Source: Escherichia coli
Lineage (GTDB): Bacteria > Pseudomonadota > Gammaproteobacteria > Enterobacterales > Enterobacteriaceae
NCBI RefSeq assembly: GCF_016026235.1
Contig: NZ_CP065613.1
Direction: 5' to 3' (one strand)
DNA: 64,000 nucleotides
Shown here: piece after piece, positions 1-64,000 of the stretch
How positions within the stretch are numbered: the stretch's first letter is position 1
How the letters are laid out: each line of letters starts with the position of its first letter
Notes under the pieces: model-generated
Seen by the model: the letters and a program-made list of their open reading frames with translations, nothing else
Database searches by the model: none
Told to the model about the DNA's origin: nothing
Position numbers and translations under genes: made by a program

Positions 1-34
1 ACGAAACCATTCGTATCCGGCATTCTTCAATAGA

Positions 35-2353
35 TTACAACGTAATTGTCAGCGCATTCCCTTGAGGAGTCACCACCAGTCCCTGCTCACTTTCAGCCTG
101 CGAACCGCCTTGCAGACCATTTACTTTCACAACATTGCGCAAGCACAGCGTCCAGTTCTTCGCCTCGCCCGCACCAGTCACAGTAATCGTGTTGCCAGTA
201 CGTGCTGCTTTTAAAGTAAAGATCACCGAACCGTCAGCAGCGGGCACTTCACAGACGGCTTCATGCCCGTCTTGCAGTTTAAAGAGCTGGAATGCCGTAC
301 CTTCGTGCCACGCGTAATCGGGACGTTGATCGTTGTTGCCCAGCGCCAGTAGGGTGTTATCACGCACATAAACGGGCAGACTCAGGAAGCCGTGCTGCTG
401 TTTATGCCAGCGACTACCGTCGAGCTCATCGTTGTGCCACAGGTGTGTCCAGCGACCTTCCGGCAAGTAGAACTGCACCTCGCCCTCCTCAGTGAACACC
501 GGAGCAACCATCACGTTGTCGCCTAGCATGTATTGACGGTCAAGGTAATCACAAGCCGGATCGTCCGGGAACTCCATCATCATGGCCCGCATCATCGGCG
601 TACCCCGCGCGTTCGCACGCGCAGCTTCACGATACAGATACGGCATCATGCGGCATTTCAGTTGCGTGAAGAAGCGCACCACATCACAGGACTCATCATC
701 GTAGGCCCACGGCACACGATAAGATTTGCTGCCATGTAAACGACTATGGCTGGAGAGCAAACCAAACGCGCACCAGCGTTTGTAAACGTGCGCCGGCGCG
801 GTATTCTCAAAGCCGCCGATATCGTGGCTCCAGAAGCCAAAACCTGAAAGGCCAATAGACAAACCACCGCGCAGGCTTTCCGCCATTGATTCGTAGTTAG
901 CGTAACAGTCGCCACCCCAGTGTACCGGGAATTTCTGCGCACCGACGGAGGCCGAGCGGGCAAACAAGACAGCTTCTTCCTCACCAACGGTGTCCTTGAG
1001 CACGTTCCACACCAGTTCGTTGTAGATGTACGCATAATGGTTATGCATTTTCTGCGGATCGGAACCGTCAAACCACTGAACATCAGTTGGGATACGTTCG
1101 CCAAAGTCGGTCTTAAAGCAATCAACGCCCATCGCGACCAGACCTTTCAGTTTGTCGGCGTACCATTTGCAGGCATCCGGATTGGTAAAGTCATAAATCG
1201 CCAGACCTGGCTGCCATTTATCCCACTGCCATAGCGAACCGTCCGGGCGTTTGAGTAAATAGCCTTTCTCTTGTAACTCTTTAAAGACGGGGGATTTTTG
1301 ACCGATATAGGGGTTAATCCAGACGCAGATTTTCAGCCCTTTCGCTTTCAGGCGGCGGATCATCCCTTCCGGGTCAGGGAAAGTCAGCGGGTCCCACTCA
1401 AAATCGCACCACTGGAAGGCTTTCATCCAGAAACAGTCAAAGTGGAAAACATGCAGCGGCAGATTGCGTTCCGCCATACCATCGATAAAGCTGTTTACCG
1501 TCGCTTCGTCGTAGTTGGTGGTAAATGAAGTGGTTAGCCACAGGCCGAAGGACCACGCGGGCGGCAGCGCCGGACGACCAGTAAAGCGGGTATAACGATC
1601 AAGTACCGCTTTCGACGTCGGGCCGTCGATAACAAAGTATTCGAGATATTCACTCTCAACGCTGAACTGCACTTTGGAGACTTTCTCCGATCCCACTTCA
1701 AAAGAGACACACTGGGGATGATTGACCAGTACCCCATAACCACGGTTAGTCATGTAGAACGGGATATTTTTATACGCCTGTTCAGTACTTGTGCCGCCGT
1801 CCCGGTTCCAGGTCTCTACCGTCTGGCCATTGCGCACCAGGGCAGTAAAGCGCTCTCCCAGACCGTAAACTGTTTCGCCAACGCCAAGATCAAGCCGCTC
1901 AAACATATAATTGCGTTGATTATTCGTGTCCTGCACGTAGCCATTATTTTTCACCTGACTACCGGTAATACGTTCGCCGTTGCGCAGAAAATCCAGTGAC
2001 CAGAACTCACCTTTGCTGACACGCGCGCTTAAGTTGCCACTTTTAAACTCAGCATAACGTTCTGTGTTTTCGATTGTGACCTTCACGTCCTGCAAAATAT
2101 TGAGCGGATAATGAGGGCCGTTATTCAGCGCCCCCTGAAAATGCTCAATCCGCACCCCGACAATACCTTCCTGTGGGGAGAAAAAGCGCAGCGTAAATAA
2201 AGGCGTGTCAAGCTGCCATGTACGTTCACGTACATCACGGGGGGCAGCATAGACCACCATTTCATTACCCTGCTGTTCAACCTCGAACACCTGAAGCGGG
2301 TGAATCAAATTGAGGCCAGGTTGAATCAACCAGTTTCCATCGCTAATTTTCAT
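35..2353 (-). CDS. yicI: alpha-xylosidase, glycoside hydrolase family 31
   Basis: 772-aa ORF; translation recognised as E. coli YicI, same length as I recall. Confidence 0.9.
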
Positions 2354-2362
2354 TGCCGTTCC

Positions 2363-3745
2363 TTAGTTCTGCACTTCTTGAGAGGTGAATTGTTGCTGGC
2401 AACGGCGTTTGCCCTGAGCCAGCTGTTCCATAACGGTTTTCAGATTGTGCGTCGTGAGTGAGTAGTAGCGTTTAGCGATAATCGCGCTCAGCAAATAACA
2501 GATCGCCGGAACAATCGTGAATAGCGCGATAATGATGCTAATCGTGGCGCTGTTCTGCGCTTTTTCTGCCGCATCATATCCGCCATAAGCCAGCATCCAG
2601 CCGATAAGAGCGCCGCCGAAGGCCAACCCCAGTTTGAGCACAAACAGCGTGCCAGCAAAACTGATCCCGGTCAGGCGTTTACCATTGCACCACTCGCCGT
2701 AATCGACGGTATCGGACATCATTACCCACTGGATAGGTGTCACCAGTTGATGCAACACACCAATCACGAAGATGAAGACAAACATAGTGATGCTGGCCTG
2801 CATGGGAACAAAGAACATTGCGAGGCTAATCACTGCCAGCAGGGCGTTCGTCCACCAGAAGATAGTGACTTTACATTTCCAGTCGGTCAGCGGTTTTGCC
2901 AGTGCGGAACCAATCAGGTTACCCACGCAATAAGTGGTGAGAAAAGCGACAAACACTTCCGGCGTACCCAAAATCCATGTGACGTAATACATCATCGCCC
3001 CACCGCGTACGCACACCGCCAGGATATTGAAAATGGTTAGTAAACCGACAATCCGCCACTGGTCGTTTTGCCAGATATCACGTAAATCTTCCCGCATAGA
3101 CGTCGTTGTAGGTGGTGCTTCAACGCGTTCTTTAGTGGTGAAGAAACAGAATGCCAGCATCATGAATGCCACCACGGAAAGGACCGCGATACCGCCCTGG
3201 AAACCGAGTGGTTTATTATCACCACCAATTAAATTAACCAGTGGCATCATCAGAACAGTAGAGAGCATGCCTCCCGCGGTCGCCAGCACAAAACGCCAGA
3301 ATTGCAGCGAGATACGCTGAGTCGGGTCATTGGTGATTACACCACCCAATGCGCAGTAAGGGATATTGACGACGGTATAAAGTAAGGTAAGTAGGGTGTA
3401 AGTAATTGCTGCATAGATCATTTTTCCGTTCATAGTGAGATCTGGCGTGCTATAGGCCAGTACACAGACGATCCCGAATGGCAGTGCGCCAAACAGTACC
3501 CACGGACGAAATTTACCCCAGCGAGAGCGCGTTCGATCGGCCAACAATCCCATGCAAGGATCGGAAATCGCATCCAGTGCACGAGCGACCAAAAACATGG
3601 TTCCGACAAATCCGGCAGGAATGCCAAAAATATCGGTATAAAAGAACATCATATATAACATTACGTTATCGAAAATAATGTGGCTGGCGGCGTCTCCCAT
3701 GCCATAACCAATTTTCTCTTTAACGGACAACACTTCACTCTTCAT
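2363..3745 (-). CDS. yicJ: sugar:cation symporter (GPH family), likely co-transcribed with yicI
   Basis: Track ORF is 479 aa; trimmed to the internal Met (MKSEVLSVKEK...) giving 460 aa, with an AAGGA-like RBS upstream. Lies 10 nt upstream of yicI on the same strand. Confidence 0.85.
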   Translation of the reverse strand: MKSEVLSVKEKIGYGMGDAASHIIFDNVMLYMMFFYTDIFGIPAGFVGTMFLVARALDAISDPCMGLLADRTRSRWGKFRPWVLFGALPFGIVCVLAYSTPDLTMNGKMIYAAITYTLLTLLYTVVNIPYCALGGVITNDPTQRISLQFWRFVLATAGGMLSTVLMMPLVNLIGGDNKPLGFQGGIAVLSVVAFMMLAFCFFTTKERVEAPPTTTSMREDLRDIWQNDQWRIVGLLTIFNILAVCVRGGAMMYYVTWILGTPEVFVAFLTTYCVGNLIGSALAKPLTDWKCKVTIFWWTNALLAVISLAMFFVPMQASITMFVFIFVIGVLHQLVTPIQWVMMSDTVDYGEWCNGKRLTGISFAGTLFVLKLGLAFGGALIGWMLAYGGYDAAEKAQNSATISIIIALFTIVPAICYLLSAIIAKRYYSLTTHNLKTVMEQLAQGKRRCQQQFTSQEVQN

Positions 3746-4000
3746 CTGCTTTTCCTTGATGCTATAGGGGTGCTGAGACCGATAACGCATTTTGTAAACC
3801 ATCCCTGTGAGAGCGAATATTCCGATATCTGGTTATTAATTTATGATTCTTGTTTTATGTGATCGTGGTAGCGTTAATTCCGCTCATATATCATTGTAAA
3901 ATATGGGTTTTATATGAACTATAATGCTTTCGTGATAATACGCTGCGTGTATTAGGCGGAAAAAACTGATCTGGGGGATGTAGAAACTCAAGGAAGTAGC

Positions 4001-4006
4001 TATAAT
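4001..4006 (+). promoter_or_regulatory. candidate -10 hexamer (TATAAT) for selC
   Basis: Perfect TATAAT about 32 nt upstream of the tRNA 5' end; the -35 is weak. Confidence 0.35.
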
Positions 4007-4037
4007 GCGCCCCGCCTCCATGTAGCAATCGAGGCGC

Positions 4038-4132
4038 GGAAGATCGTCGTCTCCGGTGAGGCGGCTGGACTTCAAATCCAGTTGGGGCCGCCAGCGGTCC
4101 CGGGCAGGTTCGACTCCTGTGATCTTCCGCCA
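4038..4132 (+). tRNA. selC: tRNA-Sec (selenocysteine tRNA)
   Basis: 95-nt sequence GGAAGATCG...TTCGACTCCTGTGATCTTCCGCCA with a long variable arm and encoded CCA; recognised as E. coli selC. Confidence 0.95.
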
Positions 4133-4769
4133 AAATGCCTCTTCTGACGTTCTCCAATCCCTTGTAATACTGTCAATCCAGATATTTTCTACTGCTCAAT
4201 ATTCAATCGGCTTCAGGAATACCTGGTCAAAGGTTTTGTGATGGACGATGAGCAGCTGAAGAATCCGCCTGTCGGTTCTTCTGTCCTCGAACGCATCCGC
4301 GATATTCGCGCCAGCATGCGCCGTGTTTATTTGCAGGTGATTTGCCCCCCTGCTGACTCTCAGCCAACTGTATCGCCATTAAGGTGAAGATGTTGTTTTA
4401 CACGCTCCAGAACACCCTTTTTTATACGACTATTCTATTCCTTTAACAGCTGGCGAAAAAAACTGACCTATAAACCTCACCAATAATCAGACTGCCATCA
4501 AGATTAATTTGTTAATTTAATATATCAAATCAACTTGTTTTATTTTTACTATCAAAAATAGCTCATTGCCTTACTATAATTAATATATAAATTCGGTAAT
4601 TAATTCTTAACATGCTTTTGCTAATAATCTCAATTGCTGGCCCTATAATATTGCGCTAGCATTGCTTTCTGGTTGTATCAGCGATACTCAAAAATTCTTA
4701 ATACAATACTCATTCGACTGGTACTTATTTGTAACTCAGTTATATTTTGTCGCTCGGTGATTCAGAAGA

Positions 4770-5954
4770 ATGCAAAAAACGGCTACCACTCCATCAAAAA
4801 TACTTGATCTCACTGCCGCGGCATTTTTACTTGTCGCCTTTCTGACGGGTATTGCGGGCGCTCTTCAGACTCCTACCCTAAGTATATTCCTCGCAGATGA
4901 ACTGAAAGCCCGTCCTATAATGGTAGGTTTTTTCTTCACCGGTAGCGCTATTATGGGAATTCTGGTCAGTCAATTTCTGGCAAGGCACTCCGATAAACAA
5001 GGCGACCGTAAATTACTGATTCTGCTATGTTGCTTATTTGGAGTGCTGGCCTGCACGCTTTTTGCGTGGAATCGCAACTACTTCATTCTGCTCTCAACGG
5101 GCGTACTTCTGAGTAGTTTTGCTTCCACCGCAAACCCGCAAATGTTCGCCCTCGCCCGTGAACACGCCGATAGAACAGGCCGTGAGACGGTCATGTTCAG
5201 TACATTTTTACGTGCTCAGATCTCGCTTGCCTGGGTTATCGGGCCACCGCTCGCTTATGAACTGGCAATGGGATTTAGTTTTAAAGTGATGTATCTCACC
5301 GCTGCCATCGCATTTGTTGTTTGCGGGCTGATAGTCTGGTTGTTTTTGCCATCAATACAAAGAAATATTCCTGTCGTTACCCAACCCGTAGAAATTTTAC
5401 CCTCCATCCATAGAAAGCGAGATACGCGGCTACTTTTTGTGGTTTGTTCAATGATGTGGGCGGCGAATAATCTCTACATGATAAATATGCCGCTATTTAT
5501 TATTGATGAACTGCATCTAACCGATAAACTGGCTGGAGAAATGATTGGTATCGCTGCCGGTCTGGAAATTCCGATGATGTTAATCGCAGGCTATTACATG
5601 AAACGTATTGGCAAGCGACTATTAATGCTCATTGCTATCGTGAGTGGAATGTGTTTTTACGCCAGCGTACTCATGGCGACGACTCCGGCGGTTGAGCTGG
5701 AATTGCAAATTCTTAATGCCATCTTCCTTGGTATTCTCTGTGGTATCGGCATGCTTTATTTTCAGGACTTGATGCCTGAAAAAATAGGCTCTGCGACAAC
5801 GTTATATGCAAATACTTCACGCGTCGGCTGGATTATCGCCGGCTCTGTTGACGGAATTATGGTTGAAATCTGGAGCTACCATGCGTTGTTCTGGCTGGCG
5901 ATAGGGATGTTGGGTATTGCGATGATTTGCCTGCTGTTTATTAAAGATATTTAG
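4770..5954 (+). CDS. setC: sugar efflux transporter C (MFS)
   Basis: 394-aa multi-pass membrane protein; recognised as SetC. Confidence 0.85.
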   Translation: MQKTATTPSKILDLTAAAFLLVAFLTGIAGALQTPTLSIFLADELKARPIMVGFFFTGSAIMGILVSQFLARHSDKQGDRKLLILLCCLFGVLACTLFAWNRNYFILLSTGVLLSSFASTANPQMFALAREHADRTGRETVMFSTFLRAQISLAWVIGPPLAYELAMGFSFKVMYLTAAIAFVVCGLIVWLFLPSIQRNIPVVTQPVEILPSIHRKRDTRLLFVVCSMMWAANNLYMINMPLFIIDELHLTDKLAGEMIGIAAGLEIPMMLIAGYYMKRIGKRLLMLIAIVSGMCFYASVLMATTPAVELELQILNAIFLGILCGIGMLYFQDLMPEKIGSATTLYANTSRVGWIIAGSVDGIMVEIWSYHALFWLAIGMLGIAMICLLFIKDI

Positions 5955-6064
5955 CTCACCAGTCTGGGCTAAGAAAAATCGGCGTGGCGCAAACAGAGCC
6001 ATCCTCGCCATTTTTGCTATCATGCCTGCATACATAAACGACAAAACAGTATGCAGAGGGAAAA

Positions 6065-6988
6065 ATGGGTTCCACCAGAAAGGGGATGCTGAACGTTCTG
6101 ATTGCCGCCGTGTTGTGGGGAAGTTCAGGGGTCTGCGCGCAATACATCATGGAGCAAAGCCAGATGTCGTCGCAGTTTTTGACTATGACGCGTTTGATAT
6201 TCGCCGGTTTGATTCTACTGACGCTGTCATTTGTTCATGGCGATAAAATCTTTTCTATTATTAACAATCATAAAGATGCCATTAGCCTGCTGATTTTTTC
6301 CGTGGTTGGCGCGCTAACTGTACAGCTCACTTTTTTGCTAACCATCGAAAAATCGAACGCAGCCACGGCAACGGTGCTGCAATTCCTCTCACCGACGATT
6401 ATCGTCGCCTGGTTCTCACTGGTGCGTAAATCGCGCCCGGGCATTCTGGTTTTCTGCGCTATTTTGACATCGCTGGTCGGGACTTTTTTATTGGTGACAC
6501 ACGGTAATCCGACGTCATTATCGATCTCTCCTGCCGCGTTGTTCTGGGGCATTGCCTCGGCATTTGCTGCTGCATTCTATACCACCTATCCCTCAACGCT
6601 AATTGCCCGCTATGGCACGTTACCAGTCGTCGGCTGGAGTATGCTGATTGGCGGTCTGATTCTGTTGCCTTTTTATGCCAGACAAGGAACAAACTTTGTC
6701 GTTAACGGCAGTTTGATTCTGGCGTTTTTTTATTTGGTGGTCATTGGTACGTCCCTGACATTTAGTCTGTACCTGAAAGGAGCACAATTAATTGGCGGTC
6801 CAAAAGCCAGCATTTTGAGCTGTGCAGAACCATTAAGTAGCGCGCTACTCTCTTTGCTGTTGCTGGGGATCACGTTCACATTACCGGACTGGCTGGGAAC
6901 GCTGCTGATTCTGTCATCGGTGATTTTGATTTCAATGGATTCCCGTCGCCGCGCCAGAAAAATAAATCGTCCGGCGCGGCATGAGTGA
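6065..6988 (+). CDS. yicL: EamA/DMT-family inner-membrane transporter
   Basis: 307-aa hydrophobic protein; recognised as YicL. Confidence 0.85.
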
Positions 6989-6991
6989 GAA

Positions 6992-7810
6992 TTACCAGCC
7001 AGGCACCGCGCCACCGTTAAAAATGGTTTCTGCCGCTTTAGCGACTTCGGGTGATTGATAAGATTGCAGAAATTCCTTCACGTTTTCTGCATTCTTATTA
7101 TCTTCCCGTGCCACCAAAATATTCACATACGGCGAATTCTTATCTTCAATAAATACGCTGTCGTGCACCGGAGAAAGCCCTGTCTGCTGAATGTAAGTGG
7201 TGCTGATAATCGCTACATCAACTTTGGGATCATCCAGTACGCGCGGAAGCTGCGCCCCCTCGAGTTCCATAATCTGCAAATGACGAGGATTATCGGTTAT
7301 ATCCAGCGCGGTAGGTAATAACCCTTTTCCCTCTTTCAGAGTAATTAGCTTCTCTTTTTGCAACAGTAAAAGTGCGCGACCAAGGTTGGTCGGGTTGTTG
7401 GGGATCGCCACTGTCGCGCCTTCTTTTATTTGCGCCACGGTTGTGATTTTTTTGGAATAACCCGCCATAGGGAAGACAAACGTATTTCCCACCGCTACCA
7501 GTTTATAACCATGCGCCTGATTATCTTGTTCAAGAAAGGGTCGATGCTGGAAGACATTCGCATCAAGTTCGCCATGATTTGTCGCATCGTTCGGTAGCAA
7601 CGAACCGCTAAATCCTACCAGTTCAACATCGAGGCCATATTTCTCTTTTGCCACCTTTTTAGCGACTTCCGCGACATCTTGTTCTGCGCCATTTATAACG
7701 CCAACTTTAATGTGTTTTGCATCGCTGCTACTCTGGTCGCAACCTGCCAGCAGAATTCCGGCCAGCAATAATGCGGCCCCTGTCCGTAGATGATGTGTTG
7801 TCAGTTTCAT
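6992..7810 (-). CDS. nlpA: lipoprotein 28 (NlpA/MetQ family)
   Basis: 272 aa with signal peptide and LAGC lipobox; recognised as NlpA. Confidence 0.9.
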   Translation of the reverse strand: MKLTTHHLRTGAALLLAGILLAGCDQSSSDAKHIKVGVINGAEQDVAEVAKKVAKEKYGLDVELVGFSGSLLPNDATNHGELDANVFQHRPFLEQDNQAHGYKLVAVGNTFVFPMAGYSKKITTVAQIKEGATVAIPNNPTNLGRALLLLQKEKLITLKEGKGLLPTALDITDNPRHLQIMELEGAQLPRVLDDPKVDVAIISTTYIQQTGLSPVHDSVFIEDKNSPYVNILVAREDNKNAENVKEFLQSYQSPEVAKAAETIFNGGAVPGW

Positions 7811-8031
7811 TTTTTTATCCTTTTATTAATGATTACCTGACTATAGCGGTAAGGTCGCTGCGGTTTAAAAAACGAAACGCTATCGATAAGAATAAAAAGG
7901 AATAAAAGTGGAATATAAAGTCTGGCACTTCTTACTGACCACGCAAGCGCGTTTCGTACAGCATGATGAGAGCGATGAAAGCAAACTACACTTATGCTTC
8001 ATTCGATACACATTTGTAAAAGGTTGAATCC

Positions 8032-8325
8032 ATGAAACCAACGACACTACTGCTTATTTTCACTTTTTTCGCTATGCCAGGCATCGTATACGCCGAGTCG
8101 CCTTTTAGCTCACTGCAGTCCGCAAAAGAGAAAACCACGGTATTACAAGATTTACGTAAAATTTGCACGCCACAGGCGTCATTATCAGATGAAGCGTGGG
8201 AAAAGTTAATGTTGTCAGATGAAAACAATAAACAACATATACGCGAGGCCATCGTGGCGATGGAACGTAATAATCAGAGCAATTATTGGGAAGCGTTGGG
8301 TAAGGTAGAATGCCCGGATATGTAA
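8032..8325 (+). CDS. yicS: small secreted protein of unknown function
   Basis: 97 aa with N-terminal signal peptide; position and size match YicS. Confidence 0.7.
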   Translation: MKPTTLLLIFTFFAMPGIVYAESPFSSLQSAKEKTTVLQDLRKICTPQASLSDEAWEKLMLSDENNKQHIREAIVAMERNNQSNYWEALGKVECPDM

Positions 8326-8365
8326 GAACAGCAACAACTACTGACCAACGCTTCTTTACCTGATA

Positions 8366-9556
8366 TCAGGATTTCTTCATTTTCACCTTTGCAGTAACCA
8401 ACAATGCAGTCAGCAACATCAATGTGCCGGACAACATCAACGGCGAAGTCAGACCAATATTATCCAGCGCATAACCGCCGATTGCCGCACCACAGGTATT
8501 AGCAAGCTGAATAACCGCCACCTGAATAGACCCGGCTTTTTCTGCCTGATCGGCCAGCGAGCGGGTGATCCACGTTGACCAGCCGACGGGAACCAATGCA
8601 AAAGTTAGCCCCCAGATAATCGCCACGCCGGTAGCAACGATTTTATCGCTTCCCCACAACGTCAGTACCAACGCACTCACAGCCAGTATTAACGGCGCGC
8701 CTGCTAAGGCCAGTTTTACCGAACGTTTAAGAATGAACGACGAAAGCGACGTACCAATAAAGCTGGCGATACCAAAACTCAACAGCACCAGCGTTAAGCC
8801 ATCCACGCCGAATCCCGCCAGGTTCATATACACCGGGCGAATATACGTGAAGAAAGCAAACTGCCCGGCGAAAGACATGAAGATGGCGATCATCCCTGCC
8901 ATCACACCCGGACGTTGTAATAAGCGGAAAGTATTTTGTTTCTGATGCGAGGGTTCGCCTGGCAGCGAAGGCAATGATTTGATAATCCAGAAAATACACA
9001 ACACGCCCATCACCGCCGCCGCATTAAAGACATTGCGCCAACCGATAAGCTCGCCTAAAAAACTGCCCAACGGCGCGGCAATCACCAGCGCAATAGAAAC
9101 CGCGCCGAAGATCACCGACAGCGCCTTCGGCACCGTACGCGGCGGTACCAGACGCATGGTCAGCGACGCCGACATCGCCCAGAACCCGCCCAGCGCCAGC
9201 CCCAGACAGGCACGACCGATTAAAAGCAAACTGAATGAGTTAGCAAAGGAAACCAGCAAACAGGAGAGCGTCAGCAAAACGGCAAATAAAATAACAACGT
9301 AGCGGCGGTCAGTAGCCTGAATTGTCTGGGTAATAAACAAACTGGCAAACATTGCCACAAAGGCGGTCACGGTCACCGATTGCCCGGCAACCCCTTCCGA
9401 AATGCCTAAATCCTGGGCCATTGGCGTCAACAAACTGACGGGCAAAAACTCAACGATAATCAGACAGGCGACGCAAAACGCCACCGAGAAAACGGCTGAC
9501 CAGTTCGGTCGGGTGATGGCATCCGCGCCGCGGTTTTCGGCAATAAATTCACTCAT
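8366..9556 (-). CDS. nepI: purine ribonucleoside efflux pump (MFS)
   Basis: Track ORF is 438 aa; trimmed to [15 protein letters not shown]... giving 396 aa, the length I recall for NepI. Confidence 0.85.
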
Positions 9557-9783
9557 GGTGTTACCCGTGGCATGTTTCAGGGGAAAAGCCGACCACTTTA
9601 ACATTGAAATGTGTGACGCATTTAACGTTTTTGCAACTTTTACGGTGTTGTGGGAAAAGTTCGAGGCTGCTCGAAGAAACAAAAATCATAGGGCAAGCTG
9701 ATATGCATTTTCGCGATTGGGTTGGGAATAAGGGATAAAGTATTGCACTTGGTGATATACTTTAATAACAGGACCTCAACGAT

Positions 9784-10143
9784 ATGCGCGTGTTTAAAAC
9801 CAAATGGTTTGCAAGGGAAGCCAGGTCTCATGCAATAACAGATGAAGAGTTGTGCCGGGCCATTTTAGAAACGGAGCAAGGTAAAGCTGATGCACTTGGT
9901 GGTGGCGTTTTTAAAAAGCGCCTTCACCAAAATCGTGAGCGTGCAATTATTCTGGCAAAAGGGGGAAGCAATTGGTTTTACACGTTTTTATATGCAAAAC
10001 AGGATATGTCGAACATCAATAGTCAGGAACTGGCTGGGTTTCGTGAACTTGCAAAGCATTATGCCTTCCTGACGAAAGCCCAGCTAACAGCAATGATTAA
10101 CACTAAAGAACTGACAGAGATCTGCTATGACTGCAAAAACTAA
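9784..10143 (+). CDS. putative type II toxin, RelE/ParE superfamily (HigB-2-like)
   Basis: 119-aa basic protein; overlaps the downstream HTH gene by 17 nt (ATGACTGCAAAAACTAA). Family assignment is from architecture and recalled resemblance, not a search. Confidence 0.55.
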   Translation: MRVFKTKWFAREARSHAITDEELCRAILETEQGKADALGGGVFKKRLHQNRERAIILAKGGSNWFYTFLYAKQDMSNINSQELAGFRELAKHYAFLTKAQLTAMINTKELTEICYDCKN

Positions 10144-10450
10144 ATTTAAAAGTCCTGCATTTGAGGCTATTCACAGCGCAGCGGCTGGATTGTCCAGCGT
10201 CGATGCTATTTCTGCCGAAACAATGCGTACTTTTGACAAAGCCTGCCTGACCAGCGTGCAAGACTTACAACCTGTTGAGATAAAAGCACTGCGGGAAAAA
10301 TTAAAAGTGAGTCAGCCCGTCTTCGCTCACTATCTCAATACCAGCGTTTCAACTGTACAAAAATGGGAAAGTGGCGCTAAACGCCCCAATGGCATTTCAT
10401 TAAAACTGCTCAGCATTGTGCAAAAACACGGGCTGGATGTGCTGCTGTAA
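10127..10450 (+). CDS. putative antitoxin, helix-turn-helix (Xre-like) DNA-binding protein
   Basis: 107 aa with a C-terminal HTH-like segment (...SQPVFAHYLNTSVSTVQKWESGAKRP...); translationally coupled to the upstream toxin-like gene. Confidence 0.55.
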   Translation: MTAKTKFKSPAFEAIHSAAAGLSSVDAISAETMRTFDKACLTSVQDLQPVEIKALREKLKVSQPVFAHYLNTSVSTVQKWESGAKRPNGISLKLLSIVQKHGLDVLL

Positions 10451-10491
10451 ATAGAACGTAGATAATGCGTCACCTACTGTCAGTTCCGATA

Positions 10492-10562
10492 CCGGATGCG
10501 GCGTGAACGTCTTATCCACCCACCAGCTCAGGCGCGGTCTGTAGGCTGATAAGACGAAGCGG
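10492..10562. repeat. pair of REP-like palindromic units (BIME-like)
   Basis: CCGGATGCGGCGTGAACGTCTTATCC and GTAGGCTGATAAGACGAAGCGG in opposite orientation; resemble E. coli REP consensus. Confidence 0.5.
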
Positions 10563-10564
10563 TT

Positions 10565-11017
10565 TTAATGCAGCCAGTGAACGCCCTCGGCAGGCTGAAA
10601 GAATGCGTTATAGCGCATCTGAAAAGCATTAATATCCTGCATTTCAGGTTCAGTTTCGCGCAGAAAACCCAGCGCCAGCCTGACCTGAGCATCGGTAATC
10701 GGCGCGGCAAGGCGGGCTTTTTGTAAAATCCGATGCCATTGCAGCAGGTTCTGTTCGCTACCATCGACAATGACAATTTGCCAGATGAGCAACACCTGCG
10801 CGGCGTTTTGCAGGTGCGACTCATCCGGACGATGCAAATAACGTAAAAATTCGTCACCAGCTGACTTTCCCATTTGATCGACCATCGACTCCACGGGTAC
10901 GACATCGATATTCAGCCGATCGCTGAGACGGCGAATCGCTTTTCTGGCCCCGGATGTCAGCACCCGAAAACCAACCACAAACACTACCGCCAGCGTGGCG
11001 AGCATTATCCAGATCAT
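10565..11017 (-). CDS. yicN: DUF1198-type membrane protein
   Basis: Track ORF is 185 aa; trimmed to MIWIMLATLAVVFVV... (150 aa). Start choice is uncertain. Confidence 0.7.
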   Translation of the reverse strand: MIWIMLATLAVVFVVGFRVLTSGARKAIRRLSDRLNIDVVPVESMVDQMGKSAGDEFLRYLHRPDESHLQNAAQVLLIWQIVIVDGSEQNLLQWHRILQKARLAAPITDAQVRLALGFLRETEPEMQDINAFQMRYNAFFQPAEGVHWLH

Positions 11018-11069
11018 GAGTTCTCCTGCGTAATCAAAACTCATGATATCTGGAAACCCTCGCCAGTTA

Positions 11070-12298
11070 CTAATCCACCAGAATAATCTTGAGTGCAAAC
11101 AGAGCTGCGACCACCACCACACACAGGTTCAGATCGCGCCAGCGCCCGGTGCACACTTTCATGATGCAGTACGACATAAAGCCGAGTGCAATCCCTTCGG
11201 TGATCGAGAAAGTAAAGGGCATCATCACCGTGGTAATAAACGCAGGCACCGATTCGGTAAAATCATCCCAGTTAACGCGCGCCAGGCTCGAAGTCATCAG
11301 CACGCCAACAAAGATTAACGCTCCAGCGGTTGCGTAAGGAGGAACCATCGCCACCAGCGGTGAGAAGAACATAACCAACAGGAACATAACGCCAACCACA
11401 ACCGCAGTCAGCCCCGTGCGGCCACCCACTGCCACGCCAGAAGTACTTTCAATATAGGCGGTAACAGACGAGGTGCCGATAAACGCACCCGCCACCGAAC
11501 TCACGCTATCAACATACAGCGCCTTATTCATATTGGGGAATTTACCGTTACTATCTATTAAGCCAGCTTTATCAGTCACACCAATTAATGTTCCTGATGA
11601 ATCAAATAGGTTGATCAGCATAAAGGAGAAAATGATACCGGCGAGTTCAAGTGTTAACGCGCCGCTCAAATCCACTTCACCAATGACGCCGCTAATATCA
11701 GGCGGAATGGAATAGACACCGCTAAAATGAACATCACCGAAAAATAATCCACAGCAAGACGTCACCACAATAGAAACCAGCACCGCGGCATGAAAATGAC
11801 GTGATGACAACACGGTTATAATAAAAAACCCTAAAATACCTAACAACACGCCGTGAGAACTTAAATCGCCAATCATCACCAGAGTGTCTTTATTGGCGAC
11901 AATAACGCCAGTATTTTTTAATCCCATTAAGGCGATAAATAATCCAATTCCGCTGGTGATACCAATACGTAAACTTAATGGAATGTTGGAGATCATCCAG
12001 TACCGGATACGAAACAGCGTGAGCAAAAATAGTCCAATTGCACCCCAGAATATTGCGCCCATCCCGGTCTGCCATGAGATCCCCATCGCCCCCACGACCA
12101 CGAAGGCAAAGAAGGCGTTCAGCCCCATTGCCGGAGCCAGCGCCACAGGTAAGTTAGCAAATATCCCCATCGCAATGCTGCCGATACCGGCAATCAAACA
12201 GGTGGTAACAAACACCACTTTCGGGTCCATTTGTGCCGCGCCGAGAATTTGCGGGTTCACAAAAACGATGTACACCATGGTTAAAAAAGTGGTCATCC
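11070..12298 (-). pseudogene. adeQ: adenine permease AdeQ, 3' portion (codons ~37-444), separated from its 5' end by an IS insertion
   Basis: 408-aa ORF beginning MTTFLTMVYIVFVNPQ...; the N-terminus (MNNDNTDYV...ELIAGMTT) lies on the far side of the IS. Confidence 0.8.
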
Positions 12299-13593
12299 CC
12301 TGAGGGATCCCCAGAAAATTTAGTAAACCATTATCATATTGGTATACCGTTGCTGTAGAACTTTCAGCCCTGCGTCAAGTGACAGTGTGTTTAGTATGAG
12401 TGGAGAATGTCGAATCACATTCTCCGCCAGTTTTAATAACGAGATGACTCGCCTGTGCTTCACTGTATTTGCCTGATATTTATGATGTATCCCTTTGTTT
12501 TCCAGGCTGAAACCGCTTAACCACATAATGATACTGGCTAATGTTGCGATCAGACTCAATACCGTGACCCGCCCGGATGAATGACTGGCACCAAACCGTA
12601 GTCCAAATCCCCAGCGAGGATTTTTTCATCCCTGAAATTTTGCTCAATTTGCATTCTACGGCTGTATAATTTCATTACCTGTTTTGGCGAGAACTCAGTA
12701 CTGTTTGTGAAAATAAACCATGGTGATTTCCCGGCAGTACGAGCTTTAGCCGTCACCGATGGTCTGGTTGCTCTTTCCTTCGAGCGTTTAAATCTACGAC
12801 CTTTAGACTTACTTTTATAAAGATAAAAATGCCCTTCATGTTGTGCATTTTTATCTCGACCCAGCAGGCCTTCATCTAAATAAATTGCTGTCGTTGATGC
12901 TTTTGTGCCTGAGTCCGACACCTTTTCCCAGCCATTACCAACATTGTAATAATGATTGCCCAGTACCCGGCAAATATAGGTCCAGCCACGGGAGCGGAGC
13001 TGTTGGAACCATCGCCCCTGAAAACCGGCATCTGTAATAACAATGACATCAGTCCCGGGGGAAAAGCACTCAGCAAGCGATTCCAGAAAACGCTCATGTA
13101 CATCTGCATTCGCTGTCTGTGATGATGGAACGACACAACTCATCAACGGTAAAGAACGCCCGTCACATGCCAGGCTTGCCCGCAAAAGCTGAAAACGAGA
13201 GGCATGATAAGCACTCCAGTCAATGAGTATCACAACACGAGACATTCCCCGCGTAATCTTTTGGGTAATTCGCTGAAAAATGGTGGAAACCTCATTTTGC
13301 AAATGTCGATTCCCCAACAGTCGATCCACCCGCTTTATTTTGTTTTTAACTGATGCCGTACCGGTTAAATGACGCCCGATACTGGTAAGTGTGAGGGAAG
13401 CGCCATTTATTACAGCATTAGTTGCGTCAATCAGTGATTTTTGACGGTAAAGATGCAAAGGGGCCAGTATGTTGTTAAGGAAATTTTGGCATAATGAACG
13501 TGCAGGCATAGTGGTGATCTCCTTGAAATTGTTAGCACAATCAATTAGATCACATCTCACTATGCCTGTCTTGTTTTCTGGGGATTCCTCAGT
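12299..13593 (-). mobile_element. IS4-family, IS10-like insertion sequence (~1.29 kb) inserted in adeQ
   Basis: Terminal inverted repeats CTGAGGGATCCCC (left) and GGGGATTCCTCAG (right) resemble IS10 ends; flanked by direct repeat TGGTCATCC at 12290-12298 and 13593-13601. Boundary is ambiguous by 1 nt. Confidence 0.8.
12320..13509 (-). pseudogene. IS10-like DDE transposase, frameshifted
   Basis: Translation from MPARSL... shares blocks with IS10 transposase (NKIKRVDRLLGNRHL, DAGF, YLYKSKSKGRRF, YSRRMQIEQNFRD). Reading frame changes near 12619-12626 at an A6 run; the C-terminal ~80 codons continue in the adjacent frame. Confidence 0.75.
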
Positions 13594-13707
13594 GGTCATC
13601 CCCGCAATCAATTCTGTGCGGACGGTGGTCCCATGCTGAGGTAGTTTAAATAATCGCGAAAGCGTCCCTGATTCATTACTCACGTAATCGGTATTGTCAT
13701 TATTCAT
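13593..13707 (-). pseudogene. adeQ: adeQ 5' fragment (first ~39 codons) plus native promoter side
   Basis: MNNDNTDYVSNESGTLSRLFKLPQHGTTVRTELIAGMTT runs directly into the IS end; the duplicated target repeats the GMTT coding bases. Confidence 0.75.
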
Positions 13708-13881
13708 TTTTTTGTCCATTGGAGGAGATTTAATCCCTTGCTTTTGTAAAACAAATGACAACAACGGTTCAGTGATAATTATCACATTTCAATTGCACAT
13801 TAATGGATATTCTTTAATAATCTCGCGACGTTTCTTTATGATAAATAATAATCAAATTGATAAAATCAAAATGAGAAAAAT

Positions 13882-15648
13882 ATGAATAATTCTATTAACC
13901 ATAAATTTCATCACATTAGCCGGGCTGAATACCAGGAATTGTTAGCCGTTTCCCGTGGCGACGCTGTTGCCGATTATATTATTGATAATGTCTCTATTCT
14001 CGACCTGATCAATGGCGGAGAAATTTCCGGCCCAATTGTGATTAAAGGACGTTACATTGCCGGTGTTGGCGCAGAATACACTGATGCTCCGGCTTTGCAG
14101 CGGATTGATGCCCGCGGCGCAACGGCGGTGCCAGGGTTTATTGATGCTCACCTGCATATTGAATCCAGCATGATGACGCCGGTCACCTTTGAAACCGCTA
14201 CCCTGCCGCGTGGCCTGACGACCGTTATTTGCGACCCTCATGAAATCGTCAACGTGATGGGCGAAGCCGGATTCGCCTGGTTTGCCCGCTGTGCCGAACA
14301 GGCAAGGCAAAACCAGTACTTACAGGTCAGCTCTTGCGTACCCGCCCTGGAAGGCTGCGATGTTAACGGTGCCAGTTTTACCCTTGAACAGATGCTCGCC
14401 TGGCGGGACCATCCGCAGGTTACCGGCCTTGCAGAAATGATGGACTACCCTGGCGTAATTAGCGGGCAGAATGCGCTGCTCGATAAACTGGATGCATTTC
14501 GCTACCTGACGCTGGACGGTCACTGTCCGGGTTTGGGTGGCAAAGAACTTAACGCCTATATTGCTGCGGGTATTGAAAACTGCCACGAAAGTTATCAGCT
14601 GGAAGAAGGACGGCGGAAATTACAACTCGGCATGTCGTTGATGATCCGCGAAGGGTCCGCTGCCCGCAATCTCAACGCACTGGCACCGTTGATCAACGAA
14701 TTTAACAGCCCGCAATGCATGCTCTGTACCGATGACCGTAACCCGTGGGAAATCGCTCATGAAGGGCATATCGATGCCTTAATTCGCCGCCTGATCGAAC
14801 AACACAATGTGCCGCTGCATGTGGCATATCGCGTCGCCAGCTGGTCGACGGCGCGCCACTTTGGTCTGAATCACCTGGGCTTACTGGCACCCGGTAAGCA
14901 GGCTGATATCGTCCTGTTGAGCGATGCGCGTAAGGTCACGGTGCAGCAGGTACTGGTGAAAGGCGAACCGATTGACGCACAAACCTTACAGGCGGAAGAG
15001 TCGGCGAGACTGGCGCAGTCTGCCCCGCCATTTGGCAATACCATTGCCCGCCAGCCAGTTTCCGCCAGCGACTTTGCCCTGCAATTCATGCCCGGAAAAC
15101 GCTATCGGGTCATTGACGTCATCCATAACGAATTGATTACGCACTCCCGCTCCAGCGTCTATAGCGAAAATGGTTTTGATCGCGATGATGTGTGCTTTAT
15201 TGCCGTACTTGAGCGTTACGGGCAACGGCTGGCTCCGGCCTGTGGTTTGCTCGGCGGCTTTGGCCTGAATGAAGGTGCGCTGGCTGCGACGGTCAGCCAT
15301 GACAGCCATAATATTGTGGTGATCGGTCGCAGTGCGGAAGAGATGGCGCTGGCGGTCAATCAGGTGATTCAGGATGGCGGCGGGCTGTGCGTGGTACGTA
15401 ACGGCCAGGTACAAAGTCATCTACCGTTGCCCATTGCCGGGCTGATGAGCACCGACACGGCGCAGTCGCTGGCCGAGCAAATTGACGCCTTGAAAGCCGC
15501 CGCCCGTGAATGCGGTCCGTTACCCGATGAGCCGTTTATTCAGATGGCGTTTCTTTCTCTGCCAGTGATCCCCGAGCTAAAACTAACCAGTCAGGGGCTA
15601 TTTGATGGCGAGAAGTTTGCCTTCACCACGCTAGAAGTCACGGAATAA
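13882..15648 (+). CDS. adeD: adenine deaminase
   Basis: 588 aa; recognised as E. coli Ade. Confidence 0.9.
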
Positions 15649-15678
15649 AAAAAGCCCGGCGTCATGCCGGGCAAAAGT
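15646..15678. terminator. bidirectional intrinsic terminator between convergent adeD and uhpT
   Basis: Hairpin GCCCGGCGTCATGCCGGGC flanked by an A-run and AAAAG. Confidence 0.6.
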
Positions 15679-15690
15679 CACCAGTTACGT

Positions 15691-17082
15691 TTATGCCACT
15701 GTCAACTGCTGAATTTTTTTCTCGCGGCGGATTTTGCGTTCTTCCATCACCGCCACTATCGCCATCAGGCAGATACAACCAATCGCGGCGATATCCAGCG
15801 CGGCGAAGGTGCCTGCCCAGCCGGTAAGGCCGAATACCGGCGTCCCATCGGCAATCATTCCCAGACCTAACTTGGCAAAGCTGTCACCAATCAGGTAAGC
15901 AAAGGTGCCTTTAATACCATCGGCAGCGCCAATCGCTTTTTTAGGTACAAAGCCAACAGCAGCCACACCAATCAACAATTGCGGGCCAAAGACCAGGAAA
16001 CCCAACGCAAAGAGAGAAGCCAGATAGATATATTGATTGCTGGCATGTTGATACACACCGAGCGTGGCGATAATCAGCGCCAGCGCGATGCAGGCCACCA
16101 GGCCACGGCGACCGTTCGCCAGATCAGAGAGCCAGCCCCACAGCAGCGTACCGACCAGCGCACCGGCTTCAAACAGCGTAAAGCCCTGAATCGCCACCGC
16201 TTTAGAGAGTTTCAGTTCCTGGAACGCGTACACGGTTGACCACTGGTCGATACCAATACGCACCACATAGAGGAAAATGTTGGCGAAGCACAGCAGCCAG
16301 ATCACTTTGTTTTTCAGCACATACTCAACAAAGATCTGCCACTTGGTCATATCGGTAGATTCAGTCTCTTTGTCCTCTTCGCTGATCTCCTCGCCGAACA
16401 GCTCTTCAGCTTTGCCGAGGCCATAAGATTCCGGGGAGTCGCTGCCGTAACGCAGGCCGATAAAACCAACAATCAGCGCGATAATCGACGGGAAGATAAA
16501 CATGCCGATGACATGGCCATCGAACAGGTAATTTGCACCGAACAGCGCCACACCTGCTGCGCCTGCACCGCCAAGGTTGTGAGAAATATTCCAGAAACCG
16601 AGGAATGTCCCGCGTTTACGACGCGGCGTCCATTTGGTGATGGTGGAGTAACTGCACGAACCGCCGGTACTCTGGAAAAAGCCGCTTAAGGCGTAGAAGG
16701 CAATCATCAGGAACAGGCTAACCGAGCCGCTGCCCATACTGGCACTGAAGCCCAGCATACAAATGGCAGACAGGATAAGCATAAACGGCAGGAATTGTTT
16801 GGTGTTTTTGCCGTCGGCGTAGTAGGAAACCAGCGTTTTACCCACGCCATAAGTGATGGAGAAACCCAGGCCGATCATCCCCAGCTGCGTCATGCTCAAC
16901 CCGTAGGTCGAAATCATGTCGTTCTGCGCGATGTTAAAGTTCTTGCGAATCAGGTACATCGTCAGGTAGCCGATAAAGACCACCAGGTAGGATTGCATGA
17001 ACGGTTTGAACCACATTTTGCGCCGCACTTCGAGCGGAAGGTCCAGGGTCGGCTTGCGAACCTGGTTTAGGAAAGCCAGCAT
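15691..17082 (-). CDS. uhpT: hexose-6-phosphate:phosphate antiporter (MFS)
   Basis: 463 aa; recognised as UhpT. Confidence 0.95.
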
Positions 17083-17161
17083 GGGTTACTCCTGAAATGA
17101 ATACCTGCGTGAGGCATGCATTGTAAAAATCAGCAGCAAATCAGGCCTGAGATAGCGTCCA

Positions 17162-17224
17162 GGCAAAACCTGGAAAATTTCTTAGTTTTGCCGGATATGA
17201 AGTGAAAAGGTGAGATGCATCACG
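17162..17224 (-). promoter_or_regulatory. uhpT promoter region: UhpA-type inverted repeat plus CRP-like site
   Basis: GGCAAAAC-N15-GTTTTGCC at 17162-17192; GTGA-N6-TCAC at 17209-17224 overlapping the uhpC stop. Confidence 0.5.
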
Positions 17225-18539
17225 CTTCGCGCGGTGTCTGGGCGTTCAAAAAGGGCAGTAACAGCAGTGCGGAAACCCCGGCGGCGATAGAGATAACCAC
17301 AAAAAATCCGCTCCAGTGCCAGGTATCGAGTACTTTCGCCAGCGGCCAACCAGCAAGCGACGCCCCCAGATAAGCAAACAAGCCGACAAACCCCGTCGCC
17401 GCCCCTGCCGCCTCTTTGTGGGAACACTCTGCCGCCGCCATGCCGATTAACATCTGCGGGCCAAAGACAAAAAAACCAATGGTGAAGAAGCAGGTTGCCT
17501 GCATCACGTAGCTGGCAAATGGCATCAGCCACAGCGAGCCGACTGAAAGCAAAATTCCGGCGGCGAAAATCAAATTCATCGGCCCACGGTTGCCGTTAAA
17601 CAATTTGTCCGAGCCCCAACCCGCTACCAGCGCACCGATAAATCCACCCAGTTCAAACATCGTCACTGCCGTATTCGCCGTGACCAGATCGACGCCCAGC
17701 GTCTCGGACATATACAAATTGCCCCAGTCGTTGATCGCCGCCCGGACCACATAGACCAGCACATAGCAAAACGAAAGCAGCCAGATATACGGATTCAGCA
17801 ACACATATTTGGTGAGGATCTCTTTACGCGTCAGCCCTGCCCCTTCTTGTTGTTGAGCAATCTCCAGCGCGTCGTGCCGCCATTCACCGACCGCCGGTAA
17901 ACCTAACGCCTGCGGGCGATCGCGCAGCCGCCAGCAGAGAAAAATCCCCACGACGATCGCCATACAACCAGCAATCATCATCCCGGCACGCCAGCCGTAA
18001 TGTAGTGCAGCCGCTGCCATCACAATGGGAATGAGTGCGCCGCCGACGTTATGCGCCGTGTTCCATAATGCCCACCAACCGCCGCGCTCGGTACGAGAAT
18101 ACCAAGCGGTTAACAGACGCGCACACACCGGTGAACCCCAGCCCTGGAAAAAGGCGTTCAGCACCCAGAGCACGGCAAACGCCCATAGCGACGTCGAGAA
18201 GCCAAACAGAATGTTGATGATGCCCGTGGCAATAAGCCCTATCCCCATAAAATAACGGGCATTTGAACGATCGCTGACAATGCCGGAGACAAACTTCGAC
18301 ACGCCGTAAGTAATGTAAAACAGGGTCGCTAACAGGCCGATATCGCTACGGCTGAGCACGCCGTTAGCAAGGATTTCTGGTACGGCGGCGTTAAAACTTT
18401 TACGCGTGAAGTAAAACAGCGCGTAACCCAGCCAGATGGTCAGCAGAATATGCCGACGCCAGTAGCGATAACGGGCATCAATTTCATGTTTATCAGTCAT
18501 TAATGGCGCATCGGCAGGCGCTTTCAGAAACGGCAACAT
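17220..18539 (-). CDS. uhpC: membrane sensor of external glucose-6-phosphate (UhpT paralogue)
   Basis: 439/440 aa; recognised as UhpC. Start is one of two adjacent Met codons. Confidence 0.9.
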   Translation of the reverse strand: MLPFLKAPADAPLMTDKHEIDARYRYWRRHILLTIWLGYALFYFTRKSFNAAVPEILANGVLSRSDIGLLATLFYITYGVSKFVSGIVSDRSNARYFMGIGLIATGIINILFGFSTSLWAFAVLWVLNAFFQGWGSPVCARLLTAWYSRTERGGWWALWNTAHNVGGALIPIVMAAAALHYGWRAGMMIAGCMAIVVGIFLCWRLRDRPQALGLPAVGEWRHDALEIAQQQEGAGLTRKEILTKYVLLNPYIWLLSFCYVLVYVVRAAINDWGNLYMSETLGVDLVTANTAVTMFELGGFIGALVAGWGSDKLFNGNRGPMNLIFAAGILLSVGSLWLMPFASYVMQATCFFTIGFFVFGPQMLIGMAAAECSHKEAAGAATGFVGLFAYLGASLAGWPLAKVLDTWHWSGFFVVISIAAGVSALLLLPFLNAQTPREA

Positions 18540-18548
18540 CATCGAACC

Positions 18549-20051
18549 TTAGACATAACGTTGAGGTAGAGAAACGCTGACACGCGTGCCGTGCAGACAG
18601 GAAATGTGTAATGTGCCGCCCAGCGCCGTTACGCGCTCGCGCATTCCGGTGAGGCCAAAACCTTGTTGCCCGAAACCCGGCGGCAAACCGCTGCCATCGT
18701 CTTCAATCACCAGCATCAACCGTTCATCCTGCTGCCAGCCTTGCAGCGTGACCGCGCTGGCATCAGCATGTTTCACAATGTTGTTCAGCCCTTCCTGGCA
18801 GACACGAAACAGCGTCACGCGCTGGTTTTCACTTAATGCTGATTCATCGATTCGCCATTCGAGATGGCTGACAATGCCGCGCCCTTCCAGCTCCATTTCC
18901 CGCATCAGTGAGCGGATGGCCTGCTCCAGGGTGAGATCATCCAACTGGCGCGGACGTAACCGTCCTAATAAACGGCGCACCGCGTCGTAAACGCCCAGCG
19001 ACAGTTGTTCGATGAGCTGTCCGCTCTGCTTCACACTGGCGTTATCTGCCGCCAGTCGCTGAACAATGCCCGCCTGAGTACGAATAGCAGTGATGGTCTG
19101 ACCGATATCATCATGCAGCTCACGCGCCACATCACGACGCACGCTCTCTTCGGTTTCCAGCAACCGTTCAGCCAGATGCTGATTGCGCGCCAGTTCCTTT
19201 TGCAGCGACTGGTTAAGTTCACGCAACCGCTGGATGCCAGCGCCCAGTAACAACCCTGTCAGACTTTGCACCAGCAACGAGAGCAATAAATCCACCGGAT
19301 GATCGCGCCAGGTTTGACTGGCGATCAGCGCGATGGCGTTCATCAACGTCGCGATCAGCGCCCCTTGCCAACCGTAGTGCCAGGCCAGCGCGATAATCGG
19401 CAGCGCCAGGCAGAATGGCGTAAAGCGCGACAGTTCGTCCGGCAATCCCAACTGGAGCCAGAGACTAATAACAAACAACAGCAAGTACCAGACCAGATGC
19501 CGCCCGCGCCAGTTGATCGGTTGAGAAACCAGTGACGGGCCGAGCGGCAGCCAGGTGTTATTGGCGAGATAGTGCCAGAACACCAGACATATCGGGGCCA
19601 GCGTCAGGCCGCCAGTTAAAGTCAGCAACAGCGCATTCCACGACTCTTTGCCGTGCCAAAGCCAGGGCAGCGACTGCAACAACGCCGCCGCCGTTAACGC
19701 CGTCCCCTGTAACAGCAAGGTGCGCCAGTCACGCTGATGGCGATAGCGCGAGATCAGCGCTACGGGCAGTAACGTCAGTAAACTACCGATCATCAATAAC
19801 GGAAAATGGGTTAAACCGACCGCCTGCGTTAGCCAGTAAATCAGCAGCCATTCCGCACCCAGCAATACGGGCCAGTATCCGCGCGGGCATTGCAGCATTA
19901 GCCCTAGCCGCAGACCAAACGGAAATAACAGCACCGCCATATCAGGGCGCTCAACCAGGTGCAGGCTGATACTCCACAGGCAAAACCATGCGGCAGAGAA
20001 GATAAAAAAGCAGGCAATAACGGTAATTAAGCGGGAGAACAACGTCTTCAT
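18549..20051 (-). CDS. uhpB: sensor histidine kinase
   Basis: 500 aa with N-terminal membrane domain and C-terminal HisKA_3/HATPase region; stop/start overlap ATGA with uhpA. Confidence 0.9.
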
Positions 20052-20641
20052 CACCAGCCATCAAACATGCGGCGCGCCAGTTCTACGTCGTTACTGACGC
20101 CCAGTTTTTCCATCAGATTGGCGCGATGGACGTGTACCGTTTTCGGTGACAAGCCCAGTTCGGCGGCAATCTCTTTCACCGCCATTCCTTGCGCCAGTTT
20201 TTCCGCCACCTGGCGTTCACGTTTGGTTAGCGGGTCCTGACGACCGGATGCCAGTTTAATGGCAATATCCGCCGTCAGATAACAGCCGCCCGTGGCAACC
20301 GTATGCACCGCAGCAATGAGTTCATCCGGGCTACAGCGTTTGGAAAGAAAGCCACGTGCCCCCGCGTTAAGCGCCTGCTCAACCAGCGCAGGACTGTCGT
20401 GAACGGAGAGCATAATCGTCGCCATACCTTTCGGCAGCTGGCTTAGCAGCTCCAGACCGGAGATATCGGGCATGGAGATATCGCAAATACACACCTGCAC
20501 ACCGCGCCCCGGCAGCCCCGCCAGCGCCTCGCGCCCCGAACCAAACTCGGCAACTACCTGCAAATCAGGTTCCAGCCCCAGCAGCTGCGCAAAGCCGGAG
20601 CGGACGATGAGGTGATCGTCTATAAGGGCAACGGTGATCAT
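20051..20641 (-). CDS. uhpA: response regulator (NarL/FixJ family)
   Basis: Trimmed to [10 protein letters not shown]... (196 aa); receiver domain plus LuxR-type HTH. Confidence 0.9.
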
Positions 20642-20715
20642 GGTCTTGTCCTGGCGGGTAAAAAAAAACGCGCTTACCTTAACGATAAGCGCGATGTTGT
20701 TCAAGCCTTGAGCGG

Positions 20716-21006
20716 TTACTGAAAAAACACCGCGATCTTGTTAAACATCGTCGGATCGGACTGATTACGCTGCACTTTCACGACATCTTCCAGCTTATCG
20801 ATTTGGCTTATCATCTGCTCCAGACGCTGGTCGTCATTGACCAGTAGCCAGATATGGCTTTTGTCGCTGTCCTGAATCGGCAGACAAAGAATGCCTTCAA
20901 CGTTAAAAGCGCGGCGGGCAAAAAGGCCACAAACGTGGGTCATTACGCCCGGATGGTTGCGAACGGTGAGCTCCAGAATTACGTTGTTATGAGTTGTGTT
21001 TTGCAT
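20716..21006 (-). CDS. ilvN: acetolactate synthase I small (regulatory) subunit
   Basis: 96 aa; recognised as IlvN. Confidence 0.9.
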
Positions 21007-21009
21007 GGC

Positions 21010-22698
21010 TTATTCCCCCACCATTTCAGTATTCGCCGCACCTGGCGGCACCATCGGGTAAACTTTTTCTTCGGCATCAATGCGCACATGGATCAGCGCC
21101 GGGCCAGGGCGATTGATGATTTCCTGCAATGCAGCCTGCGGATCGGCTTCGTTATTCAAATCACAGGTTTCGAGGCCGAATCCGGCGGCAATCTGCATAA
21201 AGTTGATTTTGCCCGGATAGGTGGCGGCAAAAACGCCTTGCTCGTAGAACAGACTCTGTTGCTGATGCACCAGCCCCAGCGCTTCGTTGTTCATCAGAAT
21301 GATTTTGACATCCAGCTGATTTTCACTGGCGGTCGCCATCTCCTGAATATTCATCATCAGGCTGCCGTCGCCGGAGAAACACAACACTTTGCGATCCAGG
21401 TTCGCCAGCGCCGCGCCAATCGCCGCAGGCAGGCCAAAACCCATCGTGCCCAGCCCACCGGAGGTCAGCCACTGGCGTGGGCGATTGAGCGGATAAGCTT
21501 GCGCGGTCCACATCTGATGCTGACCCACATCGGTGGTGATAATCGCATTGTCATCGACACAGGCGGCAACGGCGTTGATCAGGCCGTAATGGCTTAATGG
21601 ATCGCACGCTTTCGGGATTGGACACGGGAATTCGCGCTGCAAATCCGCTACCAACTGGTGCCACTCTGCACGCGGTTGCGCTTCCACCTGCGGGATCAAT
21701 TGCGCCAGCACGTCATCAACATCAGCCTGAATCGCCACATGCGGCTGCTTGATTTTACCCAGCTCTGCGCGATCGATATCGACATGAATAATTTTGGCAT
21801 TCGGACAGAACTGCTCGGTTTTGCCAATCGCCCGGTCATCAAAACGCGCACCGAGCACTATCAACAAATCCGCCTCCTGCAAAATATAGTTGGTGCTGCG
21901 CACGCCGTGCATCCCCAGCATACCCAGCGACAACGGATGCGCTTTTGGCAACATGCCCAGCGCCATTAAAGTCATGGTGGTAGGCAGTTGCGCTTTCTCC
22001 GCCAGTTCACGCACCCGTGCGGGCGCATTGATCACACCGCCGCCCAGATAAAGCACCGGGCGTTTGGCAGCGTTAATCATCGCCGCTGCGTCACGAATGC
22101 TTTCTTCGCTAAAGGCGGGGGCGGCGGCTTTTTCTGCCATAGCGGGCTGTGTTTCAATCTCAAAAACTGCCGTTTGCACATCCTTAGGAATGTCTATCCA
22201 CACCGGGCCTGGGCGGCCTGATTGCGCAATGCGGAAGGCATCGCTCATGACCTGCGGGAGTTCTTCGATATGTCTGACCAGATAGTTGTGTTTGGTGATG
22301 GGGATAGAGATGCCGTAGGTGTCCACTTCCTGGAAGGCGTCGGTGCCGATCATCGAGGCGAGAACCTGACCGGTGATGCAAATCAGCGGGATGGAGTCCA
22401 GCCGCGCATCGGCAATGGCGGTCACCAGGTTAGTCGCACCCGGTCCGCTACAGGCCATACAGACCGCCGGTTTACCGTCGGTGCGCGCCATCCCCTGAGC
22501 GATAAATCCCGCGCCCTGTTCATGACGGGCCAGAATATGGCGGATTTGCGTGCTTTGGCTTAAGGCATCGTAAACAGGCAGGATAGAACCGCCCGGAATG
22601 CCCGTCACAATCTTAATGCCCTGCTGTTCCAGGAAATGAACGATAAATTCTGCGCCGGTAAAGCGCTTACGCGTCGATGTTGTGCCCGAACTTGCCAT
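21010..22698 (-). CDS. ilvB: acetolactate synthase I large subunit
   Basis: 562 aa, ThDP-dependent enzyme; recognised as IlvB. Confidence 0.95.
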   Translation of the reverse strand: MASSGTTSTRKRFTGAEFIVHFLEQQGIKIVTGIPGGSILPVYDALSQSTQIRHILARHEQGAGFIAQGMARTDGKPAVCMACSGPGATNLVTAIADARLDSIPLICITGQVLASMIGTDAFQEVDTYGISIPITKHNYLVRHIEELPQVMSDAFRIAQSGRPGPVWIDIPKDVQTAVFEIETQPAMAEKAAAPAFSEESIRDAAAMINAAKRPVLYLGGGVINAPARVRELAEKAQLPTTMTLMALGMLPKAHPLSLGMLGMHGVRSTNYILQEADLLIVLGARFDDRAIGKTEQFCPNAKIIHVDIDRAELGKIKQPHVAIQADVDDVLAQLIPQVEAQPRAEWHQLVADLQREFPCPIPKACDPLSHYGLINAVAACVDDNAIITTDVGQHQMWTAQAYPLNRPRQWLTSGGLGTMGFGLPAAIGAALANLDRKVLCFSGDGSLMMNIQEMATASENQLDVKIILMNNEALGLVHQQQSLFYEQGVFAATYPGKINFMQIAAGFGLETCDLNNEADPQAALQEIINRPGPALIHVRIDAEEKVYPMVPPGAANTEMVGE

Positions 22699-22745
22699 GC
22701 TCCAGTCCTTTTCTTCTGGGCCGACTTTCCGGGAGGTGCTTAAAC

Positions 22746-22780
22746 GAAAAACCCCGCCCGGTTTGCGCCGGCGGGGTTTT
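22746..22780 (-). terminator. ilvB attenuator (leader terminator)
   Basis: GC-rich hairpin CCCCGCCGGCGCAAACCGGGCGGGG followed by a U-run on the minus strand, between ivbL and ilvB. Confidence 0.7.
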
Positions 22781-22803
22781 GGAATCGTGTGTTGTTCCAG
22801 TCC

Positions 22804-22902
22804 CTACGGCGCATTGCCGACGACCACCACCACACGCACGACGACCACTGCGGCGGATGGCGCAGTTGGTAGTAGTTTTGCGTTGAACATGGAAGTAGTC
22901 AT
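22804..22902 (-). CDS. ivbL: ilvB operon leader peptide
   Basis: 32 codons MTTSMLNAKLLPTAPSAAVVVVRVVVVVGNAP read directly from the sequence; Val/Leu-rich, typical attenuation leader. Confidence 0.85.
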   Translation of the reverse strand: MTTSMFNAKLLPTAPSAAVVVVRVVVVVGNAP

Positions 22903-23029
22903 TGGGGACCTTGTTGGTTTTGTGTTTAACAATATTTATACAAGCACAGCTTTACAGGGGAGACAATGGAAAATTTTTCAGCAAGGGAAAATTGAGGGGT
23001 TGATCACGTTTTGCACTGAATTGCAGGTA

Positions 23030-23170
23030 ACAAAAAACCCCGCCGGAGCGAGGTTTCGTCAGCCGCCTGCGGCTGGTAACCGCAAAGCACACTGTATTAT
23101 GTCAACACTGAAAGTATACCTGTTCCGCGCAGAACGCGCAATTTCGGCACGAATTTTGACGTATTTAGTA
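23030..23170 (-). ncRNA. istR: IstR antitoxin sRNA region (IstR-1/IstR-2); 5' ends approximate
   Basis: Minus-strand hairpin plus U6 terminator near 23032-23053; contains a ~21-nt block (23087-23110) repeated upstream of tisB; sits divergent from a LexA-boxed promoter. Confidence 0.5.
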
Positions 23171-23212
23171 CATAGTTGAGTATCGATCACAGTTTGCGTT
23201 TTGTCCAAAAAT

Positions 23213-23232
23213 TACTGTTTATTTATACAGTA
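23213..23232 (+). promoter_or_regulatory. LexA box with adjacent -10 (TATAAT at 23239-23244), tisAB promoter
   Basis: TACTGTTTATTTATACAGTA matches the LexA consensus CTGT-N8-ACAG. Confidence 0.7.
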
Positions 23233-23466
23233 AACTTCTATAATATCACTGTACGCAATGTGTTATGCGGGGGCCGCATCGTTACCCGGCGCACTAAGTC
23301 CTGGCTGAAACGGGTGGTGCCGTCAGCGCCTTAACCCCGCGTGAGCACACTGTGTTATGTCAACAAGCACAACGTTTCTCCTTGAGATACCGCGTGCACA
23401 ACAGCTGGCAACAGGCAGCGGAAAGGTACGTCAGCTGGCAGTGCTCCTGAACCACAGGAGACGCGT

Positions 23467-23556
23467 ATGAGCCTGGTGGATATCGCCATTCTTATCCTCA
23501 AACTCATTGTTGCAGCACTGCAACTGCTTGATGCTGTTCTGAAATACCTGAAGTAA
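23467..23556 (+). CDS. tisB: SOS-induced type I toxin TisB (29 aa membrane peptide)
   Basis: MSLVDIAILILKLIVAALQLLDAVLKYLK read from the sequence; too short for the ORF track. Confidence 0.85.
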   Translation: MSLVDIAILILKLIVAALQLLDAVLKYLK

Positions 23557-23575
23557 TTCAGATTCAAGTCGCACC

Positions 23576-23606
23576 AAAGGGGAGCGGGTAACCGCTCCCC
23601 TTTTAT
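23576..23606 (+). terminator. intrinsic terminator downstream of tisB
   Basis: Hairpin GGGGAGCGGGTAACCGCTCCCC followed by TTTT. Confidence 0.7.
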
Positions 23607-23686
23607 ATTTAGCGTGCGGGTTGGAGTTGGGGGCTTCTTCTACCAGCAGAATGTTTGCACCTGCGCTGCCTGTGCCCCTCACCCTA

Positions 23687-23787
23687 GCCCTCTCCCCAAA
23701 GGGGCGAGGGGACCGTCCCGTGCAATGTTTAGCTCATTTTCTGAAAGGGAACGGTGGTTTCCCCCTCGCCCTTTCAGGGAGAGGGTT
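23687..23787. repeat. two copies of a ~26-nt hairpin-forming element in inverted orientation
   Basis: GCCCTCTCCCCAAAGGGGCGAGGGGA (23687-23712) versus the reverse complement of TCCCCCTCGCCCTTTCAGGGAGAGGGTT (23760-23787). Confidence 0.5.
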
Positions 23788-23974
23788 ACAGTTCGCACGT
23801 AATCCCTTCCGGCAACATTTATTGCCGCTTTTGTTTACATATTCTGCCGTTTTGCTTTTCGCCATTCCCGGCACATATCTGGCTAACATTCATCAATGTG
23901 ATAGATTCCTCTCCCGCATTTATGGGAATGCGTAGTGACTTATTCTAATTATTTTTATAAAAGCATCCGTGATA

Positions 23975-25159
23975 ATGAAAAGGCATAGAAACGTCAATTT
24001 GTTATTGATGTTGGTATTACTCGTGGCCGTCGGTCAGATGGCGCAAACCATTTATATTCCAGCTATTGCCGATATGGCGCGCGATCTCAACGTCCGTGAA
24101 GGGGCGGTGCAGAGCGTAATGGGCGCTTATCTGCTGACTTACGGTGTCTCGCAGCTGTTTTATGGCCCGATATCCGACCGCGTGGGTCGCCGACCAGTGA
24201 TCCTCGTCGGAATGTCCATTTTTATGCTGGCAACGCTGGTCGCGGTCACGACCTCCAGTTTGACGGTATTGATTGCCGCCAGCGCGATGCAGGGGATGGG
24301 CACCGGCGTTGGCGGCGTAATGGCGCGTACTTTGCCGCGTGATTTATATGAACGGACACAGTTGCGCCATGCTAACAGCCTGTTAAACATGGGGATTCTT
24401 GTTAGTCCGTTGCTCGCACCGCTAATCGGCGGTCTGCTGGATACGATGTGGAACTGGCGCGCCTGTTATCTCTTTTTGTTGGTTCTTTGTGCTGGTGTGA
24501 CCTTCAGTATGGCCCGCTGGATGCCGGAAACGCGTCCGGTCGATGCACCGCGCACGCGCCTGCTTACCAGTTATAAAACGCTTTTCGGTAACGGCGGTTT
24601 TAACTGTTATTTGCTGATGCTGATTGGCGGTCTGGCCGGGATTGCCGCCTTTGAAGCCTGCTCCGGCGTGCTGATGGGCGCGGTGTTAGGGCTGAGCAGT
24701 ATGACGGTCAGTATTTTGTTTATTCTGCCGATTCCGGCGGCATTTTTTGGGGCATGGTTTGCCGGGCGTCCTAATAAACGCTTCTCAACGTTGATGTGGC
24801 AGTCGGTTATCTGCTGCCTGCTGGCTGGCTTGCTGATGTGGATCCCCGACTGGTTTGGCGTGATGAATGTCTGGACGCTGCTTGTTCCCGCCGCGCTGTT
24901 CTTTTTCGGTGCCGGGATGCTGTTTCCGCTGGCGACCAGCGGCGCGATGGAGCCGTTCCCCTTCCTGGCGGGCACGGCTGGCGCGCTGGTCGGCGGTCTG
25001 CAAAACATTGGTTCCGGCGTACTGGCGTCGCTCTCAGCGATGTTGCCGCAAACCGGTCAGGGCAGCCTGGGGTTGTTGATGACCTTAATGGGATTGTTGA
25101 TCGTGCTGTGCTGGCTACCGCTGGCAACGCGGATGTCGCATCAGGGGCAGCCCGTTTAA
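23975..25159 (+). CDS. emrD: multidrug efflux MFS transporter
   Basis: Trimmed to MKRHRNVNLLLM... (394 aa); recognised as EmrD. Confidence 0.9.
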   Translation: MKRHRNVNLLLMLVLLVAVGQMAQTIYIPAIADMARDLNVREGAVQSVMGAYLLTYGVSQLFYGPISDRVGRRPVILVGMSIFMLATLVAVTTSSLTVLIAASAMQGMGTGVGGVMARTLPRDLYERTQLRHANSLLNMGILVSPLLAPLIGGLLDTMWNWRACYLFLLVLCAGVTFSMARWMPETRPVDAPRTRLLTSYKTLFGNGGFNCYLLMLIGGLAGIAAFEACSGVLMGAVLGLSSMTVSILFILPIPAAFFGAWFAGRPNKRFSTLMWQSVICCLLAGLLMWIPDWFGVMNVWTLLVPAALFFFGAGMLFPLATSGAMEPFPFLAGTAGALVGGLQNIGSGVLASLSAMLPQTGQGSLGLLMTLMGLLIVLCWLPLATRMSHQGQPV

Positions 25160-25166
25160 GTTCACG

Positions 25167-25664
25167 TCACCGCAGCATCGTCATCAGCTCCATGGGAGAA
25201 CGATGCTGCTTTATCAGATCACGCATTACCCGCATATGCGGTGCGGAGTAAGAATAAAACGCCTGATAGCCCGCACAAAGCACGTTGTCTGGCGTCTCCT
25301 CCCGAGCGTGCGGACACAGCCGATGCCAGTCGCACGCCTGGCAGTCACGGCGCGATTGCGGGTTTTCGCTGCCACACCATTTTTGTAGGGTGGCGTCAAA
25401 AAGCTCAATCGAAATACGACTGATATCTGCCCGCACCCAACACTCAAACAGGGCAATTAAAAATTTCCCCCACAGCTCTGCTGTCACCGAAGCGGCCGTC
25501 ATATCGCCCCAGTCATCAAATTCAAGATGGGGAATAAGCTGTACGGAGCGGATGCCCCGCTGTTTGAAATTGTGATAAAAATCGGCAGGTTGCAGAGTAT
25601 CCTTATACTCTACAACCAGTTTATGCCTGTCCTCTTCAGCATCAATGACCTGACTTCCTGTCAT
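25167..25664 (-). CDS. yidF: short anaerobic-sulfatase-maturase-like protein (Cys-rich C-terminal region, no full radical-SAM core)
   Basis: 165 aa; recognised as YidF. Overlaps yidG by 4 nt. Confidence 0.8.
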   Translation of the reverse strand: MTGSQVIDAEEDRHKLVVEYKDTLQPADFYHNFKQRGIRSVQLIPHLEFDDWGDMTAASVTAELWGKFLIALFECWVRADISRISIELFDATLQKWCGSENPQSRRDCQACDWHRLCPHAREETPDNVLCAGYQAFYSYSAPHMRVMRDLIKQHRSPMELMTMLR

Positions 25665-26023
25665 GCGACTCTCTCAATAAATACGATAAGTTGATGTATA
25701 TGCGTTACAGCAAACAGTATTGCGAGAGATAACACCGCGAGGGAGATCAAAAATTTGTCACGGACTACGTGAAATTGGGAAAAATCGCTATTCGTGACAT
25801 CCATTAAATTGCGATTACGAGTGTAGTGCCAGAGGATCAGCGCCACGATGGCGAGGATGCCAATCGAAATCCAGAATAACATGCCCGCCTGGTGCCAGTT
25901 GTGTTTGATAGCCAACGCCATCAACGCGCCGTAGCCCAGCATGGTACGAAACCACGCCAGTGATGTACGCTCCGGCTGCAGCCCTGGGTCGGCAATGCGT
26001 CTGGCTTTGCGGCTATCCGGCAT
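25661..26023 (-). CDS. yidG: small inner-membrane protein (DUF202)
   Basis: 120 aa, hydrophobic; recognised as YidG. Confidence 0.8.
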   Translation of the reverse strand: MPDSRKARRIADPGLQPERTSLAWFRTMLGYGALMALAIKHNWHQAGMLFWISIGILAIVALILWHYTRNRNLMDVTNSDFSQFHVVRDKFLISLAVLSLAILFAVTHIHQLIVFIERVA

Positions 26024-26360
26024 ACAACACCAGTCCCATAACGATCACTGCTACGACCATCAATATTAAGCTGATGATTAATAAGCTGTTGGTGTAGGGC
26101 AGGTCCTCTTTCAGACGCATCGCTTTTTCATTGCGTAACCAGCGCAAGTAGCCATACATCGCTAACCCGCCGGAAAACAGACACAACAACAACGCCAGCA
26201 GTTCGCGAATGACGGGCGTGGCGAAATCTGGCGCAAGTTGATCAAGCCCAACCCCCGCCGCCAGAAATCCTAGTGCAGTACGGATCCACGCCAGAAAAGT
26301 ACGCTCATTAGCCAGCGAGAAGCGGTAATCGGGCGCTTCTCCGAGGCGGGAAATTTTCAT
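26013..26360 (-). CDS. yidH: small inner-membrane protein (DUF202)
   Basis: 115 aa, hydrophobic; recognised as YidH. Overlaps yidG by 11 nt. Confidence 0.8.
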   Translation of the reverse strand: MKISRLGEAPDYRFSLANERTFLAWIRTALGFLAAGVGLDQLAPDFATPVIRELLALLLCLFSGGLAMYGYLRWLRNEKAMRLKEDLPYTNSLLIISLILMVVAVIVMGLVLYAG

Positions 26361-26468
26361 TGTTGCTCCTTTGCAATTTCACTAACGCTCTACCTTTAGC
26401 GGTTTTTTTTAAGAATTTCGTCCGCCCGTTTCCTGATATGCTTTTGCCATCCGCTACAAGGAGGTCAG

Positions 26469-26918
26469 ATGGGTATCATAGCTCAAAATAAAATCAGTTC
26501 ATTGGGCATGCTGTTCGGTGCCATCGCTTTAATGATGGGGATTATCCACTTTTCATTCGGCCCTTTCTCCGCACCACCGCCAACGTTTGAAAGCATCGTG
26601 GCGGACAAAACGGCTGAAATTAAAAGAGGTCTTCTCGCCGGAATAAAAGGCGAAAAAATTACCACCGTGGAGAAAAAAGAGGACGTAGATGTCGATAAAA
26701 TCCTCAATCAAAGCGGTATCGCACTGGCCATTGCTGCGCTACTTTGCGCATTTATTGGCGGTATGCGTAAGGAAAATCGCTGGGGCATTCGCGGCGCGCT
26801 GGTTTTTGGCGGCGGGACGCTGGCTTTCCATACCTTGCTTTTTGGTATCGGCATCGTGTGCAGCATTTTGCTGATATTCCTTATCTTTTCCTTCCTGACT
26901 GGCGCTTCACTGGTTTAA
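26469..26918 (+). CDS. yidI: inner-membrane protein of unknown function
   Basis: 149 aa with several hydrophobic segments; recognised as YidI. Confidence 0.8.
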   Translation: MGIIAQNKISSLGMLFGAIALMMGIIHFSFGPFSAPPPTFESIVADKTAEIKRGLLAGIKGEKITTVEKKEDVDVDKILNQSGIALAIAALLCAFIGGMRKENRWGIRGALVFGGGTLAFHTLLFGIGIVCSILLIFLIFSFLTGASLV

Positions 26919-26964
26919 GCAGCCTGAATAATGCCCGCCGGGTGTTCATCAGCGGGCATTATCG

Positions 26965-28458
26965 TCAGAACTTCTGTTTTTTCTCTTCCACCTTCACCCC
27001 TTGTGTCGGCAGGCCGGTGTCATAGTCGCGTACCACTGGCGAATAACCATCTTGTGGGCGTGGACGAAATGCCCCCATCCAGCGCGGCTGTGCATCTTTA
27101 CGCCACGGACGCAGGCTCCATTGGTAACTGCGGAACGGATCGCGAATTTTGTCCATATAATCCAATAAGGCATCATGCATTTTGCTGCGAACGTCGGCAA
27201 AATGGGCATCATCGATCAGGTTATGCATTTCATTTGGATCATTACGGCGATCGTAAAGTTCATCACTGGTGAAGAGGTTGAGCACCAGTTTAAAGTCATC
27301 CGTCACCCAGCAACGCACCGGAATAAAACCGCCAAAGCTGTCATGCTCAATCTCATAGCGGTTAAATTCCACCATCACGCCGCGTGGCTCTTTCACGGCA
27401 AGGATATTTTCCCCCGGCAGAATCTCTGGTTTTTCAATATCTGCCAGCGCCATCATTGTCGGCAGTAAATCGATATGACTGACTGGCGTATTGACCTGTC
27501 GCCGCTCCCCTTGCGGCGAACGGATGATCAGCGGAATACGGGTGATGTCGTCATACATCGCCGCTCCTTTACTGATCAGCTTATGTGCGCCCATCATTTC
27601 GCCGTGATCGGATGTATAAATAACCCACGTATTTTCACGTTGCTCTGGCGTTAAGGCATTGATGACCCGTCCTATTTGGTCATCAACAAAGTCATTACAG
27701 GCAAAATAGAGCGGATGGTGATAAAGCCCGTCATCACCGACTGGCGATGGCATCGCCTGCGCCCATAAGCGGTGATGTTCTGGTTTGTTCGCCAGGTCAT
27801 CCTGTGCTTTCTCGCCCAGCTCGTAGTAAAAATCAGCGTATTTCTCTAAATACTCCACCGGACAGGTGAACGGGTGATGCGGCTCATCATACGAAACCAC
27901 CATCAGGAAGGGTTCCTCGGTGCGCGCGGGCTGTTGCAGAAAATCCACCGCCCGATTGCTGATGCGGTGCGCCCAGGTGAAGGTTTCGTCAATATGGTTC
28001 GCCTGTAAATCTTCGACGCTGTTTAGGCCATTGCGCCACAGGCTAATCTCTTTTTCCGTCAGTTCGCTAAGATAGTTCGCCCCATCGAACCAGTAATCAG
28101 CATCCCACTCCGGCGGACACTCGCCAGTGCCGAAATAGTCATGTCCATCGAGATGCCATTTGCCGATGTAACAGGTGTGATAGCCGGCATCCTTAAAGTA
28201 GCGCCCCATAGTAGAGATGTTTTTGCCTGGCGCGACGTTGTTGGTCCACGGGCCGGACTGGTTAGCGTAGATACCGGTAAACAGCCCGGCGCGTGCAGGC
28301 GTACAAACCGGTGAACAGGTGTAGGCGGAATTAAAGCGAATACCTTCCGCCGCCAGACTATCAATATTTTGCGTATTCAGCGGGTTACCGCTATAGCACC
28401 CGACCATATTGGTGGCCTGGGTATCGGTCATGATGAACAGAAAATTGGGGCGTTTCAT
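26965..28458 (-). CDS. yidJ: sulfatase (arylsulfatase family)
   Basis: 497 aa with the N-terminal sulfatase motif C-S-P-V-C-T-P-A-R; recognised as YidJ. Confidence 0.9.
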   Translation of the reverse strand: MKRPNFLFIMTDTQATNMVGCYSGNPLNTQNIDSLAAEGIRFNSAYTCSPVCTPARAGLFTGIYANQSGPWTNNVAPGKNISTMGRYFKDAGYHTCYIGKWHLDGHDYFGTGECPPEWDADYWFDGANYLSELTEKEISLWRNGLNSVEDLQANHIDETFTWAHRISNRAVDFLQQPARTEEPFLMVVSYDEPHHPFTCPVEYLEKYADFYYELGEKAQDDLANKPEHHRLWAQAMPSPVGDDGLYHHPLYFACNDFVDDQIGRVINALTPEQRENTWVIYTSDHGEMMGAHKLISKGAAMYDDITRIPLIIRSPQGERRQVNTPVSHIDLLPTMMALADIEKPEILPGENILAVKEPRGVMVEFNRYEIEHDSFGGFIPVRCWVTDDFKLVLNLFTSDELYDRRNDPNEMHNLIDDAHFADVRSKMHDALLDYMDKIRDPFRSYQWSLRPWRKDAQPRWMGAFRPRPQDGYSPVVRDYDTGLPTQGVKVEEKKQKF

Positions 28459-30170
28459 AGGCTATCCTTTGCATCGGGAGTAAAGGTTACGGCTGGGTCG
28501 TGACGATGCCGCCAGCTGTCAAAAATCAGGTAGACAATCACTACGGCGGCAATGAAATAACTGATCATCGCTAACCAGCGCGTACCGTAGCCGCCGAATT
28601 CAGCCAGCCCGGCATAGACGCCAATCATCGCGAACAGGATGCCAATTGACGCGATCTTGACGTTTTTCCACGGTTTCATGTCCACCGCAAACGCATCTTT
28701 GAAGGTGAACGGCGTGGCGCGCGGTTTGATAAAACCGATCACCAGCATCACGACCACGTTGATGCAGAACGTACAGGCCAGCACATAGAGGAAATGGAAG
28801 TCGAACTTCACCAGATAGTTGATGGTGATATAGCTGATTATGCCAATCCCCATCGCCACTTTTGCCGCCAGCGCCGGGATGCGCGGGAAGAAAAAGCCCA
28901 TAATGATGATGGTAACCAGCGGCACGTTGTAAATGCCGTTGAGCTGTTTCATCCAGCTATACAGCCCCTGCGGCGCGTTGGCGATCCACGGCGCTACCAG
29001 CACCGAAACGATAGCGATAAAGAAACCAAATTTGCGCCCGACGGTGACCAGCTGCTGCGGCTCGGCATTCTGGTTAATGATGCGACGGTAAATACCCATA
29101 CTGAATAACGTACTGGCGCTATTCAGAAAGCCGTTGAAGGTACTGATCACCGCACCAAATAACACCGCGCCGAAGAAACCCACCAGTGGCACTGGCAGAA
29201 CGTTATTGACCAGCGTCGGGTAGGCCATGTCGGCTTTCGGTAGATCCTGATACAGATGAAACGCAATCAACCCTGGCAGCACCAGTACCAGCGGGTCGAG
29301 CATTTTCAGCACCGCCGTTAACAGCGCCCCCTTTTGCCCTTCCGCCAGGCTTTTTGACGCCAGCGTGCGTTGCACGATGCCCTGATTTGTACACCAGTAA
29401 AAGGTGTTCACCAGAATTAAACCGGTAAATGCCGCGCCAATCGGCAAGGGATCGGTCGGGCCACCGACTGAGTTTAATTTCTCGGCGTGAACGGTGGTAA
29501 TTTGCTCAATGCCCTGCATAAAGCTGCCCTTGCCCATCGCGATCAGGCCAAATACCGGCACCATCAACCCGCCGATAACCAGCCCAATACCGTTGATGGA
29601 GTCCGCCACTGCCATTGCGCGCAGTCCGCCGATCACCGCATACAAAATTCCCGCCAGACCAAGCAAAATTACCAGTAGCCAGATAGCCGCACCGTGAGAA
29701 ATCTGTAGCGATTCCCCGACGTGAAACAGGCTGTTGAGCGCCAACGCGCCGGAGTAGAGAACAATCGGCAGAAAGCAGACGCCGGTGGCAATGAGGAAGC
29801 AGAAGTCGATGATAATACGCGTCGTTTTATCATAACGTTCCTCCAGAAAATCGGGGATGGTGGCAATGCCGCGCTTCAGATAGCGCGGTAAAAAGATTAG
29901 CGCGAGGAAGATCAGCGTCACCGCTGAAGTGACTTCCCAGCCCATCACCGACATGCCGCTTTTGTAGGCCTGCCCGGAAAGACCAACCAGTTGTTCCGTG
30001 GAAAGGTTGGTTAACATTAACGAAGCGGCAATAACCGGCGCTTTTAGTGAACGTCCGGCAAGAAAATAGCCTTGTTGCGATCCGGTATCTGTTTTGCGAA
30101 CCTTCCACCAGGTGATGACCGCCACCAGCAGCGTAAAACCGACAAAACTCAAGATTTGTAACGAATTCAT
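28455..30170 (-). CDS. yidK: sodium:solute symporter (SSS family)
   Basis: 571 aa polytopic protein; overlaps yidJ by 4 nt (operon). Confidence 0.9.
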   Translation of the reverse strand: MNSLQILSFVGFTLLVAVITWWKVRKTDTGSQQGYFLAGRSLKAPVIAASLMLTNLSTEQLVGLSGQAYKSGMSVMGWEVTSAVTLIFLALIFLPRYLKRGIATIPDFLEERYDKTTRIIIDFCFLIATGVCFLPIVLYSGALALNSLFHVGESLQISHGAAIWLLVILLGLAGILYAVIGGLRAMAVADSINGIGLVIGGLMVPVFGLIAMGKGSFMQGIEQITTVHAEKLNSVGGPTDPLPIGAAFTGLILVNTFYWCTNQGIVQRTLASKSLAEGQKGALLTAVLKMLDPLVLVLPGLIAFHLYQDLPKADMAYPTLVNNVLPVPLVGFFGAVLFGAVISTFNGFLNSASTLFSMGIYRRIINQNAEPQQLVTVGRKFGFFIAIVSVLVAPWIANAPQGLYSWMKQLNGIYNVPLVTIIIMGFFFPRIPALAAKVAMGIGIISYITINYLVKFDFHFLYVLACTFCINVVVMLVIGFIKPRATPFTFKDAFAVDMKPWKNVKIASIGILFAMIGVYAGLAEFGGYGTRWLAMISYFIAAVVIVYLIFDSWRHRHDPAVTFTPDAKDSL

Positions 30171-30336
30171 CTCATAGCCCTTATTTATGTTTATGTCCCG
30201 GACGCATGAATATAGGGAGAGGTAAAATGCGTCGGGTCAGGCAGTCAGATTCTTAAAATACAAACGTCGTATCCCTGAACGGATTGTTTTCTGTTAAGTT
30301 CAGGTTGTGAGCATAATTCGCTGGAGGGATATTAAA

Positions 30337-33034
<2,698 letters not shown>

Positions 33035-33066
33035 CGGGATCCAGTTTTGCGGTAAAACCTGGTCAA

Positions 33067-34164
33067 TCAGACCTCCGCCCATGTTGCCACCACACCAAAG
33101 AGATACATTACGGTCGACATTGAGGCCGCAAGCACAGCGTGTACCGCAAACAGCAACGGTGAAATGAACAGGAAGGTAAATTCCAGCGGTTCGGTAATTC
33201 CCACCAGCATGGCGGTTAAGGTTGCGGGAATCAGCAAGCCCGCCACTTTTACCCGATTTTCCGGTGCGGCAGTGAAGTACATCGCTAAAGAAATGCCCAC
33301 GGCACCAAAGATTTTTGAGTTACCGTGCAGGGCAAAACCGCCTTCCGGGAACAACGATTTCAGCGGCTCGGCGCTCAGACTGAACTCTTGCAGATGCTGC
33401 GCCCAGTACATCTGAATGCCGCCTTCAACAGCTGCCGGACCAAAGATAAACGGTCCGTAGATGAAGTGGTGTAAACCGGTTGGGATCAGAATACGTTCGA
33501 GGAAGGTGTAAACCCACACCCCAAGCGCACCCGCCGAACGCAGGAACGCTTGCAGAGATTCAATCCCCATTTGTACTTTTGGCCAGCCGAGCAATGTCAG
33601 CCAGGCACAGGGGATCATCACCAGGAAGGCGATAATCACCACATAAGACGTCCCCTGGAAAATGCCGAGAAAAACCGGCAGTTTTTTATCGAACAGACGG
33701 TTATGCAGCGCCGTCACAATGCCGGAAATGATAATTGCGCCGATAATGCTGGTATCGAGGGTTTTAATCCCGGCCATCATTGTCAGACCGCTACCTGCCA
33801 CCGCGTCCTGAGTGAAATCGACGCCGAAGTAGCTTCCCCAGGTCATTCCCATCGCATTGATGAAATAGTTCCAGGTCAGGAAACTCACCATCACCGCCAG
33901 ACAAGCACGCCCCTGCGCTTGCTTAGCAAGGCCAATGGGTAAACCGACAGCAAAAATCAGCGGCATATTACGGAATACCGTCCAACCGCCCTCTTCAATA
34001 ATGTGTACGATTTGCGCGAATAAACTGTTTGGATCGGTCAGTGATTCCCCGACAAACATCGGGTTTTGCAGCAAGATGGCAAGACCCACCACAATCCCGG
34101 CGAAGGGAAACAGCAGCACTGGCGTAAACATCGCGCCGCCAAAGCGTTGAATTTGACTGAGCAT
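33067..34164 (-). CDS. glvC: PTS alpha-glucoside EIIC domain; frame break before the EIIB domain
   Basis: 365 aa from MLSQIQRFGGAMF... with a GAGG RBS; the EIIC ORF end overlaps the EIIB ORF in another frame. Confidence 0.7.
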   Translation of the reverse strand: MLSQIQRFGGAMFTPVLLFPFAGIVVGLAILLQNPMFVGESLTDPNSLFAQIVHIIEEGGWTVFRNMPLIFAVGLPIGLAKQAQGRACLAVMVSFLTWNYFINAMGMTWGSYFGVDFTQDAVAGSGLTMMAGIKTLDTSIIGAIIISGIVTALHNRLFDKKLPVFLGIFQGTSYVVIIAFLVMIPCAWLTLLGWPKVQMGIESLQAFLRSAGALGVWVYTFLERILIPTGLHHFIYGPFIFGPAAVEGGIQMYWAQHLQEFSLSAEPLKSLFPEGGFALHGNSKIFGAVGISLAMYFTAAPENRVKVAGLLIPATLTAMLVGITEPLEFTFLFISPLLFAVHAVLAASMSTVMYLFGVVATWAEV

Positions 34165-34459
34165 TTCCACATCCTCTTTTCTCAATTCTGTAAGTAGGAA
34201 GCCTGATTGGTTATGCGGCAGGCCTGGAGCGAGGATAGGAAGATGCGATCGGCAGAACATGACGACCCAATGGGATTCGTGATCGCTTTCATGCTTTTCG
34301 TTGGGCGGTAGAGATCTACGTTTTCGCGAAAAAGTAGACCTCTGTGAGCACAGGTACACAGCATCGAACACATCTTTAAAAATAAGATGTTTTTTCAATC
34401 GATTAAGCAGAACTTGTGGGCGCATTACCCGGGCTTGCAGGCAAAAAAGAGATCTAGAG

Positions 34460-35176
34460 ATGATCTACAAAAGCATTGCGGAGCGGTTAAGAATTCGACT
34501 TAATTCCGCAGATTTCACGCTAAACAGCCTTCTTCCCGGTGAAAAAAAGCTGGCGGAAGAGTTTGCGGTATCGCGGATGACCATCCGTAAAGCCATTGAC
34601 CTGCTGGTAGCGTGGGGGCTGGTGGTCCGCCGCCACGGCAGCGGCACTTACCTGGTACGCAAAGATGTGCTGCATCAAACCGCCAGCCTGACCGGGCTGG
34701 TGGAGGTGTTAAAACGGCAGGGAAAAACAGTCACCAGCCAGGTGCTGATTTTTGAAATCATGCCTGCGCCTCCGGCCATTGCCAGCCAGTTACGGATTCA
34801 AATCAACGAGCAGATCTACTTCTCCCGTCGCGTTCGTTTTGGGGAAGGGAAACCGCTGATGCTGGAAGACAGCTATATGCCGGTAAAACTGTTCCGTAAC
34901 CTTTCGCTGCAACATCTGGAAGGGTCGAAGTTTGAATATATTGAACAAGAGTGCGGGATTCTGATTGGCGGTAATTATGAAAGCCTGACGCCGGTGCTCG
35001 CCGATAGACTGCTGGCGCGGCAAATGAAGGTAGCGGAACACACGCCACTGCTGCGGATCACCTCGTTGTCATATAGCGAGAGCGGGGAGTTTTTGAATTA
35101 TTCAGTGATGTTCAGAAATGCCAGCGAATACCAGGTGGAGTACCATTTACGGCGACTCCACCCAGAAAAGAGTTAA
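34460..35176 (+). CDS. yidP: GntR-family (HutC subfamily) transcriptional regulator
   Basis: 238 aa from [10 protein letters not shown]...; N-terminal GntR HTH and UTRA-like C-terminus; divergent from the glv operon. Confidence 0.85.
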
Positions 35177-36834
35177 CCGATACTCCAGAAGAGCACCGCC
35201 AGTAATTGGGGGGTGATAATGCGCAGGAACATCACTAACGGATAGACAGTGGCGTAAGAGAGCGCCGCCGCACCGCTAGTTGGATGAAGATTATTAGCAA
35301 ACGCCAGCGCCGGAGGATCGGTCATGGAACCTGCCAGCATCCCGCACATGGTCAGGTAATTCATTTTGGCTAACATCCGCGCCAGAATGCCAACAGTAAT
35401 CAGCGGAACGGCGGTGATCAGGGCACCATAACCAATCCAGCTTAGCCCTTCGCCATTGACCAGGGTATTCACAAAATCCCCACCAGATTTCAGACCAACG
35501 ACCGAGAGGAACAGCACGATCCCCAGCTCCCGCAGCGCGAGGTTGGCACTTGGCGGCATAAACCAGTACAGCTTGCCGATACTGCCGATACGCCCGAGGA
35601 TCAACGCCATAATCAGCGGACCGCCCGCCAGCCCCAGTTTCAACGCGGCCGGGAATCCCGGCACAAAGACGGGAATAGAACCTAACAATACGCCTAGCCC
35701 GATGCCAATAAACACTGGCAGCATCTGAACCTGTTGCAGTTTTTGCTGCGCATTCCCCAGCACATTGGCAACGGCATCAATTGCGGACGGACGCCCCACC
35801 AGATTGAGGATATCGCCGAACTGCAGGCTGATATCGCCACTGGCGACCAGTTCGACCCCGGCACGGTTCAGGCGCGAGATAACAACGTCATAGCGTTCTT
35901 TAAAGTGCAGGTCGCGAATACGTTTTCCGAGCACGTTTTCATTGGTGACCACCACACGCTCGACGCGCAAATCAGTGCCTTTCGTAGACAGCGAGGTATC
36001 AACCTCCTGACCAATCACCAGTTGCGCATTATGTAAATCCGCTGGCTGCCCCACCAGATGCAGCAAATCGCCCAGTTGGATAATGGTATCTGGCGAAGGA
36101 ACTTTTAGGGTTTCTTCGCGTTTCAGACGCGAGCAGATAATTTTGTCGCCGTTGAGAATCGGTACATCTTTAATGGCTAAATCATGCAGGTTAGGGTTCT
36201 CAACGCGAATATTGATAGTCCTGATCAGCGCGCCGCCATTGGTGCGTGAAGATTCGTGCTGCTGGGCTTCTGTCTCGACATTGACGCGGAAAATAACCCG
36301 CAACATCCACATGGTGAACAAAATCCCGCAAATGCCGAATGGATACGCCATCGCGTAACTCATCCCCATCTGATCGACCATTTCCATTGGTGTACCCAGG
36401 TCGCGCAAGATCTGCTGCCCTGCCCCCAGCGCTGGCGTATTGGTTACCGCACCGGAGAAAATCCCCAGCACTACCGGCAGTGGAATATCAAACAGTTTAT
36501 GCAGGATGGCGGTAACCAGACCACCGATGATGACGATCAGAACAGCAAACAGGTTGAGGCGTAATCCGGAGACGCGCAATGAGGCAAAGAAGCCCGGCCC
36601 TACCTGAATCCCGATAGTATAAACGAACAGGATCAGGCCAAATTCCTGAATAACATGCAGCATATCGCTACTTAATGTCATCCCCGCCTGAGAAACAAAA
36701 TGGCCGACGATGATCCCACCAAACAGCACGCCGCCAATACCTAATCCTATGCCGCGAAATTTGACGTTGCCGATAAACAAACCGACGACTGCCACCAAAG
36801 CCAAAATACTGACCGTTAATGCTATATCACTCAT
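35173..36834 (-). CDS. yidE: AAE-family transporter with TrkA-C domains
   Basis: 553 aa from MSDIALTVS...; recognised as YidE. Confidence 0.85.
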
Positions 36835-36987
36835 CGTCCATTTCTCTTGAGATAACATTTTAATTGCTACGGATTATGGCTGAATCGGTGAAGCAGATTT
36901 GCCTTATAGCGCACATTATCACGGGAAAGAACGTGCCGAAATATCTTAAACAGTCGAAATTTAACGCATTGTTGAAGAAGAAAGACA

Positions 36988-37015
36988 AAAAAAGCCCCAC
37001 CAGAATGGCGGGGCA
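36988..37015 (-). terminator. intrinsic terminator after ibpB
   Basis: Minus-strand hairpin GCCCCGCCATTCTGGTGGGGC followed by a T-run. Confidence 0.65.
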
Positions 37016-37029
37016 AAGAGAATAGCTAG

Positions 37030-37458
37030 TTAGCTATTTAACGCGGGACGTTCGCTGATAGCGATACGCTGCGCTGCGATGGGTTCAGGCTCGTTACGAA
37101 TTAAATCAATATGCAGTAAACCGTTTACGAAGGTTGCGCCAGAGACTTCCATATTTTCAGCCAGCGTAAAGCTCAGGCTAAATGGCTGATTCATAAGCCC
37201 TTGATGCAGCCATTTTTTCTCTTCTTTTGGCTGCTCCGGCGTGCCTTTTACGCTCAGGCGCGTACCTTCCAGTTGAATCTCTAAATCTTCCTGACGGAAA
37301 CCTGCCAGCGCAAGGGTAATGCGGTAGTGGTTATCGTCGCTTTTCTCAATGTTGTACGGCGGGAAGCTCTGACTTTCACCGGCGTTTTGCAGTGCGTTGG
37401 CCAGTTTGTCAAAACCGATCCATTGACGCATCAGTGGGGATAAATCGAAGTTACGCAT
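37030..37458 (-). CDS. ibpB: small heat-shock protein IbpB
   Basis: 142 aa from [20 protein letters not shown]...; alpha-crystallin domain. Confidence 0.9.
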
Positions 37459-37569
37459 AGTCATTTCTCCTTCTAAGAAGCGAGTAAGTACCTGCAAATC
37501 CGAAGATTCGCATATGCTCCCTGACGGCGAGCATGGAGATGTCAGGCCGCGCAAGGCGGCCTTAGGGAA

Positions 37570-37983
37570 TTAGTTGATTTCGATACGGCGCGGTTTTTTC
37601 GCTTCCGGAATCACGCGTTCGAGATCGATATACAGCAAACCATTTACCAGGTTAGCGCCACGAACATGAATGTTCTCAGCTAACTGGAATTTGCGTTCAA
37701 AGTTGCGTTCAGCGATGCCCTGGTACAGATAGGTGCGCTCTTTTTGTTCGTCGGCGTGAGCACCTTTCACCACCAGAAGATTATCCTGGGCGGTAATTTC
37801 CAGTTCGCTCTCAGCAAAACCAGCCACAGCGATAGCAATGCGGTAATGGTTTTCGTCTACCAGTTCAACGTTATACGGAGGATAGCCGCCATTACTCTGG
37901 CTCTGGTTGTTTTCTAAGTGGTTAAACAAACGGTCAAATCCAATAGCAGAACGGTAAAGCGGGGATAAATCAAAGTTACGCAT
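37570..37983 (-). CDS. ibpA: small heat-shock protein IbpA
   Basis: 137 aa from [20 protein letters not shown]... Confidence 0.9.
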
Positions 37984-38078
37984 AATCAATAGCTCCTGAA
38001 ATCAGCGAGAATGTAAGACCTTCCACAATGGACAGGTCAGGTAGCCAGAACACCCATCAGGCGCGTCCTCATCGGCTA
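37984..38078 (-). promoter_or_regulatory. ibpA 5' UTR (~100 nt), reported site of a ROSE-like RNA thermometer
   Basis: Long leader between the sigma-32 promoter and the start codon with the SD inside a predicted stem; the fold was not computed. Confidence 0.45.
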
Positions 38079-38084
38079 CGATGT

Positions 38085-38114
38085 AAAAATGGGTCTGGAA
38101 ATGAACTTTTCAAG
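38085..38114 (-). promoter_or_regulatory. sigma-32 heat-shock promoter of ibpAB
   Basis: Minus strand reads CTTGAAA-14 nt-CCCATTTTT, matching sigma-32 consensus CTTGAAA / CCCCATnT. Confidence 0.65.
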
Positions 38115-38288
38115 CCTTATCAGCGGACTTTTTTTTGCAGTTTATGGTCTATTGCATAGACTGAGGGGGCAGCACGAAACGTTAAAGTGCGATAGCCGCC
38201 ACAGAGCGACGTAATGATGATGTTATTTTCAGCAAGGGATCGCTATAACTCATCAGGCCAACACCCACGATCAACAGATGAATTTATT

Positions 38289-38621
38289 ATGATAAGAAAT
38301 GTGTTGTTAGCGTTCATGATATGCAGTGGAATGGCATTACTCGGAGGATGCTCCAGCGTGATGTCCCATACCGGAGGGAAAGAAGGAACGTATCCCGGCA
38401 CCCGCGCCAGCGCCACCATGATTGGCGATGATGAAACCAACTGGGGCACTAAGTCGCTGGCGATTCTCGATATGCCGTTTACCGCTGTGATGGACACGCT
38501 TTTACTACCGTGGGATGTGTTCCGCAAAGACAGCTCGGTGCGCTCACGCGTTGAAAAAAGCGAAGCCAACGCGCAAGCCACCAATGCGGTTATTCCACCG
38601 GCCAGAATGCCTGATAACTGA
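38289..38621 (+). CDS. yidQ: small lipoprotein of unknown function
   Basis: 110 aa from MIRNVLLAFMICSGMALLGGCSS (lipobox LLGGC). Confidence 0.8.
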   Translation: MIRNVLLAFMICSGMALLGGCSSVMSHTGGKEGTYPGTRASATMIGDDETNWGTKSLAILDMPFTAVMDTLLLPWDVFRKDSSVRSRVEKSEANAQATNAVIPPARMPDN

Positions 38622-38622
38622 T

Positions 38623-39870
38623 TTAGCGATCAGTTTCGGTGATCCACAGCTGGCCGCCTTCCATCCACGCCAACCACTGACCATCCGGCGAGAAGACCAC
38701 GGCGTCCGCAGAAGGTGGATTGGCGTGGTTTTCGGTTAAATACTCAACCTCGCCGCTTTGCGCATGGGCACAAGCAATTCGATTATCCAGCACAAAGCCC
38801 AACCATTCTCCTGACGGATGCCAGTTAAATACAGACTGAATATCCGTTTTGTTATGGGTTAACTGGCGCGGCTCGCCGCCCTGTGGCGAGATAAGCCACA
38901 GTTGCACAATGCCGTTATCATCACGCATTAAAAACGCGATTTGCGTACCCTGCGGATTACAGCGCACCCAGTGGCGCGGGACGTTGACTAACCCCGGATA
39001 AGCCCGATGGTGGGTAAAGGTTAAACGTCGCTGCACGACGCCACGCGGTGGCGCGGGCAGGGTGGTTTCCGTTCCACTTAACGGCGCATCACCTGCCGCT
39101 TTCCAGCCCGCTTCATCTTGCGGCAACTCAACGATAAACAGCTCCGGCACTTTCTCACCCTTTGGCGAAAGTGTGTCGCCAATAAACGCCAGCGCGTGAT
39201 TTCCTACCCATCCTTCTTCATAAGCACGATTGATTTCATCACTGCCAGGCTGCGGCGTGGGCGTGGTTTTACTCACCAGCACACACCAGTGGCTGCCGCT
39301 GTATTCACGCGGATGCTGCTTTTGTACGTTGACCGGACCAAACGGCGCAGCAACACCGACGTTTCGCAAATCCAGCGCCGGATCGAGTTCATGCATTACA
39401 TGGTCGTTATAGGTAAAGCTCACCCTTTCACCGTTCGGGCTAAAGACATGCACATGGCTGCCGCCGCGCAGCGCTCCTGGCGTATACGGCGCGGTAATAT
39501 CCATTGCATCGAGATTGCTCACCTTGCCGCCTTCAGCAATGACTCCGCGCCGATGATGGAAGTCGTAATGCCATGTTTCATCAGGATTTTCCGGGCCGTG
39601 AATAAAGACATATTTCTCTGACTTCGGATGAACGGTCACCACGCCGACGTGTGCGCCCTGTGACGCACAGTAGATAACCTCGACCTCACCGGTATGGATA
39701 TTCACACGCTCAATGGTCTCGCCGGTAAACGACGCCCCAGAAGGACGCACGTCAAATACCAGCCACTGGCTGTCGGGCGTCCAGGTATTGGTATTGGTGA
39801 GCAGATGATTACGGGGAGCAAAGGTTATCTGTTTCATGGCGCGGTCCTGATACAAAACGGGTCCAGCCAT
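38623..39870 (-). CDS. yidR: protein of unknown function (DUF3748)
   Basis: 415/416 aa; start is one of two adjacent Met codons. Confidence 0.75.
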   Translation of the reverse strand: MAGPVLYQDRAMKQITFAPRNHLLTNTNTWTPDSQWLVFDVRPSGASFTGETIERVNIHTGEVEVIYCASQGAHVGVVTVHPKSEKYVFIHGPENPDETWHYDFHHRRGVIAEGGKVSNLDAMDITAPYTPGALRGGSHVHVFSPNGERVSFTYNDHVMHELDPALDLRNVGVAAPFGPVNVQKQHPREYSGSHWCVLVSKTTPTPQPGSDEINRAYEEGWVGNHALAFIGDTLSPKGEKVPELFIVELPQDEAGWKAAGDAPLSGTETTLPAPPRGVVQRRLTFTHHRAYPGLVNVPRHWVRCNPQGTQIAFLMRDDNGIVQLWLISPQGGEPRQLTHNKTDIQSVFNWHPSGEWLGFVLDNRIACAHAQSGEVEYLTENHANPPSADAVVFSPDGQWLAWMEGGQLWITETDR

Positions 39871-39937
39871 CATACTTCACAAGGACTTCACTTTCAGACA
39901 ATAGTCTTTTGCCATCGTGATGAATGTGAGTGAAAAG

Positions 39938-41002
39938 ATGGAACATTTCGACGTGGCGATTATTGGCCTCGGCCCGGCAGGGTCGGCGTTGGCACGAAAG
40001 TTAGCCGGCAAAATGCAGGTGATCGCGCTGGATAAAAAGCACCAGCATGGTACTGAAGGTTTCAGCAAACCTTGTGGCGGTCTGCTGGCACCGGACGCGC
40101 AGCGATCTTTTATTCGCGATGGGCTGACGCTTCCTGTCGATGTGATCGCTAATCCGCAGATTTTCAGCGTCAAAACCGTCGACGTCGCCGCATCGCTCAC
40201 GCGTAACTACCAGCGAAGCTATATCAATATTAATCGCCATGCTTTCGACTTGTGGATGAAATCGCTGATCCCCGCCAGCGTTGAGGTTTATCACGACAGC
40301 CTGTGTCGAAAAATCTGGCGTGAGGATGATAAATGGCATGTCATTTTTCGTGCAGACGGTTGGGAGCAGCATATTACCGCCCGCTATCTGGTCGGTGCCG
40401 ATGGTGCCAACTCGATGGTGCGGCGACATCTCTACCCGGATCATCAAATCCGTAAATATGTCGCAATCCAGCAGTGGTTCGCAGAGAAACATCCGGTGCC
40501 GTTCTACTCCTGCATCTTTGATAATGCGATAACTGACTGTTACTCATGGAGTATCAGCAAAGACGGTTATTTTATCTTTGGCGGTGCCTATCCAATGAAA
40601 GACGGTCAGACGCGTTTCGCGACGCTGAAAGAGAAAATGAGCGCCTTTCAGTTCCAGTTTGGTAAGGCGGTGAAAAGCGAAAAATGCACGGTGCTGTTTC
40701 CCTCACGCTGGCAGGATTTTGTCTGCGGTAAGGACAACGCCTTTCTGATTGGTGAAGCGGCGGGATTTATCAGCGCCAGTTCGCTGGAGGGGATTAGCTA
40801 TGCGCTGGATAGCGCAGAGATTCTGCGTTCGGTGTTACTGAAGCAGCCGGAGAAGAGCAACGCCGCCTACTGGCGCGCCACCCGCAAACTGCGTTTAAAA
40901 CTCTTCGGTAAGATAGTAAAAAGCCGATGCCTGACCGCACCGGCTTTAAGAAAGTGGATTATGCGCAGTGGTGTGGCACATATTCCACAGTTGAAGGATT
41001 AG
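39938..41002 (+). CDS. cbrA: FAD-binding oxidoreductase-like protein (CreBC-regulated)
   Basis: 354 aa from [19 protein letters not shown] (Rossmann GxGxxG). Confidence 0.85.
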
Positions 41003-42291
41003 CCAACGCGCTTCACATCGCCCACCAGCAGGATATAAGAGAGCGCGCCAATCAACGCGACGGCGGAGATATAAACCAGTGCAGGTGCGAAACCGTAACC
41101 CTGCGCCAGGTACCCCACCACCAGCGGAACGGTGATGCCGCCCAGACCACCGGCGAAGTTAAATACGCCGCCGGTTAAACCAATCAGGCGCATCGGTGCC
41201 AGAGAAGAAACCAGCGACCAGGTAATCGAAGCAAAACCGTTACCGAAGAATGCCAGCGCCATCAGGCACATAATCATCATCGGATCGTTAGTGTAGTTAG
41301 CGCCCATAATGCAGGTGGAGATCAGCAAGCCGCAGATAATCGGCGTTTTACGCGCAAAGCCCAGTGAAAAGCCCTTACGTACCAGCAGATCCGCTACCCA
41401 GCCAGAGAGCAGGACGCCGACAAACGCCGCGAGGAATGGCACCGTGGTCATAAAGCCTGCTTTCAGCGCCGTGATTCCTTTTTCCTGGGTTAAATAGTTC
41501 GGGAACCAGGTTAAGAAAAACCACAGTGTAGAAGCCACCGCAAATTGCCCAAGATAAACGCCGATCAGTTTACGATGGAACACCAGTTTCCAGTCTTTGG
41601 CTGTTAACGGCTGACGCGCCTCTTTCTTCACCGGCGCATCACCATCCACCAGACCGCCGCCATCACGAATGTAATCCAGTTCAGCTTTGCTGATACCTTT
41701 GGTCAGGCGCGGCGGCTGATAAACCTTAAACCAAATCAGCGACCAGATAATGCCGATACCACCAGTGACAATGAACACCCAGTGCCAGCTCAACATCTCC
41801 TGAATCCAGATCAGCAGCGGAGTCAAAAACGCCAGACCGACAAACTGACCAGACGTATAAAAACCAACGGCGGAAGCGCGTTCATGTTCCGGGAACCAGC
41901 TGGTCACCATCCGGTTATTGGTCGGGAAAGCGGGCGCTTCGAAAATACCGGTTATCGCACGCAGACCAATTAATGACATTAATCCCGTGGCAAAGCCCTG
42001 GAATAAAGTCGCCACTGACCAACCAAATATCGCAATAAAATAAGTCACGCGAGAACCTACGCGATCTAAAAACCAACCGCCGGGGATCTGGCATAGCGTA
42101 TAAAGCCAGGCGAAGGCCGAAAATACATAGCCCATTTCCGCTTTCGTAATGCCGAACTCTTCCTGAATATGGGCGGAAGCCACGGCCAGGTTAGCGCGGT
42201 CAACATAACAAATGACCACCGTAATAAAGATCATCACCAGCGTCAGATAACGCCGACGCCCCGGCTTTGCTGCATTAACGGGAATATCCAT
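40999..42291 (-). CDS. dgoT: D-galactonate:H+ symporter (MFS)
   Basis: 430 aa from [16 protein letters not shown]... Confidence 0.9.
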
Positions 42292-42410
42292 AGCGAGCTT
42301 TCTCCAGATTTTGGGCATAGCGAAGCCGCTCACCATGCCCTGTAATTTACAGAGGGTTATATTTTTGTATTGCTGTTTTAGTGCCCGATGAGGGGCTTAC
42401 GTGGCAGGAA

Positions 42411-43559
42411 TTACCACTCTGCTACGCTGTTATCTTCATGACGCCAGAGCGGATTACGCCAGTCCGGGGCATTTTTACTGAACTCAATAACTTTAGCTTC
42501 GTCGATTTCCACACCTAAGCCCGGTTTCGTTAACGGTTTAAAGAAGCCGCCAACCATACTGAAGTCTTCTTTGTTTTTCACAAAGTCGAGTAACTCCGCG
42601 CCTTTGTTGTAATGAATGCCCATACTTTGTTCCTGAAGTACCGCGTTATAGGAAACAAAGTCGATATGCAGGCAAGCCGCCAGTGCAATCGGTCCGAGCG
42701 GACAGTGCGGCGCAAGGGTCACATCATAGGCTTCTGCCATTCCAGCAATTTTGTAGCATTCGGTAATACCGCCTGCATGGGAGAGATCCGGTTGCAGAAT
42801 CGAAATACCGCCTGCCTCCAGCACGCGTTTAAAATCGAAACGTGAGAACATGCGCTCACCCGCCGCCAGTGGAATATGCGTTTGTGCCGCCAATTTCGGG
42901 TAGTATTCGGCTTGTTCCGCCAGCACCGGCTCTTCAATAAACAGCGGGCGATACGGCTCCAGTTCTTTAATCAGCACTTTCGCCATTGGCGCGCTGACGC
43001 GACCGTGGAAATCAAGACCAAACTCAATCTGATTGCCAAAAGCTTCACGAATTTGTGCCACGGTGTTGACTGCCGCATCTACCGCGCGGGAGTTATCAAT
43101 TAGCCCCAGTTCTTCACAACCGTTCAGTTTGAAGGTATCGAAGCCGATTTCGCGCAGGGTTTTAATGCCGTCGATAACATCCGCCGGACGATCGCCGCCG
43201 ACCCAACTGTAGGCTTTAATTTTGTCGCGAACCAGGCCGCCCATCAGTTGCCAGACTGGCGCATTCAGCACTTTGCCTTTGATATCCCATAACGCCTGGT
43301 CGATCCCGGCGATGGCGCTCATCAGGATTGGACCGCCACGATAAAATCCGGCGCGATACATCACTTGCCATAAGTCGTTGATGCGCGAAGGATCCTGACC
43401 AATCAAATAGTCACCCAGCTCGTGAACTGCCGCTTCCACCGTACGGGCGCGGCCTTCAATCACGGGCTCGCCCCAACCGACCACGCCTTCATCGGTTTCA
43501 ATTTTCAGGAACATCCAGCGGGGAGGTAAACGATACGTGGTAATTTTGGTGATTTTCAT
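42411..43559 (-). CDS. dgoD: D-galactonate dehydratase (enolase superfamily)
   Basis: 382 aa; recognised as DgoD. Confidence 0.9.
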
Positions 43560-44173
43560 TGCACTGCCTCTCGATACGCCTTAACAAATGCTGCTGCCTG
43601 CTGCGCGGTGCGTTCTACGGACTGCCCGGCGCGATAGAGATCGCTGCCTAAGCCCGCCCCAGCACAACCTGCGTCTATCCACTGCGCCAGGTTTTCTGGC
43701 GTCACGCCGCCAACGGCAAAGACTGCGATGTCCGATGGCAATACCGCTTTTAACGCTTTGATGTATTGCGGACCAAAAGCCGATGACGGAAATATTTTCA
43801 GCGCCTGCGCGCCCGCTTCGAGCGCGGTAAAGGCTTCGGTCGCCGTCGCGCAGCCGGGGCAGACGGTCATGCCGTAGCCCACCGCACGGCGGATCACTTC
43901 ACTATGGATATTGGGCGTAACGATGAGCTGACAGCCCATCCTGGCGAGCGCATCGACCTGTTCAGGTTTCAGTACCGTACCTGCGCCAATCAACGCCTTG
44001 TCGCCATACGCATCAACGATGGCGGGAATGCTTTGCTCCCATTGTGGGGAATTCAGCGGGATTTCAACCGCGTCGAACCCGGCGTCAATCACCGCGCCAA
44101 CATGCGCCAGCGCCTCGTCGGGCTTAATGCCGCGCAAAATGGCGATCAGCGGAAGTTTAGTTTGCCACTGCAT
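43556..44173 (-). CDS. dgoA: 2-dehydro-3-deoxy-6-phosphogalactonate aldolase
   Basis: 205 aa; overlaps dgoD by 4 nt. Confidence 0.9.
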
Positions 44174-45035
44174 GAGCGATGCTCCTTATACCAGCCTGAA
44201 ATGCCGTGTCGCCCGCCACCGCCGTCACGTCGCAACCCATCGCCTGAAAGGCTTGCTGGTAGCGCGCGGTCAGCGATGTTCCGGCGACAAGGGTGATGGC
44301 GTGTTGATGGGTCACATAGTCGCGCATACTGGCAACCTCTGCGCCAATCAACAAACCAGAGAGAAATTCGCTGACCTGTTCGCGGGGAAGTGTTCCCAGC
44401 ACATGCGAGGCGCGAACTTCAAAAAGCTGCGGCAATATGGCGGGCGCATTAAGGCCGCGCTCAAGGCCAGCCGCGAAGGCATCGGCAGAGTTTTCCTGCG
44501 GCGGCAAACCTGCGCCAATCAATGAGTGATTTAACAGTAAATGATGTAATTCACCGGTCATCACGGTGCGAAAATCGTTGATTTGCTGGCTATCGGCCTG
44601 CACCCATTTGCAATGCGTACCGGGCATAACATAAAGAGAGGAAGGAGCCAGAGCTCGCGCGCCGATCAATTGTGTTTCTTCGCCGCGCATCACATTGTGG
44701 TTATCGTCATGAGAGACGCATAATCCGGGAATAATCCAGATATTGTCGCCAACAGACGTTAATTGTTCGCCAATAGACGAAAAACGGGCAGGAACAGATA
44801 AATACGGAGCAACTTTCCAGCCGACATTGCTGCCGACCATTCCTGCCATCACCACTGGCGTATTTTCTTCACGCCAGTCGGTCGTGACTTCTGCTAACAC
44901 CGCAGCCGGAGATTTTCCGTTCAGGCGCGTGACGCCTGCTTCTGATTGCCTGCTCTCCAGGCAGTGGTCGCCCTGATAAAGCCAGGCGCGCAGATTGGTC
45001 GATCCCCAGTCAATTGCGATGTAGCGAGCTGTCAT
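44157..45035 (-). CDS. dgoK: 2-dehydro-3-deoxygalactonokinase
   Basis: 292 aa; overlaps dgoA by 17 nt and dgoR by 4 nt. Confidence 0.9.
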   Translation of the reverse strand: MTARYIAIDWGSTNLRAWLYQGDHCLESRQSEAGVTRLNGKSPAAVLAEVTTDWREENTPVVMAGMVGSNVGWKVAPYLSVPARFSSIGEQLTSVGDNIWIIPGLCVSHDDNHNVMRGEETQLIGARALAPSSLYVMPGTHCKWVQADSQQINDFRTVMTGELHHLLLNHSLIGAGLPPQENSADAFAAGLERGLNAPAILPQLFEVRASHVLGTLPREQVSEFLSGLLIGAEVASMRDYVTHQHAITLVAGTSLTARYQQAFQAMGCDVTAVAGDTAFQAGIRSIAHAVAN

Positions 45036-45721
45036 GTGATTTCCTTTAACCTTCGTGTCGAGCTGGCGATCATGGTAAGCGCCGCCTGCTCTGCCGCATC
45101 GCCGTCCTGATGCCGTATTGCATCGAACAGCGCCTTATGTTCCTGGAGCGTTTGCGGCATGTTGGCCTCATCGCCCATCCAGGTTCGTTCAAAAACCGCC
45201 CGCTGCAACGAACTGATCGCAATGCTAAGTTGCTGTAACACCGGGTTATGTACCGACTGCAGCACCGCCTCGTGGTAGCGAATATCCGCTTCGTTAAACG
45301 CTTCGCGGTCCTGATTGTTGGCAATCATCTCGTTCAGCGCCGATTCAATCTGCGCCAGATCGCTGGAAGTCGCGCGCTCTGCTGCCCAACGGGCAATCGC
45401 CGGTTCCACCAGATTTCGCACTTCGCTCATGGCACTGATAAGCCGTGGGTCGTAGTCGTTTTCCAACACCCATTGCAGTACGTCAGTGTCGAGGTAATTC
45501 CACTGGTTACGCGGTGCCACAAACGCCCCGCGATAACGTTTCATTTCAATCAGCCGCTTCGCCATCAGCGAACGGAACACCTCACGGATGATGTTGCGCG
45601 AGGTTGCAAACTCTTCACAGAGCTCCGCCTCAGCCGGAAGTGGCGAGCCAGGTACGTATTTGCCGTGAACGATCTGTTTACCCAGCGTAATGACAATGCG
45701 ATCGGTTTTATTGAGAGTCAT
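45032..45721 (-). CDS. dgoR: GntR/FadR-family repressor of the dgo operon
   Basis: 229 aa with N-terminal GntR HTH. Confidence 0.9.
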   Translation of the reverse strand: MTLNKTDRIVITLGKQIVHGKYVPGSPLPAEAELCEEFATSRNIIREVFRSLMAKRLIEMKRYRGAFVAPRNQWNYLDTDVLQWVLENDYDPRLISAMSEVRNLVEPAIARWAAERATSSDLAQIESALNEMIANNQDREAFNEADIRYHEAVLQSVHNPVLQQLSIAISSLQRAVFERTWMGDEANMPQTLQEHKALFDAIRHQDGDAAEQAALTMIASSTRRLKEIT

Positions 45722-45786
45722 GGAGAGTCCTTGTGCTCTGTATGTTCTTCTCTACTTTACCCCGATCGATGCATAACGCGGCAACT

Positions 45787-45861
45787 TTGTAGTACCAGCG
45801 TGATGACGTTCGCGTTTGCCGTGTGCGTAATGTAGTACAAACTTATATTGTTGTACTACAA
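45787..45861. promoter_or_regulatory. dgo promoter/operator region with three TGTA-N-TACA-type motifs
   Basis: TTGTAGTACCA (45787-45797), ATGTAGTACAA (45830-45840), TTGTACTACAA (45850-45861); the last two cores are reverse complements of each other. Confidence 0.6.
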
Positions 45862-45998
45862 TTTAGATCACAAAAAGAACAATGCATAAAAAAATGACAT
45901 GCGTCGGGCAGAAATCTGAAAAGGGATATCAGGCGCTAAACAGGAGGGAAAGAAGAGTATGCTTTCAACGGCTTAGCTACTCGTTTAAAGGATTAATC

Positions 45999-46655
45999 AT
46001 GAAGTTGAATTTTAAGGGATTTTTTAAGGCTGCCGGTTTATTCCCACTGGCGCTGATGCTTTCAGGCTGTATCTCGTATGCTCTGGTTTCCCATACCGCA
46101 AAGGGTAGTTCAGGAAAGTATCAATCGCAGTCAGACACCATCACTGGGCTATCGCAGGCAAAAGATAGTAATGGAACAAAAGGCTATGTTTTTGTAGGGG
46201 AATCGCTGGATTACCTTATCACTGATGGTGCCGATGACATCGTTAAGATGCTCAATGATCCAGCACTTAACCGGCACAATATTCAGGTTGCCGATGACGC
46301 AAGATTTGTTTTAAATGCGGGGAAAAAGAAATTTACCGGCACAATATCGCTTTACTACTACTGGAATAACGAAGAAGAAAAGGCACTGGCAACGCATTAT
46401 GGTTTTGCCTGTGGTGTTCAACACTGTACCAGGTCACTGGAAAACCTAAAAGGCACAATCCATGAGAAAAATAAAAACATGGATTACTCAAAGGTGATGG
46501 CGTTCTACCATCCATTTAAAGTGCGATTTTATGAATACTATTCACCCAGAGGCATTCCGGATGGTGTTTCCGCAGCATTACTGCCAGTGACTGTTACGCT
46601 GGACATCATTACTGCACCGCTGCAATTTCTGGTTGTATATGCAGTAAACCAATAA
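45999..46655 (+). CDS. yidX: putative lipoprotein of unknown function
   Basis: 218 aa from [24 protein letters not shown] (lipobox). Confidence 0.75.
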
Positions 46656-46662
46656 TCAGTAA

Positions 46663-46693
46663 GCGGGCAAACGCGTTTATGCTGTTTGCCCGC
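46663..46693. terminator. bidirectional terminator between convergent yidX and yidA
   Basis: Hairpin GCGGGCAAACGCGTTTATGCTGTTTGCCCGC. Confidence 0.6.
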
Positions 46694-46700
46694 CCACAGA

Positions 46701-47513
46701 TTAATTCAGCACATACTTCTCAATAGCAAACGCCACGCCATCTTCAAGGTTGGATTTTGTGACAAAGTTCGCCACTTCTTTCACCGAAGGAATAGCGTTA
46801 TCCATCGCCACACCGACGCCTGCATATTCAATCATTGCGATGTCGTTTTCCTGATCGCCAATCGCCATGATTTCTTCCGGTTTAATATCTAACACGTCGG
46901 CCAGTGATTTCACACCCGTACCTTTGTTAACGCGTTTATCGAGGATTTCGAGGAAGTACGGCGCACTTTTCAGCACGGTATATTTCTCTTTCACTTCCTG
47001 CGGAATACGCGCGATAGCCTGGTCGAGGATGGCGGGTTCATCAATCATCATCACTTTCAGGAACTGGGTATTGGGGTCCATTTTCTCCGCTTCGCAGAAC
47101 ACCAGCGGAATGGTGGCAACGAAAGATTCATGCACTGTGTAGTAGCTGATATCGCGGTTGGCGGTGTACAGCGTGGTGCGGTCCAGGGCGTGGAAATGAG
47201 AACCGACTTCGCGAGAGAGTTTTTCCAGGAAACGATAGTCGTCATAACTGAGAGCAGTTTGCGCCACGGTGCTACCATCAGCGGCCTTCTGTACCAGCGC
47301 GCCGTTATAAGTAATGCAGTAGTCGCCCGGCTGTTCCATATGCAGCTCTTTCAGGTAGTTGTGCACACCTGCATAAGGGCGGCCCGTCGTCAGCACGACA
47401 TTTACGCCACGGGCGCGAGCTGCGGCAATCGCATTTTTAACGGCGGGTGAAATGGTGTGATCGGGCAGCAGAAGTGTGCCATCCATATCGATAGCAATGA
47501 GTTTGATAGCCAT
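46701..47513 (-). CDS. yidA: sugar-phosphate phosphatase (HAD superfamily, Cof-type)
   Basis: 270 aa with N-terminal DMDGTLL motif. Confidence 0.9.
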   Translation of the reverse strand: MAIKLIAIDMDGTLLLPDHTISPAVKNAIAAARARGVNVVLTTGRPYAGVHNYLKELHMEQPGDYCITYNGALVQKAADGSTVAQTALSYDDYRFLEKLSREVGSHFHALDRTTLYTANRDISYYTVHESFVATIPLVFCEAEKMDPNTQFLKVMMIDEPAILDQAIARIPQEVKEKYTVLKSAPYFLEILDKRVNKGTGVKSLADVLDIKPEEIMAIGDQENDIAMIEYAGVGVAMDNAIPSVKEVANFVTKSNLEDGVAFAIEKYVLN

Positions 47514-47627
47514 GAGTTCCCCAGGTAGATTGGTTCCTGACCCATGCTAACGCGATTCCGCTCAAAAATCAGTACAACACCCTGGGGAAAAGGGGGATGC
47601 AACGCGCGTTGCGTGCTCCCCTTTTGC

Positions 47628-48026
47628 TTAGCGGAAGAGTTTCCCTTTCAGCAGATCCATGCCTGCGGAAAGCAGATCGTTATTGGCTTGTGGTGACACT
47701 TCACCTTGCGGTGAGAGCGCATCAATAATCTTCGGCAATTGTTCTGCCAGTAAACTGGAAGCTGTACTGGTATCCACGCCAAGTTTTTGCCCGAGATCGG
47801 ACACCGCGTTTGTGCCGAGTGCTGATTCCAGTTGCTCGCCGCTAACTGGTTGATTGCCCTGTTGATTACTCAGCCAGGTTGAGAGAATGGCCCCTAAGCC
47901 GCCACTTTGCAGTTTTTCCAGCAGCACCTGAATGCCGCCCTGCTCCTCAACCCAACTTAAAATCGCCTGATATTTCCCCGCATCGCCTTTCAGAAAGGCG
48001 CCGACAACTTCATCAAAAAGCCCCAT
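47628..48026 (-). CDS. yidB: DUF937-family protein
   Basis: 132 aa from MGLFDEVVGAFLKG... Confidence 0.8.
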   Translation of the reverse strand: MGLFDEVVGAFLKGDAGKYQAILSWVEEQGGIQVLLEKLQSGGLGAILSTWLSNQQGNQPVSGEQLESALGTNAVSDLGQKLGVDTSTASSLLAEQLPKIIDALSPQGEVSPQANNDLLSAGMDLLKGKLFR

Positions 48027-48103
48027 GATAATCACCTGTAAAGCGTTACGTGTTGACCCAAAAAGTATAGAACTGCGGGATGATAATTGCGGATTGCAGA
48101 AAT

Positions 48104-48134
48104 AAAAAGGGCGGAGATGATCTCCGCCCTTTTC
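48104..48134 (-). terminator. intrinsic terminator downstream of gyrB
   Basis: Perfect hairpin GGGCGGAGATGATCTCCGCCC flanked by A- and T-runs. Confidence 0.7.
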
Positions 48135-48146
48135 TTATAGCTTCTT

Positions 48147-48244
48147 GCCGGATGCGGCGTGAACGCCTTATCCGGCCTACAAAAACATGCAAATTCAATA
48201 TATTGCAGGAGTCTCGTAGGCCTGATAAGCGTAGCGCAACAGGC
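48147..48244. repeat. two REP elements in inverted orientation (BIME)
   Basis: GCCGGATGCGGCGTGAACGCCTTATCCGGCCTAC and GTAGGCCTGATAAGCGTAGCGCAACAGGC. Confidence 0.65.
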
Positions 48245-48265
48245 ACGCTCGCATGGTTAACGCCA

Positions 48266-51781
<3,516 letters not shown>

Positions 51782-51782
<1 letters not shown>

Positions 51783-52882
51783 TACAGTCTCATTGGCATG
51801 ACAACATAGGCAGCCGACTGTGATGCGGCATCTTCAATCTGCACGCTGGAAACCGAATCGGTCAGCATCATACGGACGTTTTCACATTTCAGCGCGTTCA
51901 GAACATCCAGCACGTAGCTGACGTTGAAGCCGATTTCCATCTCCGCACCGCTATAGGTAACGTCGAGGATCTCTTCCGCTTCTTCCTGTTCCGGGTTGTT
52001 GGCGGTGATTTTCAGCTGGTTTTCGCTGACATAAAGACGTACGCCGCGGAATTTCTCGTTAGAGAGAATCGCCGCGCGAGCAAACGCCTGCTTGAGCAGA
52101 TCGCAGCCAGCTTCCAGATGTTTGTCCGGGTTCTTCGGCAGAACGCGGCGATAATCCGGGAAGCGACCATCCACCAGTTTGGAGGTGAAGATAAAGTCGC
52201 CAACGTGGGCGCGAATGTTGTTGCTGCCAATCTGTACGCGCAGCGGATTGTCGCCGCCGTCGAGCATACGCATCAGTTCAATCACGCCTTTACGCGGTAC
52301 GATCACCGAATGGCTTGGCAAAGATTGACCAATTGGCATTGAACAGACCGCCAGACGGTGGCCGTCGGTTGCCACGGTGCGCAGTTCTTCACCTTCGGTT
52401 TCAAACAGCATACCATTTAAGTAATAGCGAACGTCCTGATGCGCCATAGAAAACTGGGTCGCTTCAATCAGACGCTTCATCGTTGCCTGCGGCAGGGTAA
52501 ATTCGACTTCACTCTGCCAGTCATCGAGGTTCGGGAAATCCGCCGCTGGCAGGGTAGACAGCGAAAAACGGCTACGCCCGGAGCGTACCAGCATCCGTTC
52601 ACCTTCCAGCTGCACGGCAATTTCCGCGCCTTCAGGCAGACCACGGCAGATATCAAAGAATTTGCGCGCCGGAACGGTCGTCGCTCCTGGCTCGTGTGGC
52701 TGAACCAGCGCAACACGTGCCACCATTTCCATCTCGAGATCAGTACCGGTCAGCGACAACGTACCGTCAGCAACCTGTAACAGCAGATTACCGAGAATCG
52801 GTAGCGTAGGACGACCACCTAACGGACCGCTCACCTGTTGTAGCGGTTTTAATAAATGCTCACGTTCTACGGTAAATTTCAT
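51782..52882 (-). CDS. dnaN: DNA polymerase III beta sliding clamp
   Basis: 366 aa from [21 protein letters not shown]... Confidence 0.95.
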
Positions 52883-52886
52883 AGGT

Positions 52887-54290
52887 TTACGATGACAATG
52901 TTCTGATTAAATTTGAAAAATCTTCTTTGATATCGTGGCTCTCTTCACGCAACTGCTCGATCTTACGGCAGGCATGAAGCACCGTCGTGTGGTCACGACC
53001 ACCAAACGCATCGCCAATCTCCGGCAGACTGTGGTTAGTCAGCTCTTTCGCCAGCGCCATCGCCATCTGGCGCGGACGCGCCACCGAGCGGGATCGACGC
53101 TTGGAAAGGAGATCCGCGACTTTGATCTTGTAGTACTCCGCCACCGTCTTCTGAATATTGTCGATGGTGACCAGTTTTTCCTGCAATGCCAGCAAGTCGC
53201 GCAGCGCCTCACGCACGAAGTCGATGGTGATCGCCCGTCCGGTAAAGTTGGCATTGGCAATGACGCGGTTCAGCGCCCCTTCCAGCTCACGTACGTTAGA
53301 TCGTAGACGCTTGGCGATAAAGAACGCCACTTCGCCCGGCAAACGAATGTCGTTTTCGTCGGCCTTTTTCATCAGGATCGCCACACGGGTTTCCAGCTCT
53401 GGCGGTTCGATCGCCACAGTCAGTCCCCAACCGAAGCGGGATTTCAAACGATCCTCAACGCCGTTGATCTCTTTCGGATAGCGATCCGAGGTGAGAATGA
53501 TCTGTTGATTACCTTCCAGCAGGGCGTTGAAGGTATGGAAAAACTCTTCCTGAGATCGTTCTTTATTAGCAAAAAACTGAATATCGTCGATCAGCAGTGC
53601 ATCTACGGAACGGTAGTAGCGTTTAAACTCTTCGATCGCGTTGTTTTGCAGGGCTTTAACCATGTCCTGAACAAAGCGCTCGGAGTGCATATAAACCACT
53701 TTGGCATTCGGCTTGCGCGCCATAATGCCGTTACCCACCGCATGCAGCAGGTGAGTTTTACCCAGACCCGTGCCGCCATAAAGGAACAACGGGTTATAGG
53801 CACCGCCAGGGTTATCCGCCACCTGGCGAGCCGCCGCGCGCGCCAGTTGGTTAGATTTACCTTCAACGAAGTTATCAAACGTGTGTTTGACGTTTACGTT
53901 AGAACGATAGGTCGGTTCTGCCGGGGCCGGGACGTTATCCCAACCTGAGCGCGTAGAAGGCGCAGCACGTTGCGGCTGCGTTTGCGCCACCTGTGCAGGG
54001 GCCGCGACGTTGCTCGTCACTGCCGCTTGTGGCGTTTGCGTCACCGGTTTGGTGCCGACTTCAAAACGCAGCTGTGGGGCATCCGCTCCGCAGAAACTGG
54101 TTAGCAGTCCATTGATATTATTAAGGTACTTGTCCCGTACCCAATCGAGGACAAAACGGTTTGGCGCGTACAGGGCCAGCGTGTTATCGCTCAGTTCCGC
54201 CTGCAATGGGCGTATCCACATACTGAATTCTGTGGCTGGTAACTCATCCTGCAATCGGGCAAGACACTGCTGCCAAAGCGAAAGTGACAC
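52887..54290 (-). CDS. dnaA: chromosomal replication initiator DnaA
   Basis: 467 aa from a GTG start ([13 protein letters not shown]...); AAA+ Walker [11 protein letters not shown]. Confidence 0.95.
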
Positions 54291-54413
54291 GGCGGACTCC
54301 ACTCGAACAAAAGTCGATAATGACTAAGGCTGAAACATTCATGATTGTTGACGTACGTCGAAAAGACCCTGCTTGAGGGTGACGCACGAACCGCTGTCTG
54401 CGGTTATATGCCC

Positions 54414-54638
54414 GATCAAGATCCTGCAAAACGATCGGGACCGCGGATCATAGCCTAAACTGCGCAAGAGATCTTCTGTTTCTCACAGATTTTCCCGATT
54501 TATCCACAGGACTTTCCAGAACTCGCTAAGTGTAAACGATCCTGCCGCGAGGCGGGCACGATTTACGCCGCATATTGGAAAATTTAATGACCATAGACAA
54601 AAATTGGCTTAATCGATCTAATAAAGATCCAGGACGAT
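54414..54638. promoter_or_regulatory. dnaA promoter region: DnaA box TTATCCACA (54500-54508) within a dense GATC cluster
   Basis: Exact 9-mer DnaA box; nine GATC tetramers within ~225 bp, counted directly. Confidence 0.65.
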
Positions 54639-54884
54639 CCTTGCGCTTTACCCATCAGCCCGTATAATCCTCCACCCGGCGCGCCATGCTGGTTTCCACT
54701 GGTGTGAGGTCGTACATTTTCCCTGCGAAAAGGTGCGGAAAAGCGCGGTAAATAAGGAAAGAGAATTGACTCCGGAGTGTACAATTATTACAATCCGGCC
54801 TCTTTAATCACCCATGGCTTCGGTGTCCATCGTTTCATTTTTCGGCGGATATCCAATAAAGCCATTGAATTTATTCAAGTTTAG

Positions 54885-55037
<153 letters not shown>

Positions 55038-55053
55038 TAAAGCTAACCCCTGA

Positions 55054-55413
55054 GTGGTTAAGCTCGCATTTCCCAGGGAGTTACGCTTGTTAACTCCCAG
55101 TCAATTCACATTCGTCTTCCAGCAGCCACAACGGGCTGGCACGCCGCAAATTACCATTCTCGGCCGCCTGAATTCGCTGGGGCATCCCCGTATCGGTCTT
55201 ACAGTCGCCAAGAAAAACGTTCGACGCGCCCATGAACGCAATCGGATTAAACGTCTGACGCGTGAAAGCTTCCGTCTGCGCCAACATGAACTCCCGGCTA
55301 TGGATTTCGTGGTGGTGGCGAAAAAAGGGGTTGCCGACCTCGATAACCGTGCTCTCTCGGAAGCGTTGGAAAAATTATGGCGCCGCCACTGTCGCCTGGC
55401 TCGCGGGTCCTGA
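55054..55413 (+). CDS. rnpA: RNase P protein component
   Basis: 119 aa from a GTG start; basic protein. Confidence 0.9.
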
Positions 55414-55634
55414 TAGCCCTCATTCGGGTCTATCAACGCCTGATTAGTCCGCTACTCGGGCCGCATTGTCGTTTCACTCCAACCTGTTCAAGCTACGGAA
55501 TTGAGGCATTGCGCAGGTTTGGAGTGATAAAAGGCAGTTGGTTGACGGTGAAACGCGTATTAAAATGCCACCCTTTACACCCTGGTGGTGACGATCCCGT
55601 CCCGCCCGGACCATTTGATACCAGAGAACACTAA
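55377..55634 (+). CDS. yidD: membrane protein insertion efficiency factor
   Basis: 85 aa; overlaps the rnpA 3' end in another frame. Confidence 0.8.
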
Positions 55635-55636
55635 CG

Positions 55637-57283
55637 ATGGATTCGCAACGCAATCTTTTAGTCATCGCTTTGCTGTTCGTGTCTTTCATGATCTGGCAAG
55701 CCTGGGAGCAGGATAAAAACCCGCAACCTCAGGCCCAACAGACCACGCAGACAACGACCACCGCAGCGGGTAGCGCCGCCGACCAGGGCGTACCGGCCAG
55801 TGGCCAGGGGAAACTGATCTCGGTTAAGACCGACGTGCTTGATCTGACCATCAACACCCGTGGTGGTGATGTTGAGCAAGCTCTGCTGCCTGCTTACCCG
55901 AAAGAGCTGAACTCTACCCAGCCGTTCCAGCTGCTGGAAACTTCACCGCAGTTTATTTATCAGGCACAGAGCGGTCTGACCGGTCGTGATGGCCCGGATA
56001 ACCCGGCTAACGGCCCGCGTCCGCTGTATAACGTTGAAAAAGACGCTTATGTGCTGGCTGAAGGTCAAAACGAACTGCAGGTGCCGATGACGTATACCGA
56101 CGCGGCAGGCAACACGTTTACCAAAACGTTTGTCCTGAAACGTGGTGATTACGCTGTCAACGTCAACTACAACGTGCAGAACGCTGGCGAGAAACCGCTG
56201 GAAATCTCCACCTTTGGTCAGTTGAAGCAATCCATCACTCTGCCACCGCATCTCGATACCGGAAGCAGCAACTTCGCACTGCACACCTTCCGCGGCGCGG
56301 CGTACTCCACGCCTGACGAGAAGTACGAGAAATACAAGTTCGATACCATTGCCGATAACGAAAACCTGAACATCTCTTCGAAAGGTGGTTGGGTGGCAAT
56401 GCTGCAACAGTATTTCGCGACGGCGTGGATCCCGCATAACGACGGTACCAACAACTTCTATACCGCTAATCTGGGTAACGGCATCGCCGCTATCGGCTAT
56501 AAATCTCAGCCGGTACTGGTTCAGCCTGGTCAGACTGGCGCGATGAACAGCACCCTGTGGGTTGGCCCGGAAATCCAGGACAAAATGGCAGCTGTTGCTC
56601 CGCACCTGGATCTGACCGTTGATTACGGTTGGTTGTGGTTCATCTCTCAGCCGCTGTTCAAACTGCTGAAATGGATCCATAGCTTTGTGGGTAACTGGGG
56701 CTTCTCCATTATCATCATCACCTTTATCGTTCGTGGCATCATGTACCCGCTGACCAAAGCGCAGTACACCTCCATGGCGAAGATGCGTATGCTGCAGCCG
56801 AAGATTCAGGCAATGCGTGAGCGTCTGGGCGATGACAAACAGCGTATCAGCCAGGAAATGATGGCGCTGTACAAAGCTGAGAAGGTTAACCCGCTGGGCG
56901 GCTGCTTCCCGCTGCTGATCCAGATGCCAATCTTCCTGGCGTTGTACTACATGCTGATGGGTTCCGTTGAACTGCGTCAGGCACCGTTTGCACTGTGGAT
57001 CCACGACCTGTCGGCACAGGACCCGTACTACATCCTGCCGATCCTGATGGGCGTAACGATGTTCTTCATTCAGAAGATGTCGCCGACCACAGTGACCGAC
57101 CCGATGCAGCAGAAGATCATGACCTTTATGCCGGTCATCTTCACCGTGTTCTTCCTGTGGTTCCCGTCAGGTCTGGTGCTGTACTATATCGTCAGCAACC
57201 TGGTAACCATTATTCAGCAGCAGCTGATTTACCGTGGTCTGGAAAAACGTGGCCTGCATAGCCGCGAGAAGAAAAAATCCTGA
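55637..57283 (+). CDS. yidC: membrane protein insertase YidC
   Basis: 548 aa. Confidence 0.95.
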
Positions 57284-57307
57284 TTCGGTGAGTTTTCGCT
57301 AAAATAA

Positions 57308-57337
57308 GGGCGGTCAGTTGACCGCCTTTTTTCTTTT
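57308..57337 (+). terminator. intrinsic terminator after yidC
   Basis: Hairpin GGGCGGTCAGTTGACCGCC followed by TTTTTTCTTTT. Confidence 0.7.
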
Positions 57338-57388
57338 CGTAGGGCGGATAAGCACCGCGCATCCGCCACACAAAGCAACAGGAACATC

Positions 57389-58753
57389 ATGAGCGATAAT
57401 GACACTATCGTAGCCCAGGCCACGCCTCCGGGACGTGGCGGCGTTGGCATCCTGCGCATCTCCGGCTTCAAAGCCCGTGAAGTTGCCGAAACCGTGCTGG
57501 GTAAACTGCCTAAGCCGCGCTACGCCGATTATCTTCCGTTTAAAGACGCCGACGGCAGCGTGCTCGATCAGGGGATTGCGCTATGGTTCCCTGGCCCGAA
57601 CTCGTTCACCGGCGAAGATGTGCTGGAACTGCAAGGTCATGGCGGTCCGGTGATCCTCGACCTGCTGTTAAAACGCATTCTGACCATTCCCGGCCTGCGG
57701 ATTGCTCGCCCTGGTGAGTTTTCCGAACGCGCGTTTCTTAACGATAAACTTGACTTAGCCCAGGCCGAGGCGATTGCCGATCTTATCGACGCCAGTTCGG
57801 AACAGGCGGCCCGTTCGGCACTTAACTCGCTGCAAGGCGCATTCTCCGCACGGGTTAATCATCTGGTAGAAGCCCTCACCCACTTGCGCATTTACGTCGA
57901 AGCGGCAATTGATTTCCCTGATGAAGAGATCGATTTCCTCTCCGACGGCAAAATTGAAGCCCAGCTTAATGACGTGATTGCCGATCTCGATGCAGTGCGT
58001 GCTGAAGCACGTCAGGGTAGTTTGTTGCGCGAAGGGATGAAAGTGGTGATTGCCGGACGTCCTAACGCCGGTAAATCGAGCCTGTTAAACGCGCTGGCGG
58101 GGCGTGAAGCGGCAATCGTAACCGATATCGCCGGAACTACGCGTGACGTGCTGCGTGAGCATATCCACATTGACGGAATGCCGCTGCATATCATCGATAC
58201 CGCCGGGCTACGTGAAGCCAGTGACGAAGTAGAACGTATTGGTATCGAGCGCGCGTGGCAGGAAATTGAACAGGCCGACCGCGTGCTGTTTATGGTCGAT
58301 GGCACCACAACAGACGCCGTGGATCCGGCAGAGATCTGGCCGGAATTTATTGCCCGTCTGCCAGCGAAACTGCCGATCACCGTGGTGCGCAATAAAGCCG
58401 ATATCACCGGCGAAACGCTGGGAATGAGTGAAGTGAACGGTCACGCGTTAATTCGTCTCTCGGCAAGGACTGGTGAAGGCGTGGACGTGCTGCGTAACCA
58501 TCTCAAACAGAGCATGGGCTTTGACACCAACATGGAAGGCGGCTTCCTGGCGCGTCGTCGCCACCTACAGGCGCTGGAACAGGCAGCGGAACATCTACAA
58601 CAGGGCAAAGCGCAACTGTTGGGAGCCTGGGCAGGTGAACTGCTGGCGGAAGAGTTGCGTCTGGCACAGCAGAACTTAAGCGAAATCACCGGGGAATTTA
58701 CTTCAGACGACCTGCTGGGGCGGATTTTCTCCAGCTTCTGTATTGGTAAGTAA
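57389..58753 (+). CDS. mnmE: tRNA modification GTPase MnmE (TrmE)
   Basis: 454 aa with G-domain motif GRPNAGKSS and C-terminal CIGK. Confidence 0.95.
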
Positions 58754-58905
58754 CCGCGCTTACGAAGCCGTATTCTGACTGTCAGATGCGGCTTCGCTTC
58801 ATTGTTAGCACTCCTGTTATTCCTCAACCCTTTTTTTAAACATTAAAATTCTTACGTAATTTATAATCTTAAAAAAAAGCATTTAATATTGCTCCCCGAA
58901 CGATT

Positions 58906-58921
58906 GTGATTCGATTCACAT
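58906..58921 (+). promoter_or_regulatory. CRP binding site of the tna promoter
   Basis: Perfect TGTGA-N6-TCACA (TGTGATTCGATTCACA). Confidence 0.7.
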
Positions 58922-58995
58922 TTAAACAATTTTAGAATAGACAAAATTCTTGAGTATTATACTGTAGCCTCGTGTCTTTCGAGGATAAGTGCATT

Positions 58996-59070
58996 ATGAA
59001 TATCTTACATATATGTGTGACCTCAAAATGGTTCAATATCGACAATAAGATTGTCGATCACCGCCCTTAA
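58996..59070 (+). CDS. tnaC: tna operon leader peptide (24 aa)
   Basis: MNILHICVTSKWFNIDNKIVDHRP read from the sequence, with the regulatory Trp12 and Pro24-stop. Confidence 0.85.
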   Translation: MNILHICVTSKWFNIDNKIVDHRP

Positions 59071-59290
59071 TTTACCCTTCTGTAGCCATCACCAGAGCCA
59101 AACCGATTAGATTCAATGTGAACGATTAGTTTGCTATATCTTAATTTTGCCTTTTGCAAAGGCCATCTCTCGTTTATTTACTTATTTTAGTAAATGATGG
59201 TGCTTGTATATATACATGGCGAATTAATGGATATTGCAGATGTAATATTCACAGGGATCACTGTAATTAAAATAAATGAAGGATTATGTA

Positions 59291-60706
59291 ATGGAAAACT
59301 TTAAACATCTCCCTGAACCGTTCCGCATTCGTGTTATTGAGCCAGTAAAACGTACTACTCGCGCTTATCGTGAAGAAGCAATTATTAAATCCGGTATGAA
59401 CCCGTTCCTGCTGGATAGCGAAGATGTGTTTATCGATTTACTGACCGACAGCGGCACCGGGGCGGTAACCCAAAGTATGCAGGCAGCGATGATGCGCGGC
59501 GACGAAGCCTACAGCGGCAGCCGCAGCTACTATGCGTTAGCCGAGTCAGTGAAAAATATCTTTGGTTATCAATATACTATTCCGACTCACCAGGGCCGTG
59601 GCGCAGAGCAAATCTATATTCCGGTACTGATTAAAAAACGCGAGCAGGAAAAAGGCCTGGATCGCAGCAAAATGGTGGCATTCTCTAACTATTTCTTTGA
59701 TACCACGCAGGGCCATAGCCAGATTAACGGCTGTACCGTGCGTAACGTCTATATCAAAGAAGCCTTCGATACGGGCGTGCGTTACGACTTTAAAGGCAAC
59801 TTTGACCTCGAAGGATTAGAACGCGGTATTGAAGAAGTTGGCCCGAATAACGTGCCGTATATCGTTGCAACCATCACCAGTAACTCTGCAGGTGGTCAGC
59901 CGGTTTCACTGGCAAACTTAAAAGCGATGTACAGCATCGCGAAGAAATACGATATTCCGGTGGTAATGGACTCCGCACGCTTTGCTGAAAACGCCTATTT
60001 CATCAAGCAGCGTGAAGCAGAATACAAAGACTGGACCATCGAGCAGATCACCCGCGAAACCTACAAATATGCCGATATGCTGGCGATGTCCGCCAAGAAA
60101 GATGCGATGGTGCCGATGGGCGGCTTGCTGTGCATGAAAGACGACAGCTTCTTTGATGTGTACACCGAGTGCAGAACCCTTTGCGTGGTGCAGGAAGGCT
60201 TCCCGACATATGGCGGCCTGGAAGGCGGCGCGATGGAGCGTCTGGCGGTAGGTCTGTATGACGGCATGAATCTCGACTGGCTGGCTTATCGTATCGCGCA
60301 GGTACAGTATCTGGTCGATGGTCTGGAAGAGATTGGCGTTGTCTGCCAGCAGGCGGGCGGTCACGCGGCATTCGTTGATGCCGGTAAACTGCTGCCGCAT
60401 ATCCCGGCAGACCAGTTCCCGGCACAGGCGCTGGCGTGCGAGCTGTATAAAGTCGCCGGTATCCGTGCGGTAGAAATTGGCTCTTTCCTGTTAGGCCGCG
60501 ATCCGAAAACCGGTAAACAACTGCCATGCCCGGCTGAACTGCTGCGTTTAACCATTCCGCGCGCAACATATACTCAAACACATATGGACTTCATTATTGA
60601 AGCCTTTAAACATGTGAAAGAGAACGCGGCGAATATTAAAGGATTAACCTTTACCTACGAACCAAAAGTATTGCGTCACTTCACCGCAAAACTGAAAGAA
60701 GTTTAA
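59291..60706 (+). CDS. tnaA: tryptophanase
   Basis: 471 aa from [18 protein letters not shown]... Confidence 0.95.
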
Positions 60707-60796
60707 TTAATACTACAGAGTGGCTATAAGGATGTTAGCCACTCTCTTACCCTACATCCTCAATAACAAAAATAGCCTTCCTCTAAAGGTGGCATC

Positions 60797-62044
60797 ATGA
60801 CTGATCAAGCTGAAAAAAAGCACTCTGCATTTTGGGGTGTTATGGTTATAGCAGGTACAGTAATTGGTGGAGGTATGTTTGCTTTACCTGTTGATCTTGC
60901 CGGTGCCTGGTTTTTCTGGGGTGCCTTTATCCTTATCATTGCCTGGTTTTCAATGCTTCATTCCGGGTTATTGTTATTAGAAGCAAATTTAAATTATCCT
61001 GTCGGCTCCAGTTTTAACACCATCACCAAAGATTTAATCGGTAACACCTGGAACATTATCAGCGGTATTACCGTTGCCTTCGTTCTCTATATCCTCACTT
61101 ATGCCTATATCTCTGCTAATGGTGCGATCATTAGTGAAACGATATCAATGAATTTGGGCTATCACGCTAATCCACGTATTGTCGGGATCTGCACAGCCAT
61201 TTTCGTTGCCAGCGTATTGTGGATAAGTTCGTTAGCCGCCAGTCGCATTACCTCATTGTTCCTCGGGCTGAAGATTATCTCCTTTGTGATCGTGTTTGGT
61301 TCTTTCTTCTTCCAGGTCGATTACTCCATCCTGCGCGATGCCACCAGCACCACTGCGGGAACGTCTTACTTCCCGTATATCTTTATGGCTTTGCCGGTGT
61401 GTCTGGCGTCATTTGGTTTCCACGGCAATATTCCCAGCCTGATTATTTGCTATGGAAAACGCAAAGATAAGTTAATCAAAAGCGTGGTATTTGGTTCGCT
61501 GCTGGCGCTGGTGATTTATCTCTTCTGGCTCTATTGCACGATGGGGAATATTCCGCGCGAAAGCTTTAAGGCGATAATCTCCTCAGGCGGCAACGTTGAT
61601 TCGCTGGTGAAATCGTTCCTCGGCACCAAACAGCACGGCATTATCGAGTTTTGCCTGCTGGTGTTCTCTAACTTAGCTGTTGCCAGTTCGTTCTTTGGTG
61701 TCACGCTGGGGTTGTTCGATTATCTGGCGGATCTGTTTAAGATTGATAACTCCCACGGCGGGCGTTTCAAAACCGTGCTGTTAACCTTCCTGCCACCCGC
61801 GTTGTTGTATCTGATCTTCCCGAACGGCTTTATTTACGGGATCGGCGGTGCCGGACTGTGCGCCACTATCTGGGCGGTCATTATCCCCGCGGTGCTGGCA
61901 ATCAAAGCTCGCAAAAAGTTTCCCAATCAGATGTTCACGGTCTGGGGCGGCAATCTTATTCCGGCGATTGTCATTCTCTTTGGTATAACCGTAATTTTGT
62001 GCTGGTTCGGCAACGTCTTTAACGTGTTACCTAAATTTGGCTAA
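60797..62044 (+). CDS. tnaB: low-affinity tryptophan permease
   Basis: 415 aa aromatic amino acid permease. Confidence 0.9.
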   Translation: MTDQAEKKHSAFWGVMVIAGTVIGGGMFALPVDLAGAWFFWGAFILIIAWFSMLHSGLLLLEANLNYPVGSSFNTITKDLIGNTWNIISGITVAFVLYILTYAYISANGAIISETISMNLGYHANPRIVGICTAIFVASVLWISSLAASRITSLFLGLKIISFVIVFGSFFFQVDYSILRDATSTTAGTSYFPYIFMALPVCLASFGFHGNIPSLIICYGKRKDKLIKSVVFGSLLALVIYLFWLYCTMGNIPRESFKAIISSGGNVDSLVKSFLGTKQHGIIEFCLLVFSNLAVASSFFGVTLGLFDYLADLFKIDNSHGGRFKTVLLTFLPPALLYLIFPNGFIYGIGGAGLCATIWAVIIPAVLAIKARKKFPNQMFTVWGGNLIPAIVILFGITVILCWFGNVFNVLPKFG

Positions 62045-62175
62045 ATCCTTCAAGAAGCCAGTCATTCGCTGGCTTCTTGCCTCTCAGGAAATCACTTATG
62101 TCCAAATGGCAACTCGCCTGATCCTCCTTCACCACGTATGCTTTGCGTCACCTTACTATCAGGACGCTTTAGCCC

Positions 62176-63351
62176 ATGTCCCGCTTTTTGATTTGTAGTT
62201 TTGCCCTGGTTTTACTTTATCCCGCCGGGATTGATATGTACCTCGTTGGTTTACCGCGCATCGCCGCCGATCTCAATGCCAGCGAAGCGCAGTTACATAT
62301 TGCGTTCTCCGTTTATCTGGCAGGTATGGCAGCTGCGATGTTATTTGCCGGTAAAGTGGCCGATCGTTCAGGGAGAAAGCCTGTCGCCATACCAGGCGCG
62401 GCGCTATTTATTATCGCCTCGGTGTTCTGTTCACTGGCTGAAACCAGCACGTTATTTCTTGCAGGCCGATTTCTACAGGGGTTGGGCGCAGGCTGTTGTT
62501 ACGTAGTGGCGTTCGCCATTTTGCGCGACACGCTGGATGATCGACGTCGGGCTAAAGTGCTGTCATTACTCAACGGTATTACCTGCATCATTCCGGTGTT
62601 AGCGCCAGTGCTCGGACATCTGATTATGCTTAAATTCCCGTGGCAGAGTCTGTTCTGGGCGATGGCAATGATGGGCATCGCGGTACTGATGTTGTCTTTG
62701 TTTATTTTAAAAGAAACGCGCCCAGCGTCCCCCGCTGCTTCGGACAAACCACGAGAAAATAGCGAGTCGCTGCTTAATCGGTTTTTCCTCAGCCGTGTTG
62801 TTATCACCACCCTCAGCGTTTCGGTGATCCTCACTTTCGTCAATACATCGCCGGTATTGCTGATGGAAATCATGGGTTTTGAGCGCGGAGAATACGCCAC
62901 CATTATGGCGTTGACCGCTGGCGTCAGCATGACCGTTTCATTCTCCACGCCATTTGCGCTGGGAATTTTTAAGCCACGTACGTTGATGATCACCTCGCAG
63001 GTGTTATTCCTTGCGGCGGGGATCACCCTTGCCGTTTCACCTTCCCATGCGGTTTCTCTGTTTGGTATCACGCTGATTTGCGCCGGTTTCTCGGTAGGTT
63101 TTGGCGTAGCGATGAGTCAGGCGTTAGGACCATTTTCATTACGCGCGGGCGTAGCCAGCTCGACCTTAGGTATTGCGCAGGTTTGCGGTTCGTCACTGTG
63201 GATTTGGCTGGCAGCGGTGGTTGGTATCGGCGCATGGAATATGCTGATCGGGATTCTGATTGCCTGTAGCATAGTGAGCCTGTTGCTGATTATGTTCGTC
63301 GCGCCTGGACGCCCCGTTGCCGCTCATGAAGAAATCCATCACCACGCTTGA
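62176..63351 (+). CDS. mdtL: multidrug efflux MFS transporter
   Basis: 391 aa. Confidence 0.9.
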
Positions 63352-64000
63352 TCTCAATCTGCTGCTCTGTCTGCAACTGCTGATGCAGGAGCGCAGCGTG
63401 ACCAAAGCGGCGAAGCGGATGAACGTGACCCCTTCAGCGGTGAGTAAGTCGCTGGCAAAGTTAAGAGCGTGGTTTGACGACCCGCTCTTTGTGAACTCAC
63501 CGCTGGGGCTGTCGCCCACACCGCTAATGGTCAGCATGGAGCAAAATCTGGCGGAATGGATGCAAATGAGCAATCTGCTGCTGGATAAACCGCACCACCA
63601 GACACCGCGCGGCCTGAAGTTTGAGTTGGCGGCGGAATCGCCGCTGATGATGATCATGCTTAATGCGCTGTCGAAACGGATCTACCAACGTTACCCGCAG
63701 GCGACCATCAAACTACGTAACTGGGATTACGATTCCTTAGATGCCATTACTCGTGGTGAAGTGGATATTGGTTTTTCCGGTCGCGAAAGCCATCCTCGCT
63801 CGCGGGAGCTGTTAAGCTCGCTACCGTTAGCCATTGATTATGAAGTGCTGTTTAGTGATGTACCCTGCGTCTGGTTACGCAAAGATCATCCGGCACTGCA
63901 TGAAACGTGGAATCTGGACACCTTTTTACGTTATCCGCATATCAGCATTTGCTGGGAACAGAGCGACACCTGGGCGCTGGACAATGTGTTACAGGAGCTG
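63326..64000 (+). CDS. yidZ: LysR-family transcriptional regulator, 5' partial (runs off the window end)
   Basis: ATG at 63326 gives [46 protein letters not shown] (LysR HTH); no stop before 64000. Overlaps the mdtL 3' end by 26 nt. Confidence 0.8.

Follow-up and report, generated by a model that had tools for sequence, protein, structure and literature searches.

The locus described here, which lies within a 64,000-nucleotide stretch of E. coli DNA (hereafter the window), is almost certainly the extensively studied tisB/istR-1 system of E. coli, a type I toxin-antitoxin pair acting through RNA pairing at a ribosome standby site, and its 22-nt direct repeat is the published IstR-1/tisB pairing site. 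The identity of the parts, their pairing potential, and their evolutionary conservation come from the present analysis, in which nothing contradictory to this explanation was found; transcription, processing, standby binding, RNase III cleavage, and toxicity would be as established in K-12 by experiments on identical sequence. The original prediction, made from the letters of the sequence, had read the region as an IstR/tisB locus with a visible antisense pairing repeat. This observation is correct but ordinary, and every aspect that it raised is already known. The tisB/istR-1 pair is the reference example for ribosome-standby control and for SOS-induced persister formation; its recognition from raw sequence is a good check on the reader that made the prediction and adds no new biology. 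The features of the locus, in window coordinates, are the following.

23032 to 23171, minus strand: long form of istR, IstR-2 (~140 nt), with ends carried over from the K-12 annotation (L002 619-758)
23032 to 23106, minus strand: short antitoxin sRNA IstR-1, 75 nt if the start is 23106
23086 to 23107, minus strand: repeat copy 1, AGCACACTGTATTATGTCAACA, the complement of which is the IstR-1 5' tail
23113 to 23141, minus strand: istR-1 promoter, with -35 TTGCGC (23141-23136), a 17-nt spacer, and -10 TATACT (23118-23113)
23179 to 23207, minus strand: istR-2 promoter, TGGACA-17-GATACT, from a promoter scan that predicts an IstR-2 start near 23171
23213 to 23232, no strand assigned: LexA (SOS) box, TACTGTTTATTTATACAGTA, two mismatches from TACTGTATATATATACAGTA
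23239 to 23244, plus strand: tisAB promoter -10 box TATAAT, from the sequence and PMC11264685 Table 1
23251 to 23466, plus strand: 5' UTR of the tisAB mRNA, with a putative +1 at ~23251, 7 nt past the -10 box
23344 to 23365, plus strand: repeat copy 2, AGCACACTGTGTTATGTCAACA, target of IstR-1 and putative single-stranded ribosome standby site in the tisB mRNA
23357 to 23470, plus strand: tisA ORF, 37 codons, with its ATG inside the pairing block at a covarying base pair
23456 to 23461, plus strand: tisB Shine-Dalgarno sequence AGGAGA, from the sequence and PMC11264685 Table 1, predicted to be buried
23467 to 23556, plus strand: tisB CDS, 29 codons plus stop, encoding a 29-aa hydrophobic toxin of the Ser2 allele, MSLVDIAILILKLIVAALQLLDAVLKYLK
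23576 to 23606, plus strand: tisB intrinsic terminator, a 12-bp G+C-rich stem with a 4-nt loop and a T-run

The assignment as an IstR/tisB locus is borne out by an Rfam match for the sRNA, by Pfam and NCBIfam matches for the toxin, and by RefSeq annotation. A covariance-model search identified the minus strand of 23032-23161 as istR (RF01400) with 144.8 bits against a gathering score of 45 (E 7.8e-31), the match running over the full length of the model (positions 1-130 of 130). At 23467-23556, where a 29-codon tisB had been proposed, an ORF is present that profile models identify as TisB: Pfam PF13939 scored 37.6 against a cutoff of 25 over residues 4-26, and the NCBIfam equivalogs NF011340 (69.9 versus 53) and TIGR04459 (61.5 versus 38) matched residues 1-29 of 29. 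Over 641 bases (23000-23640) the window is 100% identical to the chromosome of E. coli strain FDAARGOS_943, in which RefSeq annotates tisB at the identical site. A copy of the locus, annotated as tisB, occurs in 4358 of 5426 complete E. coli genomes and is chromosomal in all of them; in the window it is flanked by ilvB and ivbL on one side and by emrD on the other, as in K-12.

The istR and tisB genes are divergent, on the minus and plus strands respectively, and 306 nt apart when counted from the Rfam match. The K-12 IstR-1 annotation (73 nt, L002 619-691) maps by alignment to 23032-23104, and we infer a start at 23106 from the position of the TATACT -10 box 7 nt upstream. In the predicted fold, IstR-1 begins with a single-stranded 5' tail, of which nt 1-12 are unpaired, and continues with an internal hairpin and then a terminator hairpin that has a U-run behind it; a sequence scan also placed a terminator-like site for istR at 23049-23037. 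The promoter hexamers of istR-1 and istR-2 match those in PMC11264685 Table 1, and these hexamers, the tisAB TATAAT, and the ribosome-binding site (RBS) AGGAGA have been tabulated as conserved in over 2,000 strains of E. coli (PMC11264685). IstR-1 is constitutive and is credited with tisB repression in reviews (PMC4147584, PMC5668327); IstR-2 is SOS-induced and not the repressor (PMC11264685). By analogy with K-12, IstR-1 would be the active antitoxin with its own constitutive promoter and IstR-2 the LexA-controlled long form, and the target would be a ribosome standby site exposed only after mRNA 5' processing, points that the original prediction had omitted.

The two copies of the 22-nt direct repeat found by repeat search are 95% identical and carry one A/G difference. 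No further match with up to 3 mismatches was found on either strand of the 64-kb window, and 100 dinucleotide-preserving shuffles gave 0 matches, so the repeat is not expected by chance. The original prediction had placed the second copy correctly at 23345-23365, but its first copy (23087-23110) was 3 nt too long at the 3' end; one extra A on each 5' side lengthens the repeat from that prediction to 22 nt. The ATG follows 102 nt after the end of the mRNA copy, in line with the distance of about 100 nt upstream of the tisB start given at first, and the expected G-U wobble is present, A23096 versus G23354 corresponding to IstR U11 opposite an mRNA G. The principle invoked, that a direct repeat between divergent genes yields complementary RNAs, is correct and is the published mechanism: a complementarity of 21 nt between IstR-1 and the tisB 5' UTR has been described (PMC4147584); the two RNAs pair at a ribosome standby site, which is ~100 nt upstream of the RBS, and RNase III then cleaves (PMC6690012). 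The K-12 pairing has been called "perfect" (PMC6690012).

The duplex is also recovered by RNA interaction prediction. Plain duplex prediction on the full intervals suggested for this check was rejected: it gave an end-to-end value of -111 kcal/mol (shuffled controls, -81.8 +/- 6.4), which is meaningless, and because the method ignores intramolecular structure it was replaced by co-folding and by a scan with the IstR-1 tail only. For the 24-nt IstR-1 tail, the best RNA target in the whole window is 23342-23365 (-37.0 kcal/mol), the next-best, unrelated target reaching -23.1 kcal/mol. Co-folding, which takes intramolecular structure into account, pairs IstR-1 nt 1-22 with 23343-23364 (ddG ~-26.6 kcal/mol), alike with the +1 or the +42 5' end of the mRNA, so that the duplex is centred on the repeated block, as had been anticipated. 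The U11-G23354 wobble is predicted to cost ~1.9 kcal/mol relative to a C-G pair. Another direct repeat (23036-23049 / 23333-23346) was set aside as chance or structural; it cannot pair simultaneously with the main helix. Likewise set aside was a third copy of the core, an incomplete one (CAATGTGTTATG) at 23256-23267, inside the 5'-most 41 nt of the putative tisAB mRNA. Among the matches listed, it is confined to Escherichia and the Citrobacter freundii group, and it probably belongs to a 5' stem-loop rather than being another IstR-1 site.

Upstream of tisB, the proposed LexA box with an adjacent TATAAT was found at 23213-23232 and 23239-23244, the box having the consensus form TACTG-(TA)5-CAGTA and ending 7 nt upstream of the TATAAT. 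In the tisAB promoter it spans the -35 region and spacer, and relative to the istR-2 -35 box it is placed 5 nt upstream; there is no second LexA site in the 64-kb window, and shuffles gave 0. Among the matches listed in the cross-genus comparison detailed below, a CTG-N10-CAG box occupies the same alignment position in 19 of 21 loci, and in the Lelliottia and Pluralibacter loci one LexA half-site is missing in each. The tisAB mRNA is known as +1, +42, and +106 species (PMC6690012). With +1 at ~23251, the active +42 end would fall at ~23292 and the RNase III product +106 at ~23356, and given that start the latter would be inside the 23344-23365 duplex. In each of the three mRNA forms, the unpaired probability that folding assigns to the Shine-Dalgarno/AUG region (23455-23469) averages 0.16-0.20.

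Taken together, these parts would operate as follows. LexA bound at 23213-23232 would repress both the tisAB and the istR-2 promoter, and DNA damage would therefore induce the mRNA. The primary +1 transcript would be untranslatable because the tisB RBS is buried in structure; loss of its first 41 nt would generate the active +42 mRNA and expose the standby site at 23344-23365, on which 30S subunits would load via protein S1 before sliding to the RBS, the outcome being production of TisB, a 29-aa membrane-depolarizing toxin. Membrane depolarization by TisB is described in reviews and abstracts, PMC6690012 among them. On the opposite strand, IstR-1 would be made constitutively, from 23106 to 23032, and, its 5' tail being the complement of copy 1, would pair with the standby site over 21-22 bp, one of them G-U. 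The resulting duplex would block standby binding and trigger RNase III cleavage to the inert +106 mRNA. These steps are as published for K-12 (PMC6690012, PMC4147584, PMC5668327), and the published mechanism should apply here because the functional RNA segments are identical in the window and in K-12. By thermodynamic folding, the standby site is unpaired with a mean probability of 0.38 in the +1 mRNA versus 0.47 in the +42 mRNA, a weak opening, and exposure of the site after processing would thus be taken from the literature rather than from folding.

The K-12 MG1655 locus (tisB/istR-1, b4618/b4616), in which IstR-1, IstR-2, and tisB are all annotated by RefSeq, has the same genomic position (ivbL-ilvB / emrD) and the same architecture and is ~98% identical to that of the window. 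The two are identical in both pairing blocks, wobble included, in the LexA box and all promoter hexamers, and throughout the 5' UTR and the Shine-Dalgarno sequence, and their TisB proteins share 28 of 29 residues. Within 23032-23606, six single-base differences separate the window from K-12.

23063: part of the IstR hairpin
23120: position -14 of the istR-1 promoter, also inside the hairpin of IstR-2
23170: close to the 5' end of IstR-2
23210: in the gap that separates the LexA box from the -35 box of istR-2
23471: TisB N2S
23589: in the terminator loop

The only amino acid change among these concerns codon 2 of tisB, which is AGC (Ser) in the window versus AAC (Asn) in K-12 MG1655, and the alignment thus confirms the Ser/Asn difference given, with low confidence, in the original prediction. 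Ser2 is the consensus residue, present in 85% of E. coli loci, and Asn2 is the allele of the K-12 lineage (PMC11264685). In agreement with that report, an exact 61-mer round codon 2 was found in 3288 of the 4358 E. coli genomes with the locus. The N2S consensus variant studied there is the same protein as that of the window (MSLVDIAILILKLIVAALQLLDAVLKYLK), with no differences; it was toxic on overproduction and somewhat, or slightly, more toxic than Asn2 at low induction (PMC11264685).

Beyond E. coli, species-representative genomes were scanned with the DNA pattern GCGGNNACCANCCGCN{10,24}CGCTNCGGCG, which yielded at least 22 Enterobacteriaceae loci; high-GC genomes matched this pattern too readily, and of 120 loci among the matches listed about 100 were irrelevant; Salmonella, E. 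albertii, and E. fergusonii were outside the sample of loci compared. The sRNA scored above the Rfam gathering score in all 16 cross-genus loci tested, and a tisB ORF was present at the expected distance in 20 of the 22 loci, with 65-100% identity to the TisB of the window, the other two loci being too short. An uninterrupted sRNA-mRNA helix of 17-28 bp is found at the same place in 19 of the 20 full-length loci, Pluralibacter having 12 bp, and among the matches listed pairing is kept in 19 further loci from 11 other genera. The sRNA tail and the mRNA site were aligned in register for 20 sequences, 17 of them distinct; two short loci (L019 and L112) and the Pluralibacter locus (L034), which is without the CAGTGTG anchor, were left out of the covariation count. 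In this alignment, 94.4% of cells were paired, compared with 22-50% when the register was slid. Two pairs show compensatory change with 0 breaks: at pair 8-47, 11 distinct sequences have G-C and 6 have A-U, and at pair 13-42, 14 have A-U and 3 have G-C. The sample behind these counts is small and has phylogenetic structure. The cross-genus comparison, with compensatory changes at two pairs across 12 genera, is an independent, sequence-only confirmation of the sRNA-mRNA pairing.

Copies that change together would also be expected if the repeat were a feature of the DNA, either as two sites of one shared DNA-binding factor or as a relic of duplication or gene conversion, with the RNA pairing incidental. 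We regard this explanation as exceedingly improbable. The two copies do not vary symmetrically: four pairs (2-53, 12-43, 21-34, and 23-32) differ only in the direction that keeps a G-U pair and one, 6-49, in a non-pairing direction, being an A-C mismatch in 6 of the 17 distinct sequences, where the helix is 17-18 bp and then 5 bp; the G-U-direction asymmetry favours RNA pairing over a purely DNA-level repeat. Copy 1, moreover, sits exactly at the 5' end of an Rfam-confirmed sRNA. Compensatory mutations in K-12 have reportedly restored repression through RNA complementarity. Control in K-12 is dependent on IstR-1 and on RNase III, and IstR-1 displaces 30S subunits (PMC4147584, PMC6690012).

If RNA pairing at the standby site is accepted, the relevant antitoxin might still be the LexA-controlled IstR-2 (23171 to 23032) rather than IstR-1, toxin and antitoxin then being co-induced. 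IstR-2 contains the same pairing block, its promoter, TGGACA-17-GATACT, adjoins the LexA box, and co-folding with the mRNA is favourable for it (ddG -26.0) to about the same degree as for IstR-1. In the predicted IstR-2 fold, however, the block is internal and partly paired, leaving no free 5' tail, and reviews assign repression to the constitutive IstR-1 (PMC4147584, PMC5668327), so a role of this kind for IstR-2 appears very improbable. IstR-1, pairing as RNA with the standby site, thus remains the antitoxin in the preferred reading.

Within that reading, a few positions could in principle adjust the system in this lineage. At 23120 the window carries C and K-12 carries G, so that on the minus strand position -14 of the istR-1 promoter, adjoining TATACT on its upstream side, reads G and supplies half of an extended -10 TG motif; the same C breaks one IstR-2-specific hairpin pair (marked "v" in the Rfam alignment). 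An exact 62-mer with 23120 C occurs in 56 of 4355 E. coli genomes, and the K-12 allele in 3502 of 4357. Lying in both a promoter and a hairpin, the substitution could shift the antitoxin-to-toxin ratio in this lineage. A 33-nt insertion (~23367-23399) directly after the mRNA pairing block is shared by the window and Escherichia strain E69 and, among the matches listed, is absent from 19 loci of 11 other genera, where the distance from the pairing block to the tisB ATG is 74-79 nt, compared with 109-110 nt in E. coli. The wobble pair 23096/23354 is C-G in 16 of 17 distinct sequences and U-G in the one that is common to the window and E69, and E. coli has 11 nt extra near the IstR-2 5' end. The insertion and the C-to-U change that turns the C-G pair into a G-U wobble may tune standby distance or RNase III cleavage. 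That 23120 C, the Escherichia 33-nt insertion, and the wobble amount to a small lineage-specific tuning seems to us unlikely. The -14 SNP, the 33-nt insertion, the Escherichia-only wobble, and the loss of the tisA start codon in most other genera are absent from the cited papers as explicit statements; all are minor.

With respect to tisA, 13 of 21 loci have ACG in place of the ATG, neither the frame nor the length downstream of it is conserved, and E69 is frameshifted. No evidence of tisA translation has been reported (PMC11264685), and judging from the sequence comparison tisA is probably not a functional coding gene. Its conservation within E. coli suggests RNA-level constraints rather than protein coding.

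Similar arrangements have been described for dinQ/agrB, for zorO/orzO, and for shoB/ohsC, which likewise consist of divergent, non-overlapping genes with an sRNA site in a long 5' UTR and likewise depend on 5' processing to give an active mRNA, dinQ being also LexA-controlled (PMC4147584, PMC5668327). The toxin and sRNA families of these systems differ, however, and the window matches the istR/TisB models specifically; the +44 mRNA of dinQ is without ribosome standby (PMC5668327).

The regions on either side of the locus contain several further elements. Between the tisB terminator and emrD, K-12 has another repeat element than the window. At 23626-23812 the window contains a ~165-nt element with a 27-nt imperfect inverted repeat (23685-23711 / 23762-23788). 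Parts of this element recur within E. coli genomes, with a median of 3 sites per genome and a maximum of 8, and 1497 genomes have the full element at this site; the K-12 spacer is shorter, unrelated, and, judged by eye from the alignment, REP-like. A 25-codon ORF at 23819-23896 on the minus strand, MMNVSQICAGNGEKQNGRICKQKRQ, corresponds to K-12 YsdE, MNVSQIYARNGELFSGRICKQKRQ, with differences at several central residues. On the ilvB side, the ilvBN leader region (22721-22902) includes the ivbL leader peptide ORF at 22804-22902 on the minus strand and, at 22721-22778, a strong G+C-rich hairpin with a T-run, taken as the ilvBN attenuator terminator. This hairpin is also the source of a weak Rfam "Pseudomonas P6" match, which was rejected as covering the terminator hairpin only (20.6 bits against a gathering score of 50).

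Follow-up and report, generated by a model that had tools for sequence, protein, structure and literature searches.

A BoxC/PIT/TMECO doublet in the tisB-ysdE spacer of Escherichia coli and a possible partnership of its repeat family with DUF559 nuclease genes

The BoxC repeat of Escherichia coli was reportedly described by Bergler (1992) and by Bachellier in the 1990s, and the fabI (envM) locus is presumably the place of its first description. It has been characterized as a 56-bp family with about 32 copies in E. coli (PMC2267715). The same repeat is the PIT element of Hoyne, Maher and colleagues (2000) and the triplex motif TMECO, for which 63 loci have been published and 23 K-12 copies tabulated (PMC4666352). 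Holder et al. (2015) give the family pattern as 5'-CCCTCNCCC N3-6 GGGNGAGGG N3 GGGNGAGGG-3', that is, three blocks separated by 2 loops. Doublets of this family pair a type A unit, in which loop 2 is TTA, with an inverted type B unit, in which loop 2 is CCG (PMC4666352).

Several other systems invite comparison. REP/BIME and REPIN-RAYT sequences are also short, GC-rich, imperfect intergenic palindromes in alternating orientation with conserved linkers, and they are found at the same sites as BoxC, but the BoxC sequence is unrelated to theirs and has three blocks in place of a simple stem. A further likeness to REPIN-RAYT is that BoxC-type repeats accompany DUF559 genes much as REPs flank the RAYT genes. 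The DUF559 enzyme, however, has the PD-(D/E)XK (Vsr-like) nuclease fold and RAYT that of an HUH tyrosine transposase, and any mobilization of the BoxC repeats would be conjectural. Enterobacterial MITEs (ERIC/IRU and similar) share with the element described here a size of approximately 150 nt, terminal inverted repeats, presence/absence polymorphism, and a long hairpin when transcribed, although the present element is a composite with neither a target-site duplication nor a known transposase, and it replaces a REP instead of being cleanly inserted. Free-standing homing endonuclease genes of the Vsr/DUF559 fold group, exemplified by a group I intron enzyme (PMC3424549), resemble the DUF559 genes in being small nuclease genes of the same fold, at varying sites in related genera, and bracketed by repeats. 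The DUF559 case differs from them in having no intron or intein context or known cleavage site, and its repeats vastly outnumber the gene.

Identity of the inverted repeat pair

The window is a 64,000-nt stretch of E. coli DNA (assembly GCF_016026235.1, contig NZ_CP065613.1) in which tisB (23467-23556, plus strand) converges on ysdE (23819-23893, minus strand), with emrD beginning at 23975 on the plus strand. RefSeq annotation of an identical genome, and the translation, give ysdE as a small protein of 24 aa. The initial annotation described, at 23687-23787, 2 GC-rich segments that are near-reverse-complements of each other and internally palindromic. Both quoted segments (26-28-mers) lie at the coordinates it gave, and a repeat search returns them as arms at 23685-23711 and 23762-23788, each 27 nt, 85% complementary, and 50 nt apart. 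The pair itself therefore stands, but its extent was underestimated: a third block, CCCTCACCC, at 23676-23684 falls just outside the start of the described interval, and conserved flanks carry the element to about 23646-23801.

The interpretation also has to be amended. The description as an inverted, GC-rich, palindromic repeat pair is right, but it overlooked that the family has a name, BoxC = PIT = TMECO (PMC4666352, PMC2267715), that the defining trait is three blocks as opposed to a plain hairpin, and that the locus is a strain-variable allele absent from K-12. The feature is very probably a head-to-head doublet of this family, 156 nt in length at 23646-23801, consisting of a complete A-like unit on the minus strand and a truncated B unit on the plus strand, with a 52-nt spacer between them and the usual linkers as flanks, and it is, with the same high confidence, non-coding, non-autonomous, and without a dedicated role here. 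Since the family is known from work of the 1990s, of 2000, and of 2015, this copy is not novel; it is an ordinary member with one truncated unit.

The assignment depends on the following matches. The left unit matches the full family pattern exactly on the minus strand at 23676-23710 and is identical in 35 of 36 positions to K-12 TMECO numbers 7, 11, and 15, from which it differs by a loop 2 of CTA instead of TTA. That loop is neither the canonical TTA of type A nor the CCG of type B, but is one base from TTA. The right unit, at 23763-23785, has the first 2 blocks only and so is a truncated member that fails the full pattern, and it is identical to the first 23 nt of TMECO number 10, which is type B. 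As regards the A+B pairing rule, the left unit at this locus is A-like, and the right unit has a hairpin of B type but has lost its loop 2 and third block. Like published BoxC/PIT/TMECO members, the element has the three-block sequence, is intergenic and multi-copy, forms an inverted doublet, apparently of an A and a B unit, and occupies a strain-variable locus; unlike them, its right unit has no third block, its left loop 2 is CTA, and the locus is absent from K-12. Because K-12 has no element here, the locus lies outside the 23 tabulated K-12 copies, and a look-up of its gene names in the supplement of Holder et al. gave 0 occurrences.

A genome-wide search had been proposed as the way to see whether the segment belongs to a dispersed family, and it does. 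By blastn, matches to the family fall at 72,730 places spread over 5407 of the 5426 complete E. coli genomes; the median genome has 14 such places and the richest 27, and 33 of the total are on plasmids. All paralogues that were inspected are intergenic, as is this copy, bounded by the terminator of tisB and the stop codon of ysdE. Chance palindromy or a diverged REP/BIME element would be the remaining identities, and we give these next to no credence. The window has 2 occurrences of the core pattern CCCTCTCCC-N3-8-GGGMGAGGG, for which 100 shuffles give an expectation of 0, and a chance palindrome would not have thousands of near-identical copies. An occupied REP site, and units of alternating orientation with conserved linkers as in BIMEs, could suggest a REP/BIME relationship, but there is no similarity to the REP consensus (GCCGGATGCGGCG...CCTTATCCGGCCTAC). 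The initial annotation was correct that this is not a REP: the only consensus match in the window is at 48147-48180, and the REP that belongs to this spacer is that of K-12. The match at 48147-48180 is a canonical REP with a perfect consensus and is unrelated to the BoxC doublet. An identity as a known RNA family was rejected as well, as the only Rfam match is at chance level (mir-1275, 19.7 bits versus a gathering score of 71, E = 0.59).

Anatomy of the composite and its likely effect

Proceeding from tisB, the first feature is the intrinsic terminator of that gene at 23576-23613 on the plus strand, where the terminator scan detects a GC-rich stem of 12 bp with a T-rich tail after it. This terminator is conserved in the K-12 and SE11 alleles, and it sits upstream of the repeat element and outside it. 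Alignments to K-12 then place a window-specific filler, GGGCTTCTTCTACCA, at 23631-23645, between the K-12-homologous sequence and the composite; K-12 reads GATGCGATGCTGACGCATCTTATCCGCCCTACC there, and the filler may be the remnant of a K-12-type REP. The composite begins with the tail-side linker of the type A unit, 29 nt on the minus strand at 23646-23674 (CACAGGCAGCGCAGGTGCAAACATTCTGC), which a comparison of 10 BoxC doublets shows to be homologous to the 29-nt linker of tail-to-tail doublets elsewhere. The complete, type-A-like unit follows at 23675-23711 on the minus strand and reads CCCTCGCCC-CTTTG-GGGAGAGGG-CTA-GGGTGAGGG. Its parts in plus-strand coordinates are block 3 at 23676-23684, loop 2 at 23685-23687, block 2 at 23688-23696, loop 1 at 23697-23701, and block 1 at 23702-23710. 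The head-side spacer of about 52 nt (23712-23762) has complementary ends that extend the long hairpin. The truncated type B unit, recognized by a match to the hairpin pattern only, is at 23763-23785 on the plus strand (CCCTCGCCC-TTTCA-GGGAGAGGG), and TTA followed by a truncated tail-side linker, CAGTTCGCACGTA, completes the window-specific segment at 23786-23801 on the same strand. Homology to K-12 resumes at 23802. A small hairpin and T-run (CGGCAACATTTATTGCCG CTTTTGTTT), found by the terminator scan and the allele alignment, overlap the ysdE stop codon at 23810-23827 on the plus strand.

The truncation of the right unit can be delimited by its paralogues. Where this copy has TTA-CAGTTCGCAC after the hairpin, the paralogues have CCG-GGGTGAGGG-TAT-CAGTTCGCAC (continuing as CCGGGGTGAGGG), so the third block has been lost, a difference of approximately 12 nt or one block period. 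Replication slippage between the 2 direct G-blocks would account for a loss of that size.

The 10 doublets compared have a mosaic construction. A 29-nt linker (consensus TAAATGTTCGCACCAGTGCTGGCCTGTTC) is followed by an A unit, a spacer of 52-59 nt, a B unit on the opposite strand, and the linker again. Tail-to-tail doublets, with B, a linker of 18-29 nt, and A, are found at ygfF-gcvP, gldA-yijF, hrpB-mrcB, fepB-entC, and alx-sstT. The loci yiiM-cpxA, rhaD-rhaA, and lldD-trmL and the window have head-to-head doublets, with A, spacer, and B, in which linker sequence is kept on the outer sides; in the window, the linker is full on the left and truncated on the right. The spacer is 52 nt at yiiM-cpxA, at rhaD-rhaA, and in the window, and 59 nt at K-12 lldD-trmL. 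Both arrangements accord with the published A-with-B pairing (PMC4666352).

The folding of the element bears out the structural claims that were made for it. By itself, each arm folds as DNA into a hairpin of 9 bp that contains one internal mismatch, at -7.7 to -8.9 kcal/mol, and folds of the individual arms and of the 141-nt region agree that either 2 hairpins or one long hairpin or cruciform can form. The 141-nt region folds at -67.3 kcal/mol for the plus strand and -71.3 kcal/mol for the minus strand, with z = -4.98 and -4.94, respectively, and none of 200 shuffles is as stable. Within the complete unit, block 1 is competed for by blocks 2 and 3 in ViennaRNA folds, which consider Watson-Crick pairing only. 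The DNA can adopt two 9-bp mismatched hairpins or a single long hairpin or cruciform, and the G-rich strand of the complete unit could fold into an intrastrand purine-motif triplex. Oligonucleotides with one base different from it form stable triplexes in vitro by CD and NMR, and no triplex protection or footprint was detected in vivo (PMC4666352). Because of that in vivo result, the triplex may never form in cells, and because the right unit has no third block, only one of the 2 units is triplex-capable. The likely effect of the element would be local structural instability of the spacer, and not gene regulation.

A different proposal is that the doublet is a functional RNA element, serving either as a bidirectional terminator or insulator that separates the convergent genes tisB and ysdE or, as REPs do, as a 3' hairpin shielding their transcripts from exonucleases. 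The location between convergent transcription units at the site of the K-12 REP, the very stable long hairpin in RNA of either strand, and the exchange of BoxC with REP/BIME alleles at 2 more loci (below) all speak for it. We nonetheless consider it improbable. The terminator scan finds sites at 23576-23603 and 23810-23827 and none at either arm; neither arm is directly followed by a U-run on either strand, on which ground an intrinsic terminator was rejected as an identity. The canonical terminator upstream makes the doublet unneeded for the termination of tisB. The doublet is missing from 72% of E. coli genomes, members of the family have no consistent position or orientation relative to genes (PMC4666352), and PIT elements, in the tests as summarized in PMC4666352, had no promoter or terminator activity and no in vivo effect on polymerases. 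A ysdE transcript reading through past the stop codon would enter the BoxC doublet, and a role as a 3' hairpin, or an effect on the stability of the 3' end of such an RNA, is possible.

The best-supported reading is that of an inert, non-autonomous repeat. It draws on the separate tisB terminator, the lack of a T-run after either arm, the lack of an Rfam match, the 72% of genomes that do without the element, and the negative published assays, with the absence of function inferred from dispensability and from reporter assays made on other copies. The earlier statement that the pair has no assigned function is a fair summary of published knowledge.

Spacer alleles in the E. coli population

The spacer between tisB and ysdE/emrD exists in three alleles that account for 5418 of the 5426 complete E. 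coli genomes sampled. The BoxC doublet is present in 1508, a K-12-type REP in 2849, and 1061 have no tisB/istR. From this split, with 72% of genomes lacking it, the doublet is dispensable. K-12 has at this site a 32-nt REP-like sequence and no BoxC element. The three alleles are collinear again at the small hairpin at 23810-23827, and their breakpoints are near 23802-23810. Carriers of the doublet include SE11 and O111:H8, O121:H19, O169:H41, and O78 strains, which we take to be phylogroups B1/C, and the REP allele is carried by K-12 and O157:H7, which we take to be phylogroups A and E.

The tisB-less allele is of interest in its own right. The istR-tisB locus is wholly missing in those 1061 genomes, for example in the ST131-type ZH193, where approximately 150 nt of unrelated sequence lie between ivbL and ysdE. 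The alignment of window 22980-23806 with positions 1400-1520 of such a sequence (L007) gives a right breakpoint that is the same as that of the BoxC/REP polymorphism. As a separate observation, RefSeq record NZ_CP026085.1 of 4.83 Mb, labelled E. coli DH5alpha, has the BoxC-doublet allele that K-12 lacks, and its label is probably wrong.

Over 601 nt, the majority of carriers share 97.5% identity with the window, and the loop of their right arm is of A type, CCCCTTTGGGG. The B-type loop of the window, CCCTTTCAGGG, is found in about twenty genomes, including O169:H41 strains. Three clustered substitutions separate the window from SE11 and convert the A-type loop to the B-type loop of the paralogues, a patch that looks like gene conversion from a paralogue in the sub-lineage of the window. 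The distribution as a whole fits a single entry of the doublet into the spacer, in the lineage leading to B1/C and at a site where other E. coli carry a REP, followed by vertical descent; we infer this history from the alleles. Identity of 97.5-100% over 1508 genomes could reflect shared ancestry or constraint.

Alternation of this sort is seen at other loci. A BoxC doublet alternates with REP/BIME sequence at yiiM-cpxA, where 161 genomes have the doublet, and at rhaD-rhaA, where 787 do. This agrees with the unusually variable TMECO loci of Holder et al., who found much higher sequence variability between strains there than at control intergenic sites (PMC4666352). A clean MITE insertion was considered and rejected: the inverted ends are present, but there are no flanking direct repeats at three loci, and the doublet takes the place of REP/BIME sequence.

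Such variability raises the question of whether non-B DNA, as triplex, G-quadruplex, or cruciform, makes the locus recombinogenic, with the doublet being kept as a source of adaptive variation near tisB. The published excess of variability would be explained by it, as would the three alleles with breakpoints coinciding near 23802-23810; four G3 tracts with 3-nt loops on the minus strand provide a candidate structure, and a dense patch of ysdE substitutions lies 60-90 nt away in the lineage of the window. On the other hand, the variability may be just the repeats themselves varying or entire spacers being exchanged by homologous replacement, the variable sites are occupied by REP alleles as well, and no triplex was detected in vivo (PMC4666352). 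An adaptive benefit is speculative, and the BoxC allele is stable across its 1508 carriers. We regard this explanation as unlikely, if somewhat less so than a dedicated RNA function, and retain that of an inert repeat. The ysdE patch itself, at 23850-23876, differs from K-12, SE11, and O121 by approximately 8 substitutions within about 25 nt, alters 5 of the 24 YsdE residues (MNVSQICAGNGEKQNGRICKQKRQ versus MNVSQIYARNGELFSGRICKQKRQ), and is limited to the small sub-lineage of the window.

DUF559 nuclease genes and the origin of the repeat family

The three-block sequence is not confined to E. coli. Among the matches listed, there are at least approximately 100 copies in Mitsuaria (Roseateles) chitosanitabida and further copies in a Methylomirabilota MAG and in Candidatus Contendobacter. 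The blocks are identical in these copies, and the loops and flanks are different. The Methylomirabilota MAG (JACPAT01, L014-L021) has exact copies of the TMECO pattern and tail-to-tail doublets of approximately 30 nt, outside Proteobacteria, with an assignment that is provisional as to contamination. The main point of interest is what lies between 2 inverted copies in Mitsuaria, which is a 139-aa ORF that Pfam identifies as a DUF559 protein (E = 1.9 × 10−39). [quoted passage not shown]

E. coli has a single DUF559 gene, ycjD, which adjoins fabI. The end of K-12 ycjD is inside a degenerate type B hairpin, with the last codons, SPSP-stop, encoded by CCCTCTCCCTGA. TMECO number 9 is 153 nt beyond ycjD, and the interval holds a second copy of part of the ycjD 3' end together with another degenerate hairpin (L138 2205-2480, the K-12 fabI-ycjD spacer). 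Viewed from the protein side, independently of the repeats, nearly all homologues of YcjD in Enterobacter, Klebsiella, Kluyvera, Lelliottia, and others have PSPRPSP as their final residues, and this peptide is the translation of CCCTCACCC-CGG-CCCTCTCCC-TGA, a type B unit. PSPxPSP tails are found in 67 of 113 YcjD matches, and with a domain-only query from Mitsuaria, 36 of 118 matches have tails of PHPxPLP or PSPxPSP. Since these tails are the same DNA in different reading frames, it is the DNA that is conserved and not the peptide. The family extends to 24,568 cluster representatives (E up to 0.001); from the best 150 of these 24,568 matching clusters, 59 of 145 diverse representatives have motif-encoded peptides, as compared to 1.05 in shuffled controls.

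Ten further loci were selected solely through homology of the encoded protein; they come from Enterobacter, Klebsiella, Salinisphaera, Pelagibius, a Polyangia MAG, another enterobacterium, and four metagenomic contigs. [quoted passage not shown] Motif density in these loci is 8.2 per kb at the gene ends and 0.27 per kb elsewhere. Counting E. coli, the three Mitsuaria copies, and these 10, every DUF559 locus inspected at the DNA level carries flanking or overlapping three-block repeats, and the association spans Proteobacteria and Myxococcota across all loci examined. No link of DUF559 or ycjD to BoxC-type repeats was found in the literature accessible to search.

Some details of individual loci deserve mention by themselves. 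The variant in the Polyangia contig (L153), a MAG whose assignment is provisional as to contamination, is CCCTCCCC...GGGGAGGG-TTA/CCA-GGGAGGGG. Two unrelated contigs (L150 801-1142 and L152 801-1181) have the DUF559 gene directly upstream of a gene for an error-prone DNA polymerase III alpha subunit (dnaE2-like), and in L152 it is situated between an imuB-like gene and the dnaE2-like gene; this placement may reflect a hot spot for insertion or may be coincidental. In Klebsiella quasipneumoniae (L144 1864-2090), the DUF559 gene is followed downstream by a short tandem array with a period of approximately 70 nt, composed of hairpin-only units (CCCTCTCCCTCAGCGAGAGGG) and ending in a complete type A unit.

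Within E. coli, ycjD is present in 3377 of 5426 complete genomes and absent from B2. Its reported range is limited to phylogroups A, B1, and C and two STs whose ycjD has a 3' end extended by 12 nt (PMC12817139), the length of one block period. BoxC places number 13-25 in K-12-like and B1 records, 11 in O157, and 1-3 in B2, so the phylogroups that have ycjD coincide with those richest in BoxC.

The adjacency of gene and repeats suggests a partnership of the REP/RAYT kind that may explain the origin of the family. BoxC units would then be the terminal repeats of a small selfish element encoding a DUF559 endonuclease (YcjD-like, of the Vsr-fold PD-(D/E)XK type), or DNA partners of that enzyme, and the gene-less singlets and doublets would be non-autonomous derivatives or target sites, as REP/REPIN are to RAYT. 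We judge this account to be evenly poised between right and wrong. Its fuller statement, held a shade more tentatively and falling just short of an even chance, is that a widespread DUF559 selfish element has the three-block repeats as its cognate terminal repeats, as its targets, or as ends that have decayed, with gene-less doublets as its relics, and that the nuclease would spread, homogenize, or destabilize them.

The position of the ycjD end within a type B hairpin with TMECO number 9 close by, the motifs at the ends of the three Mitsuaria genes and of all 10 protein-chosen loci, the motif-encoded tails in different frames, and the excess of motif-encoded peptides over shuffled controls point to such an element. 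So do the location of the gene at different chromosomal sites in different genera and its occurrence in the BoxC-richest phylogroups. The fold is nuclease-like, with a match to PDB ID: 3hrl (E = 1.1 × 10−27), and Vsr and a homing endonuclease belong to the same fold group (PMC3424549).

Other observations weigh against the account. The literature searched gave no biochemical data on YcjD-like enzymes binding, cutting, or mobilizing repeats, and no activity of these proteins on the repeats has been reported. Target-site duplications were not seen, and the orientation of the flanking motifs is not universal, being inverted in L149. O157:H7 holds approximately 11 copies without ycjD. The adjacency, moreover, could also arise if the repeats served as targets for insertion, as expression signals, or as arms for recombination instead of as transposon ends. 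Two derived ideas were examined and discarded. One took the 29-nt doublet linker or the flanks in the window as remnants of the ycjD 3' coding sequence, for which local alignments scored no higher than shuffled sequence (p = 0.05 to 1). The other predicted that B2 keeps a master copy beside ycjD; B2 has no ycjD, and its 1-3 copies are at tusA-zntA, fimH-gntP, and tkt-ypfG, away from any DUF559 gene. The selfish element concerns the origin of the family, and it is compatible with the reading of the present copy as an inert BoxC doublet.

Recognizing BoxC at this locus prevents the pair from being mis-reported as a new regulatory hairpin beside the tisB toxin gene, and the locus documents a clean three-allele polymorphism of the spacer. 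The doublet itself is of low interest as a new feature, and the DUF559 association is the part worth follow-up. For about 30 years BoxC has had neither an origin nor a function assigned to it, and no associated gene had come out of published studies. With DUF559 genes associated with the repeats from E. coli to Myxococcota, and ycjD in the BoxC-rich phylogroups, the question of origin becomes directly testable. If the selfish-element account proves true, it would be a second system of the REP/RAYT type, built on a different enzyme fold.

Follow-up and report, generated by a model that had tools for sequence, protein, structure and literature searches.

Promoter, ROSE-like leaders and an intercistronic hairpin in what is very probably the ibpA-ibpB control region of Escherichia coli

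Which control elements surround the two adjacent genes read from the minus strand at this locus, and to which of the two genes does each element belong? The identity of the genes is the natural starting point. The product of 37570-37983(-) scores 295.5 bits against an NCBIfam equivalog cut-off of 212 for IbpA, and the product of 37030-37458(-) scores 288.4 bits against a cut-off of 207 for IbpB. An E. coli chromosome matches the 1.4-kb ibpAB region at 100% identity, and the RefSeq annotation there lists yidQ, a ROSE feature, ibpA, ibpB and yidE; of the 5426 complete E. coli genomes, 5419 contain the region. The sequence very probably represents the regulatory region of the ibpA-ibpB small-heat-shock operon of Escherichia coli. 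The ibpAB control system is already known and annotated, and the literature covers sigma-32 control, both thermometers, processing to monocistronic mRNAs and self-repression by IbpA. Locus identity, motifs, structures and their conservation are established in the present analysis; sigma-32 dependence, the temperature response, processing and IbpA feedback are taken from the literature.

The surroundings of the operon are also those of E. coli. In the window (the whole stretch of DNA that was analysed, 64 kb), the further Rfam matches above threshold are tRNA-Sec, istR, the ES036 (CssrF) sRNA and AsdA, which is antisense to dnaA, and all four are consistent with this part of the E. coli chromosome. 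A terminator scan of 36800-38400 found a single terminator-like site, 36987-37014(-), at the end of the operon. Weak Rfam sRNA matches at 36986-37127 (Hrs1, anti-hemB, PrrF and GcvB) lie far below threshold and were rejected as the generic hairpin of this operon terminator. The yidE open reading frame at 35173-36858(-) is intact in the window, with 561 aa counted from the first ATG; the strain that matches the ibpAB region at 100% identity has its yidE annotated as a pseudogene, interrupted by an internal stop. The features of the region are collected in Table 1.

Table 1. Coordinates of the features discussed, numbered from the first nucleotide of the window
Feature	Position	Strand	Remarks
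A8 run, possible UP-element-like tract	38128-38135	-	precedes the -35 element; about -56 to -49 relative to the inferred start
Sigma-32 -35 element CTTGAAA	38108-38114	-	TTGA.A invariant in 48/48 species
Sigma-32 -10 element CCCATTTTT	38085-38093	-	CCCATNT with 0-1 mismatch in most species
Inferred transcription start	38079-38081	-	5-7 nt past the -10 element; coincides with the 5' end of SL1
Leader hairpin SL1, stable	38041-38079	-	-18.5 kcal/mol; apex C / bulged G / CC-UGAU-GG / G at 38063-38053
Rfam ROSE_2 (RF01832) match	37977-38049	-	100.4 bits, gathering score 65; E = 2.4e-23; full-length 1-73
Leader hairpin SL2 (CCUGUCC...GGAAGG)	38017-38038	-	-9.0 kcal/mol; inside the ROSE_2 match
Leader hairpin SL3, putatively thermosensing	37993-38009	-	anti-SD UCUCGCU pairs SD AGGAG (37997-37993) around a bulged G
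ibpA coding sequence	37570-37983	-	137 aa; NCBIfam IbpA equivalog
Intercistronic GC hairpin	37544-37562	-	AGGCCGC-CUUGC-GCGGCCU, 7 bp; -13.9 kcal/mol at 37 °C; 7 nt past the ibpA stop; no U-tract
ibpB leader hairpin-I / SL1 equivalent	37514-37534	-	CUC / bulged G / CC-GUCA-GG / GAG; GCCG..GG invariant in 33/33 aligned spacers
ibpB leader middle hairpin	37493-37512	-	UUCG loop; variable; absent in Citrobacter
ibpB SD hairpin, weak	37467-37484	-	CUCGCUUC pairs GAAGGAG (SD 37473-37467) around a bulged G
ibpB coding sequence	37030-37458	-	142 aa; NCBIfam IbpB equivalog
Operon intrinsic terminator	36987-37014	-	9-bp GC stem, then T7; -16.7 kcal/mol
Further Rfam matches	4038-4128(+), 23032-23161(-), 48181-48223(+), 53700-53780(+)		tRNA-Sec, istR, ES036 (CssrF) and AsdA listed for these sites

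Transcription of the operon can be traced to one promoter. The minus strand carries CTTGAAA at 38114-38108, a 14-nt spacer at 38107-38094 and CCCATTTTT at 38093-38085, present exactly as the initial annotation described its sigma-32 promoter. The sigma-32 consensus has CTTGAAA at -35 and a CCCCATNT-type element at -10, 13-15 nt apart, and the ibpA promoter conforms to it with one departure, an A that replaces the first C of CCCCAT. CTTGAAA-N13-15-CCCATNT occurs only once on both strands of the window, against 0.01 occurrences expected from shuffles. A scan of representative genomes was anchored on the ibpA coding start and not on the leader, so that the upstream sequences were unselected, and it yielded 47 further Enterobacterales ibpA upstream regions (n = 48 with E. 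coli). The promoter motif is found in all 48 with 0-3 mismatches (24 perfect, 18 with one, five with two and one with three), and the spacer between the -35 and -10 elements is 14 nt long in 47. The best match in control segments of the same loci (n = 215) has 3-7 mismatches. A sigma-70 promoter scan of 36800-38400 gave no match, and later papers count ibpAB as a member of the sigma-32 regulon.

The A8 run upstream of the promoter sits within ACTGCAAAAAAAAGTC at 38141-38126(-). Runs of at least six A are found upstream of the -35 heptamer in 38 of 45 Enterobacterales leaders, against a background of 1.4% among random 40-mers; the distance from the end of the run to the -35 element is 13-15 nt in nearly all 38 and 9-16 nt over the whole set. 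The position of the run relative to the inferred start suggests an UP-element-like tract; alternatively, it could be part of the divergent yidQ promoter.

The start of transcription was placed at 38079-38081 because these positions are at the given distance past the -10 element and SL1 begins there. The ibpA ATG is at 37983-37981(-), one base beyond the range 37984-38114 of the initial annotation, and about 100 nt lie between the end of the -10 element and this ATG. From the inferred start the leader would measure about 96 nt; an ibpA reporter made for Salmonella begins at -99, counted from the AUG.

The suggestion that this leader is a ROSE-like RNA thermometer is well founded. Rfam ROSE_2 matches it far above the gathering score (Table 1), RefSeq annotates the same ROSE feature in the ibpA leader, and the E. 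coli ibpA thermometer is among the best-studied ROSE-like elements, with a published reporter that is induced 4-fold from 25 to 42 °C. The ROSE_2 match covers the 3' two-thirds of the leader, comprising the 3' half of SL1 together with SL2 and SL3. ROSE-like elements have U(U/C)GCU as their hallmark motif, and the ibpA leader has UCGCU opposite AGGAG with a bulged G in its 3'-proximal hairpin. Its minimum-free-energy fold consists of three hairpins, within the range of two to four for such elements, upstream of the small heat-shock gene ibpA and with the Shine-Dalgarno (SD) sequence paired. Among 68 distant ibpA leaders of other gamma- and alphaproteobacteria, 67 have U(U/C)GCU as well.

Comparison across species argues for the same three hairpins. 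In an alignment of 45 species, 86.5% of the cells are paired under the three-hairpin model, against 34-54% when the partners are slid, and the covariation score of 0.312 (0.163 in shuffles) was reached by none of 500 shuffles. The upper stem of SL1 is 91.6% paired with six pairs changed on both sides, and SL2 is 93.6% paired with three such pairs, so that both hairpins are backed by covariation. SL3, at 99.3% paired, hardly varies in sequence.

Thermodynamic calculations add little on the response to temperature itself. The stability of SL3 changes from -4.6 kcal/mol at 37 °C to -3.8 at 42 °C, and the predicted pairing probability of the ibpA SD falls only from 0.89 at 30 °C to 0.80 at 42 °C. 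The RBS opening energy, calculated as the ensemble cost of opening positions -15 to +2 at 25-50 °C, was compared between ibpA, ibpB and 42 other open reading frames of at least 200 aa in the window, which are crude controls with the first ATG of each taken as its start. At 30 °C it is 7.65 kcal/mol for ibpA and 8.25 for ibpB, both within the range of the controls (n = 42; median 7.05, IQR 5.2-9.6), and the change in opening energy between 30 and 42 °C likewise does not set the leader apart from them. The folding at 30 and 42 °C that the initial annotation offered as a check therefore has little power: the SD is predicted to be paired at low temperature, so the unpaired SD that was named as a refutation is not seen, but the opening energy is ordinary next to the 42 open reading frames. 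Nearest-neighbour folding neither backs nor refutes temperature sensing by the ibpA leader. Because the opening energy is ordinary and the drop in SD pairing small, the case for temperature sensing rests on family membership, conservation and published experiments.

The spacer between the genes is the next part of the problem. A second stem-loop had been noted there at 37540-37560, with the proposal of a separate structured leader for ibpB or of a processing site. The stem-loop exists, but at 37562-37544, so that the first coordinates were wrong by 2-4 nt. Both parts of the proposal find a counterpart in published work, as a thermometer in the ibpB 5' UTR and as processing of the bicistronic mRNA; the stem-loop itself is nevertheless not the ibpB thermometer, as it lies upstream of and outside the unit that is homologous to ROSE. 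The 111-nt spacer folds into four hairpins, at 37562-37544, 37534-37514, 37512-37493 and 37484-37467, and the last three are a diverged ROSE copy in which hairpin I and the SD hairpin have been retained.

Several comparisons identify this copy. When the spacer alone was compared with 4227 Rfam families, ROSE, ROSE_3 and ROSE_2 ranked as the top three, although the ibpB leader is below the gathering threshold of each (ROSE 19.3 against 45 bits, ROSE_3 18.5 against 43 and ROSE_2 15.2 against 65). A covariance model trained on ibpA leaders only matches all 35 ibpB leaders over the full length (E about 1e-6 to 0.76) with one unrelated weak match besides in 376 kb; its score for ibpB comes partly from the coding start that ibpA and ibpB have in common. 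Hairpin I of Rfam ROSE is the counterpart to which the hairpin at 37534-37514 aligns, with high posterior probability, and in the ibpA-leader model this hairpin aligns to the upper stem of SL1. An equivalent is present in 34 of 35 ibpB leaders. The middle hairpin replaces SL2 only loosely in the alignment to the ibpA-leader model. The SD hairpin aligns to SL3 of ibpA and has a stability of -2.9 kcal/mol in isolation, and its T-GCTTC / GA.GG is invariant in 33 of 33 species. An RNA thermometer in the ibpB 5' UTR has been published (Gaubig et al. 2011, as described in later papers), and repression of ibpB translation by IbpA has likewise been reported.

The length of the spacer varies among relatives. 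Some genera have extra sequence between the hairpin-I equivalent and the ibpB SD hairpin, and the spacers measure 146-151 nt at loci L012, L041, L067 and L080, 172-177 nt at L057 and L074, and 247-274 nt at L045 and L100. Enterobacter and Lelliottia spacers have an additional hairpin (CTGTGCACAAAA...CTGTGC), and Serratia spacers are more than twice as long. Two codons before the annotated start of E. coli ibpB there is a further ATG in the same frame (ATGACTATGCGT, 37464-37456(-)), only 2 nt past the SD. Siccibacter (L057:5438-5609) has ATT in place of the downstream ATG, so the upstream ATG must be the ibpB start there.

A sigma-54 promoter has been published for ibpB, and it was not located by matching TGGCAC-N5-TTGCW near ibpB. 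The best sigma-54-like match, TGGTAAATGGTTTGCT at 37649-37634(-), lies inside the 3' coding region of ibpA with two mismatches and keeps GG-N10-GC. It is no convincing candidate for that promoter, and its GG and GC dinucleotides can be explained by the Leu-Val and Leu-Leu codons of LVNGLL. The window has no excess of matches of this quality (309 observed against 338 expected), and other species have 3-5 mismatches to the sigma-54 pattern at that site.

The two leaders share the apex of the first hairpin. An apex of C, a bulged G, CC, a 4-nt loop, GG and G is common to SL1 at 38063-38053(-) and to the ibpB hairpin at 37529-37519(-), and it is kept in SL1 of ibpA in 45 of 45 species, with CC/GG invariant in all of them, and in the ibpB leader hairpin in 33 of 33, while the stems below covary freely. 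The strict form is found in 40 of 48 ibpA leaders and 34 of 35 ibpB leaders, against a background of 0.17 per kb, and the apex occurs in half of the distant ibpA leaders (34 of 68). Its GCC-N4-GGG was considered as a new element and rejected, since it is hairpin I of the classical ROSE model (RF00435); the apex is inherited architecture. In SL1 it falls outside the coverage of the ROSE_2 model.

Papers from the Taguchi group describe the ibpA and ibpB leaders as 'not identical' and call RNA recognition by IbpA an open question. In published reporters, repression by IbpA was abolished when SL1 was weakened and equally when it was strengthened. It is conceivable, though improbable, that the apex is a specific determinant for repression by IbpA oligomers and more than a stabiliser. 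The rpoH mRNA, a third target of IbpA, has no such apex hairpin, which rules out the apex as a universal IbpA site. If it were a determinant for the ibpA and ibpB leaders, recognition by IbpA of its mRNAs would become directly testable.

The remaining hairpin, directly after the ibpA stop, lies outside the ROSE-homologous unit and is conserved with compensatory changes across genera. An equally stable hairpin arose in one of 100 shuffles of its 60-nt context. Hairpins of -9 kcal/mol or below are found in 30 of 35 species, starting 5-12 nt past the ibpA stop and most often 7. Among 27 alignable sequences, 91% of the cells in the stem are paired, against 35-45% with slid partners; four pairs are changed on both sides (examples of compensatory stems are GGGCCGC/GCGGCCC, GGGCGGC/GCCGCCC and GAGCCGC/GCGGCTC), and the covariation score was reached by none of 500 shuffles. 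Serratia and Mangrovibacter carry other, unrelated hairpins in this place after the ibpA stop. Loci L017, L065 and L109, which have normal ibpB leaders, have no comparable hairpin in the 60 nt past the stop. The view that this inverted repeat arose by chance and has no function, for which one can say that short GC-rich inverted repeats are common in intergenic DNA, is scarcely credible in light of its constant spacing from the stop in 30 of 35 species, the covariation and the non-homologous replacement hairpins in Serratia and Mangrovibacter.

The hairpin has the GC-rich stem-loop of an intrinsic terminator and lacks the U-tract. Its tail in E. coli, GACAUCUCCA, has 2 U, and no U-tract follows in any of the 30 species with the hairpin (median 2 U and maximum 5 in the next 10 nt). 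The situation is different in relatives that have ibpA only. At all six of the ibpA-only loci with enough downstream sequence, a GC hairpin after the stop is followed by 4-6 T in the next 10 nt. These loci (L024, L042, L048, L049, L063 and L086) are of Pantoea, Mixta and Tatumella type, and AAACGCCGC...GCGGCGTTTTTTTT is an example of their canonical terminator. Wherever ibpB follows, selection has thus preserved the hairpin and not the U-tract, and the hairpin is not a canonical terminator.

The role that we favor for it, with as much doubt as conviction, is that of protecting the 3' end of the processed monocistronic ibpA mRNA. As expected of a 3' stabiliser, the hairpin is stable, conserved and located directly after the upstream cistron. 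The bicistronic ibpAB transcript is processed to monocistronic ibpA and ibpB mRNAs (Gaubig et al. 2011, as related in later papers), and the ibpA mRNA is reported to be degraded by PNPase. A search of the literature for 3' ends or RNase E sites in the ibpA-ibpB spacer found no usable data.

Two other roles have to be weighed against 3'-end protection. It is rather unlikely that the hairpin is a weak, non-canonical terminator or attenuator halting some of the polymerases after ibpA, by which monocistronic ibpA mRNA would arise through termination and IbpA would be set above IbpB. Such a role could account for a GC-rich stem of 7-9 bp at the place where ibpA-only species have a true terminator, with a stability near that of the operon terminator (-13.9 and -16.7 kcal/mol), but all 30 species with the hairpin lack the U-tract, the terminator scan (36800-38400) makes no call at 37562-37544, and the literature ascribes the monocistronic transcripts to processing.

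A service to ibpB, either as a 5' stabiliser of the processed mRNA or as an insulator that keeps ribosomes and the ibpA coding sequence from disturbing the folding of the thermometer, is distinctly unlikely. The hairpin stands directly 5' of the ROSE-like unit and starts 7 nt past the stop, within reach of a terminating ribosome, and stable 5'-proximal hairpins of ROSE elements have been discussed in print as mRNA stabilisers. It nevertheless lies outside the region homologous to the ibpA leader, the three loci without a comparable hairpin have normal ibpB leaders, and nothing puts a cleavage site upstream of the hairpin. Protection of the ibpA 3' end remains the preferred role.

Taken together, the elements suggest the following course of events. 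Sigma-32 RNA polymerase would start about 96 nt upstream of ibpA at the near-consensus heat-shock promoter, and the leader would form the stable SL1 and SL2 and the weak SL3. Imperfect pairing of UCGCU in SL3 with the SD sequence AGGAG is expected to keep translation low at low temperature, and SL3 would melt on warming and release translation, as in a ROSE-like RNA thermometer. According to published work, IbpA oligomers bind the ibpA leader and hold translation down until they are titrated away by aggregates. The GC-rich spacer hairpin, having no U-tract, may let the polymerase read through to ibpB, which is preceded by a second, diverged ROSE architecture of hairpin-I equivalent, variable middle hairpin and UCGCU/SD hairpin. 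Processing by RNase E would then free the monocistronic ibpA mRNA, with the hairpin presumably guarding its 3' end from 3'-5' exonucleases such as PNPase.

The ibpAB operon is a textbook case of layered heat-shock control, in which a sigma-32 promoter, RNA thermometers, mRNA processing, IbpA feedback and Lon proteolysis are combined. The present analysis makes two modest additions to it. One is the stop-proximal hairpin, with compensatory changes in its stem, no U-tract before ibpB and a terminator in its place in ibpA-only relatives. The other is that the ibpB leader is a diverged copy of the ibpA ROSE leader. Both are relevant to the control of the IbpA:IbpB ratio and to the features by which IbpA recognises its targets.

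Known systems provide parallels. Intercistronic stem-loops that stabilise 3' ends occur in processed polycistronic mRNAs, for example those of the malE-malF, puf and pap operons. The hairpin after ibpA may be analogous to these, in that a stable hairpin without a U-tract lies at the 3' end of the upstream cistron and the monocistronic mRNA of that cistron is reported to accumulate. For the ibpA leader, the closest relative is the E. coli ibpA thermometer itself (ROSE_2, RF01832; Waldminghaus et al. 2009, as cited in later papers), which is the same element with the same sequence and three stem-loops, the third of which masks the SD. There is no difference between the two, and the Rfam model RF01832 omits the conserved SL1 apex. 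For the ibpB leader, the thermometer in the ibpB 5' UTR of Gaubig et al. (2011), as it is known through later papers, likewise has a structured leader before ibpB with a masked SD.

The classical alphaproteobacterial ROSE elements (RF00435; Bradyrhizobium hspA ROSE1) have the same U(U/C)GCU anti-SD with a bulged G. The bulged G and the CC-N4-GG apex of the first hairpin are also common to them and the ibpAB leaders, as is a small heat-shock gene downstream. The hairpin-I consensus of RF00435 is cCgGccGCCuuauGGggCcGg, and it is to this consensus that the ibpB hairpin at 37534-37514 aligns. ROSE1 has four hairpins, however, and the ibpB leader reaches only 19.3 bits against the RF00435 threshold of 45. 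The short ROSE-like thermometers of Pseudomonas ibpA (PMC3669281) resemble the present leaders in having a stable, GC-rich first hairpin and a labile U(U/C)GCU SD hairpin, and they are also under sigma-32 control. They differ in having two hairpins instead of three and in having no ibpB downstream.

Follow-up and report, generated by a model that had tools for sequence, protein, structure and literature searches.

The window analysed here, a 64,000-nt stretch of Escherichia coli DNA (contig NZ_CP065613.1), carries the genes of the dgo operon on its minus strand: dgoR (45032-45721), dgoK (44157-45035), dgoA (43556-44173), dgoD (42411-43559) and dgoT (40999-42291). The window and K-12 MG1655 are colinear over 9 kb, and the dgoD-dgoT spacer is identical in the two. 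An earlier note on this DNA had pointed out a palindrome in the spacer, whose length it gave as 119 nt. This length is right when dgoT begins at the curated K-12 start codon (42289-42291, minus strand; NP_418146.4), which yields a product of 430 aa; the homologues mostly have 430-431 aa. In the RefSeq/PGAP annotation dgoT starts at an upstream in-frame ATG (42334-42336, minus strand) and encodes 445 aa. With this start (42336) the gap is 74 nt and the palindrome stands 3 nt ahead of the start codon.

The palindrome was found where the earlier note had placed it. On the plus strand it reads CTGTAATTTACAG (42340-42352), with two 6-nt arms that form a perfect inverted repeat around a single central base. 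The range of 42338-42354 given before consists of this core plus two flanking positions on each side, which add a C-G and a U·G pair to the stem in the mRNA (minus strand; CUCUGUAAAUUACAGGG). In the mRNA the core (CUGUAA-A-UUACAG, 42340-42352) is the apical part of a stem-loop of the dgoT leader, termed hp1, whose extended form CUCUGUA / UACAGGG (42338-42354, minus strand) comprises 7 bp including one U·G. By chance expectation the palindrome is nothing unusual: the window has 22 perfect 6+6 repeats separated by 1 nt (15.6 expected), the number rises to 246 if gaps of 0-10 nt are allowed, and 18% of shuffled 119-nt spacers contain a perfect 6+6 repeat.

Directly upstream of dgoT lies a conserved leader block of ~57 nt (ACCCUCUG ... 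GGAGA, 42301-42357, minus strand). In 13 Enterobacteriaceae genera, among them Kosakonia, Salmonella, Pluralibacter, Phytobacter, Cedecea, Scandinavium and Lelliottia, the block is ~90% identical to that of E. coli. The corresponding value for the four-fold degenerate sites of dgoT is ~49%, indicating strong purifying selection on the block at the nucleotide level. Conservation of this noncoding sequence exceeds the neutral rate, as expected of a cis-regulatory structured mRNA leader. No conserved small ORF was found in the leader on either strand, because variation in loop length shifts the frames. The other half of the spacer, on the 5' side (42358-42410, minus strand), is predicted to fold into a small GCCC/GGGC hairpin (42383-42396) and contains an A-rich tract. 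This half cannot be aligned between genera. The whole spacer measures 109-307 nt across relatives, and several related lineages have REP-like and ERIC-like insertions in it.

Sequences of the junction were collected from a species-representative genome collection, from contigs encoding DgoT homologues and from one metagenome scan, which was anchored on the ribosome-binding region of non-E. coli relatives. The matches listed in the genome-contig scan did not include the closest relatives of E. coli. In the resulting alignment (A1, 54 distinct sequences) the mean column identity was 86%; 39 of the rows had been fetched with a pattern extending over the positions equivalent to 42301-42315, therefore the full set overstates how well the RBS hairpin and the last 3 bp of the second hairpin (hp2, see below) are conserved, and for these columns the unbiased rows are the 15 genome-derived ones only. 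The consensus pattern is ACCCUCUGU-[variable]-AC(A/C)GGGCAUGGUG-[variable]-CGCUAUGCCC-AAAAUCUGGAGA.

When the 80-nt leader was used as query against 5426 E. coli genomes (blastn, distant mode), matches were obtained at the dgoT locus only. Across 5019 E. coli genomes the leader occurred in one place per genome (median), and this place was always dgoT. The single-copy state of the leader in E. coli led us to reject a REP/BIME or ERIC repeat. A covariance model built from A1 (R1) gave one match in the window. Searches with R1 found no homologue in the Pantoea, Erwinia, Yersinia, Hafnia, Rahnella, Pectobacterium, Tatumella and Budvicia loci searched, nor in the loci more distant than these genera. 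From these comparisons the leader appears to be confined to Enterobacteriaceae proper. The leaders of Pantoea-type dgoT genes are unalignable with it, yet they have a stable 14-bp hairpin with 2 covarying pairs upstream of the Shine-Dalgarno (SD) sequence. A scan of 40500-46500 on both strands against Rfam release 15 produced no match at E <= 1. The dgoT leader is previously undescribed.

The structural core of the leader, well supported by the alignment, is the hairpin located directly 3' of the palindrome. This hairpin, hp2 (GGGCAUGGUGAG-CGGC-UUCGCUAUGCCC, 42313-42340, minus strand), has 12 contiguous bp and a folding energy of -17.8 kcal/mol (z -4.1), equalled by none of 200 shuffles. In each of five sequence contexts its pairing probability lay within 0.71-0.93. 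Between genera the stem is kept, whereas the loop is free to vary. Compensatory double changes, the mark of RNA-type covariation, were observed at two pairs, U-A to C-G in Pluralibacter gergoviae and A-U to C-G in isolate RIT691, and they were accompanied by many one-sided changes between G·U and G-C or A-U. The number of pairs with double changes was matched by at most one of 500 column shuffles, and the covariation score by none of 500. One natural variant counts against the functional role proposed below for hp2: in the E. coli ST131 strain JJ2434 a G-to-U change at 42339 breaks an hp2 pair, and a second change (U to A at 42306) turns CUGGAG into CAGGAG.

The hairpin is specific to the mRNA strand, as indicated by two G·U pairs that are themselves conserved. 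The antisense strand of hp2 forms an interrupted stem of -12.4 kcal/mol, and the covariance model scores 7.9 bits on the antisense strand vs 87 bits on the sense strand. Compensatory pairing specific to the mRNA strand was thus found for hp2 and not for hp1. Conservation of the stems of the leader, fixed G·U pairs included, goes far beyond what base pairing demands, which hints at a trans-acting partner or some further constraint. Both loops vary freely (that of hp1 also in length) and it is the stems that are conserved; a riboswitch was rejected for this reason. A sigma-54 promoter in the hp2 loop was also rejected, because the bases in question are unconserved in the alignment.

The palindrome behaves differently from hp2. 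The earlier note had proposed to look at its conservation across Enterobacteriaceae: the outer letters are fixed, but the full repeat CTGTAA-N-TTACAG is intact in 27 of the 54 distinct leaders (9 of the 15 genome-derived ones), the other 27 having lost the inner TAA/TTA. The sequence of the centre is variable, and among relatives CUGU and ACAG stand 3, 4, 5 or 6 nt apart. Such a loop length of 3-6 nt is the behaviour of an RNA loop and unlike that of a protein site. In 13 of 54 leaders the right arm reads ACCG, an A-to-C change that breaks hp1 pair 19-30, and in 7 of 54 pair 22-27 is A·A. No compensatory change in hp1 was detected among the 54 aligned sequences; all changes in its stem disrupt pairs.

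Folding gave a similar picture of hp1. Taken alone, the 7-bp stem has an energy of -6.1 kcal/mol (z -2.3). Its three outer pairs require the GGG at 42338-42340, which also forms the base of hp2, and within the leader, folding into full hp1 costs 4.5 kcal/mol relative to the alternative conformer. The contribution of the inner 4-bp stem in context is about -0.2 kcal/mol, and the pairing probability of hp1 in E. coli ranges between 0.17 and 0.57, depending on the amount of flank folded. The palindrome is a marginal first stem-loop and the least constrained helix of the dgoT leader. It probably contributes little and is not important in itself.

With moderate confidence we interpret the palindrome as hp1 of a conserved, structured dgoT leader of ~70 nt, which is part of the dgoRKADT mRNA of Enterobacteriaceae and would act in cis on the translation or stability of dgoT. 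The effect on dgoT expression and its route are put forward as a model. The functional core would be hp2 together with the ribosome-binding region, and the leader would act in cis, as RNA, on the mRNA strand of the polycistronic transcript. It would set translation initiation and/or stability of dgoT independently of the variable upstream spacer; as a consequence, the amount of DgoT made could differ from that of the catabolic enzymes and be lower. A possible route is protection of a processed dgoT mRNA by a 5' hairpin located downstream of an A/U-rich linker; insulation or presentation of the RBS and partial occlusion of the SD are other possible routes. The region consists of a variable REP-containing segment, an A/U-rich single-stranded tract, a stable hairpin and the RBS. 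Such a layout is expected where RNase E cuts in the A/U-rich tract and the product mRNA is protected by its 5' hairpin. The suggestion of the earlier note that the palindrome could be a processing or stability element is plausible for the larger leader, but not for the palindrome itself, its least constrained helix.

The properties of hp1 have to be weighed also against the possibility that its palindromic symmetry is incidental, that the flanks CCCUCUG and CAGGG are kept for another reason (a trans factor or pairing elsewhere), and that a hairpin at 42338-42354 is without importance. Palindromes as large as this one are frequent in the window. Once hp2 has formed, hp1 adds the -0.2 kcal/mol mentioned above at a probability of 0.17-0.57, the variation in its stem is disruptive throughout (including the A-to-C change in 13 of 54), and the RNAalifold consensus structure does not contain it. 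These observations are what incidental symmetry would predict; the persistence of CUGU facing ACAG across a loop of changing length and sequence is not. Moreover, the energy and z-score of the isolated 7-bp hp1 imply that hp1 could fold during transcription, ahead of synthesis of the 3' arm of hp2. We regard incidental symmetry as possible, though rather unlikely.

A different role for the same letters follows from the surroundings of the SD sequence. The dgoT SD GGAG (42302-42305, minus strand) is paired by RNAalifold with an invariant CUCU (42351-42354) that belongs to the 5' arm of the palindrome. The leader could therefore be a conformational switch: in one state the anti-SD CUCU would pair with GGAG across hp2 and close the RBS, and in the other hp1 would sequester the anti-SD by pairing it with CAGGG, leaving the RBS open. 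Since hp1 and hp2 share one GGG, the balance between the states could depend on a trans factor, on temperature or on co-transcriptional folding. The consensus structure consists of hp2 and the CUCU:GGAG helix, which is paired in all 54 sequences; the closed and open conformers of E. coli are near equal in energy (-20.2 and -19.5 kcal/mol); and for the anti-SD:SD helix, probabilities of up to 0.36 were obtained in some E. coli contexts and of up to 0.49 in Kosakonia. The leaders share an invariant CCC...GGG...CCC triad, and CCCU...GGGG...GCCY was present in three of four Pantoea-type leaders that are otherwise different. However, the anti-SD:SD helix is short (4-5 bp, of which one or two are G·U), and its probability was at most 0.10 in 14 of the 16 sequences folded (single-sequence range 0.00-0.49). 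It shows no covariation, because all eight positions are invariant, and no effector is known.

The local structure of the SD adds to these difficulties. In most genera a third hairpin, AUCUG-GAGA-CAGAU, holds most of the SD in its loop with the first G paired, and in Cedecea neteri this hairpin covaries (UUUUG-GAGA-CGAAA), which also speaks for a structured leader. In E. coli the segment of the third hairpin is replaced. Where the local SD hairpin is present, it beats the anti-SD:SD helix by ~4.5 kcal/mol. On balance we think that a switch of this type is improbable. The same elements can be combined into a switch RNA in which CCCUCUG alternates between pairing with CAGGG and with the SD, hp2 competes for the GGG, and a trans partner (an sRNA such as Spot 42, or a protein) reads the stems and the fixed G·U pairs, so that transporter synthesis would be uncoupled from the catabolic enzymes; this combination, too, is something we would not expect to be true.

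Published expression data relate to the leader in several ways. On arrays of S. Enteritidis dgoRKAD were induced 22-34-fold vs 11-14-fold for dgoT, a roughly 2-fold weaker response that fits a step-down, though one in array fold-change rather than absolute level and not assignable to the dgoT leader (PMC5428311). The change of dgoT was non-significant at the first time point and came later than that of dgoRKAD (PMC5428311). Together with the partial conservation of the palindrome, these data give a mixed answer to the refuting condition set by the earlier note. In S. Typhimurium LT2 a dgoT::MudK fusion was silent unless dgoR was deleted (PMC3573128), indicating that dgoT is expressed from the operon promoter through the leader. 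A Rho-sensitive region with a peak at 3872004 on the minus strand was described for E. coli K-12 grown in LB; upon bicyclomycin treatment, downstream reads rose from 40 to 482 and upstream reads from 37 to 80 (PMC7815308 supplementary file 2). This peak corresponds to 42565 in the window, inside dgoD and ~215 nt upstream of the palindrome, and we make no connection between it and the leader. Term-seq tables contained no entry for dgoT; the published maps were made under conditions in which the operon is repressed.

The silence of the LT2 fusion in the presence of dgoR (PMC3573128) also speaks against an internal dgoT promoter, in which the A/T-rich centre of the palindrome would serve as -10 element and transcripts would start from hp2. 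The centre is A/T-rich and always begins with TA, one relative even reading TATAAT; there is an A/T-rich tract upstream of the palindrome, and the Rho-sensitive region was reported nearby (PMC7815308 supplementary file 2). But the final base of the -10-like hexamer is unconserved, and so is the -35 position, while the would-be spacer CCCTCTG is invariant, which is the reverse of promoter behaviour. A sigma-70 scan of 41900-42800 returned zero promoter-like sites; conserved -35 and -10 elements at a spacing of 16-18 nt are not present. The part of the Cappable-seq table examined contains no spacer coordinates, the operon being repressed there. An internal promoter is thus very unlikely.

No stronger is the case for a target of the sRNA Spot 42, by which the transporter would be repressed with glucose. 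Spot 42 represses the uptake and catabolism of secondary carbon sources, and it acts inside the gal operon. Perfect complementarity to the spf seed UACAGAGG extends over the 8 nt of the invariant CCUCUGUA (42347-42354), and the target letters are invariant in 50 of 54 leaders. An equal 8-mer seed match was found, however, at 3 of the 57 ORF starts in the window, the duplex energy of -17.5 kcal/mol was reached by 15% of shuffles, and the site is situated ~45 nt upstream of the SD. The match therefore neither exceeds chance nor lies near the RBS. A literature search found no paper tying Spot 42 to dgo, or dgoT to sRNAs. We give this explanation very little weight. A CsrA site was rejected on the alignment; UACAGGGC resembles the CsrA consensus but has no GGA.

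The earlier note had also offered an internal operator as an explanation, and this was not borne out. The spacing between CTGT and ACAG is variable (3-6 nt) and the inner TAA/TTA is not kept; variable spacing in the relatives is incompatible with a dimeric DNA-binding site. The candidate that comes to mind is DgoR, whose operators in the dgoR promoter have the sequence TTGTA(G/C)TACAA with a 1-nt centre (PMC12288454). If DgoR, or some other transcription factor that binds as a dimer, recognised the palindrome, the operon would be controlled at a second, internal point. It has the inverted TGTA/TACA half-site letters of the DgoR (GntR/FadR) repeats IR1 and IR2 (window ~45831-45862) and lies in the same operon. 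The spacer repeat, however, is TGTA-N3-TACA, with a centre of 3 nt rather than 1 and no match to T.GT-N3-AC.A; it does not lie at a promoter; its right half-site is ACCG in 13 of 54; and its inner bases and spacing vary between genera. In the window TGTA-N-TACA occurs at 45831 and 45852 (dgoR promoter) and at 56943 (unrelated), and is absent from the dgoD-dgoT spacer. Neither the motif nor the conserved spacing of a DgoR or other FadR-type GntR operator was thus found, and we consider an operator extremely improbable.

Two further statements of the earlier note concerned LexA and termination. Its remark that the palindrome is not a LexA box was correct: the arms CTGT ... ACAG are those of the SOS box (CTGT-N8-ACAG), but the spacing is N5 here and N3-N6 in the 54 relatives, never N8. 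Its suggestion of a partial terminator, on the other hand, failed. The stem of hp1 is AU-rich, weak and without a U-tract, hp2 is followed by AAAAUCUGG and likewise has no U-tract, and a scan for intrinsic terminators found no site in the spacer (42292-42410). A terminator on the opposite strand (hp1/hp2 followed by a U-rich stretch, plus strand) was rejected, since the G·U pairs point to folding of the sense strand and a convergent gene is missing in most relatives.

Equally hard to believe is that the 445-aa start at 42336 is real, the palindrome being its ribosome-binding region and hp2 coding sequence, although PGAP annotates this start in E. coli, where the frame is open, and the 445-aa representative belongs to a cluster of 14,601 member sequences. 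In P. gergoviae the codon is ACG instead of ATG and in Enterobacteriaceae bacterium 89 it is ATA, and in at least six genera it is 43-44 nt from the true start and hence out of frame; the residues of the extension (SGF, RRL, ARI, PGR and others) are not conserved; the ATG is buried in the hp2 stem without a properly spaced SD; and curated K-12 DgoT and most homologues have 430-431 aa. Neither the start nor the frame is conserved as in a coding N-terminal extension, and comparison of the relatives suggests that the upstream ATG is probably not a real start.

The structured leader that we favour can be compared with several known systems. In the malE-malF region REP hairpins act as intercistronic stem-loops giving differential expression within an operon; REP is a multi-copy element and shields the upstream mRNA from 3' exonucleases. 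The dgo operon is similar in that hairpins in an untranslated gap precede the gene of a membrane component at the end of a sugar operon, and in the modest step-down of the distal gene reported in Salmonella (PMC5428311). Unlike the malE-malF REP elements, the dgoT leader is single-copy, lies directly next to the downstream RBS and has been kept as one unique sequence. The 5' UTR of ompA contains a 5'-terminal stabilising hairpin, and glmU-glmS is an example of intercistronic processing by RNase E. The succession of A/U-rich single-stranded tract, stable hairpin and RBS in the dgoT leader is reminiscent of these systems and could yield a protected processed mRNA. Unlike for glmU-glmS, we know of no activating sRNA such as GlmZ for the dgoT leader. 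The leader also shares with SD-sequestering leaders and RNA thermometers the ability of CUCU to pair with the SD GGAG across a hairpin, with an alternative pairing that could release it; it differs from them in the short helix, its low probability in most species and the lack of covariation.

These results bear on the annotation of the operon and on its regulation. RefSeq genomes of E. coli, by the thousand, start dgoT 15 codons early, within hp2. The use of D-galactonate bears on gut colonisation by E. coli and on Salmonella virulence: evolution experiments in the mouse gut are the main setting in which inactivating dgoR mutations were recovered, and in pigs DgoT acts as a virulence determinant (PMC12288454). 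Regulation of dgo has so far been described only at the DgoR-controlled promoter. A conserved leader RNA would add a post-transcriptional layer, setting the ratio of transporter to enzymes.

The E. coli leader of dgoT contains the octamer UCGCUAUG twice on the minus strand. One copy (42316-42323) lies in the 3' arm of hp2, the 12-bp hairpin at the core of the leader, and the other (42289-42296) ends in the dgoT start codon. The repeated octamer allows the 5' arm of hp2 to pair alternatively with the start-codon region, the computed probability of this pairing ranging from 0.01 to 0.24 with the sequence context. This duplication is specific to E. coli; in the relatives GGAGACAGAUUGCG is found in place of the octamer.

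Variation of the leader within E. coli was also scored. With an 80-nt leader query, 668 of 5023 E. coli records differed from the window at 1-4 positions. The lineage of the ST131 strain JJ2434 carries two changes: G to U at 42339, which affects the shared GGG and breaks one pair of hp2, and U to A at 42306, which turns the Shine-Dalgarno sequence into AGGAG. The dgoD-dgoT junction itself had no match in 407 of the 5426 complete E. coli genomes and was present in two or three copies in a few genomes; four copies were plasmid-borne.

The four Pantoea-type leaders (loci L082, L087, L088 and L090, at approximately 1444-1480) form a different, bipartite hairpin of 14 bp, whose 3' end is located about 10 nt upstream of the Shine-Dalgarno sequence. 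Three of the sequences have UUUGCCG/CGGCAAA as the outer stem, and the fourth has UUUGUAG/CUACAAA. Upstream, three of the four leaders keep ACCCU, like the E. coli type (GCCCU in the remaining one).

Within the dgoD-dgoT spacer, repeat insertion has a hotspot in the 5' half. Insertions were found in the compared loci L005 (3650-3800), L007 (3650-3820), L018 (3650-3800) and L082 (1194-1330), and directly after dgoD in L008, L009, L084 and L086. ERIC-like elements occur in the spacers of Phytobacter, Pluralibacter UBA7423, Rahnella and Pantoea, and agree with the sequences of the primers ERIC1R and ERIC2. Several Enterobacteriaceae have REP-like hairpins (GTAGGCCCGG...CCGGGCAA) in the spacer. 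In E. coli only a small GCCC/GGGC hairpin (42383-42396) is retained in this half.

A Rho termination region detected in LB lies inside dgoD (K-12 position 3872004, minus strand, corresponding to approximately 42565 in the window), and a second one in dgoK (K-12 3873894) (Adams et al. 2021, PMC7815308, supplementary file 2). At the dgoD region 37 upstream and 40 downstream reads were reported without bicyclomycin, and 80 and 482, respectively, with the drug (Rho score 5.6; PMC7815308). This downstream excess is greater than expected from read-through alone.

Upstream of dgoR (45831-45862, minus strand) lie both of the operator repeats published for DgoR, TTGTAGTACAA and TTGTACTACAT; a third sequence resembling them, GGTACTACAAAG, follows about 40 nt downstream. 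At the other end, dgoT converges with cbrA (39938-41002, plus strand, the position corresponding to the K-12 annotation), and the two genes overlap by 4 nt at their stop codons (40999-41002). Most other genera have, in place of the convergent cbrA, a DUF3748 (yidR-like) gene that lies after dgoT and in the same orientation.

In RefSeq/PGAP annotation, for example that of JJ2434, E. coli dgoT encodes 445 amino acids and starts at an ATG within the hp2 stem (42334-42336, minus strand). The product is 430-431 amino acids long in the curated K-12 entry and in most homologues. In many genera the upstream ATG is either missing or not in frame with dgoT, and this comparison indicates that the 445-amino-acid start is an annotation error carried into thousands of genomes.

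Follow-up and report, generated by a model that had tools for sequence, protein, structure and literature searches.

Introduction

How many operators does DgoR use upstream of its own gene in Escherichia coli, and what would a third one do there? Among sugar-acid regulators of the GntR/FadR family, DgoR is to our knowledge the one that has been studied best, with operators that are textbook material in that field. In the published model, DgoR dimers repress the dgoRKADT operon from two closely spaced inverted repeats that overlap the dgo promoter and are released by D-galactonate (Singh et al. 2019, summarized in PMC11705089). The same two-inverted-repeat model is given in Fig. S1 of PMC12288454. 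The first repeat (IR1) is perfect and the second (IR2) carries one mismatch, and the group that characterized DgoR has described two repeats only, through 2025 (PMC11705089; PMC12288454). A comparative genomics study had listed a third site: the S1 File of Suvorova et al. (2015) contains three DgoR sites for E. coli b4479, of which CACGCTGGTACTACAAAGTTG is the third, and three sites each for E. fergusonii, Enterobacter 638, Cronobacter, Klebsiella, Shigella, Salmonella, and Serratia. This conserved third site, here called O3, is omitted from the two-repeat model of the experimental papers and constitutes the loose end addressed below.

The dgo locus and its regulator

The window, the whole stretch of 64,000 nucleotides analysed here, is E. 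coli chromosome; its bases 45000–46100 are 100% identical to many complete E. coli genomes, in which dgoK, dgoR, and yidX are annotated at this place. The dgoR gene (45721..45032, minus strand; ATG at 45721), annotated under this name in RefSeq, is a repressor gene of the GntR/FadR family and the first gene of dgoRKADT. Its product consists of a GntR wHTH domain (Pfam GntR, 2.9e-14) and an FCD domain (2.1e-27), is matched by PDB 7c7e over its full length (E 3.7e-149), and has NanR as a detectable sequence relative. The genes that follow dgoR are dgoK, dgoA, and dgoD in this order; a DGOK domain was found in the next gene, and the NCBIfam models for DgoA and DgoD match. The cognate regulator expected for a FadR-subfamily operator, a GntR wHTH plus FCD protein, is encoded at the same locus as the galactonate catabolic genes.

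Approximately 400 of 5,426 complete E. coli genomes were without the dgoR promoter. In two O157:H7 genomes among the matches listed, the alignment extended only from window position 45869 onward, with the breakpoint inside the CRP site described below. In O157:H7 strain 4276, cbrA adjoins yidX, and the entire dgoRKADT operon is therefore absent there together with the three operators.

Three palindromes upstream of dgoR

Read on the dgoR strand and numbered from the A of the dgoR ATG, the promoter region contains three related 11-mers. IR1 (TTGTAGTACAA, 45851..45861, minus strand, −140 to −130) is a perfect DgoR operator and lies within the published IR1 oligonucleotide (CTAAATTGTAGTACAACAATAT), which maps to 45844–45865 on the minus strand. 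IR2 (TTGTACTACAT, 45830..45840, minus strand, −119 to −109) is a DgoR operator with one mismatch at an outer position, and O3 (TGGTACTACAA, 45787..45797, minus strand, −76 to −66) is of the DgoR type with one mismatch at position 2. A first-pass annotation of this DNA had reported the core motifs of these sites, and all three were found in place (TGTAGTACA at 45831–45839, TGTACTACA at 45852–45860, and TGTAGTACC at 45788–45796). As it had also said, the first two, separated by 12 bp, are exact reverse complements; taken as 10-nt arms (TGTAGTACAA/TTGTACTACA), the IR1/IR2 repeats are 10 bp apart and perfectly complementary. The same annotation had put the third motif about 40 bp upstream. The distance holds (43 bp start-to-start from the nearer repeat), but the direction is true only on the plus strand: dgoR is on the minus strand, and the third motif is therefore dgoR-proximal and comes after the other two as transcription proceeds. 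Its assignment of the motifs to the GntR/FadR type of operator agrees with the sequences, since IR1, IR2, and O3 all keep GT-N3-AC and thereby fit the consensus of the FadR subfamily (TKGT/ACMA boxes with a 3-nt gap between GT and AC), among whose members DgoR is named.

A chance origin of this motif cluster is ruled out. The exact 9-mer TGTASTACA occurs three times in the 64 kb against 0.21 expected, a count reached in none of 100 shuffles, and TTGTASTACAA with at most one mismatch occurs four times against 0.51 expected, with three of the four copies lying within 75 bp. When the 277-bp intergenic region was subjected to 200,000 mononucleotide shuffles, any site with at most one mismatch appeared in 0.7% of them (P ~0.007).

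Published operators and the inducible promoter

IR1 and IR2 are published, experimentally proven DgoR operators. Using Sort-Seq, Belliveau et al. (2018; PMC6003448) found a DgoR-dependent repressor site at −140 to −110 from the ATG, which corresponds to window 45831–45861, the coordinates of IR1 plus IR2. DgoR was enriched on the DNA of this site in DNA-affinity mass spectrometry, and the repressor signal was gone in a strain deleted for dgoR as well as in galactonate (PMC6003448). DgoR binding relieved by D-galactonate has been published for the fragment containing IR1 and IR2. Later EMSA work used a 55-nt probe, said to span the two repeats (PMC11705089); by our own reckoning, a probe of this length would not extend to O3. 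Reg-Seq mentions an "upstream site" and a "right site" of DgoR without coordinates, and a literature search for ChIP-exo, DAP-seq, and SELEX data on DgoR, including the PPTP-seq paper, yielded nothing on this regulator. The 21-mers of IR1, IR2, and O3 are all present in the site list of Suvorova et al. (2015). The autoregulated repression of the dgo operon by DgoR, which the first-pass annotation had put forward, is thus supported by the identity of the gene, the published binding to IR1 and IR2, the Sort-Seq result, and a third site that was listed in 2015 and is conserved. The cluster was already known; two of its sites had been validated experimentally and the third had been predicted by comparative genomics, so that the finding in itself is correct but ordinary.

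The inducible dgo promoter, P1, is activated by CRP in the class II manner, with TGTGA at −160 to −140 and a non-optimal −10 element, TACATT (PMC6003448). On the window, this hexamer is located at 45829–45834 (minus strand), inside IR2, and the core of the CRP site, TGTGA-N6-TTGTA, is located at 45857..45872 (minus strand), where it serves as the class II activator site of P1 and overlaps IR1 with its right half. With the published elements mapped in this way, IR1 overlaps the right CRP half-site as well as the P1 −35 region, and IR2 overlaps the P1 −10. The class II geometry would place the P1 start near −101, and the centres of IR1, IR2, and O3 would then lie at about −34, −13, and +30, respectively, relative to this start. 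As the literature shows, DgoR dimers occupy IR1 and IR2, the centres of which are 21 bp, or two helical turns, apart. Because IR1 covers the P1 −35 and half of the CRP site and IR2 covers the −10, bound DgoR would exclude RNAP and compete with CRP. D-galactonate, again according to the literature, alters the conformation of DgoR so that the DNA is released, and cAMP-CRP then activates P1.

A putative second promoter adjoining O3

Belliveau et al. also observed a further RNAP site at −30 to −70, which is active in glucose (PMC6003448). The candidate elements of this second promoter, P2, occupy 45754..45784 on the minus strand and comprise a −35-like TTGCCG (45779–45784) and a −10-like TAAAGT (45754–45759) with a 19-bp spacer; the pair would fit the published second RNAP site. 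O3 ends 2 bp short of the TTG in TTGCCG. The P2 start would fall at about −26 from the ATG, and the O3 centre would be at about −45 relative to P2. We propose that P2 is a weaker promoter that may supply basal DgoR and that O3 abuts its −35 element. A scan of 45650–46050 with simple sigma-70 and terminator consensuses called no promoter and no terminator at its threshold. The real promoters are too weak for this threshold, and the promoter positions given here therefore rest on Belliveau et al. and on conservation.

The region contains two GATC sequences, one at 45866–45869, within TGTGATC of the CRP site and beside IR1, and the other at 45764–45767, between the candidate −35 and −10 elements of P2. 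In Salmonella, the GATC adenine at −147 of dgoR is hemimethylated, and dgoR shows a Dam-dependent ON/OFF heterogeneity; the GATC of the CRP site corresponds to this Salmonella GATC. By the published count, the Salmonella region has one GATC, and the second GATC of E. coli thus appears to be missing there.

Conservation of the operators and their spacing

The 200 bp upstream of dgoR were footprinted across 80 species of Enterobacteriaceae and Erwiniaceae, the loci of which were fetched with the DgoR protein. The average information content per column was 1.55 bits for the CRP site, 1.94 for IR1, 0.63 for the IR1–IR2 spacer, 1.76 for IR2, 0.50 for the IR2–O3 spacer, 1.62 for O3, 1.70 for the GGTAAAGTAG box at −41 to −32, and 0.41 for the remaining 5′ UTR. 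The three sites (1.6–1.9 bits) thus stand out from their spacers (0.5–0.6 bits), as would be expected of DgoR operators in a phylogenetic footprint. O3 forms a conserved island, and the information content falls directly outside its 11-mer. Within the 11-mer, the conserved columns read T.GTAsT.CAA; positions 3, 4, and 9 do not vary, and 5, 10, and 11 hardly do, just as in IR1 and IR2.

The spacing between the elements was also conserved. Centre to centre, the sites are separated by 21, 43, and 64 bp, corresponding to approximately 2, 4, and 6 helical turns. The distance between the IR1 and IR2 centres was 21 bp in all 80 species, and the TGTGA of the CRP site (45872..45868) kept a distance of 14 bp to the IR1 centre in 73 of the 80. 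The IR2–O3 distance was 43 bp in 71 species and 42 or 44 bp in the other nine, so that the helical phase is kept within ±1 bp in 80/80 species although the spacer itself is unconserved. From the O3 centre to the −10-like box, the distance was 35 bp in 77 of the 80 species, including seven of the nine with an IR2–O3 distance of 42 or 44 bp. Far greater variation was seen between the box and the ATG, with box centres between −30 and −38 in 78 species.

The three sites differed in their degree of perfection. IR1 was perfect in 74 of the 80 species, and IR2 carried one mismatch in 72 (at most one in 73). O3 carried one mismatch in 67 species and two in 11 (at most two in 78/80), and was perfect in none. 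In species counts that ignore kinship, position 2 of O3 was always non-T in the 16 species with the consensus A at position 8, and position 8 was always G or T in the 61 species with T at position 2. O3 is never a perfect palindrome because these two positions are strictly anticorrelated across the 80 species. The anticorrelation, again with kinship ignored, suggests that there is selection for a weak O3. To the earlier listing of O3, the present analysis adds the breadth of its conservation over 80 species, its rigid spacing, its never-perfect pattern, and its link to the P2 −10 box.

Within E. coli, O3 was identical in seven sequences with 93.7–100% identity in the promoter region, including K-12 and REL606, and the SNPs fall in the spacers. 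IR1, IR2, and O3 of K-12 are identical to those of the window, and the operators analysed here are accordingly those of the K-12 dgoRKADT operon (Singh et al. 2019; Belliveau et al. 2018; Suvorova et al. 2015), at the same locus and with the same sequences; for IR1 and IR2, no difference from the K-12 DgoR operators was found. The natural isolate E. coli EC67 has TTGTAGTGCAA in the place of IR1 (window 45851–45861), with an A-to-G change in the AC core. The same change marks O3 in most other genera, and it may weaken repression in that strain. One of the 80 loci (CACSKA010000004.1) carries the title "Chryseobacterium sp. 18061", and yet it is a typical enterobacterial dgoR locus with 90% protein identity and the IR1/IR2/CRP architecture; the assembly is probably mislabelled or contaminated.

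Role of O3

There is little doubt in our minds about the overall picture, in which the autoregulated dgoRKADT promoter has its operator cluster in this region, with IR1 and IR2 as the published sites and O3 as an inferred auxiliary operator of low affinity. O3 itself is very probably a functional, weak auxiliary operator, because it forms a conserved island, is rigidly spaced, and was listed as a DgoR site in 2015. It would be a conserved and deliberately imperfect DgoR operator placed in the P1 leader, 43 bp (four turns) downstream of IR2. The most likely role of such a site would be to tighten autorepression, and it may do so by limiting P2, by serving P1 as a downstream anchor or roadblock, or by both. 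Since O3 is coupled more tightly to the P2 box than to IR2, a role directed at P2 is favoured. In the Sort-Seq experiments, an expression shift of the repressor type was seen only at −140 to −110 and not near −70, and P2 was active in glucose with DgoR present (PMC6003448); the repression exerted through O3 would therefore be weak or conditional.

Other regulators of the family show how additional sites can act. In the case of LldR, a member of the FadR subfamily, operators O1 and O2 flank the lldPRD promoter, and repression by DNA looping has been proposed. LldR resembles DgoR in being a FadR-type sugar-acid/organic-acid repressor that acts from multiple operators, including one that lies downstream of the start site; its dependence on angular orientation has a parallel in the spacing of the DgoR site centres by about 2, 4, and 6 helical turns. 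DgoR differs from LldR in having two adjacent strong sites over the core promoter and one weak distal site. DgoR is reported to be a dimer in solution by size exclusion (PMC11705089). With the protein reported as a dimer, cooperative looping between the operators is unsupported, and we did not group the locus with the looping systems of the lac, gal, or LldR type, whose repressors bridge their operators as tetramers or higher oligomers. NanR, likewise of the GntR/FadR type and a repressor of a sugar-acid operon, fills three sites at its promoter, binding its (GGTATA)3 operator as three dimers (PMC8012715). The NanR sites are contiguous direct repeats with cooperative assembly, whereas those of DgoR are separated inverted repeats.

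The sequence patterns permit a further step, which we take only tentatively and regard as possible, not as probable. O3 may be kept sub-optimal and locked at 35 bp from the P2 −10 so that DgoR sets its own basal level through weak repression or activation of P2. If this is true, the published one-promoter, two-repeat switch would be replaced by an autoregulatory circuit with two promoters and three operators. If O3 is functional, a third operator and a second promoter would have to be included in quantitative models of dgo induction, of dgoR autoregulation, and of the gut-adaptive dgoR mutations.

Alternative explanations

It is improbable, in our estimation, that O3 is a chance or vestigial look-alike without function and that IR1 and IR2 alone matter. 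Such an explanation would agree with the repeated statement of the two-repeat model in the literature, with the lack of a repressor-type Sort-Seq signal near −70, and with the absence of a perfect O3 from all 80 species. However, the shuffling of the intergenic region gave such a site only rarely (P ~0.007), and in 80 species of Enterobacteriaceae and Erwiniaceae O3 stands as a conserved island, at a fixed spacing, with poorly conserved sequence on either side. Comparative genomics had moreover listed it independently as a DgoR site (Suvorova et al. 2015).

We give an equally small chance to the explanation that O3 is conserved as a part of P2, i.e. an upstream or −35-proximal element, or as the site of another factor, and not as a site of DgoR. 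The constant 35 bp to the −10-like box in seven of the nine species with a shifted IR2–O3 distance is consistent with this idea, as are the position of O3 next to the conserved TTG of the putative −35 and the extent of the published RNAP site (−30 to −70), which reaches the proximal half of O3. On the other hand, the conserved columns reproduce the DgoR palindrome T.GTAsT.CAA seen in IR1 and IR2, and conservation drops directly outside the 11-mer.

DgoR bound at O3, at about −45 of P2, might also activate P2, in which case positive autoregulation would maintain a basal level of the repressor; we consider this slightly less probable still. For FadR, the sign of regulation depends on where the site lies with respect to the promoter, with activation of fabA from about −40 and repression of fadBA. 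FadR belongs to the same family as DgoR and recognizes the same TnGTnnnACnA-type palindrome, but activation by DgoR has not been reported. An activating role would be in line with the fixed position of O3 relative to the predicted P2 (35 bp to the −10 box), with the visibility of the P2 RNAP site in glucose, a condition in which DgoR is bound to DNA, and with the poor −35 and 19-bp spacer of P2, which are typical of activator-dependent promoters. Against it, the published activity of DgoR is all repression, and the P2 start site is itself a prediction.

Finally, it is hardly credible that the IR1/IR2 pair works through nucleic-acid structure (a cruciform, an RNA hairpin, or a terminator) instead of protein binding: the 10-nt arms are perfectly complementary and 10 nt apart, and the IR1/IR2 segment folds as RNA at −10.6 kcal/mol (z = −2.5), but each site is by itself a palindrome of the FadR-family type, the binding of DgoR is published, with EMSA and Sort-Seq data that contradict a purely structural reading, and the stem is A/U-rich with no T-run and was not called by the terminator scan. 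Readings at the RNA level were rejected: the hairpin is a modest one and forms no part of the P1 transcript, because the segment is located at and upstream of the P1 −10; the consensus structure that RNAalifold computed for the leaders of the 80 species was empty; and the fold of the E. coli leader is no better than those of its shuffles (z = −0.45).

Other features of the window

The motif occurs a fourth time, with the exact sequence of the IR2 11-mer (TTGTACTACAT), at 56942–56952 on the plus strand, approximately 11 kb from dgo. This copy lies inside yidC (ORF 55637–57283) in the coding context GCG TTG TAC TAC ATG CTG and is probably a coding-sequence coincidence. The dgoR–yidX intergenic region also contains a 13-nt direct repeat (GATCGATGCATAA/GAACAATGCATAA, 85% identical) at 45764–45776 and 45877–45889, the copies being 113 bp apart, which is probably a two-copy match by chance. 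Elsewhere in the window, Rfam matches at gathering score were obtained for tRNA-Sec (4038–4128, plus strand), istR (23032–23161, minus strand), the ROSE_2 thermoregulator upstream of ibpA (37977–38049, minus strand), the sRNA ES036 (48181–48223, plus strand), and AsdA, the antisense RNA of the dnaA mRNA (53700–53780, plus strand).

Follow-up and report, generated by a model that had tools for sequence, protein, structure and literature searches.

The stretch 54414-54639 of the window, which is the whole 64-kb stretch of DNA analysed here, is almost certainly the regulatory region of E. coli dnaA, and its GATC cluster and DnaA box are already known. The spacer between dnaA, on the minus strand, and the divergent rpmH, on the plus strand, holds all nine GATC sites and the perfect DnaA box. 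This spacer of 606 bp is identical base for base to that of E. coli K-12 MG1655, and it is found in 5424 of the 5426 complete E. coli genomes. The dnaA promoter region described for K-12 (Hansen et al. 1982; Campbell & Kleckner 1990; Speck et al. 1999; review PMC5835720) is the same element, such that the number of GATC sites, their span, the position of the DnaA box, the GATC sites in the -10 and -35 regions and the CCGCGG sequence all match the published description. Since these features were first described for a K-12 region of identical sequence, their recognition here brings nothing new. The comparisons made here indicate that the sites are non-random, more conserved than their surroundings and limited, as a cluster, to three gammaproteobacterial orders.

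Locus and host strain

The ORFs around the cluster are those of recF, dnaN and dnaA on the minus strand and those of rpmH, rnpA, yidD, yidC and mnmE on the plus strand. The mechanical call of the dnaA ORF is four codons longer than the ORF that begins at the RefSeq GTG start. The features of the region are summarized in Table 1. The spacer does not differ from that of K-12, whereas the surrounding genome is that of another E. coli strain. The window is approximately 98.5-99% identical to K-12 and has several indels in its first 32 kb. Strain 503025 and K-12 are not collinear with these first 32 kb, and annotation transfer is restricted to 32-64 kb. A search of Rfam at E<=1 over 54000-55200 gives no match, and a search for repeats gives only short matches of 10-15 nt with no evident meaning.

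Two of the differences from K-12 lie far from dnaA. An insertion of approximately 840 bp between nepI and yicN carries a toxin-antitoxin pair, in which the toxin gene comes first, at 9784-10450 on the plus strand. The toxin is of the RelE family (119 aa, PF06296, E=9e-42), and the overlapping gene after it encodes an HTH/MqsA-like antitoxin (107 aa). An insertion of approximately 1.29 kb, at about 12300-13591, encodes a DDE_Tnp_1 transposase and is an IS element located in the 5' part of adeQ. The adeQ ORF that is left encodes 408 aa, as compared with approximately 444 aa calculated from the coordinates of the K-12 gene (1335 nt). The adenine permease gene adeQ is probably disrupted or truncated at its N-terminus in this strain.

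Table 1. Features in and around the spacer between dnaA and rpmH
Feature	Position	Strand	Description
dnaA coding sequence	52887..54290	-	467 aa, GTG start at 54290; RefSeq annotation
Whole GATC cluster	54414..54639		9 Dam sites over 226 bp; highest GATC density of the window
Proximal GATC trio (54414, 54420, 54433)	54414..54436		Just downstream of the dnaA2p transcription start
dnaA2p core	54441..54452	-	-10 TATGAT at 54447-54452, then CCGCGG discriminator ('Travers box') at 54441-54446
AGATCT with GATC 54470-54473, dnaA2p -35 region	54469..54474		GATC placed in the -35 by PMC5835720
DnaA-box-like 9-mers, head-to-tail array	54479..54520	+	Four 9-mers at 10-12-bp spacing
Array 9-mer TTTCTCACA	54479-54487	+	1 mismatch
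Array 9-mers	54490-54498 and 54512-54520	+	2 mismatches each
Array 9-mer TTATCCACA	54500-54508	+	Perfect; DnaA box 1
GATC 54538-54541 directly upstream of TACACT (54529-54534)	54529..54541	-	Probable dnaA1p -10
ysdD, small ORF	54587..54667	+	26 aa (MTIDKNWLNRSNKDPGRSLRFTHQPV); RefSeq annotation; overlaps the distal triplet
Distal GATC triplet (54615, 54626, 54636)	54615..54639		11- and 10-bp spacing, approximately one helical turn
Probable upstream rpmH-direction promoter	54641..54668	+	TTGCGC, 16 nt, TATAAT; read from the sequence
rpmH-proximal sigma-70-like promoter	54766..54794	+	TTGACT, 17 nt, TACAAT; only scanner call in 54200-54950
rpmH (ribosomal protein L34)	54897..55037	+	Divergent neighbour; RefSeq annotation

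Density and spacing of the GATC sites

The nine GATC sites begin at 54414, 54420, 54433, 54446, 54470, 54538, 54615, 54626 and 54636, and their start-to-start spacings are 6, 13, 13, 24, 68, 77, 11 and 10 bp. An earlier note, made from the sequence alone, had placed nine GATC sites upstream of dnaA at 54414-54638. The sites are all present, but the end that it gave is one base short, since the last site ends at 54639. The exact DnaA box that it had also reported is found at 54500-54508 with the sequence TTATCCACA. Its claim that the density is well above random expectation is borne out. The 64-kb window contains 271 GATC in total (1 per 236 bp), and the cluster contains 9 as compared with 0.96 expected (Poisson P ~8e-7). 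Among all 256 tetramers, GATC is the one most enriched in this stretch. When the number of GATC is counted in sliding segments of 226 bp across the 64 kb, the maximum is 9, and all segments with 8 or 9 are located at the cluster. Outside the cluster, 7 GATC per 226 bp are reached only inside the dnaA coding sequence, and 5 are reached at two further places. A comparable density in many other intergenic regions, by which the note proposed that its claim be refuted, is not seen. When the window is simulated 300 times with a first-order Markov model, the maximum is 4-7 GATC per 226 bp, and 9 are never reached.

SeqA binds cooperatively to neighbouring GATC sites that are separated by not more than approximately three helical turns. 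The spacings within the proximal group (6, 13, 13 and 24 bp) and within the distal triplet (11 and 10 bp) are within this range. Closely spaced hemimethylated GATC sites are binding targets of SeqA, according to the account of Brendler (2000) that is given in PMC5835720.

A second GATC-rich tract is observed within the dnaA coding sequence. It contains 15 sites at 52959-53637 and is densest at 53376-53637 (9 in 262 bp). A shuffle of synonymous codons that keeps the protein and the codon usage gives an expectation of 8.9 +/- 2.0 GATC (P=0.0045), and the same shuffle gives no GATC excess for dnaN, recF, yidC and mnmE. The z value of the dnaA excess in this shuffle is approximately 3 for E. coli and Orbaceae and approximately 2.2 for Citrobacter and E. 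cloacae, and the excess is absent across Vibrio, Shewanella and Alteromonadales. The tract is rejected as a general feature of the clade, with a median z of 0.31 for the clade as compared with 0.11 for the outgroup (p=0.2). It may represent an extended sequestered domain in enterics or a weak statistical effect.

Promoters and DnaA boxes

The K-12 region has been described as containing "9 GATC sites within 225 bp", with the DnaA box between dnaA1p and dnaA2p (Hansen & Atlung 2018, PMC5835720). The dnaA2p promoter has a GATC in the -10 and another in the -35, and CCGCGG upstream of +1 (PMC5835720). Five GATC are assigned to P2 elsewhere, two on the -10/-35 and three downstream of the start (Sci Adv 2024 eado5398). 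The -10/-35 and start positions of the dnaA promoters given here are based on the descriptions in the review, combined with the sequence. For comparison, the 410 bp upstream of dnaA are aligned for the window, K-12, Citrobacter werkmanii, Enterobacter cloacae, Enterobacter sp. Bisph1 and Acerihabitans arboris.

GATC 54446-54449 falls within the dnaA2p -10, and TATGATCCGCGG (54452-54441) represents this -10 and CCGCGG on the dnaA-sense strand. Transcription from dnaA2p would start near 54439, and the proximal trio consists of the sites that are changed in the published 'm3SeqA' promoter variant. The dnaA2p core TATGATCCGC and GATCT of the -35 region are both invariant in 6/6 aligned enteric sequences. 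TACACT is probably the -10 of dnaA1p, judging from its sequence, and dnaA1p would start near 54522. The dnaA1p element ATCGNTTACACT is also invariant in all six aligned sequences, and GATCGTTTACACT is invariant in the five from E. coli, Citrobacter and Enterobacter. A sigma-70 consensus scanner calls neither dnaA promoter in 54200-54950, and its sole call is the rpmH-proximal site. The missed calls are not evidence against the dnaA promoters, because these promoters are non-consensus. Only six of the nine GATC sites are located at or between the dnaA promoters.

The perfect DnaA box reads TGTGGATAA on the dnaA-sense strand (54508-54500). It conforms to TTWTNCACA and is located at the promoters, and only two perfect boxes are found in the 64 kb. 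The box is invariant at the same position in Citrobacter, two Enterobacter species and Acerihabitans (100% identical). Of the 19 loci from Enterobacterales, Vibrionales and Alteromonadales, 17 have a TTWTNCACA sequence in the 400 bp that precede dnaA. The perfect box is accompanied by three weaker 9-mers in the same orientation (Table 1), and four closely spaced boxes have been proposed upstream of dnaA2p (PMC5835720). Among the weaker 9-mers may be those published as 'box 2' and 'box a'. The array resembles that of the mioC promoter, where a consensus DnaA box likewise has weaker neighbours of the same orientation at short spacing. The mioC array represses a promoter and titrates DnaA (PMC5835720).

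The other perfect TTATCCACA box in the window is located at 61218-61226 on the minus strand, within the tnaB coding sequence. It may be fortuitous; for both strands of the 64 kb, the number of perfect boxes expected by chance is estimated at approximately 0.5.

The DnaA box between dnaA1p and dnaA2p is essential for autoregulation (PMC5835720). Studies on the K-12 sequence indicate that DnaA-ATP is required for repression of dnaA in vitro (PMC5835720; Sci Adv 2024 eado5398). When the level of DnaA-ATP is low, P2 is activated by the DnaA that occupies boxes 1 and 2, and when the level is high, this bound DnaA scaffolds an oligomer that occludes RNA polymerase (Sci Adv 2024 eado5398).

Conservation of the GATC sites

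When contigs from one genome per species are scanned with the DnaA protein, 80 gammaproteobacterial loci are obtained, of which 79 are usable. The 400 bp upstream of dnaA contain a median of 7 GATC in the 19 loci from Enterobacterales, Vibrionales and Alteromonadales, which we take to be the lineages that carry Dam, SeqA and MutH. The same 400 bp contain a median of 1 GATC in the 60 loci from other Gammaproteobacteria, such as Pseudomonas, Halomonas, Marinobacter, Xanthomonas and Legionella. The difference between these two groups is significant (Mann-Whitney p=1.3e-9), and the ratio to the local background is 5.7 for the former and 0.4 for the latter. The enrichment is restricted to particular lineages, presumably those with Dam and SeqA.

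In the enteric alignment, the columns of the GATC sites are 91% identical to E. coli, as compared with 70% for the other columns of the cluster span (four relatives; permutation P=0.0022). Of the nine sites, four (54636, 54626, 54470 and 54446) are present in every one of the four enteric relatives, three (54615, 54538 and 54420) in three of them, and the remaining ones in two (54433) and in one (54414). GATC is also enriched in Vibrio, Shewanella and Pseudoalteromonas, but at different positions and in sequences that cannot be aligned with that of E. coli. This result suggests that the enrichment is selected as GATC itself and is not a by-product of a shared motif, because the positions of the sites differ between the orders and the enrichment persists.

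The enrichment is largely lost in reduced-genome symbionts of the clade, as represented by Ca. Pantoea edessiphila (1 GATC upstream of dnaA), Orbaceae (3) and Ca. Photodesmus (3). In the outgroup, Thiobaca has 6 GATC upstream and was considered as an exception. This is rejected, since its stretch looks like GC-rich coding sequence that abuts dnaA and not like a promoter cluster. The Pseudomonas/Stutzerimonas loci (L024, L027, L031, L032 and L034-L036) have 4-5 consensus DnaA boxes and 0-3 GATC between rpmH and dnaA, a pattern that presumably fits an oriC beside dnaA without Dam/SeqA control.

Distal triplet and the rpmH-direction promoters

The distal triplet is located inside ysdD, approximately 90-115 bp upstream of the likely dnaA1p start, and it is the best-conserved part of the cluster in the enteric alignment. 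Its site at 54636 abuts the -35 (TTGCGC) of the probable upstream rpmH-direction promoter. The hexamers of this promoter, AAAGCGCAAGGATC and ATTATACGG on the dnaA-sense strand, are invariant in the six enteric sequences. The scanner does not call this promoter because its -35 matches the consensus at only 3/6 positions. In Alteromonadales, a GATC triplet with 9-13-bp spacing is observed upstream of dnaA that resembles the distal triplet of E. coli, with flanks that cannot be aligned. This recurring triplet is found in Pseudoalteromonas, Cognaticolwellia and an Alteromonadaceae MAG. In Shewanella xiamenensis, the 400 bp before dnaA contain 12 GATC, some of them in runs with 10-bp spacing. The stretches concerned are located at approximately -340 to -380 from the dnaA start in four loci (L017, L018, L019 and L020) and at -225 to -118 in L014.

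The small ORF ysdD is listed by VanOrsdel et al. 2018 (PMC6001520), and it is retained in Citrobacter and Enterobacter sp. Bisph1. It also overlaps the -35/-10 of the probable upstream rpmH promoter. The conserved C-terminal half of its product (KRSNKDPGRSLRF in Citrobacter) is encoded by exactly these GATC and promoter elements, so that its conservation as a protein may reflect constraint at the DNA level.

The distal triplet is best conserved, abuts the conserved rpmH-direction -35 and recurs in Alteromonadales, and because of these properties a separate role can be considered for it. As a tentative and rather doubtful proposal, it may be a separately selected SeqA site that also couples the divergent ysdD/upstream-rpmH promoter (rpmH-rnpA-yidD-yidC) to fork passage, or it may nucleate a SeqA filament across the divergent region. 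The triplet is conventionally counted in the "dnaA promoter region", and it may serve dnaA, the divergent unit or both.

Alternative explanations

Clustering of the GATC sites by chance is of negligible probability. Real sequence is clumpier than Markov models, and eight other tetramers among 98 of similar abundance reach at least 8 per 226 bp somewhere in the window. However, chance is excluded by the Poisson and simulation results given above, together with the conservation of the sites across genera and orders. It is also quite improbable that other overlapping constraints (promoter hexamers, AGATCT-type DnaA-ATP sites, ysdD coding and the region upstream of the rpmH promoter) have given rise to the density as a by-product, with no selection for Dam or SeqA sites, although several sites do coincide with the -10, the -35/AGATCT, the ysdD ORF and, at its edge, the rpmH -35. 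A by-product of this kind does not account for enrichment at other positions in the unalignable sequences of Vibrio, Shewanella and Pseudoalteromonas. Nor does it account for the lack of enrichment in the 60 other gammaproteobacterial genomes, which share dnaA and, in many cases, its arrangement with rpmH, or for the level of GATC in this stretch, which is far above that of any other tetramer. The GATC sites might instead act mainly through the effect of their methylation state on promoter strength, which is approximately twofold for dnaA2p, with SeqA sequestration being secondary or dispensable. Two GATC sites are indeed located in the dnaA2p -10 and -35. In addition, initiation synchrony is intact when the three downstream GATC are mutated (Wilkinson 2006, as reported in Sci Adv 2024 eado5398). 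We consider this explanation unlikely, since it covers just the two sites that overlap promoter hexamers and leaves the other seven, including the invariant distal pair, unexplained. Furthermore, prolonged hemimethylation that is shortened in seqA mutants is documented (PMC5835720), and the phase of expression after replication is altered in the m3SeqA reporter (Sci Adv 2024 eado5398). The direct effect of methylation is real, and it is complementary to sequestration, not an alternative to it.

The cluster is extremely unlikely to be part of a replication origin located beside dnaA, as in Pseudomonas or Bacillus. The GATC density and the DnaA box do recall E. coli oriC, which has 11 GATC in 232 bp as compared with 9 in 226 bp here, contains DnaA boxes, and after replication stays hemimethylated for a prolonged time and is bound by SeqA (PMC5835720). 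The multiple DnaA boxes upstream of dnaA in the Pseudomonas and Stutzerimonas loci point in the same direction. The cluster differs from oriC, however, in having one strong, perfect DnaA box. No AT-rich dip or unwinding element is seen at the cluster, where the GC content is approximately 0.48, and no 13-mers of the oriC type are found near it. When K-12 oriC with 100-bp flanks is compared with the window by blastn, only two chance matches of 12 nt are obtained. The earlier note was correct in stating that oriC is outside the window. The window extends from yicI to yidZ, and its right end corresponds to approximately 3,893,439 of MG1655, in which oriC is located at 3,925,744-3,925,975. The origin is annotated between mnmG and mioC, approximately 32 kb past the end of the window and approximately 42 kb from the cluster. 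The two regions also differ in the duration of sequestration, which is 1/5 of the doubling time for dnaA and 1/3 for oriC (PMC5835720).

Sequestration and autoregulation of dnaA

The preferred reading is that the region is subject to Dam methylation, SeqA sequestration and autoregulation by DnaA. The earlier note had proposed the same, and its proposal is supported by the K-12 literature on the identical sequence and by the comparative tests made here. The dam and seqA genes lie outside the window, but E. coli is a host with both Dam and SeqA (PMC5835720; PMC13337833). For the mechanism, we rely on published work with this identical sequence, which covers the binding of DnaA and repression by it, hemimethylation and the dependence on SeqA. 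The distal promoter dnaA1p and the proximal promoter dnaA2p would transcribe leftward into dnaA, and between these promoters DnaA would occupy the perfect box and its weaker neighbours. When the level of DnaA-ATP is high, an oligomer would form and occlude the promoters, resulting in autoregulation. The GATC sites would be methylated by Dam and would become hemimethylated when the fork passes, approximately a minute after initiation at oriC. Binding of SeqA to the closely spaced hemimethylated sites would then delay their remethylation and turn off dnaA transcription for approximately a fifth of a generation, so that less new DnaA would be made while oriC itself is sequestered. Full methylation would also modestly raise the activity of dnaA2p.

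In K-12, the region remains hemimethylated and sequestered for approximately 1/5 of the doubling time after fork passage, and for a shorter time in seqA mutants (PMC5835720). Both dnaA promoters are inactive during sequestration (PMC5835720; PMC13337833). Prolonged SeqA-dependent hemimethylation of the K-12 sequence is attributed to Campbell & Kleckner 1990 and Lu et al. 1994 in PMC5835720 and PMC13337833. Repression by SeqA delays the expression of P2 after replication (Sci Adv 2024 eado5398), and the activity of dnaA2p increases approximately twofold when it is fully methylated (PMC5835720). The effects of site removal are modest, as far as they are summarized in Sci Adv 2024 eado5398. The three-site mutation that leaves synchrony intact lowers the growth rate and the DNA content in rich medium, and SeqA repression depends little on the GATC sites in the -10 and -35 (Kedar 2000). 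These modest phenotypes, the location of the three distal sites away from the dnaA promoters and the loss of most of the enrichment in the reduced-genome symbionts count against the mechanism.

The check made here confirms the accuracy of a reading that was based on the sequence only, and it adds a small comparative result on GATC enrichment. The dnaA element is a classic link between replication and gene expression, in which synthesis of the initiator is paused after the origin fires, and which thereby helps to prevent immediate re-initiation.

Follow-up and report, generated by a model that had tools for sequence, protein, structure and literature searches.

Does the DNA between mnmE and tnaA in this Escherichia coli sequence carry every element of the tryptophan-induced switch that governs the tna operon, and, if so, is it the same switch as in strain K-12? 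The window, by which we mean the whole 64,000-nucleotide stretch of DNA analyzed, has the gene order mnmE-tnaC-tnaA-tnaB-mdtL across 57389-63351, as in E. coli. A 540-nt query extending from the mnmE stop to the tnaA start (58754-59293) found matches in 5,417 of 5,426 complete E. coli genomes. Several RefSeq E. coli strains are 100% identical over that query, and because RefSeq annotates tnaC ("tryptophanase leader peptide") and tnaA there, the feature is the tna operon control region. This is an already-known system, with copies annotated in thousands of genomes, and the tna leader is a textbook case of nascent-peptide-controlled, Rho-dependent attenuation. The genes and signals that frame the leader are as follows.

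58763-58796, plus strand: inverted repeat CGAAGCCG...CGGCTTCG just 3' of the mnmE stop codon, read from the sequence
59279-59284, plus strand: tnaA Shine-Dalgarno sequence AAGGAT, 6 nt 5' of the ATG, read from the sequence
59291-60706, plus strand: tnaA, tryptophanase (471 aa, MENFKH...), Pfam Beta_elim_lyase E 1.2e-83 and RefSeq annotation in an identical strain
60797-62044, plus strand: tnaB, low-affinity tryptophan permease (415 aa), Pfam Trp_Tyr_perm E 9e-153 and RefSeq annotation

An alternative tnaA ORF of 476 aa, beginning at the in-frame ATG at 59276, was rejected in favor of the ATG at 59291, which is preceded by AAGGAT and matches the RefSeq start; the tnaA ribosome-binding region is the same as in K-12. 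The inverted repeat at 58763-58796, which drew no call in a consensus terminator scan, is probably the 3' hairpin of mnmE, and is context outside the tna switch. An Rfam gathering-level scan of the whole window found no family in 58.9-59.3 kb; elsewhere, it identified the following.

4038-4128, plus strand: tRNA-Sec (selC)
23032-23161, minus strand: istR
37977-38049, minus strand: ROSE_2 thermometer
48181-48223, plus strand: ES036 sRNA
53700-53780, plus strand: AsdA, the antisense RNA of dnaA mRNA

The distance from selC to tnaC is ~2.7 kb longer than in K-12.

The first element is a binding site for the cAMP receptor protein (CRP), followed by a core promoter.

58905-58920, no strand assigned: CRP site with the perfect core TGTGA-N6-TCACA, TGTGATTCGATTCACA, found by pattern search
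58931-58963, plus strand: core promoter, with a -35-like TTTAGA at 58931-58936 and -10 candidates TATTAT (58955-58960) and TATACT (58958-58963), from a promoter scan and reading of the sequence

The initial annotation had placed a perfect CRP core ahead of tnaC, and that core is present, although the start given, 58906, was one base late. It is the sole perfect TGTGA-N6-TCACA on either strand of the 64 kb; the chance expectation is 0.07, and at least one match arose in 6 of 100 dinucleotide-preserving shuffles. The site is unchanged in seven E. coli alleles, in E. albertii, and in one divergent Escherichia. The two -10 candidates overlap and each scores 5/6, and K-12 likewise keeps two overlapping 5/6 hexamers. 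Transcription would start near 58967-58972, the latter position being derived from the 319-nt length of the K-12 leader, and the center of the CRP site, at 58912.5, would then lie ~60 bp upstream of the start. In K-12, tna is under catabolite repression.

Several observations concern the upstream boundary of the CRP site and the distribution of the leader. Across the mnmE-tna intergenic region (58754-58904), homology to other genomes breaks at 58903-58905; at this break, O157:H7 carries an island that includes a ShET2/EspL2 effector gene with a frameshift, two contigs of metagenome-assembled genomes (MAGs) break at 58903, and one of these two, L007, has ~2.6 kb of other sequence replacing 58754-58902. 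One RefSeq strain has an IS1 annotated under a tna-region match that is split in two. At least one complete E. coli genome has seven separate tna-leader matches (the median is one), which could reflect amplification or an assembly artefact. A contig scan with a 20-mer from tnaC matched four loci; among these, L006 (a Collinsella sp. MAG) is 100%, and L007 (a Bacillota MAG) 96-100%, identical to the window tna leader. These two E. coli leaders are probably binning contamination in public MAGs and so are useless as outgroups.

Downstream of the promoter lies the leader peptide gene, with its own translation signal and an internal hairpin.

58981-58985, plus strand: tnaC Shine-Dalgarno sequence GAGGA, 10 nt 5' of the ATG, read from the sequence
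58996-59070, plus strand: tnaC, the 24-codon leader (arrest) peptide MNILHICVTSKWFNIDNKIVDHRP plus stop, from the ORF list, Pfam, and RefSeq
59038-59058, plus strand: perfect 9-bp hairpin AUCGACAAU-AAG-AUUGUCGAU covering tnaC codons 15-21, from the minimum free energy (MFE) fold, ending 10 nt ahead of the stop

A leader of 24 codons with Trp at codon 12 and a Pro-stop ending had been described from the sequence, and all of these are seen at 58996-59070: Trp12 is TGG at 59029-59031, Asp16 is GAC at 59041-59043, Pro24 is CCT at 59065-59067, and the stop is TAA at 59068-59070. The peptide matches Pfam PF08053 Tna_leader over positions 1-24 of 24 (E 3.7e-20; score 71.1 bits, cutoff 25) and does not differ from K-12 TnaC at any residue; every E. 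coli allele fetched encodes it under one RefSeq accession, WP_001364348.1. The residues known from K-12 to be essential in TnaC, Trp12, Asp16, and Pro24, are therefore all present, with the stop codon directly after the last. The hairpin occurs in the MFE fold of all eight alleles, with variation that is either wobble-compatible or pair-gaining, and it may be the RNA polymerase pause hairpin that couples translation to transcription.

The spacer between tnaC and tnaA had been put at ~220 nt; it measures exactly 220 nt (59071-59290), the same length as in K-12. Its proximal end and the last codons of tnaC hold the candidate rut and boxA-like elements.

59054-59121, plus strand: candidate rut tract, C-rich, G-poor, and predicted to be largely unpaired, from composition and centroid fold
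59062-59070, plus strand: boxA-like motif CGCCCTTAA over Arg23-Pro24-stop (K-12 equivalent CGCCCTTGA), read from the sequence
59122-59278, plus strand: distal spacer, AT-rich with G>C, from composition

The candidate rut tract starts in the final tnaC codons and extends ~50 nt into the spacer. Its first 40 nt (59054-59093), the best-scoring window of that size, contain 16 C and 4 G, a composition reached by the top 0.34% of 40-nt windows on both strands of the 64 kb; 59062-59101 is 38% C and 12% G, and 11 YC dinucleotides fall within 59064-59113. In the leader's centroid fold, most of the tract is predicted to be unpaired, and its 47-nt core (59075-59121) is invariant among the seven E. coli alleles. 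The K-12 literature places rut at the same spot, the tnaC stop codon. The initial annotation had proposed that the spacer be inspected for C>G skew. That skew exists in the local tract at the stop codon but not in the spacer as a whole, which has 34 C and 38 G; a hand count gives 14 C and 8 G in the first 51 nt, leaving by subtraction 20 C and 30 G, i.e., G>C, in the distal 169 nt. Because the skew is confined to the stop-codon tract, a spacer-wide test would wrongly dismiss the site, and the place to look for rut character is the immediate surroundings of the stop codon.

The boxA-like motif conforms poorly to the gamma-proteobacterial consensus GYTCTTTAANA, agreeing at 6 of 10 specified positions in both the window and K-12 alleles. 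The phage lambda-type boxA is CGCTCTTA, and against that sequence the window allele scores 7/8 and K-12 6/8. On these sequence comparisons, the motif is boxA-like, and no more than that. To judge from its title as cited, Konan & Yanofsky (2000) concerns a role for boxA in tna.

With these elements in place, the window very probably contains the canonical E. coli tnaCAB control region, working by tryptophan-induced, Rho-dependent attenuation, a mechanism established for K-12 tna. The element positions, the K-12-identical peptide, and the local C>G tract come from the present sequence; CRP activation, arrest, Rho dependence, and pausing are taken from K-12 experiments. In such a scheme, cAMP-CRP at 58905-58920 would activate the promoter, making the operon subject to catabolite repression, and the transcript would begin ~24 nt ahead of tnaC, whose 24 codons a ribosome would then translate. 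When free L-tryptophan is low, the peptide would be released at the stop and the ribosome would depart; the rut tract (~59054-59121) would be exposed, and Rho would load and terminate the polymerase that had paused within the 220-nt spacer. With abundant tryptophan, L-Trp would lodge in the exit tunnel with nascent TnaC (through Trp12, Asp16, and Pro24), and release-factor hydrolysis of TnaC-tRNAPro would be blocked; the ribosome, held on the stop codon, would mask boxA/rut and block Rho. Nothing in the sequence contradicts this canonical tna mechanism.

The presence of a Trp codon and of a hairpin within a short leader ORF also recalls the attenuator of the trp operon, where a ribosome on the Trp codon selects between alternative hairpins and an intrinsic terminator. 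Here, there is a single Trp codon, and it does not lie close to the end of the ORF; moreover, the terminator scan found no intrinsic-terminator-like G+C hairpin plus U-run in the leader (58972-59290), which is what factor-dependent attenuation would predict. Folding of the leader (58972-59300) is modestly more favorable than that of shuffled sequences (z -1.89), with most of the predicted pairing in the distal spacer, but conserved RNA structure in the spacer, sought by folding eight alleles, was not found: the MFE structures differ among alleles, and no spacer substitutions between the window and K-12 form compensatory pairs. Since the allele folds disagree, we limit any structural claim to the tnaC hairpin. 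The K-12 homologue, in addition, is Rho-dependent in the literature. A trp-style attenuator was therefore rejected, the leader having no terminator-like site, and we regard it as scarcely credible.

The same folding data bear on another reading of the spacer, namely that it acts mainly post-transcriptionally, by docking ribosomal protein L4 and so reducing the translation of TnaA, rather than as a zone of Rho entry and termination. L4 does bind the K-12 220-nt spacer, with a Kd of about 2 uM, and reduces translation of TnaA, and the predicted pairing is concentrated distally, where the K-12 literature puts L4 binding alongside RNA polymerase pause and Rho termination points. The L4 effect is, however, described as a layer added to Rho attenuation; the C-rich composition and the invariance of the proximal tract are in keeping with rut, and the allele differences preserve no single fold. 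L4 regulation as the main function of the spacer is thus very unlikely.

Whether this is the K-12 switch in detail is a different matter. The K-12 tnaCAB leader (tnaC b3707; MG1655 3888435-3888509) has the same locus, gene order, and TnaC peptide, and an ungapped 557-nt alignment of the two has 28 substitutions and no indels. The two agree fully at the CRP site and the bases flanking it, through codons 1-14 of tnaC, over 59075-59121 (the rut core), and for the 55 nt immediately preceding tnaA. The -10 region differs, reading GTATTATACT in the window versus GTGTAATAAT in K-12, where the hexamers at the -10 candidate positions are TGTAAT and AATAAT. Three changes in tnaC are synonymous, two of which give the window its perfect 9-bp hairpin instead of the eight pairs, one of them G.U, of K-12. 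The tnaC stop is TAA in the window versus TGA in K-12 (59069, A versus G), and just past it, position 59074 is A in the window (TTTACCC) versus G in K-12 (TTTGCCC); 11 further changes are found in the distal spacer (59122-59235). The comparison with K-12 that had been proposed thus confirmed the locus, peptide, CRP site, and spacer length, but identified a different allele at the stop, the boxA-like motif, and the -10. Likewise, the statement that all elements of antitermination are visible is correct in that every element is present, yet the UGA stop, read only by RF2, on which the K-12 mechanism turns, is replaced by UAA; the window allele departs from K-12 in this feature while still being a member of the tna control family.

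The 28 substitutions are not spread like those of the neighboring DNA. Divergence from K-12 is 9.9% from CRP to tnaC, 5.3% in tnaC, and 5.5% in the spacer, and it remains raised for ~300 nt into tnaA, whereas yidC and mnmE differ by 0.3-0.4%, two other intergenic regions by 0%, and sequences further downstream by 1.6-2.8%. This peak, at 58905-59600, places the control region on a short, deeply diverged haplotype block, and the segment looks like an old, recombining one. The types of -10 and stop combine differently across the seven E. coli alleles, and the region is therefore a recombinational mosaic.

UAA is decoded by both RF1 and RF2, UGA by RF2 only. Because UAA can also be read by RF1, how strongly, or from what tryptophan level, the operon is induced may not be the same as in K-12, with either less induction or a need for more tryptophan. 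In the mechanistic and structural literature searched, the tnaC stop is UGA, read by RF2. According to Su et al. (2021), the release of TnaC is "efficiently catalysed by RF1"; their source is Emmanuel et al. (2019), in the title of which TnaC preferentially inhibits RF2.

How common the two stop codons are was determined by exact-word search in 5,426 complete E. coli genomes, using 35-mers chosen so that every 28-mer within them spans both sites. The haplotype counts were as follows.

TAA with A at 59074 (window): 1,752 of 5,426 genomes
TAA with G at 59074: 36 of 5,426 genomes
TGA with G at 59074 (K-12): 3,596 of 5,426 genomes
TGA with A at 59074: 1 of 5,426 genomes

The tnaC stop is accordingly TAA in ~33% of these genomes and TGA in ~66%. 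One of the genomes with UAA is that of the laboratory strain B95.deltaA, an E. coli B (BL21) derivative with 99.8% identity to the window in the control region. Outside the species, TGA+G is found together with the window-type -10 in the type strain of E. albertii, and TAA+A together with the K-12-type -10 in a divergent Escherichia, SCPM-O-B-8794; the latter has 94.3% identity to the window across 8.4 kb, roughly the distance of E. albertii in this region. Both stop states therefore exist beyond E. coli proper. As a tentative and rather unlikely suggestion, these distributions could represent a stable, old two-allele UAA/UGA polymorphism at the TnaC arrest switch, linked to the boxA/rut change and common to other Escherichia lineages.

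It is also conceivable, though somewhat unlikely, that the two alleles are functionally distinct, UAA strains needing more tryptophan or inducing less, with the changes in boxA (59069 and 59074) and the -10 partly compensating or retuning basal expression. Consistent with this idea are the differences at the stop and at 59074 themselves, the very few recombinants between the two major haplotypes (1752/36/3596/1), the recurrence of TAA+A in the divergent Escherichia (the type strain of E. albertii having TGA), the excess of divergence at the control region (5-10%, versus 0.3-2% in the flanks), and the reported efficiency of RF1 in TnaC release together with the RF2 preference named in the title of Emmanuel et al. 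(2019). Nevertheless, the two sites are 5 nt apart, and tight linkage is expected without selection; the divergence peak includes synonymous sites in 5' tnaA, and a neutral recombined block fits it equally well. No discussion of a natural UAA allele was found in the literature searched, the reach of which did not extend to the primary stop-codon papers. In work from Yanofsky's group, UGA was reportedly swapped for UAA or UAG and induction persisted, albeit at altered levels, which also speaks against a UAA allele being set apart by its function.

If RF1 releases TnaC despite tryptophan, then either the tryptophan threshold for indole production by UAA strains would differ or the RF2-specific arrest model is incomplete. 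With UAA in a third of complete E. coli genomes, nature has provided an experiment on release-factor choice versus tryptophan sensing and indole signalling, and the UAA allele is relevant to tnaC-based tryptophan biosensors in non-K-12 hosts.

Two related systems help to define the one in the window. The tnaC of Proteus vulgaris likewise encodes, 5' of tnaA, an arrest peptide that responds to tryptophan and governs the access of Rho, but P. vulgaris TnaC is longer and stalls in elongation at Lys-33. In the window, Pro24 directly precedes the stop, as in E. coli, so that arrest would occur at termination, unlike in P. vulgaris. The leader of speF (speFL, encoding SpeFL) is likewise a small upstream ORF at which ligand-dependent arrest on the stop codon covers a rut site and keeps Rho from terminating transcription; it differs from tnaC in its peptide, its ligand (ornithine), and its operon, and it is RF1 that SpeFL blocks.
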